Below, piece after piece: positions 1-32,000 of a stretch of DNA of 32,000 nt. The DNA lies in assembly GCF_000009965.1 (NCBI RefSeq), contig NC_006624.1, positions 270,001-302,000 of the forward strand, in the 5' to 3' direction. The notes beneath the pieces were generated by a model that saw only the letters and a list, made by a program, of their open reading frames with translations, was not told the origin of the DNA and made no database searches. The DNA is from Thermococcus kodakarensis KOD1 (GTDB lineage: Archaea > Methanobacteriota_B > Thermococci > Thermococcales > Thermococcaceae). A program made the position numbers and the translations under genes. Within the stretch, counting starts at the first letter, position 1, and every line of letters begins with the position of its first letter.

Positions 1-69
1 CCAGGGCACGGCGACTACATAAGGGACTGGAAAGAGAACTTAAGGGAAGTCTTGAGGTGGCTCCCATGA
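1..69 (+). CDS. 3' end of an unidentified upstream CDS (partial, continues left of the window)
   Basis: Frame 1 is open from base 1 (...PGHGDYIRDWKENLREVLRWLP) and stops at TGA 67-69. This makes an ATGA stop/start overlap with the ATG at 66. The fragment is too short to assign a family. Confidence 0.35.
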   Translation, partial: PGHGDYIRDWKENLREVLRWLP

Positions 70-311
70 GAAAGGGCTCCGTTAAGGAAGTGCTGGCGAA
101 GATAAAGTACGACCCGCGGGAGAAGGAGGAGGACTACTACGTTGTCATCGAGCACAGGGGGGCTTATGGTGGGGAAAAGAAAATACCGGTCGAGCTTATC
201 GAGCTCGGACACGGCTACTTCTTCGTTGGAGAAGCCCAGATACCCTACCACAGAATCCTGCGCGTCGTTAGAAAGGATGGAAAAGTCATCTGGGAGACGA
301 AGAAGCTATAG
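66..311 (+). CDS. DUF504/UPF0248 family small protein
   Basis: ORF 57..311. The ATG at 66 overlaps the upstream stop (ATGA), so I prefer it to the GTG at 57. The sequence KEVLAKIKYDPRE...YYVVIEHRG...IPYHRILRV resembles the conserved archaeal UPF0248 family as I recall it. Confidence 0.6.
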   Translation: MRKGSVKEVLAKIKYDPREKEEDYYVVIEHRGAYGGEKKIPVELIELGHGYFFVGEAQIPYHRILRVVRKDGKVIWETKKL

Positions 312-1283
312 TATAACTTCAAACTCAGACGTGAGCAGGCCCCACTCCTTCTTCTCAAAGGCATCCGGATTGGCGCTTACTATGATGTACCCATTGTAGA
401 CCATGGCAGCGTCCTTTACGTAGAGCAGAAAATCCATTGCATCCTTGAAGCCAAGTTCAACAACCAGGTAACCAACATTCTGGACAAACACAACTCCCTG
501 CTTTCCGTTTTCTTTTGCAGATTTGAGGAACTTAAGGAGCTCGCCTTTGAGTTCGGGGACGAACTTTGGGGGCACTACCTTCCCGGGGTATTCCTCTGAG
601 ATTTTTGAGACCCATATCACGTTGTCTATCTCAGTGAGCTCTCTAAACTTGTCCGGGTGCTCCCTTATAACTGCTATCACTTCCCTGTTTTCCGTCAGCA
701 TATCTAAGAGAATGTACTTTGCTTTCTCGTCGTCGGTTACCAGATAAGCACCCGATCCTAGCCTCTCTATAAAGACGTGCCTGCGCTCAAAGGAGATAAC
801 GATATCGTAGACCTTCTTTATCTCTTCGTAGTGTTTCTGCTCAATCTGTGAAAGCTCGAAGGCTATTCCCCGGACATCTTCGTTCTCGGCAACGCCAGCC
901 AATATTTCATAAGTCCTCTTTGCGAAGAGCTCGCTCTCCATGCAGTACTCCAGCGCCCTTATGTAGTCCTCAACCTTTTCAAACTCAGGATAGAATGGAT
1001 AGACCTCCACTGGGGGAACATCTACCTTAACGGGCTCCTCTCCTGGAAAGAGCCGCTCAAACGTCCTTCTGAGGAGGAGTTCATGCCCCTTGCTCTCCCT
1101 GCTCATCTTTTTAAACAGGGCTCTCACACTCTTTCTTTTCGCCTTCTCGGCAAGTTCGGCATAGTATTTTGCCTCGTCCTCCTCATTGAAGATAGCATAG
1201 CTCAGAAGCTCCTTTGGGCTGAGTCTCTTTAACCTCTCAATTATCTCGTTCATGATAACCTGGGGGTTGGGGTGAGAAGTCAT
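306..1283 (-). CDS. Ferritin/rubrerythrin-like four-helix-bundle domain fused to a C-terminal DUF835 domain
   Basis: 325-aa ORF. The N-terminal half has paired helices with acidic/His motifs (EEDEAKYYAELA, ESKGHE, CMESELFAKR, IEQKHYEEI). The C-terminal half (AVIREHPDKF...VIWVSK...GVVFVQNVGYLV...DFLLYVKD) looks like DUF835. Confidence 0.55.
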   Translation of the reverse strand: MTSHPNPQVIMNEIIERLKRLSPKELLSYAIFNEEDEAKYYAELAEKAKRKSVRALFKKMSRESKGHELLLRRTFERLFPGEEPVKVDVPPVEVYPFYPEFEKVEDYIRALEYCMESELFAKRTYEILAGVAENEDVRGIAFELSQIEQKHYEEIKKVYDIVISFERRHVFIERLGSGAYLVTDDEKAKYILLDMLTENREVIAVIREHPDKFRELTEIDNVIWVSKISEEYPGKVVPPKFVPELKGELLKFLKSAKENGKQGVVFVQNVGYLVVELGFKDAMDFLLYVKDAAMVYNGYIIVSANPDAFEKKEWGLLTSEFEVIL

Positions 1284-1365
1284 TGATCACACCTACCATT
1301 CTTAATATTCACAAACTAACAGAAAAGCTTTTCTGTGGAGGGCGATTCTGGGAACGGGAGAGAAG

Positions 1366-2124
1366 ATGATAGACGCCCACTGCCACATTGAGATGTTCAA
1401 GGGGAGAGCAGGCGAGGTGGTCGAGGAGAGCAAAAAGCACCTTAAGGCGGTCGTGGACTCGATAACTGAATACAGGAAGTTCCACGTCTGGAAGAGCTGG
1501 GAACTGCTGGAGCCATACTTTGGCTTCGTCTTCCCAACGCTCGGCTACGCGCCCAACGAAGCTAGGAGGGGCAACTGGGAGAAAGTTAAAAGGGTCGAGG
1601 AGTTCATACGTGAGCACGCCGATGAGATAGTGGCCGTTGGGGAGATAGGCCTCGACTTCTACTACGCTAAAACCGAGGAAGAAAGGAAGAACCAGCGGGA
1701 GATATTCCACCACTTCCTGAATCTTGCCGTCGAACTCGACAAACCCGTCGTCCTGCACGCGAGGGATGCTGAGAGGGAGGTTTTTGAAGCGATCCAGAGG
1801 GCTGGAGTTAAAGCCTACTTCCACTCCTACAGCGGGCCTGCGGAGCTTGCCCTGGAGATAGTTGGGAACGGCCACATCATCGGGATAAACACGGGGATAG
1901 ACTTCATTCCAGAGGTGAGAAAGGCCGCCGAAGTGCTCCCTCTTGAAAGCATCGTCGTTGAAACGGACGCTCCTTACATGAGCCCCTACAAGGGTGAGAA
2001 GAACTACCCTTGGAACGTGGAGTACGCGGTGAGAAGGATAGCGGAGATAAAGGGTCTGGAGTTTGAAGAGGTTGAGAAGGTGACCGAGAAGAACACTATC
2101 CAGTTCTTCGACTTAAAGCTCTGA
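1366..2124 (+). CDS. TatD-family metal-dependent hydrolase
   Basis: MIDAHCHIE N-terminus, internal GEIGLDFYY, VVLHARDA, and ETDAPYM near the C-terminus. These are the classical TatD metal-ligand motifs. Confidence 0.85.
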   Translation: MIDAHCHIEMFKGRAGEVVEESKKHLKAVVDSITEYRKFHVWKSWELLEPYFGFVFPTLGYAPNEARRGNWEKVKRVEEFIREHADEIVAVGEIGLDFYYAKTEEERKNQREIFHHFLNLAVELDKPVVLHARDAEREVFEAIQRAGVKAYFHSYSGPAELALEIVGNGHIIGINTGIDFIPEVRKAAEVLPLESIVVETDAPYMSPYKGEKNYPWNVEYAVRRIAEIKGLEFEEVEKVTEKNTIQFFDLKL

Positions 2125-2134
2125 GGTGAGGGGA

Positions 2135-2434
2135 ATGGTTGAGATTCCAGAGGTTGAGGAGCTTAAGGCGCTTTTGAATGAACTCGGTGAGGAGGGACTT
2201 CTGGAAAGGCTTGATGCCTTCGTGAGGATGAACGGGGGGCTCGAGAGCAAGCGCGGGGAGGACTTCATCAAAGTCTCCATCCTTGGCTTTGCCGAGGGCC
2301 TCCTCACTGTTTTGAAAGAGAAGTACGATGAACCGAGGGTGAAGGAGCTCTACGAGAAGATAAAGGCGAAGAGGGCCGAGCTGGACGAGCAGTTCAGGAA
2401 GCCGAGGATACCCTACCTTGAGGAAGAAGGTTAG
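2135..2434 (+). CDS. Hypothetical acidic helical protein
   Basis: ORF 2126..2434. The ATG at 2135 is preceded by GGTGAGGGG (RBS-like) just after the TatD stop. No family recognised. Confidence 0.5.
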   Translation: MVEIPEVEELKALLNELGEEGLLERLDAFVRMNGGLESKRGEDFIKVSILGFAEGLLTVLKEKYDEPRVKELYEKIKAKRAELDEQFRKPRIPYLEEEG

Positions 2435-2529
2435 AACTTGAAGTTTTTTCAATCGTACCAAACCTTTGTCTTTGCCCTGAACTGGGGGATATAGGGGACT
2501 TTGTTAGAGTTCGAAGGTTTGGGCTATTT

Positions 2530-4062
2530 TCATTCCGTATAGAACTCTCGAAACAGCTTAACCTCCTGGACGTAGCTCCTCCTCAGCTTTAAAGCCGTGT
2601 AAGCCCTCTCCAGCTCCCTGCCGAGGTAGAAAGCGTGCCTCGGGCTTATCTCGAAGCGCTCAAGAACCGTGTCGATTATTGCGTTCGGCTCATCGCCGAC
2701 TATTGTAAGAACAGCTTCGGTTCCCTTATGGGCGTTCACCCATATCTTGCCTCTCTCCACCCAGATACGGAAGTAAACTGGCTCAAGCTCGACGGGTCTA
2801 TTCTGTGCCTCCACAACCTCATTGGCAGGCTCGAAGCGCCACTCGGCTTCTTTCTTCTCCTTGAGGATTAGCAGGTCGAAGCCAAGGTCTTTTGGGAGGT
2901 CGAAGAGGTTCATGTCTACCGCACGCTTCAGCTCCCTAACCGAACCCTTCGCCTTCGCGCTTACCTCCGTTGTCAGGAGGAGGTTTATGGAAAGCTCCTT
3001 TGCAATCCCCGCAAGAAGGGCGTTCATTCCAACGCTGTCGGCGTCGTAGAGTTCTACCACGTTCCCAACTCCCGCGAGGAGGACATCGTCCGGGTTTCTC
3101 TCGCGGTAGAGCTGGAAGGCCGTAACCGAGCGCGCTAGGTGGGGAACGTGTTCGAGAATCAGGTCGGGGATGATAGTTTTGTAGCCGAGGTCTAGGGCTT
3201 TCTCCTTGAGCTTTTCGAGGTACTTAACCCTTTCAGCAGGCTTGGTGGGGAAGTAGCCCTCCCTTTGGTTTGTTGGTATTAAAACGACGGGCTTTTCCGT
3301 TACAAGGGCCTCAAGGTTGCTCTCATCGACGCTCAAAAAGAGGTCGGCGTAGTCAAGCGCCCCCTCGATTTCGGACGTGTTGAGAGAGTCAAAGCTGATG
3401 GGAGCTTCAAAACCAGCCTCTTTCAGCTTTTCTCGGATTTCAGGTATCGCGTCTACAAACTCGAGGTTCCTCTCCCCTGCAACCATGCCGATGTCAATTA
3501 TGTCCGCACCTTCACGGAGGTAGTAGAGGGCCCTCTCGACGGTTTTCTCAACGCCGAGCGTGGGGGCATCGACTACCTCAGCGAGAATCCTCGCGGGAAA
3601 GTCCCTTCCCGCTGGAAGGTTGCCGATGAGGGCGTTCCAGGGCTTTTTCAGGGCCTCTTCAATATAGTTCTTGTTCTTCGTCCTGTTTCTGATGTCCTCA
3701 ACTCTCTTAAGCGCATCGAAGGAAAAGAGGTCATCTGCAGGAACTTCCTTGCTGAGCTTGAAGCCCTCTTCAAGAGCCTTCAGAACCTGTGGCAGATCCA
3801 TCGCGTTCCTCGGCCCTTTGAAGGCCGGAATCCCAAGTTCGTCCTCGATGATTTGAGCAGAGCCCCTTACAAGGCCAGGGATGAGGATAAAATCGTAGTC
3901 TTCGCTTTTTATCCCGGCTTTTTTCAGGTATCTAACGATCAGCTCAGGGGTGAGGAAGGCGGCGACGCTCACAGGGGCTACGAAAACATCACATCCTCTC
4001 CCGTACTTCCTCACGAGCGGCTCTGCCAGCTTCCCAGTCACGAGGAGGATTCTCCTAGGCAT
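2530..4062 (-). CDS. Dihydropteroate synthase-like (pterin-binding) protein, archaeal long form
   Basis: 510-aa ORF with a central pterin-binding TIM-barrel-like segment (ALYYLREGADIIDIGMVAG). The extra N- and C-terminal domains are typical of archaeal DHPS-related proteins. A TATA-like CTTTTAAC lies about 25 nt upstream on the minus strand. Confidence 0.6.
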   Translation of the reverse strand: MPRRILLVTGKLAEPLVRKYGRGCDVFVAPVSVAAFLTPELIVRYLKKAGIKSEDYDFILIPGLVRGSAQIIEDELGIPAFKGPRNAMDLPQVLKALEEGFKLSKEVPADDLFSFDALKRVEDIRNRTKNKNYIEEALKKPWNALIGNLPAGRDFPARILAEVVDAPTLGVEKTVERALYYLREGADIIDIGMVAGERNLEFVDAIPEIREKLKEAGFEAPISFDSLNTSEIEGALDYADLFLSVDESNLEALVTEKPVVLIPTNQREGYFPTKPAERVKYLEKLKEKALDLGYKTIIPDLILEHVPHLARSVTAFQLYRERNPDDVLLAGVGNVVELYDADSVGMNALLAGIAKELSINLLLTTEVSAKAKGSVRELKRAVDMNLFDLPKDLGFDLLILKEKKEAEWRFEPANEVVEAQNRPVELEPVYFRIWVERGKIWVNAHKGTEAVLTIVGDEPNAIIDTVLERFEISPRHAFYLGRELERAYTALKLRRSYVQEVKLFREFYTE

Positions 4063-4248
4063 GGAGAAAAGTTGGATGCTGTGGTTAAAAGCCCTCCGCC
4101 GGTAGGTGGCTCATCACACTTCAGGCGGGAGTAGTTCTTCATCGGGCCTCAGATCCTCCCCCCAGGCCTCACCGGTCGGGGAGTGCCCACCCTCCTCATC
4201 GGCCCGATAGTATTTTAGACCTTTCCGCTAAAAGCTCTCGGTGGTGGC

Positions 4249-4968
4249 ATGATAAAGGTTGGAACCTGCGGCTTCTGTGAGGCTCGGAGTAAGTACTTTA
4301 GAGACTTTGACGCAGTCGAGGTGCAGCAGACTTTCTACCGGATTCTCCAGGAGAAGACGCTGGAGCGCTGGAGGAAAGAAGCTCCCGAGGGCTTCACATT
4401 CTCGATAAAGGCCTTTCAGGGAGTAACCCATCCAGCGAACAGCCCGACCTGGAGGAGGAGCAACGTAAAACCCGGAAAAGACGTGGGTCTGCTCAGGCCA
4501 ACGAGCGACGTCCTTCACTTCTGGAGGGTAACGCTGAAGGAGGCCGAAACCCTTGGCGCAAGGTTCATTCTCATCCAGCTACCGAAGAGCTTCAGGGAGA
4601 GTGATGAGAGCTTTGCCAACGCGGAGAAGTTCTTCGAGATGATAGACAGGGGAAACTTTGAGATAGCCGTCGAGCTGAGGGGATGGAGCGAGAAGGGAAT
4701 TAAGCGCTTCGTGAGGGAGTTCGACGTCATAGATGTCACAGACCCGCTCGTCAGGATTCCACTTCACACGGGGGATGTCAGCTACTACCGCCTGCACGGT
4801 CGCTATGAAAACGGGAGAATAATATACAGCCACTCCTACAGCGACGAGGAGCTTCAAAAGGCCAGGGAGAGGGTGATTGGCTGGAATAGGGGTGAAAGCT
4901 TCGTATTCTTCAACAACTCGGACATGTGCAAAGACGCGAAGAGGTTCAAGACTCTGCTAGCCGGTTAA
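4249..4968 (+). CDS. DUF72 (UPF0759) family protein
   Basis: IKVGTCGF...FDAVEVQQTFYR...W...PEGFTFSIKAFQGVTH matches the DUF72 N-terminal signature. Confidence 0.75.
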   Translation: MIKVGTCGFCEARSKYFRDFDAVEVQQTFYRILQEKTLERWRKEAPEGFTFSIKAFQGVTHPANSPTWRRSNVKPGKDVGLLRPTSDVLHFWRVTLKEAETLGARFILIQLPKSFRESDESFANAEKFFEMIDRGNFEIAVELRGWSEKGIKRFVREFDVIDVTDPLVRIPLHTGDVSYYRLHGRYENGRIIYSHSYSDEELQKARERVIGWNRGESFVFFNNSDMCKDAKRFKTLLAG

Positions 4969-5193
4969 CCATTTGGGGTCTGATAGCATTCTTTCACTAT
5001 TATTGATTTTGAAAAATTAAAGTTCTTACAACTGGATTATATAACTTTGCGAATGTCTAGTTATCTGTAAAGGATATTTTATCCATCCAGTTATAGATCG
5101 ATTTATTTTTCATTTTTTTTAACTAAGAGTCCAAGCAATACTTAAATATGGGTTTAGTATTCATGATACTGCCTGGTAGAATGTATAATCTCT

Positions 5194-5212
5194 CCCGGGC
5201 AGGAGGGTCGGC
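5194..5212. repeat. Left copy of a 19-bp perfect direct repeat, CCCGGGCAGGAGGGTCGGC
   Basis: Identical to 9703-9721, and 23 nt long with one mismatch. It ends 3 nt before the ATG at 5216 and contains that gene's GGAGG. Confidence 0.9.
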
Positions 5213-5215
5213 GCC

Positions 5216-5569
5216 ATGAAGAAGCTTGTTGCCGTGCTGTTCGGTCTCTTGGTAGTGACAGCAGGGTTCGCAGCAGCGACTCAGTGGAGAGTCACTTCAG
5301 TGCATCAGAGACATGCTGGAAGATATGGCTGGGCCTATGCAGAGGTGCATGTTAAGTACGACTTGCAGCACCCGTACACTAACTATAAGATAACCCACAG
5401 AATCGGAAGAGGCGGACTTACTAGTGCCGGTCGGAGTGCCGGGTACATCTCTCACCATTACAACATTCCCGACAGAGATGGCATTGAGTCCGTGACTAAC
5501 GTTGTGGACCCCACGACGGATAATCTTGTGGAACAGGACATAGCCTCTGCAGGATGGCTGTGCATTTGA
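5216..5569 (+). CDS. Small secreted protein of unknown family (signal peptide plus a mature part of about 95 aa)
   Basis: MKKLVAVLFGLLVVTAGFAAA is a typical signal peptide. The mature part is rich in His/Tyr/Gly/Arg and ends ...SAGWLCI. A GGAGG lies 10 nt upstream. First gene of the cassette. Confidence 0.65.
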   Translation: MKKLVAVLFGLLVVTAGFAAATQWRVTSVHQRHAGRYGWAYAEVHVKYDLQHPYTNYKITHRIGRGGLTSAGRSAGYISHHYNIPDRDGIESVTNVVDPTTDNLVEQDIASAGWLCI

Positions 5570-5616
5570 ATTCTAACATGTCTGTCTGTTTTTTATTTCG
5601 TTTGGAGGGTATACCA

Positions 5617-6696
5617 ATGACGCTAAAAAGAAAAGGTTTCGTTCTACTAACAGCTTTTCTGCTGGCTATGCTTCCCCTGTCCCTATCGAGCGCAGCACCC
5701 TACTGGGTCAAGCCTGGAGTTTACATAGAGTACGCGGCCATGCGGTACGACCCGTACATCCAGTACAAGATTTCCCAGGGGACTTCTCCAAAGTTAATTA
5801 GAACCGCATACATTACTTATATCCACAACGGCACGTTATACCGAATCAGGGTCTACGATGATGTCCACGTCAGGTTCAGGGTACTGGAAGAAAAGAACGG
5901 CTACTTAACGGTAGGGGTTCGTATCGAGATGAGAAACGTAACCCTGGGAGTCAGCGTCCCCAAGGGAAAAAATCTGACTCCGATATGGGGCGATGGGGCG
6001 GTTATAAAGATTGAGACCTCTCCAAGCTCAATAGACTCGGAGACAGATTATTACAAAGTGTACCTTCGCAGTCTTAGGATCATCAGAGTTTACAGGATAA
6101 GGGAAATCGACGGTGCCGTCTTTGACATGAACGGAACTTATTACGGCCACACCTTCCTGTGGGTGGACATCGACCCGAGCACAGCTCCCCAGGAAAACGA
6201 GACCTTCTTTGTTCTCCCAGACTTGAACTGGACGATGAGAGTAAACAGAATCTCCTCCATGGACAAAGCTTTAAAAACGTACTACGGAGAATTCGGGCCT
6301 CCCGTGGACACTCTCTCCCTGGTGGGCCCCCCGCTTGTAATAAAAGGCATTGTAGAATTCACAAGTCCAACAGGGGGAGGTATACGTTACGATCCTGCCA
6401 CTGGACTCGTGCTTGCTCCGACAACTCTCTCAGTAATGATTTCTCCCGATCTTTCGGCAATAGGAATACCCTTTGCAATGTTCATGGACGAGCATGTGGC
6501 TTACGACCAGTTTGTAAAGAACAGTTTCACATGGGCAGGCACATTGCTACTTTACGATACTAACGCCCAGTTTCAAAAGGCCGAAGAAGTTCCTTTCCCT
6601 AAACCAGGGACGCCTGCCAAGTATGTTTTCTACGGTTCCCTAATCTTAGTTGGGGCAGTTCTGGGAATTAAAAGCTCACGGAGAGTGAAAAAGTGA
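5617..6696 (+). CDS. Secreted, C-terminally anchored surface protein, paralog A (unknown family)
   Basis: ORF 5554..6696. I prefer the ATG at 5617, which is preceded by GGAGGG at 5604-5609. Signal peptide MTLKRKGFVLLTAFLLAMLPLSLSS. Six N-x-S/T sequons. C-terminal TM anchor YVFYGSLILVGAVLGI followed by KSSRRVKK. Confidence 0.75.
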   Translation: MTLKRKGFVLLTAFLLAMLPLSLSSAAPYWVKPGVYIEYAAMRYDPYIQYKISQGTSPKLIRTAYITYIHNGTLYRIRVYDDVHVRFRVLEEKNGYLTVGVRIEMRNVTLGVSVPKGKNLTPIWGDGAVIKIETSPSSIDSETDYYKVYLRSLRIIRVYRIREIDGAVFDMNGTYYGHTFLWVDIDPSTAPQENETFFVLPDLNWTMRVNRISSMDKALKTYYGEFGPPVDTLSLVGPPLVIKGIVEFTSPTGGGIRYDPATGLVLAPTTLSVMISPDLSAIGIPFAMFMDEHVAYDQFVKNSFTWAGTLLLYDTNAQFQKAEEVPFPKPGTPAKYVFYGSLILVGAVLGIKSSRRVKK

Positions 6697-7763
6697 AAAG
6701 AGACTTCTTAGCCTTCCCTTTGGTTTTAATACTTACACTTCCGGCAGTCTCCGCAGCACCCTACTGGACCAAACCGGGAGTTTACATCGAGTATGCCGCT
6801 ATGAGATATGAGCCGTACATCCAGTACCGGCTTTCACAGGGAGACAGGCCGGAGTGGATTCAGACCTCGCTGATGGTTTACAATTATTCAGGGGTTCTAT
6901 ACATACTGAGGACGTTCAACGACACGATTGTAGAGTTCCGCCTCAAAAAGGAGAGGGATTACATACGCTCAAACGTACAGGTAACCCTTTACAACGTCAG
7001 CATAAGCACGACCCTCCCAAAGGATATATCGCCACCCGTATTCTGGAACGAGTCAGAGGTAATAGAGACCGAGGTCGAAAACAGCCACGATTTGGGGTTT
7101 GAAGACTGGAAATGGTACCGATTCCATGTGAAGAAAGTTGTCATCAGTGGAGAGTACCTAATCCGCGTGAAGGATTACCATGTCATAAAGGGAAATATGG
7201 ACTACGGGCACACGATGCTTTTTGATGACCCTGCGAACCCGTTAAACAAGGGGAACAGCTTCAGCTTATACCCGATAAGCATAAAGATTCAAGACGCCAG
7301 AATTGACAACGAGAGAGTCCTAAAAGGAAGATACACCAAGTTCTATCCCCCCACAAAAACCGTAGTGACGGGGGCCTATGCTCTCAACATCACCCAGCCG
7401 TTTGGGAAGGGCTACAACATCCTCTCAATTCTGATGGGGACACTAATATACACCTTCGACGCATCCGACGGAAAGCTAATCGCCACTTACAACGATGGAC
7501 CTGATCTATGGGCAGTCGGCATCTTGGACGCTCAGTTCACAGACGAATACGGTCAGTATAAGATGGAGGTCGAGCATGAAGAGTCATACGCCAGTGGTCT
7601 CGTCCTTAGATCGTTCAAAATTGCTAGAGAAAATGTCAAAGGAGAGGTCTCATTCAACAAGCCAATAGCAAAAGCCGCCTATCTCTTTTACGCTTCCCTC
7701 GTACTACTGGGCCTAGGCCTCGTGCTAAATATCAAGGCGAGTGACAAGAGAGGGGGTGATTGA
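6693..7763 (+). CDS. Secreted, C-terminally anchored surface protein, paralog B (unknown family)
   Basis: GTG start overlaps the upstream stop (GTGA). It has a signal peptide and five N-x-S/T sequons. The C-terminal TM anchor is YLFYASLVLLGLGLVLNI. It aligns with the preceding gene along its whole length (YGHTFLW/YGHTMLF, PDLSAIGI/PDLWAVGI). Confidence 0.75.
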   Translation: MKRDFLAFPLVLILTLPAVSAAPYWTKPGVYIEYAAMRYEPYIQYRLSQGDRPEWIQTSLMVYNYSGVLYILRTFNDTIVEFRLKKERDYIRSNVQVTLYNVSISTTLPKDISPPVFWNESEVIETEVENSHDLGFEDWKWYRFHVKKVVISGEYLIRVKDYHVIKGNMDYGHTMLFDDPANPLNKGNSFSLYPISIKIQDARIDNERVLKGRYTKFYPPTKTVVTGAYALNITQPFGKGYNILSILMGTLIYTFDASDGKLIATYNDGPDLWAVGILDAQFTDEYGQYKMEVEHEESYASGLVLRSFKIARENVKGEVSFNKPIAKAAYLFYASLVLLGLGLVLNIKASDKRGGD

Positions 7764-8531
7764 ATGGGAAGGCTCTACACCCTTTTTAGATGGGAAATGA
7801 ACGACCTGATAAAGGTCGTTCTGCTGTTTTTTGGAATACTGCTTGTTGGAATGTCAATGAAACAGGAACTAATGGGGGTTAGCAATTCTATGGGTTTCAT
7901 CTCCGGAACGGATCTACAGCTCTTTGGAGCTTCCCAGGCCAGTGGAGTATCAACGTCCATTCAAGGCATGCTCAGTCTCGAAGACGTCTGGACCCTCGCA
8001 GGTTTTCTGATACTGTTGCTCGGCGCGCTGACCTTCCGCTATGACCGTGACAGCGGCGTTGCAAAGTCTGTCTACTCCCTCCCGTACTCCAACGACGAAA
8101 TATTCGGCATCAAGCTCATCTCGTTGTTAATCTACGGGTCCCTGATGCTCCTTCTGCCCTTCGCTTACGTTGCCATAACAACATACGCCAGCATAGCCGG
8201 CTACCTCCCGGAGATAACCTCAAGATTCCTCAGCGATGCACTGCTCCTCGTTGCTTTCCTCGTGCTCTACCTAATAGCGGTCGCCACTCTGGTTTCCCTT
8301 GCCTTCCCCAACGCCTTCCTCGCCTTCATGGCAGGGTTTGCAGTCATATACGCGCCCAAAATACTCGGAAACTCGAGCATGCCACCAGCGCTCTTCATAA
8401 ACGCCTTACACCTCTGTGGAAGTACCGACTTCAATGTGTTCAAGGCCGCCTACCTTGAGTGGGGGATTGTCGTCCCAATAGTGATCTTCCTCCTCTCGTG
8501 GGTTCTCATCAGAAGGAGGGATGTCGTATGA
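7764..8531 (+). CDS. ABC-2-type (NosY/COG1277-like) permease
   Basis: Polytopic membrane protein with about 6 TM segments. The N-terminal RWEMNDLIK and the FRYDRDSGVAKSVYSLPYSNDEIFGIKLIS block resemble the ExGT..LL..P.sR...GK motif of ABC-2 permeases. Confidence 0.6.
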   Translation: MGRLYTLFRWEMNDLIKVVLLFFGILLVGMSMKQELMGVSNSMGFISGTDLQLFGASQASGVSTSIQGMLSLEDVWTLAGFLILLLGALTFRYDRDSGVAKSVYSLPYSNDEIFGIKLISLLIYGSLMLLLPFAYVAITTYASIAGYLPEITSRFLSDALLLVAFLVLYLIAVATLVSLAFPNAFLAFMAGFAVIYAPKILGNSSMPPALFINALHLCGSTDFNVFKAAYLEWGIVVPIVIFLLSWVLIRRRDVV

Positions 8532-8986
8532 GGTTCTGGGCGGCCCTCCTTGCGGCCATGCTGATGCTCACCGTCGGCTCACTATGGGTCTACAGCTCCT
8601 ACGAGGGCAGGATAGGCTCCGCTGGGCCGGCCTTCCTCACGACATCAAAGGATGGAAACCGAACCGACATGAGCCAGGTTACGATCTACACCCCCACGAG
8701 TTCGCTCGTAAATGTCTCCTGCAACGGCAACGGAATAGTTGAGGTCTACGACATCATCACAGGGAAGTTGGTGGACAGGCACACCGTCTACGGCCATGCG
8801 AGGTACCAGATCGTTCTTCCAAGGGAAGGGGACTACCTGGTCATCAACAACCACACCGACGAGGTCTCATGTTCATTCCGCTTCGTCAAAAACTATCCGA
8901 CCAGAGAAGTCCAGAACGCCCTCTACGTTAGCGGGTCAATTTTTGCGCTACTCCTTGCCCTTATCATCTGGAGGTGGGGGAGATGA
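8528..8986 (+). CDS. Bitopic membrane protein with an extracytoplasmic beta-rich domain (unknown family)
   Basis: ORF 8459..8986. The ATG at 8528 overlaps the upstream stop (ATGA). N-terminal TM (FWAALLAAMLMLTVGSLWVY) and C-terminal TM (SIFALLLALIIW). Three N-x-S/T sequons. Confidence 0.6.
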   Translation: MRFWAALLAAMLMLTVGSLWVYSSYEGRIGSAGPAFLTTSKDGNRTDMSQVTIYTPTSSLVNVSCNGNGIVEVYDIITGKLVDRHTVYGHARYQIVLPREGDYLVINNHTDEVSCSFRFVKNYPTREVQNALYVSGSIFALLLALIIWRWGR

Positions 8987-9741
8987 AGACCATAATAGAG
9001 GCCAGAGACCTTAAAAAGCACTTCAGGAGCATCAAGGCCCTTGACGGGATTACCGTTGAGATTCTTGAAGGTGTAACGCTCATTCTCGGTCCCAACGGTG
9101 GCGGAAAGAGCACGTTCCTCAAGCTCGCCACAGGCGTTTACAGGCCGACCTCGGGAGAAATCCTCGTGTTCGGAGAGAGACCGTGGAACAACAGGAGTGT
9201 CAAGGAGCGTTTCAGCGTTGCCTATGACCCTCCTGCGTTTCCGCAGTTCGTGACGGGAAGGGAGTGGCTGAAGTTCTTCGCAGAGAGCAGGGGAGTTGGT
9301 GAGGAGTCCATAATTAAAGCTGCAGAGCTCTTCGATGCGACCTCCTTCCTGGACAAAAGGATAAGCGAGTACTCGTCTGGGATGCTGAAGAGGATTTCAC
9401 TCGCTCAGGCCTTTGTGGGGGAGCCAGAGCTGGTTTTTCTCGACGAGCCGCTGGCCAACATTGACTTCGACAGCATGGAGAAAGTCGTCGAAGTCATCGA
9501 GGGCATGAAAGGCAAGAGAAGCTTCGTGATAATCAGCCACATCTGGGAGCCATTGATGCCTGTAGTGGACTGGGTCGTCGTGATTGGGAACGGGAAGCTC
9601 GTGTTGAGCGGAAGGGCCGAAGAAGTGCAGGAAGATGTCGAGAAGCTCTTTAAACCGCGCATAAGACGTTCAAAAGAGGGAGGAGCCAAGGAAAGCCCCT
9701 CCCCCGGGCAGGAGGGTCGGCAAACTCCCACCAGCGTTTGA
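8983..9741 (+). CDS. ABC transporter ATP-binding protein
   Basis: Walker A GPNGGGKST, variant signature YSSGMLKR, Walker B LVFLDEP, H-loop IISH. The ATG at 8983 overlaps the upstream stop (ATGA). The low-complexity C-terminal tail reads through the right repeat copy. Confidence 0.85.
   Translation: MKTIIEARDLKKHFRSIKALDGITVEILEGVTLILGPNGGGKSTFLKLATGVYRPTSGEILVFGERPWNNRSVKERFSVAYDPPAFPQFVTGREWLKFFAESRGVGEESIIKAAELFDATSFLDKRISEYSSGMLKRISLAQAFVGEPELVFLDEPLANIDFDSMEKVVEVIEGMKGKRSFVIISHIWEPLMPVVDWVVVIGNGKLVLSGRAEEVQEDVEKLFKPRIRRSKEGGAKESPSPGQEGRQTPTSV
9703..9721. repeat. Right copy of the 19-bp perfect direct repeat, CCCGGGCAGGAGGGTCGGC
   Basis: Identical to 5194-5212. It lies within the last 13 codons of the ABC ATPase gene (..PGQEGRQTPTSV*). 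Confidence 0.9.
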
Positions 9742-9765
9742 AAAATCATATTTTGGATTTATTAA

Positions 9766-9771
9766 TTTTTT
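9766..9771 (+). terminator. Oligo-T tract, candidate archaeal terminator for the cassette operon
   Basis: A T6 run within AT-rich GATTTATTAATTTTTTGCC, about 25 nt after the ATPase stop. Archaeal RNA polymerase terminates at oligo-T tracts. Confidence 0.35.
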
Positions 9772-9804
9772 GCCGTATGAAGATATGAAGATTGTTATGT
9801 CTGC

Positions 9805-9858
9805 TCAGGCACGGGTCCAGGTCATCACGTTTCAGCCGGGGAGACCTGAACTCATCAT
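9805..9858 (-). ncRNA. Candidate C/D box sRNA (atypical spacer lengths)
   Basis: The minus strand reads AUGAUGA-GUUCAGGUCUCCCCGG-CUGA-AAC-GUGAUGA-CCUGGACCCGUGC-CUGA. All four boxes match consensus, with spacers of 16 and 13 nt. It starts 5 nt after the stop of the PHP gene on the same strand. Confidence 0.45.
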
Positions 9859-9863
9859 CGCCC

Positions 9864-10526
9864 TCAGAGGAACTCCTCGAAGAGGAGGTCTTCTTTCTTT
9901 CCGCCAGCCTTCTTAAAGACCTTTTCGCTCCAGCCCACGTTTCCAACTCCCTCGGGAAAGTGAGCGTCGCTCGCGAAGGTAAGCTTTATCCCCCTCTTTA
10001 TGCACTCCCGGATAAAATCCAGCTCGGGAACGCGATAGCGGGAGCTTATCTCGAAAGCCTTTCCTTTGGCTTCAGCTAGCTCGAGGACTTCATTAAGTTC
10101 CTCCACCGAGGGAAATCCGACGTAGGGGAAGTTTGCCCCAAAGTGGCCTATCACGTCCACGTTCTCATCCATCAGGGCGAGCTTCACAAGGTCGAGGTAC
10201 TCATTTGGAGTATCAACCCACTCGTGGACGCTAGCTATAACGTAATCGAGCTTTTCAGCAACGAAATCAGGAACGTCGACGCCGTTGGGGGTTATGTTCC
10301 CCTCTATGCCAGTGAGAACCGTTATCTCGGACTCATTTCCCCACCGCCTTATCTCCCTGATGTAGCGGTTGAACGTTTTGCCAACTACGTAGTGGCTGTG
10401 GTCGGTTATTCCAAGAAGTTTGAGACCTTTTTCCTCGGCTGAGGCTATGTTGTCAGCTATCGAGCCAATCCCGTCCGAATATACGGTGTGCGTGTGGGTA
10501 TCGTGCGGGAATTCGAGCATGTTCAT
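9864..10526 (-). CDS. PHP-domain phosphoesterase (HisJ-like histidinol phosphatase family)
   Basis: The N-terminal HDTHTHTVYSDG metal-binding motif, an internal DHSH, and a C-terminal SDAH are typical of the PHP family. Confidence 0.7.
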   Translation of the reverse strand: MNMLEFPHDTHTHTVYSDGIGSIADNIASAEEKGLKLLGITDHSHYVVGKTFNRYIREIRRWGNESEITVLTGIEGNITPNGVDVPDFVAEKLDYVIASVHEWVDTPNEYLDLVKLALMDENVDVIGHFGANFPYVGFPSVEELNEVLELAEAKGKAFEISSRYRVPELDFIRECIKRGIKLTFASDAHFPEGVGNVGWSEKVFKKAGGKKEDLLFEEFL

Positions 10527-10603
10527 GGTAAATGCACTCGGGCTTTAAAACGCTTCTGGACAAAATATCCAAAGTAAAGGAAGACCTTGAAGTTTGACAA
10601 AGG

Positions 10604-10611
10604 TTTAAATA
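10604..10611 (+). promoter_or_regulatory. TATA box (AAAGGTTTAAATA context) for the mutase operon
   Basis: TTTAAATA preceded by purine-rich AAAGG, about 25-30 nt upstream of the GTG/ATG cluster at 10634-10645. This suggests a leaderless or very short-leader transcript. Confidence 0.5.
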
Positions 10612-10633
10612 GGCCTGCGCCTAAGTTAGGACG

Positions 10634-11077
10634 GTGGTGCTCATGGTCGAACGCTCAAAGGTTAGGGTTCTCATCGCCAAGCCGGGTCTGGACGGCCACG
10701 ACAGGGGCGCAAAGGTCATAGCCAGAGCCCTCAGGGATGCGGGTTTTGAGGTCATCTACACCGGCATCAGGCAGACTCCGGAGCAGATAGTCGAGAGCGT
10801 TATCCAGGAAGACGTTGATGTCCTTGGTATAAGCATCCTTTCTGGGGCCCACATGGTCCTGATACCGAAGATACTCAAGCTTCTTGAGGAGAGGGGAATA
10901 AAGCCCAACGAGGACATTCTCGTGCTCGCTGGGGGTATAATCCCGCCCGACGACGCCGAGCAGCTCGAGAAGATGGGTGTCGCCAAGGTCTTCGGCCCGG
11001 GAAGCCCGATAAGCGAGATAATCAAGTTCATAGACGAGAACGTGCCAAAGCTCAAGAAGTTCAGGGAGAACGCATAA
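10634..11077 (+). CDS. Methylmalonyl-CoA mutase, small (cobalamin-binding) subunit
   Basis: [36 protein letters not shown] contains the B12-binding DxHxxG motif. This is the split archaeal form of the enzyme. The start could be GTG 10634, GTG 10637 or ATG 10643. Confidence 0.9.
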
Positions 11078-11108
11078 CTTTTTATCTTTTCTGGATGATT
11101 AATCCAGC

Positions 11109-12077
11109 GTGGTGAAGATGATAGACGGGCTTATTGAGAGGATGCTCAAGGGAGACAAGAGGGCCGCCGCGAGGCTTATAACCCTCGTCGAGAACGACGA
11201 GGAAAAGGCCCGGGAGATCGTCTCGAAGATTTATCCATACACCGGAAAAGCCTACATAGTCGGAATAACCGGGCCACCGGGGGCAGGAAAGTCAACACTA
11301 CTCGACAAGCTGATCAGGGTGGCCAGGGAAGAGGGTAAAGTCGTAGGCGTTATAGCGATAGACCCGACTTCTCCCTTCACAGGCGGTGCCCTCCTTGGGG
11401 ACAGGATACGGATGCAGAGGCACTCAACTGATCCGGGAGTCTTCATAAGGAGCATGGCAACGAGGGGTTCTCTGGGTGGACTGGCCAAGGCCACCAACGA
11501 CGCGATAAAGGTCCTCGACGCCTACGGCTGTGACGTGATCTTCGTTGAAACCGTCGGAGTCGGACAGATAGAAGTTGACATCGTAAAAACAGCAGATACG
11601 GTTGTCCTTGTCACCGTTCCCGGCCTCGGGGATGACATCCAGGCAATAAAGGCCGGTCTCATGGAGATAGCAGACATCTTCGTCATCAACAAGGCCGACA
11701 AGGAGGGGGCCGACGCCACCTACTTCGAGCTTAACCTGATGCTCGACCTCGAAAAGGAACGCTGGGAGAAGCGTGGCTGGCGGCCGCCGATAGTCGAGAC
11801 CGTCGCTACCACGATGAGGGGCATCCGCGACCTCTGGAAGGCAATAAACGACCACAAGGCTTTTCTTGAGAAGAGCGGCGAGCTTGAGAAGAAGAGGCGC
11901 TTCAGGGCAGAAGAGGAGATAAAAACAATTGTGTCGGACAGGATAGCGAGAACCGTTGGCAAAAAGCTCTCCGAGGATGAAATCTCCACACTGATTGAAC
12001 GGGTTGTTAAGAGAGAGATTGACCCGTACTCTGCCGCGGATCAGGTTATTGAAAAGGCACTGGGGGTGAAGGTATGA
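11109..12077 (+). CDS. meaB: Methylmalonyl-CoA mutase-associated GTPase MeaB/ArgK
   Basis: P-loop [13 protein letters not shown], an ETVGVGQ switch motif and NKADK. This matches the MeaB/ArgK G3E GTPase family. The start could also be ATG 11118. Confidence 0.9.
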
Positions 12078-12472
12078 TAAAGAAGATTGACCATGTTGGT
12101 ATTGCCGTTAAGAACCTTGAGGAGGCCATAAAAGTCTGGGAGGGCCTTGGGCTTAAGGTTGATGAGATCGAGGAAGTTCCCGACCAGAAGGTCAGGACGG
12201 CCATAATCCACGTTGGGGAGAGCAGGATTGAGCTTCTTGAGGCCACTTCGGAGGACTCTCCGATAGCCAAGTTCATTGAGAAGCGCGGTGAAGGGATACA
12301 CCACATAGCCCTCGGCGTTGACAACATCGAGGAGCACCTCGAAAAGCTGAAGGAAGCCGGCTACCGCCTCATAGACGAGAAGCCGAGGATCGGAGCTGGC
12401 GGGGCCAAGATAGCCTTCGTCCACCCGAAGTCCGTCACCGGTGTCCTCCTGGAGCTCTGCCAGAGGGACTGA
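12074..12472 (+). CDS. mce: Methylmalonyl-CoA epimerase (glyoxalase/VOC fold)
   Basis: [14 protein letters not shown]...[16 protein letters not shown]...FVHPKS...GVLLEL. The start overlaps the meaB stop by 4 nt. Confidence 0.85.
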
Positions 12473-12548
12473 ACTTCTTTTTAATTTCTCTAGGCTTCTG
12501 GAAGTTTTTTGCGGTTTTTAACTCAAATGGTTTTAGAGGCTGAAAAAA

Positions 12549-13418
12549 CTAAAGCCGCTTCGCTATTATCGGTACCTTTCCTTTCTTTTCCGTGCTTAAA
12601 GCGTTGGCTGTCTTCTCGTCTAGCACCGTCAGGACACTCTTAAACCCTATCTCTCCAGCCCGTCCTATCGCTCCGGGGATGTCTTTCTCATCTCCCCAGA
12701 GGAAGAGGCTTGCCTTTCTAGGCCTACCTGGCAAAGGCTTCAGGACGTAGTAGGAGTTGCCTACCTTCCCAGCTTCCGCGAGCTCGTGTACTCCAGCGAA
12801 GATGTCTTTAAAGCTTGAGAACCACATGTCATAGGAACTCTGAAATCTGCCGGCGACCAGTTCAAGGCCTTTCACCTTCTCCCAGGGAAAAAACTTAAGG
12901 GGCCGAACATTGTCCCCGCTGGATTTGGCAGTGGGGACTTCCACAAGCCAGTTCTCGTAGAGAACTTCGTGGAAGCCTAGCTTCCTGTAAAATCCAATTG
13001 CTTCCTCGTCCGGCTGGGTTGTTAGGAGCTCCGCTTTTCCTGCGAAGCTGCCCTCAATGTACTCGATAATCGCCCTGCCGATTCCTTTTCCTCTAAAGTC
13101 GGGGTGAACCTCTATGACATCCAGGTGGGCTATTCTCATCATCTCCCCGTTTATCTGCTCTTCCGAGAGAAAGACCTCCGCCTCACCAACGATCCTCCCG
13201 TCCAGCTCGGCTACTATGGGGTACTGACCCTCAAGAAGGAGGGCATTGATGTGGACGGCGCACGTTTCTACGCTCATCCAGGGGCCGCCGCGGAGGTATC
13301 TTTCACGAACGGAAAATCCCGAGAGCTCTTCCCCAGCAGTGTGAACATCAACTATTCCCTTAACATCATCCAGGGTTGCGACTCTTATTTCGAGGTTCAA
13401 TTTAACACCCCCTAGCAA
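12549..13418 (-). CDS. GNAT-family N-acetyltransferase with a C-terminal extension
   Basis: Acetyl-CoA-binding motif VHPDFRGKGIGRAII. The ORF begins at TTG 13418. An alternative TTG at 13400 is preceded by GGGGGTG. Confidence 0.7.
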   Translation of the reverse strand: MLGGVKLNLEIRVATLDDVKGIVDVHTAGEELSGFSVRERYLRGGPWMSVETCAVHINALLLEGQYPIVAELDGRIVGEAEVFLSEEQINGEMMRIAHLDVIEVHPDFRGKGIGRAIIEYIEGSFAGKAELLTTQPDEEAIGFYRKLGFHEVLYENWLVEVPTAKSSGDNVRPLKFFPWEKVKGLELVAGRFQSSYDMWFSSFKDIFAGVHELAEAGKVGNSYYVLKPLPGRPRKASLFLWGDEKDIPGAIGRAGEIGFKSVLTVLDEKTANALSTEKKGKVPIIAKRL

Positions 13419-13425
13419 CTCCTTC

Positions 13426-14421
13426 TCAGATCTTCCCGGCGAACAGGAGAAATTCTTTTCCGAGCGCCCTCACCGAGTAAGCCCTCATCTCTCCATCAAG
13501 AAACTTCCGAATCGCTTCAAGGGTTTTCTCACGCCTTTTTAGTATCTCCCGTGCTTCCTCCGGAGCTACTCTCTTGAACATGATTTCAGTACCGGGCCTG
13601 CTCTGGGCCAGAAACGGAAGGTCGGCCGTTATCACGGTCGCTATCTTCGCGTAGCCGCCAGTAGTCTGAGCATCGCGCATCATAACTATCGGCCTTCCGC
13701 TTCCCGGAACCTGGATGCTTCCGGGGACTAAAGGACTGGTAACGATGTCGGGCCCTTTTTCGGAGTGCTCAATAACCGGCCCCTCCAGCCGGTAGCCCAT
13801 CCTGTCGCTCTCTGGCGTTATTACGTAGGCAGAGCTCAGAAAGGTCTCGATACCGTTCTCGGTGAAGTGTTCCAAATCTGGGCCGAGGACGACCCGGATT
13901 TCCACGCTATCGCCCGAATAGTCCGGCTTCAGCTTTCGAGGCAGAGAGCAACCTTCCCTGCCCGTTAAGAGAGCGTAGCCAACACTAAGCCTATCGCCCG
14001 CTTTAAGCGGCCTCCCGAGGCCGGCCCTTGGATAGGCCGAACAGCTCCCCAAAAGTTTCTCGCACTTTACTCCGCCCGCAAAGGCAATATAGCCGTAGAG
14101 GCCGCTCCTCAAAGTCCCAACTTCGAGGATATCCCCCCTCTTCGCCCAGTAGCTCGTCCAGGGTTCGATTGGTGTTCCGTTGATCCTTACATCAACGTCC
14201 CCAGCCACCGCAAAAACCACCGAGGCGTTGAACCTCATCTTTGGCCCCGCTAGAAGGAACTCAAGGAGCGGAAAATCGCCGGGGTTTCCGACGAGGTAGT
14301 TGGCTACCCTGGCCGAGAAGTCGTCCATGAAGCCCGAGACCGGAACGCCGAGCTTTCGGTAGCCAGTTCTTCCCGCATCCTGAACGGTTAAGAGTGATGG
14401 GACGCTGAGGAGCTCAATCAT
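13426..14421 (-). CDS. pxpC: 5-oxoprolinase subunit C (PxpC; KipA / allophanate hydrolase subunit 2 family)
   Basis: QDAGRTGYRKLGVPVSG, PGSIQVPGSGRPIVMMRDAQTTGGYAKIA and similar signatures of the family. It overlaps the pxpB stop by 4 nt. Confidence 0.85.
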   Translation of the reverse strand: MIELLSVPSLLTVQDAGRTGYRKLGVPVSGFMDDFSARVANYLVGNPGDFPLLEFLLAGPKMRFNASVVFAVAGDVDVRINGTPIEPWTSYWAKRGDILEVGTLRSGLYGYIAFAGGVKCEKLLGSCSAYPRAGLGRPLKAGDRLSVGYALLTGREGCSLPRKLKPDYSGDSVEIRVVLGPDLEHFTENGIETFLSSAYVITPESDRMGYRLEGPVIEHSEKGPDIVTSPLVPGSIQVPGSGRPIVMMRDAQTTGGYAKIATVITADLPFLAQSRPGTEIMFKRVAPEEAREILKRREKTLEAIRKFLDGEMRAYSVRALGKEFLLFAGKI

Positions 14422-15104
14422 TGCTTACTCCTCCATTCGCCCCTGTAAAGCTCCACGAACTCCTCCTCGCTGATTGGTACAAACCTCACTTCATCGCCTG
14501 GCTGGAGCAGGGTCGGCGGTTCTCTGCTTGGATCGAAGAGCCTCAGCGGAGTCCTCCCTATGAGCCGCCAGCCGCCGGGGCTTTCGATTGGATAGATGCC
14601 GGTCTGCCTTCCAGCTATCCCAACCGAACCTGCAGGAACTTTTAGACGCGGTCTCTCCAGCCTTGGGGTTGCTATCCTTTCATCGACGGGACTTAAGTAT
14701 GCAAATCCCGGCAGGAAGCCGAGGAAATGGACGCGGTAGGTCTTTCCGGAGTGTATCTCGATGACATCGTCAACGCCCAGCCCGTTGTATTCCGCTACGA
14801 ACTCAATATCAGGGCCGTATTCACCGCCGTAGAGGACGGGTATCTCGATTTTCCGACCCTTGAAGGCTCCAGTGCTTACATCAAGCAACGGCTCAACGGC
14901 CTTCTTAACGTCCTCAAAGGTAACCTTCAGCGGGTCGAAGATCACCGCCAGAGAAGAGTAAGCAGGAACGACTTCAACCAGCCACCCGAAGTCTTTTCCC
15001 TCAATTGCCCTCGCAACGGCGTGGACTCTCGCGTTCACTTCGTCGTCTATGACCTCGCCGAAGGAAATGAGAAGGGCGGAGTCTCCGAGGGGCTTTATAT
15101 TCAC
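14418..15104 (-). CDS. pxpB: 5-oxoprolinase subunit B (PxpB; KipI / allophanate hydrolase subunit 1 family)
   Basis: The maximal ORF runs to 15167 but would overlap the PIN gene by 59 nt. A GTG at 15104 (giving MNIKPLGDSALLISFG, the usual family N-terminus) is preceded by AGGGTGA and lies 4 nt after the PIN stop. Confidence 0.8.
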   Translation of the reverse strand: MNIKPLGDSALLISFGEVIDDEVNARVHAVARAIEGKDFGWLVEVVPAYSSLAVIFDPLKVTFEDVKKAVEPLLDVSTGAFKGRKIEIPVLYGGEYGPDIEFVAEYNGLGVDDVIEIHSGKTYRVHFLGFLPGFAYLSPVDERIATPRLERPRLKVPAGSVGIAGRQTGIYPIESPGGWRLIGRTPLRLFDPSREPPTLLQPGDEVRFVPISEEEFVELYRGEWRSKQ

Positions 15105-15108
15105 AGTA

Positions 15109-15498
15109 TCACCCTTTGGAATTCCTGTACGGTGGGACCAAAACTGGAAGGTCTTTAATCCTACCAAAGTGTTTTACATTTCCCGTAGCGACCGTGAGAC
15201 CGTAAACTGTTGCAGTAGCCGCTATTATCGCATCTCCGAGGGAAAGTCCGTAGTCCCTCCTAAGTTCTCCGGCTAGAACCGCGATTTCAGTTGTCACCGA
15301 TAAAGCTTCAAAATGAGACAAAAAGCGAAGGAGTTTTTCACGTTTTATAGGGTCTCTTGTGTCTCTACCAGAAAACAGCTCTGCAATCGTTACTGTTGAA
15401 ATAAAAGCCCCCTCCTTGACCAGTTCGAGGATGAACTCCCTTGAGCCCTCGACCTTTCGAAGAACGTCGATTATTACGTCAGTGTCTATTAGATACAT
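15109..15498 (-). CDS. vapC: PIN-domain toxin (VapC-like)
   Basis: MYLIDTDVIIDVL is the usual PIN N-terminus with the first catalytic Asp. Later acidic residues include GDAIIAATA. I prefer the ATG at 15498 to the 15555 ORF start. Confidence 0.8.
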   Translation of the reverse strand: MYLIDTDVIIDVLRKVEGSREFILELVKEGAFISTVTIAELFSGRDTRDPIKREKLLRFLSHFEALSVTTEIAVLAGELRRDYGLSLGDAIIAATATVYGLTVATGNVKHFGRIKDLPVLVPPYRNSKG

Positions 15499-15682
15499 CC
15501 CTGTCCCACTCCTTCCGGAGCTTCTCAAGGTCGATGTCTTCTTCAAACAGCCCAAATACGTCGTTTAAGTCCCGTATGAATTCGTCGAGTATTATTATCT
15601 TGACCCTTTTCTTTTCTGGAAGTGTCAGTTTCTTCAGAGGCTTCAACACGCCATTTTCATAAACAGCCTCAATGACACCCAT
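15479..15682 (-). CDS. DUF104 (AF2212-like) antitoxin-family protein
   Basis: MGVIEAVYENGVLKPLKKLTLPE is the hallmark DUF104 N-terminus. It overlaps the PIN start by 20 nt. Confidence 0.75.
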   Translation of the reverse strand: MGVIEAVYENGVLKPLKKLTLPEKKRVKIIILDEFIRDLNDVFGLFEEDIDLEKLRKEWDRDVSNRH

Positions 15683-15720
15683 TTTCTCACCATGTATACT
15701 TTCGCTACATATCCATAAAT

Positions 15721-16497
15721 CTAACGGATTATCTCCTTCATCGGCACTATCTTAACACCTTCTTCCTCCAGCACTTTCCTGATGTGCGCGGCTATCTCTA
15801 CAGCTTTCGGGTTGTCTCCGTGGAGGCAGATGGTATCTACCTTCAGCTCGACCCACTCACCGTTGATTGCCCTAACGCCGCCGTCCTTGACCATCGAAAT
15901 CACGCGCTCGGCTATTTCTTCTTTGTCTTCTATCACCGCTCCGGGCTTCGAGCGCGGGACGAGGGTTCCATCAGGGTTGTAGGCCCTGTCTGCGAAAACC
16001 TCGTGGGCAACCTTAACGCCCATCTCCTCAGCAATCTCCGCAGGTCTCGACCCGGAGAGGGTCACGAAGATCAGGTTTTTGTCGAAGTCCGCTATTCCCT
16101 CGATTACCCCGCGGGCGAGCTCTTCTTCCTTCACGAGGGCGTTGTAGAGAGCACCGTGAGGTTTAACGTGCTGGAGCTCTATGCCTTCTGCTCTTACAAA
16201 GGCGTAGAGCGCCCCCACCTGGTAGAGGATGTAGTTCCTTGCTTCATCGTAAGTGAGCTTCATATATCTCCTGCCGAAGCCGAGAAGGTCTGGGTAGCCC
16301 GGATGAGCGCCAACGGCTACACCATTCTCCTTCGCGAGCTTTACCGTCTTCCTCATGACGAGGGGGTCTCCCGCATGCCAGCCCGTCGCGACGTTCGCCG
16401 AGGTGATGTACTTCATAACTTCCTCGTCGAGGCCGAGCCTATACCTCCCAAAGCTCTCGCCGAGGTCAGCGTTGAGGTCGACCTTCACATTCCTCAC
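15721..16497 (-). CDS. pxpA: 5-oxoprolinase subunit A (PxpA; LamB/YcsF family)
   Basis: [13 protein letters not shown]-terminal motif, ATGWHAGDP and KPHGALYN. Confidence 0.9.
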
Positions 16498-16547
16498 CGA
16501 CTTCGTTTCGACGCAAATCTAAAAAAGCCTTTCTCCAAGGTTTCCTC

Positions 16548-17084
16548 ATGGACGATGAAAAGGAAGGGAGGAAAAAAGCGGTCATAGACTCTGCCTTCTT
16601 CATCCAGGGGGCTGATGTGGAAGGTTTAACCACCCCTGGTGTCGTTGAGGAAGTCAAAGACCCAGAGTCTAGGCTCTTTCTTGAGGGGCTCATCAGCGCG
16701 GGCAAGGTTAAGGTGGTTCTTCCGTCGAGGGAGAGCATAGAAGCCGTTAGGGAAGCGGCAAAGAAGACGGGCGAGCTCGGAGAGCTGAGCGAGGCCGACA
16801 TTGAAGTCCTCGCGCTGGCCTACGAGGTTGATGGAGTTCTCCTCACCGACGACTACAACCTCCAGAACATCGCGAGAACGCTGAGAATCGAGTTCAGAAC
16901 CCTAAAGCGTGGGATAAAAAAGGTCATCCGCTGGAACTACGTCTGCATCGGCTGTGGGAAAAAGTTCGAGGAGATGCCGCCGGGAGAGGTATGCCCCGAC
17001 TGCGGAAGTCCCGTGAGGTTGATACCAAAGAGAAAGCGGAAGAGAAGACCTCAAAGGCGCAGGTATGGAAGAACTTCGTCGTAA
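16548..17084 (+). CDS. nob1: Nob1-like endonuclease (PIN domain plus C-terminal zinc ribbon)
   Basis: N-terminal PIN domain (VIDSAFFI...TPGVVEEV...[12 protein letters not shown]...[12 protein letters not shown]) followed by CIGCG...CPDCG and a basic tail. This is the archaeal Nob1 architecture. Confidence 0.8.
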
Positions 17085-17584
17085 ACCTCGCTCCAGTCCA
17101 CGATGCCAACCCTTCTCTTAACGCCCCTTCGTATGAGGTTCAGTATCTCCTCGACGACTTCCTCTGGCGTTTTTCCTGTTGTGTCCACCTCAATCACGTT
17201 CTCGTTCTCCTCAAGCGCCTCGACGAGGATTACATCCACCAGCTCGGCCTCGACGTTCTCCCCAAGCTTCTCCCTGCCGTAGCCCCTCTCCTTCAGCCTT
17301 TCCGCTATCAGCTTCGGGTTCGCCCTGAGGACTATCACAAGGTCAGCCTTGAGGAAGTGGCTCAGGTGTCCATCCGCGACGACGTTTTTGCCCTTGAAGT
17401 CCCTTCCAAAGGCCTCCCTAAGTTCATCAACGTCGATTTCAAGCTCATTCTCTTTCATCTCGCCTATACCCTTCTCAAGGGCGTAGTCTCTCAGGTTGAC
17501 GTACTCGTAGCCTAGTTTCTCAGCCAAGAGCTTTGATATAGTCGTTTTTCCAACACCTGGTGTTCCGGTTACCGCTATTATCAT
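17051..17584 (-). CDS. Fap7/AK6-type adenylate kinase (small-subunit maturation factor)
   Basis: [31 protein letters not shown]. The ATG at 17584 is preceded by GGGGGTG. The longer ORF to 17650 has no support. The 3' end overlaps nob1 by 34 bp (convergent genes). Confidence 0.8.
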
Positions 17585-17699
17585 TATCACACCCCCATAT
17601 GAATTTAAAATCACGCCCCGGACGGGCTCGGCGCTCATAGGGTACGTCATCGCCCCTGCTCAGCCCGTCTTGGATTCTTCACTGCCCGCCCGGGACGGC

Positions 17700-17751
17700 G
17701 TCAGGGCCAGTCCTCGTCATCACAAACGCTCGGTGCAATTCGCTGTCATCA
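17700..17751 (-). ncRNA. Candidate C/D box sRNA (canonical archaeal architecture)
   Basis: The minus strand reads AUGAUGA-CAGCGAAUUGCA-CCGA-GCGUUU-GUGAUGA-CGAGGACUGGCC-CUGA. That is C box, 12 nt, D' (1 mismatch), 6-nt loop, C' box, 12 nt, D box. It lies in the 178-bp gap between the 17763 gene stop and the fap7 start. Confidence 0.6.
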
Positions 17752-17762
17752 TCCGCAGGTTT

Positions 17763-18158
17763 TCATCTCATATAATAGGATATAAGCTTTCTCAGCTCCA
17801 GGTCTCGCCTCAGTGGAAGCTTCAAAAAACGCCTTAGCTGGTTGTTCTCGGCCATCAAGCCGGTGAGTTCAATGGCGAGGATTTTGTTGTCCTCGCTCAG
17901 TCCGTAGGCCTTGAAACGAAGCGGTGCATACTCCTTCTCCAGCTCCCAGACTTTTTCTTCGAGTTCCTTAACCTTTCCCTCAAGCTCTTCAAGGTCTCCC
18001 CTCGGCTTCCTGAACTCGCTGGTGAGGGTAATCTCGATAATCTTCTCTGGAGGGACTCCGTAGCGCTCGCTAAGTTGCTCTATCTCTCTCCAAACCTCTT
18101 CAGAAAGCTCGACCTCTATCTTTCCTAGGCCTTTTTCGGGTTTGATTATGAGCTTCAT
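17763..18158 (-). CDS. RHH-like N-terminus plus coiled-coil protein (third gene of the MNT/HEPN operon)
   Basis: 131-aa ORF overlapping the HEPN stop by 4 nt. KIEVELSEEVWREIEQLSERYGVPPEKIIEITL has a strand-helix-helix (CopG-like) pattern. It is followed by a heptad-rich segment (LEELEGKVKELEEKVWELEKE). Confidence 0.55.
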   Translation of the reverse strand: MKLIIKPEKGLGKIEVELSEEVWREIEQLSERYGVPPEKIIEITLTSEFRKPRGDLEELEGKVKELEEKVWELEKEYAPLRFKAYGLSEDNKILAIELTGLMAENNQLRRFLKLPLRRDLELRKLISYYMR

Positions 18159-18613
18159 TGTTCCTCACCAATGAGAGACTTTATGACTTCAATAAACTTC
18201 TCAGCGACTTTCAGGGCATCTTTAACTTCATCGGGCTCGGGAGTGTACGAGACGTCGTATTGATCTTCATGCCTGAGTTCTCTCATCCTGTCGAGGAGCT
18301 CTACCCAGTACCCCTCAAGCTTTCCAGTTTTAACGTAGAACTCCTCAAGGTACCTTGCGACGCAGTAGTGGCTTTTCTCCCGCCACCCGTCGCGGAAAAG
18401 CACTGCTCTGGCAGCATGAAACATCGCGAGGTAGGAGGCCATTAGGGAAGTCCTGTATGAGCCGAACTCTCTGTTCCTCTTGGCCTCTTCCAGCCACTCT
18501 TCGGCCCTCTTAATGCTCAGCAACGCTTTCTCTCTGGAAGGCGGAACTCTTCTCAGCAGACCCCGCTCTAAGCAAAGACTGAATCCTGTCAAGTCTCTCA
18601 CCCCATATAACAA
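18155..18613 (-). CDS. HEPN-domain protein
   Basis: LLRRVPPSREKALLSIKRAEEWLEEAKRN...SYLAMFHAARAVLFRDGWREKSH is typical of HEPN proteins that partner nucleotidyltransferases. The start is uncertain: the ORF begins at a TTG and overlaps the upstream gene by about 100 nt. GTG 18601 or TTG 18592 are alternatives. Confidence 0.7.
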   Translation of the reverse strand: MLYGVRDLTGFSLCLERGLLRRVPPSREKALLSIKRAEEWLEEAKRNREFGSYRTSLMASYLAMFHAARAVLFRDGWREKSHYCVARYLEEFYVKTGKLEGYWVELLDRMRELRHEDQYDVSYTPEPDEVKDALKVAEKFIEVIKSLIGEEQ

Positions 18614-19118
18614 TCGAGCCGTAGACGAGGGAATAGTAAAAGATAGGGTCTTCTTTTTGGAGCCTTGATAGCCTCGACGGCGTTAAAACTATCAGATCAA
18701 CTTCTCTGTCCGTCAGCTCGGAGATTTTTCTCTTTAGCCTCGCGGACTTTAATAGTTCCTCCTTCCTAGCGAACACCCAAACGTCAATATCACTGTCTTC
18801 CCTGTTCTCTCCGGAGGCAAAGCTTCCGTAAACACCAAGACCGAGCATCCAGTCTTCTTTGAGTCCTTTGAGCCTTTCCGAAAGCACAATGAAGTTCAGA
18901 AACCTCTTAAGCTCCCGAGTTTTAGGAGTGTCAAGGATGTGGAACTTTCTCCCTTTTTTCGCGGCGATCCCGTGCTTTACGAGAAGGTGAAGGGTCTTTG
19001 AGACCAGACCCTTGCTGACGTCGAGTTTTCTCGCGACTTCTTCTACCCCCACCGTACTCTTCGGCAGAACTTCTTCGAGGATCCTCACACGTTCGGGTGT
19101 TGAGAGCAGCTCGTGCAT
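18510..19118 (-). CDS. Winged-helix DNA-binding domain fused to a minimal nucleotidyltransferase (MNT) domain
   Basis: N-terminal wHTH (VEEVARKLDVSKGLVSKTLHLLVKHGI), then the MNT signature GVYGSFASGENREDSDIDVWV (GS...DxD). Confidence 0.8.
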   Translation of the reverse strand: MHELLSTPERVRILEEVLPKSTVGVEEVARKLDVSKGLVSKTLHLLVKHGIAAKKGRKFHILDTPKTRELKRFLNFIVLSERLKGLKEDWMLGLGVYGSFASGENREDSDIDVWVFARKEELLKSARLKRKISELTDREVDLIVLTPSRLSRLQKEDPIFYYSLVYGSIVIWGERLDRIQSLLRAGSAEKSSAFQRESVAEH

Positions 19119-19131
19119 GATAGTGCCTCTC

Positions 19132-19192
19132 GTTCATGATTTATGAACTTTTCGTTCACGCTCCATGAACGATTCGTTCACGTTTTGTGAAC
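19132..19192. promoter_or_regulatory. Array of three phased palindromic operators, GTTCAY-N5-RTGAAC
   Basis: GTTCATgatttATGAAC (19132-19148), GTTCACgctccATGAAC (19154-19170) and GTTCACgttttGTGAAC (19176-19192). Their start positions are exactly 22 bp apart. The first overlaps a TATA-like CATAAATC about 25 nt upstream of the ATG at 19118 (minus strand). Confidence 0.7.
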
Positions 19193-19498
19193 TTTCTTTT
19201 CCTCCAGCTCCCTTCTCAGCCTCTCGTTCTCCTCTCTAAGCTCGTTTCTCACGGTCAGGAACTTCTCCTTATCTGCTTTTGCCTTTTCGTAGAACTCTCT
19301 CAGTTCATCCAGCTGGCCCTCTATCTCGGACAGCTTCTCTTCGAGCTTTTTGATCTTCTCACGCAGATGCTCTTCCCTCTCCGCCTTGAGAGTTTCCTCG
19401 GCCTTCGGGAGGTTTTCTCTGATAAGTTCCTCTATATCTCGCCCTTTTAGGGCTTTGAACTTTCCTTTCGGAAGGGAGATCACTATTTCTTCACTCAC
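19178..19498 (-). CDS. Coiled-coil protein (third gene of the PIN operon)
   Basis: 106-aa ORF overlapping the PIN stop by 4 nt. A short N-terminal strand-helix (EIVISLPKGKFKALKGRDIEELIRENL) is followed by a continuous charged heptad-rich helix. Confidence 0.55.
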   Translation of the reverse strand: MSEEIVISLPKGKFKALKGRDIEELIRENLPKAEETLKAEREEHLREKIKKLEEKLSEIEGQLDELREFYEKAKADKEKFLTVRNELREENERLRRELEEKKVHKT

Positions 19499-19953
19499 AG
19501 AAGCCCACGCTCCTCGAGATAAGAGAGAAATTCCTCGGGACTCACTATTTTGATCACACCCTTTCCCCTCTTTTTAAATTCTTCGTCTCTGGCAATCAGA
19601 ACGTCACAGTTGGAATTAACTGCCGAGGAAAGAGCAACGGCATCGTAAGGGTCAACCCCGAGCTCAAGCTGGTATGTAAGGGCGTCTAGCAATGCAGGAA
19701 TTTCAGGGATGTACACCTCAAGACCAAGGTCTTGAATATCGCTCTGGGCTATTTTTGGGTCTGCACCTTTCCTCCTAAAAACGTGCACCGACTCCATGAT
19801 TGTAAAGATGGAAACTATACCCTTAATGTTACCTTCCTCGACGAGTTTAAGAACCCGAAGTGAGGCCTTCCAGAGTGGTCTTGATGTTCTAGGATCGATT
19901 TCCTTGAACCACACATTGAGGAGAACGTTGGTGTCTATAAACGCTCTAATCAT
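19495..19953 (-). CDS. vapC: PIN-domain toxin (VapC-like)
   Basis: MIRAFIDTNVLLN N-terminus, then ESVHV, DPYDAVALSSA and LIARDEEF acidic positions. This is the PIN-domain pattern. Confidence 0.8.
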   Translation of the reverse strand: MIRAFIDTNVLLNVWFKEIDPRTSRPLWKASLRVLKLVEEGNIKGIVSIFTIMESVHVFRRKGADPKIAQSDIQDLGLEVYIPEIPALLDALTYQLELGVDPYDAVALSSAVNSNCDVLIARDEEFKKRGKGVIKIVSPEEFLSYLEERGLL

Positions 19954-20110
19954 AACCCTCCTCCCGCAGTCTTTTGAGTAAGGAAACGCTGTCTTCCCCC
20001 TTCAACAGACCCTCAAGACGGCCGAGCATCCTCTCAGCTGTTCCAGGAACGGATTTTCTCTTTCCCTTCATCCCGATTAGGGTGTTTAACGTCCGCATGT
20101 CAACAAGCAT
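19946..20110 (-). CDS. Small VapB-like antitoxin candidate (54 aa; too short for the ORF track)
   Basis: Hand translation of the minus strand gives MLVDMRTLNTLIGMKGKRKSVPGTAERMLGRLEGLLKGEDSVSLLKRLREEGYD. The ATG at 20110 is preceded by GGTGGTGGGAG. The TAG stop at 19946-19948 overlaps the PIN start by 8 nt. Confidence 0.5.
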   Translation of the reverse strand: MLVDMRTLNTLIGMKGKRKSVPGTAERMLGRLEGLLKGEDSVSLLKRLREEGYD

Positions 20111-20140
20111 TCTCCCACCACCAACGAGTAACTTTGAACA

Positions 20141-20983
20141 CTATTTAATCCTTCTCCTCTCCAGCTCGGTCTTCCTGTCGTAGCAGGTGATGTAAAAGGC
20201 CAGCAGACCCTTCCACTTCCCGTACGGCTCAAGGATTTCCCTGACGTCTTTCTCTTTAACCTCTTTCACGCTCTTCCCGAATATCTTAGCTATACCTCTC
20301 CTCAGTCCAAGATCTCCCGCTGGATAGGTATTTTTCCTCAGCCCATAGGCAAGGAAGAGCTCTGCAGTCCACTTCCCTATCCCGCGGAAGGCCGTAAGAT
20401 ACTTTATGGCCTCTTTCTCGTCCATCTCCCACAGGTCAAGCTTCAGCTCGCCCTTCAGGTAAAGCTCCGTAACGTGTTTTATATATTCTGCGCGGTAGCC
20501 GAGCTTCGCTCTTTTAAGCTCGTCAGGAGATAGAGAGGCTATTTTCTCGGCCGTAGGAAAGACGTATATGTTCCCAGCTTTTTCTCCGGCCATTTCTACG
20601 AGGTTTCTTATCGTCCTCTGAGCGAACTCGAAGTTAACCTGCTGTTGTGCTATCACCTCAACGAGGGCTTGATAGGGTGAGGGTGCGGCGGGAACGGTCA
20701 AGCCTTTGAACTCCTCCACAAGGAAAGAGAACGGCGAATCACTTATCTCTGAATAGAAAGAGTCGAGGTCAGTGTCGAGGCCGAGAATGAAGGAGAGCTT
20801 TTCCCTAGCCTCTTTTTTCTCCTTCCTTCCCCATGTCTCTGGAAAGAGGAAGTCCCCGTTGTAGGCCACAATTCCGACTACGCCGCTTTTCAGTCGGAGT
20901 GCCTGGTAGAAAGTATCCCCTTTGAGCTTCCAGGTGCCGTTCTTTACCATTTCGTGGGCGGTCTTTCTGATGTCGACAGCCAT
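20141..20983 (-). CDS. HhH-GPD superfamily DNA glycosylase (AlkA / 3-methyladenine glycosylase II-like)
   Basis: LTAFRGIGKWTAELFLAYGL....YPAGDLGLRRGI is the helix-hairpin-helix plus Gly/Pro...Asp signature. The start is uncertain: ATG 21034, 20983 or 20950. I give 20983. Confidence 0.75.
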   Translation of the reverse strand: MAVDIRKTAHEMVKNGTWKLKGDTFYQALRLKSGVVGIVAYNGDFLFPETWGRKEKKEAREKLSFILGLDTDLDSFYSEISDSPFSFLVEEFKGLTVPAAPSPYQALVEVIAQQQVNFEFAQRTIRNLVEMAGEKAGNIYVFPTAEKIASLSPDELKRAKLGYRAEYIKHVTELYLKGELKLDLWEMDEKEAIKYLTAFRGIGKWTAELFLAYGLRKNTYPAGDLGLRRGIAKIFGKSVKEVKEKDVREILEPYGKWKGLLAFYITCYDRKTELERRRIK

Positions 20984-21261
20984 CGGTCGAGCTTTACTGG
21001 GTTCCTCTTTATATCCCTTAGGGTCATTACCCACAGTCTCTTTCCGTCTGCGGAGCGCTTTATCTCGAGCTCTCCAATCTCTTCGAGGAACCTCATGGCA
21101 TCTTTGATGTGGCTGGGATTTACCCCGAATTCACCGCGAATGAATTCCCAGTATGGTTCCACCGTTGAGAAGCGTGCCGCCTCCCTTACGATTGTCCAGG
21201 CAACCTTTCTTTTCTTCTCTCCGCGGGCAACCTTGTACTTCTTCACGAGCTCTCCCAGCAT
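20944..21261 (-). CDS. Small winged-helix-like protein (hypothetical)
   Basis: 105-aa ORF. GVNPSHIKDAMRFLEEIGELEIKRSADGKRLWV resembles a recognition helix plus wing. Its 3' end overlaps the glycosylase start region. Confidence 0.45.
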   Translation of the reverse strand: MLGELVKKYKVARGEKKRKVAWTIVREAARFSTVEPYWEFIRGEFGVNPSHIKDAMRFLEEIGELEIKRSADGKRLWVMTLRDIKRNPVKLDRWLSTSERPPTKW

Positions 21262-21322
21262 GGGCTAGGATACCACCAAGTTATATATAGACATTTCCCG
21301 TCCCTTAACCAACGTCCGAGCA

Positions 21323-21334
21323 AAAGGTTTAAAC
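21323..21334 (+). promoter_or_regulatory. BRE/TATA element AAAGGTTTAAAC for the nfeD-stomatin operon
   Basis: It lies about 25 nt upstream of the TTG/ATG at 21355-21360. The same AAAGGTTTAAA motif occurs at 10601-10611. Confidence 0.5.
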
Positions 21335-21354
21335 CATGAAAGTTGTAGCACTAA

Positions 21355-22701
21355 TTGATGAAGCCTATGAAGCGACCGATGGTCTTGACAATACTCCTAG
21401 TTGTTCTCATCCTTCTCCCTTCGGTAAGCGCGGAGAAGAGAGTCGTCTACGTTGGAACTATCGAGGGCACTATCACTCAGTATACGGTCGACCAGTTTGA
21501 GAGCTATATCCGGACTGCAGAAAAGAACAGCGCGGAAGCGCTTATCATCGAACTGAACACGCCCGGCGGTCAGGGAGACGCGATGATGGAGATAGTTTCA
21601 TTAATTCAGAACTCCACTGTACCGGTTATAATCTATGTATATCCAAGAGGCGCCATAGCGGCTTCTGCTGGTACCTACATAGCGATGGCCTCCCACCTGA
21701 TAGCTATGGCTCCCGGAACTAGCATCGGCGCCTGTGAGCCGATCTTGGGCTATTCCGCCAACGGGAGCATAGTAAGAGCACCCGACAAGATTCGAAACTT
21801 CTACGCCGCCTACATGCGCTCCCTGGCTGAGGCGAGCGGAAGAAACGAGACGGCGGCCGTTAAGTTTGTCCTCGAAGACCTCAGCCTCACCCCAGAAGAG
21901 GCCCTGAAGGCCAACGTTATTGAGGTCATCGCGAATGACCTTCCAGATCTGCTCAAAAAGGCCAACGGGATGAGGACGAAAGTTCCTGTGGCTGGAAAGG
22001 GTTACGTTACGTTCAACTTTACCAATGTGGAGGTGAAAAGGCTCAGTCCATCCCTGAGCTACCAGATAGTAACGTTCCTTGCAAATCCGGGGATAGCGTA
22101 CATTCTCTTAACTGTTGGGATGCTCGGGCTGGTCTTCGGTTTCCTCACCCCAGGCTGGCACGTTCCGGAGACTCTGGGAGCTATACTGCTCGTCCTTGGG
22201 GTTATAGGCATGGGCTACTTCGGCTACGACGCTGCTGGGCTCGTGCTCATGATACTTGGCGTGATATTCTTCATAGCGGAGGCTCTGACCCCGACGTTCG
22301 GCCTCTTCACGATAGCCGGACTGGTCAGCTTCATACTGGGAGGTCTGATAATGTTCGGAAAGGGTGGGGAGGTATACCTCGTTAACAGCGAAACTTTCTC
22401 TACCTTGAGAGTCATCATAATAGTAACAGGAGTCCTGCTGGCACTGTTCTTCCTCTTCGGGATGGCCGCTGTGATACGGGCGCACCGCAGAAGGCCAGAA
22501 ACTGGTAAAGAGGAGATGATCGGTGCCGTTGGTAAAGTTGTTGAAGACCTTGATCCCGAGGGCCTCATAAAAGTCCGCGGAGAGCTCTGGAAAGCCGTCT
22601 CCAAAGACGGAAGTCTGATTAAGGTCGGAGAAAAAGTAAGGGTAGTTGGAATGGACGGGCTGACGCTCATAGTTGAAAAAGTCGATGAAAAGGAGGTATG
22701 A
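21355..22701 (+). CDS. NfeD-family membrane-bound serine protease (ClpP-class; stomatin operon partner)
   Basis: Signal/TM N-terminus, a ClpP-like domain (LNTPGGQGDAM...AASAGTYIAMA), a multi-TM middle region and a C-terminal OB-like NfeD domain (GELWKAVS...GEKVRVVGMDGLTLIVE). Confidence 0.85.
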   Translation: MMKPMKRPMVLTILLVVLILLPSVSAEKRVVYVGTIEGTITQYTVDQFESYIRTAEKNSAEALIIELNTPGGQGDAMMEIVSLIQNSTVPVIIYVYPRGAIAASAGTYIAMASHLIAMAPGTSIGACEPILGYSANGSIVRAPDKIRNFYAAYMRSLAEASGRNETAAVKFVLEDLSLTPEEALKANVIEVIANDLPDLLKKANGMRTKVPVAGKGYVTFNFTNVEVKRLSPSLSYQIVTFLANPGIAYILLTVGMLGLVFGFLTPGWHVPETLGAILLVLGVIGMGYFGYDAAGLVLMILGVIFFIAEALTPTFGLFTIAGLVSFILGGLIMFGKGGEVYLVNSETFSTLRVIIIVTGVLLALFFLFGMAAVIRAHRRRPETGKEEMIGAVGKVVEDLDPEGLIKVRGELWKAVSKDGSLIKVGEKVRVVGMDGLTLIVEKVDEKEV

Positions 22702-22707
22702 TATCCG

Positions 22708-23514
22708 ATGGCAGGTTTTGGCACCTTAGTCTTGGGAATCGTTTTGCTTTTTGTTTTGATTCTGCTGGCAAGTGCCATAAAGATAGTGAAGGAGTACGAA
22801 AGGGCAGTGATCTTCAGGCTTGGTAGGGTCGTTGGAGCTAGAGGTCCCGGACTGTTCTTCATAATCCCGATATTCGAAAAGGCCGTTATCGTTGACCTCC
22901 GTACGAGGGTTCTTGACGTTCCAGTTCAGGAGACCATAACGAAGGACAACGTTCCAGTTAAGGTCAACGCCGTTGTTTACTTCCGCGTCGTTGACCCTGT
23001 AAAGGCTGTTACTCAGGTCGCCAACTACATAGTGGCCACGAGCCAGATAGCCCAGACCACGCTGAGGAGCGTCATCGGTCAGGCTCATCTCGACGAGCTC
23101 TTGAGCGAGAGGGAGAAGCTCAACAGGGAGCTCCAGAAGATAATTGACGAAGCAACAGACCCATGGGGAATAAAGGTCACTACCGTCGAGATAAAGGACG
23201 TCGAACTCCCAGCTGGTATGCAGAGGGCGATGGCCAAGCAGGCAGAGGCCGAGCGTGAGAGAAGGGCTAGGATTACCCTGGCGGAGGCGGAGAGGCAGGC
23301 TGCTGAGAAGCTCAGGGAGGCCGCGGAGATCATAAGCGAGCACCCGATGGCGCTCCAGCTCAGAACCCTTCAGACCATAAGCGACGTCGCCAGCGACAAG
23401 AGCAACGTCATCGTCCTCCCGCTCCCGATGGAGATGCTCAAGCTTTTCAAGAGCTTCGCTGAAGCGGGTCAAGCAGTAAAGAAGAAACTTGAAGCAGAGG
23501 AACAATCAGAATGA
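22708..23514 (+). CDS. Stomatin/prohibitin-homology (SPFH) domain protein
   Basis: N-terminal TM, then [14 protein letters not shown]...[20 protein letters not shown]...VEIKDVELP and a coiled-coil tail. It sits next to nfeD, as in the well-studied Pyrococcus pair. Confidence 0.9.
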
Positions 23515-23518
23515 TTAG

Positions 23519-23547
23519 ATGTGTCCTTGGACACATTTTATTTTTTT
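23519..23547 (+). terminator. Hairpin plus oligo-T terminator after the stomatin gene
   Basis: ATGTGTCC-TT-GGACACAT is a perfect 8-bp inverted repeat. It is followed directly by TTTATTTTTTT. Confidence 0.6.
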
Positions 23548-23631
23548 GGATATCACCACAAAGGCTAAAAAGACTTTTATGTAGGTTCCGATAGGCATAA
23601 TCAAATTCAGATGCCATAGTTTTGATCGGGG

Positions 23632-24420
23632 GTGCTGAGTTTGGAAGGCAGATCAATAGTCTTTGCATCTGGAAAGGGTGGAACCGGTAAGACCACCACA
23701 GTCGCCAACCTGGGTGTGGCCCTAGCACAGTTTGGCAAAGAAGTGATTCTGCTGGACGCAGACCTGACGATGGCAAACCTAAGTCTTGTTCTCGGAATGG
23801 AAGACATCCCAGTTACACTGCACGATGTACTTGCGAGGGAAGCAGACCTCAAGGATGCAATATACGAAGGTCCGGCGGGAGTTAAGGTCATCCCAGGTGG
23901 GCTCAGCCTGGAGAAGGTCAAGAAGGCCAAGCCCGAGAGGCTCAGGGAGCTCATGAGGGAGATAAGCCAGCTCGCAGATTTCATTCTCATCGACGCTCCG
24001 GCGGGCCTTGAGATGACGTCCGTTACGGCGCTCCTCATTGGAAAGGAGCTCATAGTCGTCACCAACCCTGAGATTTCAGCTATCACTGACTCCCTGAAGA
24101 CAAAGCTCATAGCGGAGAAGCTCGGAACGCTCCCGCTCGGTGTCATCCTCAACAGAGTCACCAATGAAAAGACAGAACTTACGCAGGATGAGATTGAGGC
24201 CATCCTTGAGGTTCCAGTTCTGGCTATGATCCCAGAAGACCCTGAGGTCAAGCGTGCAAGTGCATACGGCGTCCCGCTCGTCATCAAGAACCCAACCAGC
24301 CCCGCCGCTATAGCTATCAAGCAGCTGGCCGCCAAACTTGCGGGAATCAAGTGGCAGCCGCCCGAGCCGGAGAGCCCGATAAAGAGGGTCTTCAAAGCAA
24401 TCTTCGGAGGGAAGAGGTAA
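23632..24420 (+). CDS. minD: MinD/ParA-family P-loop ATPase (archaeal MinD-like)
   Basis: Deviant Walker A SGKGGTGKTT, plus LLDADL and IDAPAG. GTG start. Confidence 0.85.
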   Translation: MLSLEGRSIVFASGKGGTGKTTTVANLGVALAQFGKEVILLDADLTMANLSLVLGMEDIPVTLHDVLAREADLKDAIYEGPAGVKVIPGGLSLEKVKKAKPERLRELMREISQLADFILIDAPAGLEMTSVTALLIGKELIVVTNPEISAITDSLKTKLIAEKLGTLPLGVILNRVTNEKTELTQDEIEAILEVPVLAMIPEDPEVKRASAYGVPLVIKNPTSPAAIAIKQLAAKLAGIKWQPPEPESPIKRVFKAIFGGKR

Positions 24421-24668
24421 TGGCGGCGGCAGTGTTGTACGTCCTGCTGGTGATTCTCCTCATCCTAGTGATAGTCCTCACAATGCTCTACCTCTCAGCT
24501 AAGAACAATCCCTATTACGTTGTTTACGACGAGGAAACGAAGACGGCCCTCAAACGTCGTGTTCTCAACCTCAAGGAGGAGCTGGAGGGCGAGCTTGAGC
24601 AGTTCGACGTTGAAGACTGGGAGAAAGCCCTGGAAGAGTCAATAGACGAGGAAGTTAAAAACCTTTGA
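24420..24668 (+). CDS. Small single-pass membrane protein with an acidic C-terminal helix
   Basis: The ATG at 24420 overlaps the minD TAA. MAAAVLYVLLVILLILVIVLTMLYL forms the TM segment, followed by an acidic coiled region. Confidence 0.55.
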   Translation: MAAAVLYVLLVILLILVIVLTMLYLSAKNNPYYVVYDEETKTALKRRVLNLKEELEGELEQFDVEDWEKALEESIDEEVKNL

Positions 24669-24754
24669 ACTTTTCTTTCACTTCTGTTATTAAACATTTC
24701 TGTGGCGTTAAATTTTAAAATCTCTTTTTGGATACTTTAGTTGGGTGGGGCGCC

Positions 24755-25006
24755 ATGGTGGCCAGGTTGGGATACAAAAACAAGCTTGTTGAGGTTAGGA
24801 ATGGCGTTGTATACCTGTTCGATGGAAAGCTCTGGAGCGCCCCACTCGAGAGGGTTGTTGAATACTACCGGGAGGGCCAGGGGGCTATCCCGGGGCCAAT
24901 TCGGGAAATCGCCAGCGACCTTTATCGCGTTCTTCTTGGAGAAAACCTCGTTAGGGAAATGTTGACCAATTCAGGTGGGCGGTACGGCGAGACGACAGCC
25001 AGCTGA
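24755..25006 (+). CDS. Hypothetical small protein
   Basis: ORF 24728..25006 begins at a TTG. The ATG at 24755 is preceded by GGTGGGG. No family recognised. Confidence 0.45.
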   Translation: MVARLGYKNKLVEVRNGVVYLFDGKLWSAPLERVVEYYREGQGAIPGPIREIASDLYRVLLGENLVREMLTNSGGRYGETTAS

Positions 25007-25119
25007 TATACAGGAACGAGCCTCAATCCTAGCTTTTTTTAAGTGGATTTTTCCAGGGGAATATTCAAAAATCTTAAGAACTGTTTTTCTTTAATATACC
25101 AATCCCAGGGGGTGGTAGA

Positions 25120-26631
25120 GTGAAAGCCAAGATCCGCATACTCGATATGTTCAGTGGGAGGTACACTGTTCTAATAAACGAGGAAGATGCCAAGGAGGCA
25201 AAGCTTCACCCGGACGACCTCGTTAAGATAGAGGCAGGTAAGAAGGCCGTCTATGGCAGCGTTGCCCTCAGCAACCTCGTCGGAAAGGGTGAGGTCGGTA
25301 TAAGCAGGGACGTACTTGACCTTCACAACTTCTCGGAGGGCGAAACCGTCAGCGTTATCCCTGCCGGGACTCCAGAGAGCGTCCGCTACATCAAGAAGAA
25401 GATGCACGGCGAGAAGCTCAGGAAGGTCGAGATAGAGGCCATCGTGAGGGACATCGTTGACAGGAAGCTCAGGGACATCGAGATAAGCTCCTTCGTGACG
25501 GCCCTTGAGATAAACGGCCTCGACATGGACGAGATAGCGGCTCTGACCATAGCGATGGCAGAGACGGGGGACATGCTCGATATTGATCGGAAGCCGATAA
25601 TGGACGTCCACAGCATCGGCGGCGTCCCGGGAAACAAAACCAACATTCTCGTCGTCCCGATAGTGGCGGCGGCAGGTTTAACTATTCCAAAGACCAGCTC
25701 AAGGGCTATCACCAGCGCCGCGGGAACTGCCGACGTTGTCGAGGTTTTTGCGGACGTCAGCTTCTCCCTCGACGAGATAAAGCGCATCGTCGAGAAGGTC
25801 GGGGCATGTCTGGTCTGGGGCGGTGCGCTCAACCTGGCACCCGCGGATGACATAACGATAAAGGCCGAGCGTGCGCTGAGCATCGACCCCACTGGCCTGA
25901 TGCTGGCCAGCATAATGTCAAAGAAGTACGCTATGGGCAGTCAGTACGTTCTCATTGACATCCCGACTGGAAAGGGTGTTAAGGTGGAGACTGTCGAGGA
26001 GGCCAGGAGCCTTGCCAGGGACTTCATAGAGCTTGGAAAGAGGCTCGGCCAGTACGTTGAGGTTGCAATAACCTACGGTGGTCAGCCAATAGGACACACC
26101 GTCGGCCCTGCCCTCGAAGCCAGGGAGGCCCTCTCCGCTCTCATGACTGGCAAAGGCCCTGGAAGCCTAATAGAAAAGGCCACAGGACTGGCCGGAATAC
26201 TCCTTGAGATGGGTGGCGTTGCACCCGCCGGAACTGGCAAGAAAATGGCCAAAGAAATCCTCGAGAGCGGCAAGGCCTGGGAAAAGATGAAGGAAATCAT
26301 CGAGGCCCAGGGCGGAGACCCGAACATCAAGCCCGAGGAGATACCCATCGGCGACAAGACCTACACCTTCACCGCCGCCACGAGCGGTTACGTCACAGCA
26401 ATAGACAACAGGGCGATAACTGCCATAGCGAGGGCCGCTGGAGCGCCTGAGGACAAGGGAGCTGGAATCGAGCTCTACGTCAAGGTCGGGGAAAAGGTCA
26501 AGGAGGGCGACCCGCTCTTCACGATACACGCCGAGCACGAGGCGAGGCTCGACCAGGCGATAGTCCTCGCCAGAAGGACTGAACCGATAAGAATAGAAGG
26601 AATGGTTCTCCAGCGAATCGGCAACATCTGA
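25120..26631 (+). CDS. deoA: AMP phosphorylase (thymidine phosphorylase family, archaeal type)
   Basis: 503 aa with the extra N-terminal domain ([26 protein letters not shown]) and a glycosyl-transferase family 3 core ([25 protein letters not shown]). The length and N-terminus match the archaeal AMP phosphorylase. Confidence 0.9.
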
Positions 26632-27144
26632 TCACTTTCTGCATTCTTCTACCTTTTTCAGGAATTCTTCCCTGGTAAGGCACGGTTCATTCCTCTTCAG
26701 CTTGACCGCCGCCACCTTGTAGTTTCCTTTCCCTGCGAAGCGGCAGACCTTCCCGGGTTCGTCTATCAGCCTCGCAACCGCTAAAGTTTCGCCGTTGCAC
26801 TCCACGTAGTCTATCACCGTATCCTGGAAGCCTGTAAAGATTATCACGCACTTTCTATTCGGGTTCAGTTGGGCAAGGCCCTTATCAATGGGGGGCAGTT
26901 CTTTGACGACGCAGTTTTCAGGATATTTCCCAGCCTTCACTCTCTTGATGAGCTCCGGCGGTTCTCCCGTTCTTTCAAACTCCTCAAGTTCCTCTCTCGA
27001 TACATCAACGGGTTTCAGTGAGTAGCAGAGAATTCTCCCATCGTGGTACATGAAGTAGGTGCCGTCCTTCAGGAACATGAAGGCAATCCTCTCCCGCGGC
27101 TTATCGAAGATGTAGCCAGATTTGCTCTTCTTAACCGAGTACAT
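26632..27144 (-). CDS. Conserved hypothetical protein
   Basis: 170-aa ORF with good coding character and no recognisable motifs. Its stop codon abuts the deoA stop with no spacer. Confidence 0.5.
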   Translation of the reverse strand: MYSVKKSKSGYIFDKPRERIAFMFLKDGTYFMYHDGRILCYSLKPVDVSREELEEFERTGEPPELIKRVKAGKYPENCVVKELPPIDKGLAQLNPNRKCVIIFTGFQDTVIDYVECNGETLAVARLIDEPGKVCRFAGKGNYKVAAVKLKRNEPCLTREEFLKKVEECRK

Positions 27145-27208
27145 TTTTACTCACCACTACCCTATCTTTGGGGACGCTTATAGCCCTTTCTGGGCAGAGT
27201 TGTCCAAT

Positions 27209-27679
27209 TCATTCTTCTCCCTTGACTTTCTCCACGACTCTTATGTCCTCAATCCTTGTGAAGGGGTACTGTCCGTTCTCATCCTTCTCGACGGCCTTCA
27301 CCATGTCCCATATCGTCAGGAGGGCGACGCTGACGCCCGTGAGGGCCTCCATCTCAACGCCGGTCTTGTAGTAGGCCCTGACCTCGCAGGTGGCCTCTAT
27401 GTAGTCGTCTCCAAACTCAAAGGTTATGTCAACACCCGTGAGTGGTATTGGGTGGCAGAGCGGGATCAGCTCGGGGGTCTTTTTCACGGCCAGGATGCCA
27501 GCTATCTGGGCAGCCGCTATAACGTTGCCCTTCTTGGTCTTTCCAGCTTTAATCAGCTCTATTGTCTCGGGCTTCAGCCTTATCCTGCCTTTGGCAACGG
27601 CTTTTCTGAAAACAACGTCCTTGTGCCCAACTTCCACCATCTTAACACCCTTTTCGTCAACGTGTGTCAAATCCTTCAT
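27209..27679 (-). CDS. moaC: Cyclic pyranopterin monophosphate synthase MoaC
   Basis: [15 protein letters not shown]...[35 protein letters not shown]...[21 protein letters not shown] prefer the ATG at 27679 to the 27736 ORF start. Confidence 0.9.
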
Positions 27680-27777
27680 TTCAATCCCCATTTCAAGTGG
27701 AAGAGCAAAGTTTAAAACCCTGACCCTTAGCCACACTTAGAAGCGGCAAGATTTTTACTATTAAATGGGGTGTTATT

Positions 27778-28707
27778 ATGTCATCACAGGCTATCCTGAT
27801 CGAAAACCTTACAAAATCATACGGTACGTTCAGGGCCGTGGACGGCCTTACTTTCGACGTGAAAGTGGGGGAAGTTTTTGGATTTCTGGGACCGAATGGA
27901 GCTGGAAAGACCACAACGATTCTCAGCATGCTCGGCATCATCATCCCCGACGATGGGAGAATAGAGATACTGGGAATGGACATGTCGAGGGAGCCGATAA
28001 AAATCAAGGAGCGCATCGGCTACCTCCCTGAAAACGCCACTATCTACGGCGAACTTACCGCCTGGAAAAACCTGGAGTTCTTTGCCAACTTTTACAGGAT
28101 GAGCAATTCCGAGAGGGAAAAGCGGATAACTGAACTTCTCAAGAGGGTTGGTCTCTGGGATGCCCGCTATCGGAAGGCCAAGACGTTTTCAAAGGGCATG
28201 AAGCAGCGCCTTCTCCTTGCACAGGCTCTTATCAACGACCCGGAGCTGTTGATACTCGACGAACCAACGAGCGGGCTCGATCCAGAGGGAGCGCATTTGG
28301 TTAAGGAAGTAATTCGGGAGGCGAAGGCTGAGGGAAGGACCGTCTTCTTCTCAAGCCACATCCTCAGCGAGGTCGAGGAGCTGAGCGACCGCGTCGGCAT
28401 AATCGTCCGCGGAAGGCTAAAAGCAGTTGGCCCTATACGGGAAATAAAGCGTCAGTTCATGGAGCTTGAGGGCTACGAGATAAAGGTGGAGACGAAAGAG
28501 CCCATACCTGAGCTTCGGCATGAGGAAATCACCAGGGTTGAGCGCCTCGCCCCAAATAGGATTATCCTTTTTGCCCGCTCGGATATAAGGGAGTGGCTCT
28601 CCCAGTACCTCACTTCGAAGGGAGTCACTATCTTGAGCCTTGAGGTTGAAGAACCAAGCCTTGAGGATGTTTTCATGAAGACGATCTACGGGAGGGATGA
28701 GGAATGA
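27778..28707 (+). CDS. ABC transporter ATP-binding protein (ABC-2 / CcmA-like subfamily)
   Basis: Walker A GPNGAGKTT, signature FSKGMKQR, Walker B LLILDEPTSGLD and H-loop SSH. Confidence 0.9.
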   Translation: MSSQAILIENLTKSYGTFRAVDGLTFDVKVGEVFGFLGPNGAGKTTTILSMLGIIIPDDGRIEILGMDMSREPIKIKERIGYLPENATIYGELTAWKNLEFFANFYRMSNSEREKRITELLKRVGLWDARYRKAKTFSKGMKQRLLLAQALINDPELLILDEPTSGLDPEGAHLVKEVIREAKAEGRTVFFSSHILSEVEELSDRVGIIVRGRLKAVGPIREIKRQFMELEGYEIKVETKEPIPELRHEEITRVERLAPNRIILFARSDIREWLSQYLTSKGVTILSLEVEEPSLEDVFMKTIYGRDEE

Positions 28708-30830
28708 GGAAAGCCTTTCTCCTTTTGCTGTCCATGCTCCTTCTTTTGCCCCTAGCGAGCGCCCAGCCGTACGTGACGGTCTTTGAAGGACGGATTGCAC
28801 CGGAACATGCGATAACCGTGGGCGACTACACCGTTACGGTGGTCAAATCAGCAGTGGGGACACCGTATCTCATGCTGAAGAAAGGAGCTGAAATTCTTGA
28901 ACTCATGCCCTTTGACTTCGGGCGCGAAATAGAGCGCGATGGCATCAGAGTGGTTATGGGAAGCTACACCCCACAGGGCGGTTTTGTGGTTGTCTCCGTT
29001 AAGCCAAAGTTAGTAGCTTCCCTTAAACCGAAGGTTGGGGAGAGGGTCTCGTTCAACGGCACAACGGTCGAAGTTACCTCGGTTGGCGCTGAAACCGTTG
29101 ATGTTTCAGTAAACGGGGTGACCAAAACGCTTGAAGTCAACGGAAGCGCTGTGGTTGATCTAGTGGCACTCGAATACAATGGAAAGGAGATAAGGGTTTA
29201 CGTCGCTGACCCCGCCTCGGAGATCGTGAACCTGGAGTACGCGGTCTTCTACCCGTATCGGAAGGTTAGAGCTTCTGGACCCGTTGACGTGCCGATCACT
29301 ATTACCAGCTCCAGCGACGTTGAGCTGAACCTGAAGCTCGGCATTCTCTCCCTGCCCTCTGGCTGGAAGGCGAACTTCATCTACGGGGGCGTTGAGGTGG
29401 GTGAAATATCGGTTCCACCGAAGGGAACGGTCAGCCTGACCCTCCACATTGAGCCGACTGGAAGCGGCGTGGTGAAGTTTACCGTTGGGAATTTCACAGG
29501 CAGCCTGGAAGTTGAGAGTGCTGGAATCGAAGTTTCAATTCCCTACCTAAGCCTGGAAGCGGAAGCGGGAACCAGCCTGAGCGTGCCGGTTGCCTTCGCA
29601 GGGACGGGAAGGGTTGAGTTCACCCCTGGAAGCGTTCCACAGGGGTGGGGGGTATATTTAACGGACGGCAGGTACAGGCTGAGGAGCTTCGATGTCGATG
29701 GAAGCTTCACCGCGGAGCTGGTGGTGGAGATACCGAGAAACGCGACCCTTGGAGACCACAGGATAGAGTTCGAGGTTAACGGGCAGAGCTATGCTCTGAA
29801 CGTTTACGTGTACAAGACGTACCTCGGAGAGCCTGCAAAGCTCACTGTAATCCTCACTGATGAGAGCGGAAACCCCATTCGGGGATGGGTTTCGGTCGGC
29901 GGTGAGAACGTTACAGTTTCCCCCGCGGGATCCGCAAACTTTGAGCTCAAGCCAGGGGAGTACACCGTGCTGGCTGGCGCAGAGGGCTGTTCCCCAGTCG
30001 AAGAGGACGTTAAGCTCTCCGATGGGGAGGAGAGAACCCTGACCATAAAGCTCAGGCGCGCGGAGTACTACTTCAAGGCTTCCCTAGAGAGGGATGTCCT
30101 AACCGTAACATCAGGAAGTGGGGGGAGCGTCGCGATAACTATCAAGAACCTCGGATCCAAGGACGACGATTACAGGGTCACTGTTGAAGGGCTCCCCGAG
30201 GGCTGGAGCTACATCCTCAGCCAGGACCCCAAAGGCACCGTTCCAATAGCGAGCATTAAAGTCCCGAGCGGAGAAAGTGGAAGCGCATATCTAGTCATCC
30301 TTCCGCCGTTCAACGTAGAATCCGGGGACTTAAACGCCACGGTGGTCGTTTCAGGCTCAAACTCAAGAGTTGAGCTTCCCCTCAAGATTCATGTCGAGAA
30401 CCCTGCGTCCCTCCGCGTAAACGTGGACAATCCAACCCTGACGGTTAAAGCGGGTGGAAGCACCGCCACTGCACTCTGGCTGGATGCGATGGGAACAGTT
30501 ACCAACGTCAAGTTCACAGTACAGGCCCCGAGCGGCTGGGACGTTGAAGTTGTCCCATCAACGATTCCCCGCGTTGGGATGGGGGGAAGAGGCGGTGTTT
30601 ACTGGTCAACGGGGCCGGCCCAGGCCGAACTCAGGATCCGCGTTCCAAAATCAGCTCCCGCAGGTACGTACACTATAACCGTGACGGCTGCGGGTGATCA
30701 GGCAAAGGCCGAGACCGTGGTAACCGTCAGGGTTGCTCAGAGCTCAAGCGGCACCTGGATCGGCATCCTCCTCCTTGTGGTGGCGTTCGGCGTGGTGATA
30801 TGGCTTATGAGGAGGGTAGGCAGGAGATGA
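28704..30830 (+). CDS. Large secreted, C-terminally anchored protein with repeated NEW3/CARDB-like and CarboxypepD_reg-like beta-sandwich domains
   Basis: Signal peptide MRKAFLLLLSMLLLLPLASA. Repeats of the v.v.N.G......v.l..P.GW type (ITIKNLGSKDDDYRVTVEGLPEGWSY; KFTVQAPSGWDVEV). A PEGxYTV-like segment (LKPGEYTVLAGAEG). C-terminal TM WIGILLLVVAFGVVIWL plus a basic tail. Overlaps both neighbouring genes by 4 nt. Confidence 0.75.
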   Translation: MRKAFLLLLSMLLLLPLASAQPYVTVFEGRIAPEHAITVGDYTVTVVKSAVGTPYLMLKKGAEILELMPFDFGREIERDGIRVVMGSYTPQGGFVVVSVKPKLVASLKPKVGERVSFNGTTVEVTSVGAETVDVSVNGVTKTLEVNGSAVVDLVALEYNGKEIRVYVADPASEIVNLEYAVFYPYRKVRASGPVDVPITITSSSDVELNLKLGILSLPSGWKANFIYGGVEVGEISVPPKGTVSLTLHIEPTGSGVVKFTVGNFTGSLEVESAGIEVSIPYLSLEAEAGTSLSVPVAFAGTGRVEFTPGSVPQGWGVYLTDGRYRLRSFDVDGSFTAELVVEIPRNATLGDHRIEFEVNGQSYALNVYVYKTYLGEPAKLTVILTDESGNPIRGWVSVGGENVTVSPAGSANFELKPGEYTVLAGAEGCSPVEEDVKLSDGEERTLTIKLRRAEYYFKASLERDVLTVTSGSGGSVAITIKNLGSKDDDYRVTVEGLPEGWSYILSQDPKGTVPIASIKVPSGESGSAYLVILPPFNVESGDLNATVVVSGSNSRVELPLKIHVENPASLRVNVDNPTLTVKAGGSTATALWLDAMGTVTNVKFTVQAPSGWDVEVVPSTIPRVGMGGRGGVYWSTGPAQAELRIRVPKSAPAGTYTITVTAAGDQAKAETVVTVRVAQSSSGTWIGILLLVVAFGVVIWLMRRVGRR

Positions 30831-31753
30831 ACCCCATCTGGAACCTGGCTCTCAAGGAGCTCTACGTCTCTGTAAAGAGCAGAAGGTTCATCGTTATCGT
30901 TGTCCTCTACTTTATCATTTTTGGACTGGCCGTCTACTCTATCAAGGATTACCTTGTGCAGATGGGCGTTCCGAGCGTCGACTCCAACGAGCTTGGCCTC
31001 TGGGGTGTCAGCGCCGAGATTTACACAACACCCCTCGCGATGCTTTTCACCGTCAACATGACGATAATAACCGTCCTCGGTGCCGTCTTAGGTGTTGCCC
31101 TCGGCGCGGACGCGATAAACAGGGAAGTCGAGAGCGGTACAGTGAGGGTACTGCTCGGCCACCCCGTCTACCGCGACGAGATCATAAACGGAAAGTTCCT
31201 CGGCATGGGTTTGCTGATAGCCGTGACTTACATGGTCTCTTACATAGTCATGATAGCCGTAATGCTCATCCTTGGAATACCCCTCGACGGAGAATCACTT
31301 TTTAGGAGCTTCCTGGCGATTCTGGTGACAATGCTCTACACGATGGTCTTCTTATCCCTGGGAATCCTCCTCTCTACGCTCTCAAAGAAGCCCGAAACCT
31401 CAATGCTGGCGGGAGTCGGTCTTGCCATCTTCCTGACGGTGTTCTATGGCATAGTAGTAGGCATAGTCGCTCCAAAGCTCGCTGGCCCCGAACCTCCAAT
31501 AGGCACAAGTGCCTACCAGATATGGGCCGATGAGCTCCACGTCTGGATGAACAGGCTTCACTCCATAAACCCCGCCCACCACTATGTTCAGCTGGTCAGC
31601 TACATCTTCGCAGGCGACAGGTTCTTCAACTACTACATCCCGCTGAGCGATTCACTCATCTACGGCTTCAACAACCTCGCAGCCCTGCTTGTAATGCTGC
31701 TCCTGCCCTTTGCCCTGGCTTATGCCAGGTTCCTCACAAGCGATCTGAACTGA
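30827..31753 (+). CDS. ABC-2-type permease (NosY/COG1277-like)
   Basis: The ATG at 30827 overlaps the upstream stop (ATGA). LALKELYVSVKSRRF N-terminus, then INREVESGTVRVLLGHPVYRDEIINGKFLG (ExGT..LL..P..R....GK motif). About 6 TM segments. Confidence 0.8.
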   Translation: MNPIWNLALKELYVSVKSRRFIVIVVLYFIIFGLAVYSIKDYLVQMGVPSVDSNELGLWGVSAEIYTTPLAMLFTVNMTIITVLGAVLGVALGADAINREVESGTVRVLLGHPVYRDEIINGKFLGMGLLIAVTYMVSYIVMIAVMLILGIPLDGESLFRSFLAILVTMLYTMVFLSLGILLSTLSKKPETSMLAGVGLAIFLTVFYGIVVGIVAPKLAGPEPPIGTSAYQIWADELHVWMNRLHSINPAHHYVQLVSYIFAGDRFFNYYIPLSDSLIYGFNNLAALLVMLLLPFALAYARFLTSDLN

Positions 31754-31807
31754 CTCCTCTCTTTTTAATGTCGAAGAATCAGAAGAACAAAAAACAGAGA
31801 AGTTACA

Positions 31808-32000
31808 TCATCCCTTCGCAACGCCCATCGGCCTCATTCTCGCAACGAGGTTCGCTATTCCGGCCTCATGGACGACCTGGACGACGTTGTCCACGCTCTT
31901 GTACGCACCTGGGGCCTCCTCGGCAACGACGCGGAGGGAAGCGGCCCTCACGTAGATGCCCCTCTGGAGGAGTTCGTTCCTGAGTCTGTCGCCGCGGTAC
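31808..32000 (-). CDS. rtcB: RtcB RNA ligase, C-terminal fragment (gene continues right of the window)
   Basis: Hand translation of the minus strand gives ...[51 protein letters not shown], which is the conserved RtcB C-terminus. It is absent from the ORF track because no start codon lies in the window. Confidence 0.8.

Follow-up and report, generated by a model that had tools for sequence, protein, structure and literature searches.

A Thermococcales Surface-Protein Cassette with a Constant N-Terminal Block, Variable Bodies, and an ABC-2 Module

In the 32,000-nucleotide stretch of Thermococcus kodakarensis KOD1 DNA analyzed here (NC_006624.1, positions 270,001 to 302,000; hereafter the window), two tandem genes encode predicted surface proteins that are loosely similar along most of their length and share almost the same 30 residues just after their signal peptides. 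A sequence-only reading of this locus had suggested that the shared segment is a docking, processing, or assembly motif, perhaps recognized by the ABC-2 machinery encoded next to it, and that the two proteins form either a heteromeric or a specificity-diversified pair. The locus therefore raises the question of what keeps one short segment constant in such proteins and how they relate to the transporter genes that follow.

The Large Proteins and Their Shared Segment

ORF A (5617..6696, + strand; 359 aa; type 'A', cluster 10) and ORF B (6693..7763, + strand; 356 aa; type 'B', cluster 1), which would encode large surface glycoproteins, have the coordinates and lengths first described for them. 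GGAGG is found 13 nt upstream of the ORF A ATG, and the GTG start of ORF B overlaps the stop codon of ORF A (GTGA). BLASTP aligns the two proteins with 34% identity over 342 columns (E 5e-49), and the loose similarities that had been pointed out beyond the shared segment (RVYDDVHVRFRV/RTFNDTIVEFRL, YGHTFLW/YGHTMLF, and PDLSAIGI/PDLWAVGI) are all present in this alignment. Comparison of A with B also bears out that their signal peptides differ; the signal peptide of A comprises residues 1-25 (5617..5691, + strand), with a predicted SPase I cleavage between SSA and A, and in B the predicted cut falls between VSA and A. At the other end, the similar membrane anchor proposed for both proteins is seen as a hydrophobic stretch followed by a basic tail. 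In A, this is KYVFYGSLILVGAVLGI (6619..6669, + strand), where AlphaFold models a helix (residues 333-358) and where Y336, F338, and L342 are nearly invariant in the alignment; in B, it is AYLFYASLVLLGLGLVLNI (7677..7733, + strand), recognized from the A/B and family alignments. A C-terminal hydrophobic helix and basic tail are likewise present in the full-length members examined, distant ones included. The count of five to six N-glycosylation sequons is also correct, with six in A and five in B, where shuffles of the same composition give 1.3 (P=0.001) and 1.8 (P=0.03), respectively; over the family, the enrichment is 3.5-fold (7.7 observed versus 2.2 expected, 67 members). One conserved sequon of A, NVT (5935..5943, + strand), has residues N107 and V108 that are invariant in alignment A1.

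The shared segment, or N-block, of A is AAPYWVKPGVYIEYAAMRYDPYIQYKISQG (5692..5781, + strand), which is delimited by family conservation, a repeat search, and the structural model, and 26 of its 30 residues are, as first reported, identical in the N-block of B (6753..6842, + strand). The DNA copies share 73 of 90 nt (about 81-82%), and the operon contains no other long direct repeat. Synonymous differences affect 10 of the 26 identical codons, on which grounds a recent gene conversion as the origin of the block was rejected, and they indicate that conservation acts on the protein. It thus appears that selection on the protein keeps the block.

The same segment stands out across the family. Among 33 Thermococcus members, residues 26-55 are the most conserved 30-residue window, and when pairs whose bodies are less than 45% identical are compared, the N-block is 67% identical and its residues 26-40 are 82% identical, compared with body and signal-peptide identities of 33% and 21%, respectively. 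The core, tallied over 61 full-length relatives, is P(57) Y(49) W(59) x K(52) P(44) G(59) V(45) Y(53) x x Y(61), where the numbers are counts of members, and it begins one residue past an Ala at -1 (43/61), with V, A, or S at -3 (47/61). This position holds in nearly all members, in keeping with the proposal that the block is the predicted mature N-terminus. The claim that the longer AAPYW..YIQY string is conserved needs to be divided: the first half, PYW..Y, is family-wide (~60 relatives), whereas the RYDPYIQY half is confined to Thermococcus subtypes. The core motif x-PYW-x-KPG-VY-x-x-Y persists even in distant Pyrococcus members. In the AlphaFold model of A, the block supplies a strand (residues 36-41) and a helix (residues 45-53), modeled with a pLDDT of 95-98.

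All of the roughly 60 relatives come from the Thermococcales (Thermococcus and Pyrococcus), and all are annotated as 'hypothetical'; a further round of profile searching brought in almost no others. The family, which the first reading did not recognize, indeed has no match in Pfam, NCBIfam, PADLOC, PHROGs, or the PDB sequences, and no structural match. Pfam offers no family for A, B, or 39 relatives at E values up to 1, and within the same limit NCBIfam detects no archaeosortase signal (PGF-CTERM and related) in A or B. The AlphaFold model of A (pLDDT 87.8, pTM 0.80) is beta-rich, with a mixed beta fold for which Foldseek searches of PDB and BFVD return no match (best E about 1e-2, TM <0.2); the top rows, herpesvirus gB, OrfX2, and gasdermin, have been taken as noise. 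A weak match of A alone to designed 'Symfoil' beta-trefoils among the PDB sequences (E 5.6e-4) has been rejected because B and the family profile match nothing and because the targets are artificial repeats. An origin from a mobile element was also considered and dropped, since plasmid, phage, and IMG/VR records yielded no relatives. In the literature, no paper was found that mentions the orthologues PF0883-PF0887 of P. furiosus or TON_1034 of T. onnurineus, and nothing was found on the T. kodakarensis tags TK0329-TK0334, whose numbers are an estimate only.

A Cassette of Fixed Order

Every locus with readable neighbors (13 complete arrays and several partial ones) follows one order: a small secreted protein (0-2 copies), the large protein (1-3 copies), a NosY-like ABC-2 permease, a two-TM protein, and an ABC ATPase. 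The suspected link to adjacent ABC-2 genes is thus strict wherever the neighbors can be read, but a tandem pair of large genes is not obligatory. The complete arrays carry one large gene (5 loci, both Pyrococcus included), two (6 loci), or three (2 loci), and the types that are paired, together with their order, vary by genome: A-B in the window, D-B in the locus L006, A-C-D in strain 18S1, and D-C in T. siculi. An obligate heteromeric pair of A and B is not supported by this variation. The other suggestion, that the paralogues are diversified in specificity, fits the body types, of which there are at least 11 at 50% identity, freely mixed. There is no sign of rapid positive selection on ectodomain B; dN/dS between the window and its closest relative is an ordinary 0.36 for B, similar to the 0.31 of the permease.

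In the window, the cassette opens with the small secreted protein (5216..5569, + strand; 117 aa), which has a Sec-type signal peptide and no match in Pfam, NCBIfam, PADLOC, or PHROGs. In most loci, its gene precedes the large ones; in T. nautili it is duplicated and interleaved (small-large-small-large), in T. siculi it is truncated, and in strain 18S1 it was not detected as an ORF. A ParE-toxin gene adjoins the cassette of the latter two genomes, and the T. siculi cassette is also near McrBC. Overlaps of 4 nt occur between genes of the cassette, and GGAGG precedes all six of them, an arrangement that points to translational coupling within one operon.

The permease (7764..8531, + strand; 255 aa) is a probable ABC-2 (type V) protein whose score against the Pfam family ABC2_membrane_5, 17.5 bits, is below the cut-off of 25; a precomputed match to PF12730 exists for one homologue, from T. 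zilligii. Its fold class is indicated by the predicted structure. In a Foldseek search of PDB with the AlphaFold model (pTM 0.74), NosY chains from NosFY, NosDFY, and NosDFYL structures make up 10 of the top 12 matches, including all of the first ten, with ABCA, ABCH, and ABCG ranking afterward; the NosY matches have probabilities of 0.99-1.0, TM scores of 0.48-0.58, and E values of about 1e-2 and are to be read with a model that is mediocre (pLDDT 69). Sequence homologues of the permease are all from Thermococcus and are 56-95% identical. One of them carries the source annotation 'MYXO-CTERM', which is irrelevant to the large proteins.

The gene for the two-TM accessory protein (8528..8986, + strand; 152 aa) overlaps the permease gene at an ATGA and is itself overlapped in the same manner by the gene for the ATPase (8983..9741, + strand). 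Hydrophobic helices at the N- and C-termini of the two-TM protein flank a domain of about 100 aa, for which Pfam, NCBIfam, PADLOC, and PHROGs contain no match, and hhalign comparisons of this protein or the small protein with the large protein reveal no homology between the components. The ATPase matches PF00005 (E 3e-20; 73.7 bits versus a cut-off of 25). Its best NCBIfam similarities are to lantibiotic-protection, DrrA, and GldA ATPases, all far under the cut-offs; with TIGR03740, for example, it scores 120.2 bits and the cut-off of 309.75 is not reached. Generic P-loop matches aside, no PADLOC defense model matches the cassette, and the small protein, A, B, the permease, and the two-TM protein have no match in either PADLOC or PHROGs.

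The ABC components are conserved together. The two-TM protein evolves in step with the permease (r=0.96), and the permease (72%), the two-TM protein (70%), and the ATPase (79%) are far more conserved than the ectodomain bodies (37%), which are phylogenetically uncoupled from the ABC machinery. A mirror-tree comparison of the N-block with the permease within Thermococcus gives r=0.04, the block being too invariant for this value to inform.

Exchange of Bodies and Signal Peptides at the Block

The large genes are mosaics. There is practically no correlation between the identities of signal peptides and those of bodies (r=0.08): 16 pairs have signal peptides that are at least 70% identical with bodies that are less than 50% identical, and in converse pairs the bodies are 89-92% identical and the signal peptides are unrelated. 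A breakpoint can be seen directly at the block of B. Positions 6758-9722 of the window are 95.2% identical to L006, and this match opens 1 nt before the PYW codons of B; no relationship extends to the signal peptide or to any part of the upstream gene. Within arrays, all three DNA homology tracts have one edge in or beside an N-block, two starting at -1 and 0 of their own block and one ending 68 nt into the block of the next gene. The uncoupling of signal peptides from bodies, combined with 5' homology breakpoints in or beside the block, argues that the N-block is also a recombination junction. Since no other stretch remains alike from type to type, the block serves as the crossover point at which bodies and signal peptides are swapped, and the different signal peptides of A and B are a product of recombination with 5' breakpoints at the block rather than of simple divergence.

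There are precedents for such an arrangement in the CdiA-CT/Rhs orphan arrays and in pilE/pilS, where a short conserved segment borders variable modules and acts as a crossover point. Like those systems, the cassette has mosaic genes and a copy number that varies from array to array. However, what varies here is not a toxin tip or a pilin segment but an entire surface ectodomain, and the copies all appear to be complete, expressed, and in one operon.

Could the block then be conserved mainly as a DNA site for recombination or cassette switching, and not for a role of the protein? The tract edges, the mosaic signal peptides and bodies, and the lack of any other long repeat between the genes would agree with this idea. 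However, the synonymous changes and the DNA identity of only 81% speak against it, as does the codon identity at identical residues, which in the block (14/24) is not significantly above that in the body (37/92; Fisher p=0.17), and the amino acid motif is kept in distant members despite diverged sequences. Recombination at the block is explained by its being the only conserved stretch, and conservation mainly as a DNA site is very improbable. It is also very improbable that the block is an export or processing determinant, read by signal peptidase, the oligosaccharyltransferase, or a sorting or modifying enzyme, with no part in an ABC complex. Its fixed position, about one residue past the predicted cleavage site in ~60 members, is what such a determinant would show. 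However, other Sec-type proteins of the cassette and the window, namely the small protein and a 708-aa protein whose mature end is QPYVTVFEG, do not have the motif, and thus general export does not need it. Furthermore, the block contains no sequon, and its residues 36-53 are modeled as elements of the folded core.

Possible Roles of the Constant Segment and the Cassette

Two further hypotheses assign the block, or the cassette as a whole, a function known from other systems, and both are improbable. In one, the mature N-terminus would be a donor beta-strand that inserts into a neighboring subunit, so that the paralogues form hetero-oligomers or short surface polymers whose assembly is aided by the ABC module. 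The donor strand of Sulfolobus thread subunits is formed by the first seven residues behind the SPase I site, which do not differ among homologues, and the adjacent paralogue Saci_0405 has the same fold and N-terminal tail (PMC9715654). Donor-strand subunits (Saci_0406/0405, bundling pili, and cannulae) resemble the large proteins in their export by Sec and SPase I, their heavy N-glycosylation, and an invariant aromatic-rich segment after the cleavage site that is common to adjacent paralogues (PMC9715654); the block, too, is an aromatic-rich segment that begins at the cleavage site, contains a beta-strand, and is common to tandem paralogues. However, known donor-strand subunits are soluble, whereas the family members examined are membrane-anchored and tied to an ABC-2 operon, and the C-terminal helix and basic tail, which NCBIfam does not identify as an archaeosortase-type signal, would tether the subunits. 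In addition, single-copy cassettes are common, and the PDB searches detected no sequence or structural similarity to filament subunits, with no match to a thread, TasA, or pilin fold.

The second hypothesis, also with little in its favor overall, is that of a toxin-immunity or resistance cassette like LanFEG/LanI, in which the large proteins are type-specific immunity or binding proteins, the small protein is an antagonistic effector (or the target is an external membrane-active agent), and the ABC-2 pump clears the agent from the membrane. LanFEG with LanI/LanH likewise combines an ABC-2-type pump with anchored extracellular proteins and a small accessory membrane protein, and it is to lantibiotic-protection ATPases of this subfamily, and to those of the DrrA type, that the cassette ATPase is, weakly, most similar. 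The alternation of small and large genes in T. nautili suggests cognate pairs, and large genes without an intact small gene in other genomes would be like orphan immunity genes. Between the window and L006 (one pair compared), DNA homology covers the promoter and the 5' half of the small gene and not its 3' half, and the neighboring ParE-toxin gene of T. siculi and strain 18S1 and the McrBC of T. siculi may be counted on the same side. However, every NCBIfam match of the ATPase is far under threshold (120 bits versus 310), the PADLOC defense models are unmatched save for the generic P-loop, LanI proteins are lipoproteins dissimilar to the family, and lantibiotic genes are absent. Moreover, the small protein is equipped with a Sec signal of its own, Pfam and NCBIfam detect no toxin domain in it, and the invariant N-terminus of the presumed immunity proteins would be left unexplained.

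The explanation that we favor, and to which we give somewhat less than an even chance, is that the large proteins are ectodomains that can replace one another, each joined through its constant N-terminal adaptor to a conserved ABC-2 engine. In this model, the large proteins would be exported by Sec, N-glycosylated, and held at the membrane by the C-terminal helix, each member of the ectodomain family being encoded directly upstream of its own ABC module of permease, two-TM protein, and ATPase. The mature N-terminus, x-PYW-x-KPG-VY-x-x-Y-AA, would be the constant part, forming the first strand and helix of the fold, and we infer that it cooperates with the moderately conserved C-terminal helix to fit the variable ectodomain to the permease and the accessory protein at the membrane surface. 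ATP hydrolysis may then act on or through the ectodomains, as NosFY does on NosD, or may expel something that the ectodomains handle. Swaps of bodies and signal peptides at the block, within and between genomes, would produce the arrays of one to three different ectodomains.

A close parallel is the NosDFY complex, in which the transporter keeps the beta-rich extracytoplasmic NosD, a product of the same operon, at the membrane (PMC8457098). Like NosDFY(L) of denitrifying bacteria, the cassette combines what is probably a six-helix ABC-2 permease with a separate ATPase and a beta-rich extracytoplasmic protein. However, the large proteins have neither the NosD beta-helix nor any Pfam domain, and no similarity to NosD; they have their own C-terminal anchor, predicted N-glycosylation, and one to three variable copies; and the Nos system has no two-TM protein. 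Neither nosZ nor nosL is present in the cassette or its immediate neighbors, in the window or in the other readable loci. A second ABC-2 operon of the window (27778-31753), consisting of an ATPase, an ABC-2 permease, and an ectodomain protein, offers another comparison. Here too, a signal peptide precedes a beta-rich ectodomain, which is followed by a C-terminal anchor and a basic tail, but the ectodomain is made of recognizable beta-sandwich domains (NPCBM_assoc/NEW3 and CarboxypepD_reg), and the operon is single-copy, with another gene order and without the PYW block or the two-TM protein.

Should the ectodomains prove to dock on the NosY-like permease, the cassette would add a second, unrelated case of an ABC-2 complex whose target is an extracytoplasmic partner and which does more than pump a solute, and it would be a tractable system for the role of ABC-2 complexes in archaea. 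A bolder hypothesis, which is rather unlikely, is that the cassette is a previously unrecognized archaeal surface-variation system, an ATP-powered, modular, and variable surface receptor. Ectodomain modules of a new fold, bounded by the PYW block, would be exchanged among Thermococcales genomes, and the conserved ABC-2 motor would use ATP to drive or reset whichever ectodomains are plugged in, perhaps for the recognition of viruses, vesicles, kin cells, or surfaces. The Thermococcales are model hyperthermophiles with genetic tools, and little is known of their surface proteins apart from the S-layer and archaella. What is newly defined here is a clade-specific six-gene surface module in which the division into constant and variable parts is unusually clear and module swapping is documented directly, and whose main protein has a sequence and fold without a detectable relative in Pfam, NCBIfam, or PDB. 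The invariant 12-15 residues of its N-terminus provide both a mutational handle and a sequence tag with which more members can be found.

A separate feature of the cassette is a 16-nt element, GGGCAGGAGGGTCGGC, that flanks it. The 5' copy (5197..5212, + strand) contains the Shine-Dalgarno sequence of the small gene, and the 3' copy (9706..9721, + strand) lies in the C-terminal tail of the ATPase, in the codons for GQEGRQ. An explanation at the level of RNA was discarded, given no Rfam match, no consistent fold, and IMG/VR matches at chance level. The element occurs exactly twice in the window, where 0.02 occurrences would be expected, it is the core of a 23-nt repeat with 22 of 23 positions matching, and in five Thermococcus cassettes neither its 5' nor its 3' copy varies.

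The tandem pair, its operon and its family

ORF A (5617-6696, + strand) encodes 359 aa and ORF B (6693-7763, + strand), whose GTG start overlaps the stop of A, encodes 356 aa, as the sequence-only reading had stated. BLASTP aligns the two proteins over 342 columns with 34% identity (E 5e-49), and every loosely aligned motif quoted in that reading is found in this alignment. The 30-residue shared mature N-terminus (the block; nt 5692-5781 in A versus 6753-6842 in B) has 26/30 residues and 73/90 nt in common, which reproduces the earlier count, and it is the sole long direct repeat within the operon. The unlike signal peptides were also borne out, as were the similar C-terminal anchors (a hydrophobic helix and then a basic tail in both proteins) and the abundance of sequons: 6 in A versus 1.3 expected from composition, and 5 in B versus 1.8.

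Both genes lie within a single operon of six + strand genes, beginning with a small secreted protein (5216-5569) and continuing 3' of ORF B with an ABC-2 permease (7764-8531), a 152-aa protein that has a hydrophobic helix at each terminus (the two-TM protein, 8528-8986) and, last, an ABC ATPase (8983-9741). Every junction from A onward is either a 4-nt overlap or a direct abutment, and GGAGG is present ~13 nt 5' of the start in 6/6 genes. When the ORFs in all fetched loci were typed with HMMs made in this analysis, the order was fixed at all loci with readable neighbors: small gene (0-2 copies), large gene (1-3), permease, two-TM protein, ATPase. Complete arrays have one large gene in five loci (both Pyrococcus loci among them), two in six, and three in two; one additional array has at least three, and the T. 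nautili array reads small-large-small-large. Thus, a tandem pair is common, yet dispensable. As to whether homologs always occur as tandem pairs beside ABC-2 genes, the ABC-2 linkage is upheld at readable loci, but the pairing is not, given the five complete single-copy arrays. Furthermore, the bodies of the large proteins form at least 11 types at 50% identity, which are combined as A-B in the window, D-B in its closest relative (L006), A-C-D in strain 18S1, and D-C in T. siculi. This variation, together with the single-copy arrays, argues against the suggested heteromeric A/B pair as an obligate heterodimer. The permease (72%) and the two-TM protein (70%) are far better conserved than the bodies (37%). 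These two co-evolve (r=0.96); evolution of the large proteins is uncoupled from theirs (r up to 0.28).

A word-indexed search returned 36 relatives; HMMER, run exhaustively with a profile against 1.8 billion representatives, returned 57. All source-named members belong to Thermococcus or Pyrococcus (e.g., PF0884 and TON_1034) and are annotated throughout as "hypothetical protein". Distant members, 17-28% identical to A, retain the YG[HRK]T, F.PP, and PD..A.G motifs and the C-terminal anchor. Across 67 members, sequons are 3.5-fold enriched (7.7 observed versus 2.2 expected), with one conserved site at N107-V108-T/S, a pattern that fits archaeal surface glycoproteins. The sequence-only reading did not recognize the family, and there were indeed zero matches in Pfam, NCBIfam, PADLOC, and PHROGs for A, B, and 41 members scanned singly, and nothing credible for the large proteins in PDB sequence searches. 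AlphaFold2 with the family alignment gave a confident model (pLDDT 87.8, pTM 0.80) that is beta-rich, with two strands of ~20 residues, a C-terminal helix at 333-358, and a block formed by strand 36-41 and helix 45-53 (pLDDT 95-98). Foldseek searches of PDB and BFVD with it yielded no match at E <1e-3, the best TM-scores being <0.2.

A conserved block at the junction of exchanged modules

Ten of the 26 identical block codons differ synonymously between A and B, and the codons of identical residues are themselves identical at 14/24 block positions versus 37/92 positions in the remainder of the alignment (Fisher p=0.17). These figures point to an old divergence and to selection at the peptide level, rather than to recent gene conversion or a DNA-level constraint. 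In 33 Thermococcus relatives, the most conserved 30-residue window is residues 26-55. Among pairs with body identity <45%, identity is 67% over the block and 82% over residues 26-40, versus 33% for the body, 42% for the C-terminal region, and 21% for the signal peptide. In distant members, the core persists as [P][Y/S][W]x[K/R]xGxYxxY and sits immediately behind an AxA-type cleavage site. The conservation of AAPYW..YIQY holds family-wide for the first half of the block, but not for the second. One family member in a three-gene array (L003, 458-1543 of that locus) is missing the PYW core and has the mature start ...NALNFNETDYLTY, so the motif falls short of strict universality.

Among 38 members, the identity of signal peptides shows no correlation with that of bodies (r=0.08). 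In 16 pairs, signal peptides are >=70% identical and bodies <50%; in one (P0005/P0032), the signal peptide is identical at 21/21 residues and the body at 40%. Conversely, bodies that are 89-92% identical carry unrelated signal peptides in P0020/P0024, P0035/ORF B, and P0007/P0009. At the DNA level, 6758-9722 is 95.2% identical to L006, and the match starts 1 nt ahead of B's PYW codons; the B signal peptide and the whole upstream gene have no counterpart in L006, which carries a D-type gene there. In strain 18S1 and T. siculi, the C-type genes match one another from block position 0 onward, and the D-type genes of L006 and T. siculi match through the following signal peptide to a point 68 nt into the next gene's block. 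The block is thus the junction for swapping modules, and the exchanged unit can take in the preceding body plus the next gene's signal peptide. Such exchange explains why the signal peptides of A and B differ. This mosaic architecture is new, going beyond what had been observed from the sequence alone. The dN/dS values between the window and L006 (B 0.36, permease 0.31, two-TM protein 0.19, ATPase 0.23) indicate that the diversity comes from old types and recombination rather than from fast positive selection.

Proposed ectodomain subunits of an ABC-2 complex and competing explanations

The ATPase is a generic ABC-2-type protein, with its nearest NCBIfam similarities (lantibiotic protection, DrrA, GldA) all far below cut-offs, and the permease matches Pfam ABC2_membrane_5 below threshold only. 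The best PDB matches of a moderate-quality AlphaFold model of the permease (pLDDT 69, pTM 0.74) are NosY chains of NosFY, NosDFY, and NosDFYL (prob 0.99-1.0, TM 0.48-0.58, E ~1e-2), followed by ABCA, ABCH, and ABCG transporters. NosY has six helices, and the complex that this permease forms keeps the extracytoplasmic NosD at the membrane (PMC8457098).

Indirect evidence comes from the absolute genetic linkage, translational coupling, constant/variable pattern, and NosY-like permease, and from the fact that the two ends of the ectodomain both start at the membrane. On this basis, the reading with the best support casts the large proteins as exchangeable ectodomain subunits within an ABC-2 complex specific to Thermococcales. 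The constant N-terminus would be an adaptor, presumably for docking, that no ectodomain variant could lose. Four rivals are less probable. The subunits could be linked by strand donation, for which threads offer a clear precedent of an invariant post-cleavage segment (PMC9715654); the C-terminal anchor of the members examined speaks against it. An export or processing signal is another possible role for the block, although other secreted proteins do not need it, and the synonymous variation within the block argues against a purely DNA-level role. Finally, pairing of small with large genes in T. nautili, together with orphan large genes, suggests a LanFEG/LanI-like immunity cassette in which the small protein is the effector, but no toxin or immunity signature supports this.

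Systems that pair an ABC-2 transporter with an extracytoplasmic partner are already known. New in the cassette are a partner family that is undescribed and has no detectable fold relatives, the two-TM subunit, and the recombination-mediated modular architecture. Overall, the sequence-only observation holds and its interpretation is supported in part; the cassette is a solid and clearly bounded lead, in an archaeon amenable to genetics. A second ABC-2 operon (27778-31753) encodes a DrrA-like ATPase, a 708-aa middle-gene protein, and an ABC2_membrane_2 permease; the 708-aa protein has a signal peptide, NPCBM_assoc/NEW3 and CarboxypepD_reg beta-sandwich domains, and a C-terminal anchor with a basic tail. 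The overall design of this operon is like that of the cassette, but the ectodomain is unrelated. An ABC-2 pump with an anchored ectodomain protein is a recurring design in the KOD1 genome.

The flanking repeat, the small protein and other features

The cassette is flanked by a 16-nt direct repeat, GGGCAGGAGGGTCGGC, at 5197-5212 (+ strand, forming the Shine-Dalgarno region of the small gene) and 9706-9721 (+ strand, within the ATPase C-terminal tail, codons GQEGRQ), two copies in the window versus 0.02 expected. Its 5' and 3' copies are invariant in five Thermococcus cassettes, and it also lies 5' of both T. nautili small genes; it is absent from the Pyrococcus cassettes. The repeat has no Rfam match, no consistent RNA fold, and only chance-level matches in IMG/VR, and it may be a terminal repeat tied to duplication or movement of the cassette.

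The small gene was compared at 5216-5569 in the window and, in locus coordinates, at 4863-5201 and 6604-6954 of L008, 6732-6968 of L009, and 6480-6981 of L007. Its product has a near-invariant signal peptide and N-terminal half (YGWAYAEVGVKYDVQHPYTNY); the C-terminal half varies more among the aligned sequences and is without DNA homology between the window and L006, the one pair compared. The protein is duplicated in T. nautili and truncated (78 aa) in T. siculi, and no ORF for it was detected in strain 18S1. Pyrococcus counterparts are only ~20% identical, which makes their homology uncertain.

G+C content is 46-48% over 5001-8000 versus 52-55% in the flanks. The window cassette (5027-9741 compared) is bordered by a DUF72 gene and a PHP-domain gene, whereas its neighbors in L007, L008, L009, and L014, from four other Thermococcus genomes, are a GTP cyclohydrolase (GCHY-1) gene and an HD-domain/EF-G gene. 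Despite different neighbors, the window cassette is 95% DNA-identical to that of L006/L014. Elsewhere, two genes for C/D-box sRNAs, sR10 (78 bits) and sR53 (49.7 bits), sit side by side at 4093-4203 on the - strand, between a pterin-binding-domain gene and the DUF72 gene. A 503-aa protein (25120-26631) with glycosyl-transferase family 3 and PYNP_C domains resembles the archaeal AMP phosphorylase and is presumably TK0353 of T. kodakarensis; locus tags estimated from that number drew no literature matches. At 306-1283 on the - strand, a 325-aa protein fuses a rubrerythrin domain to DUF835.
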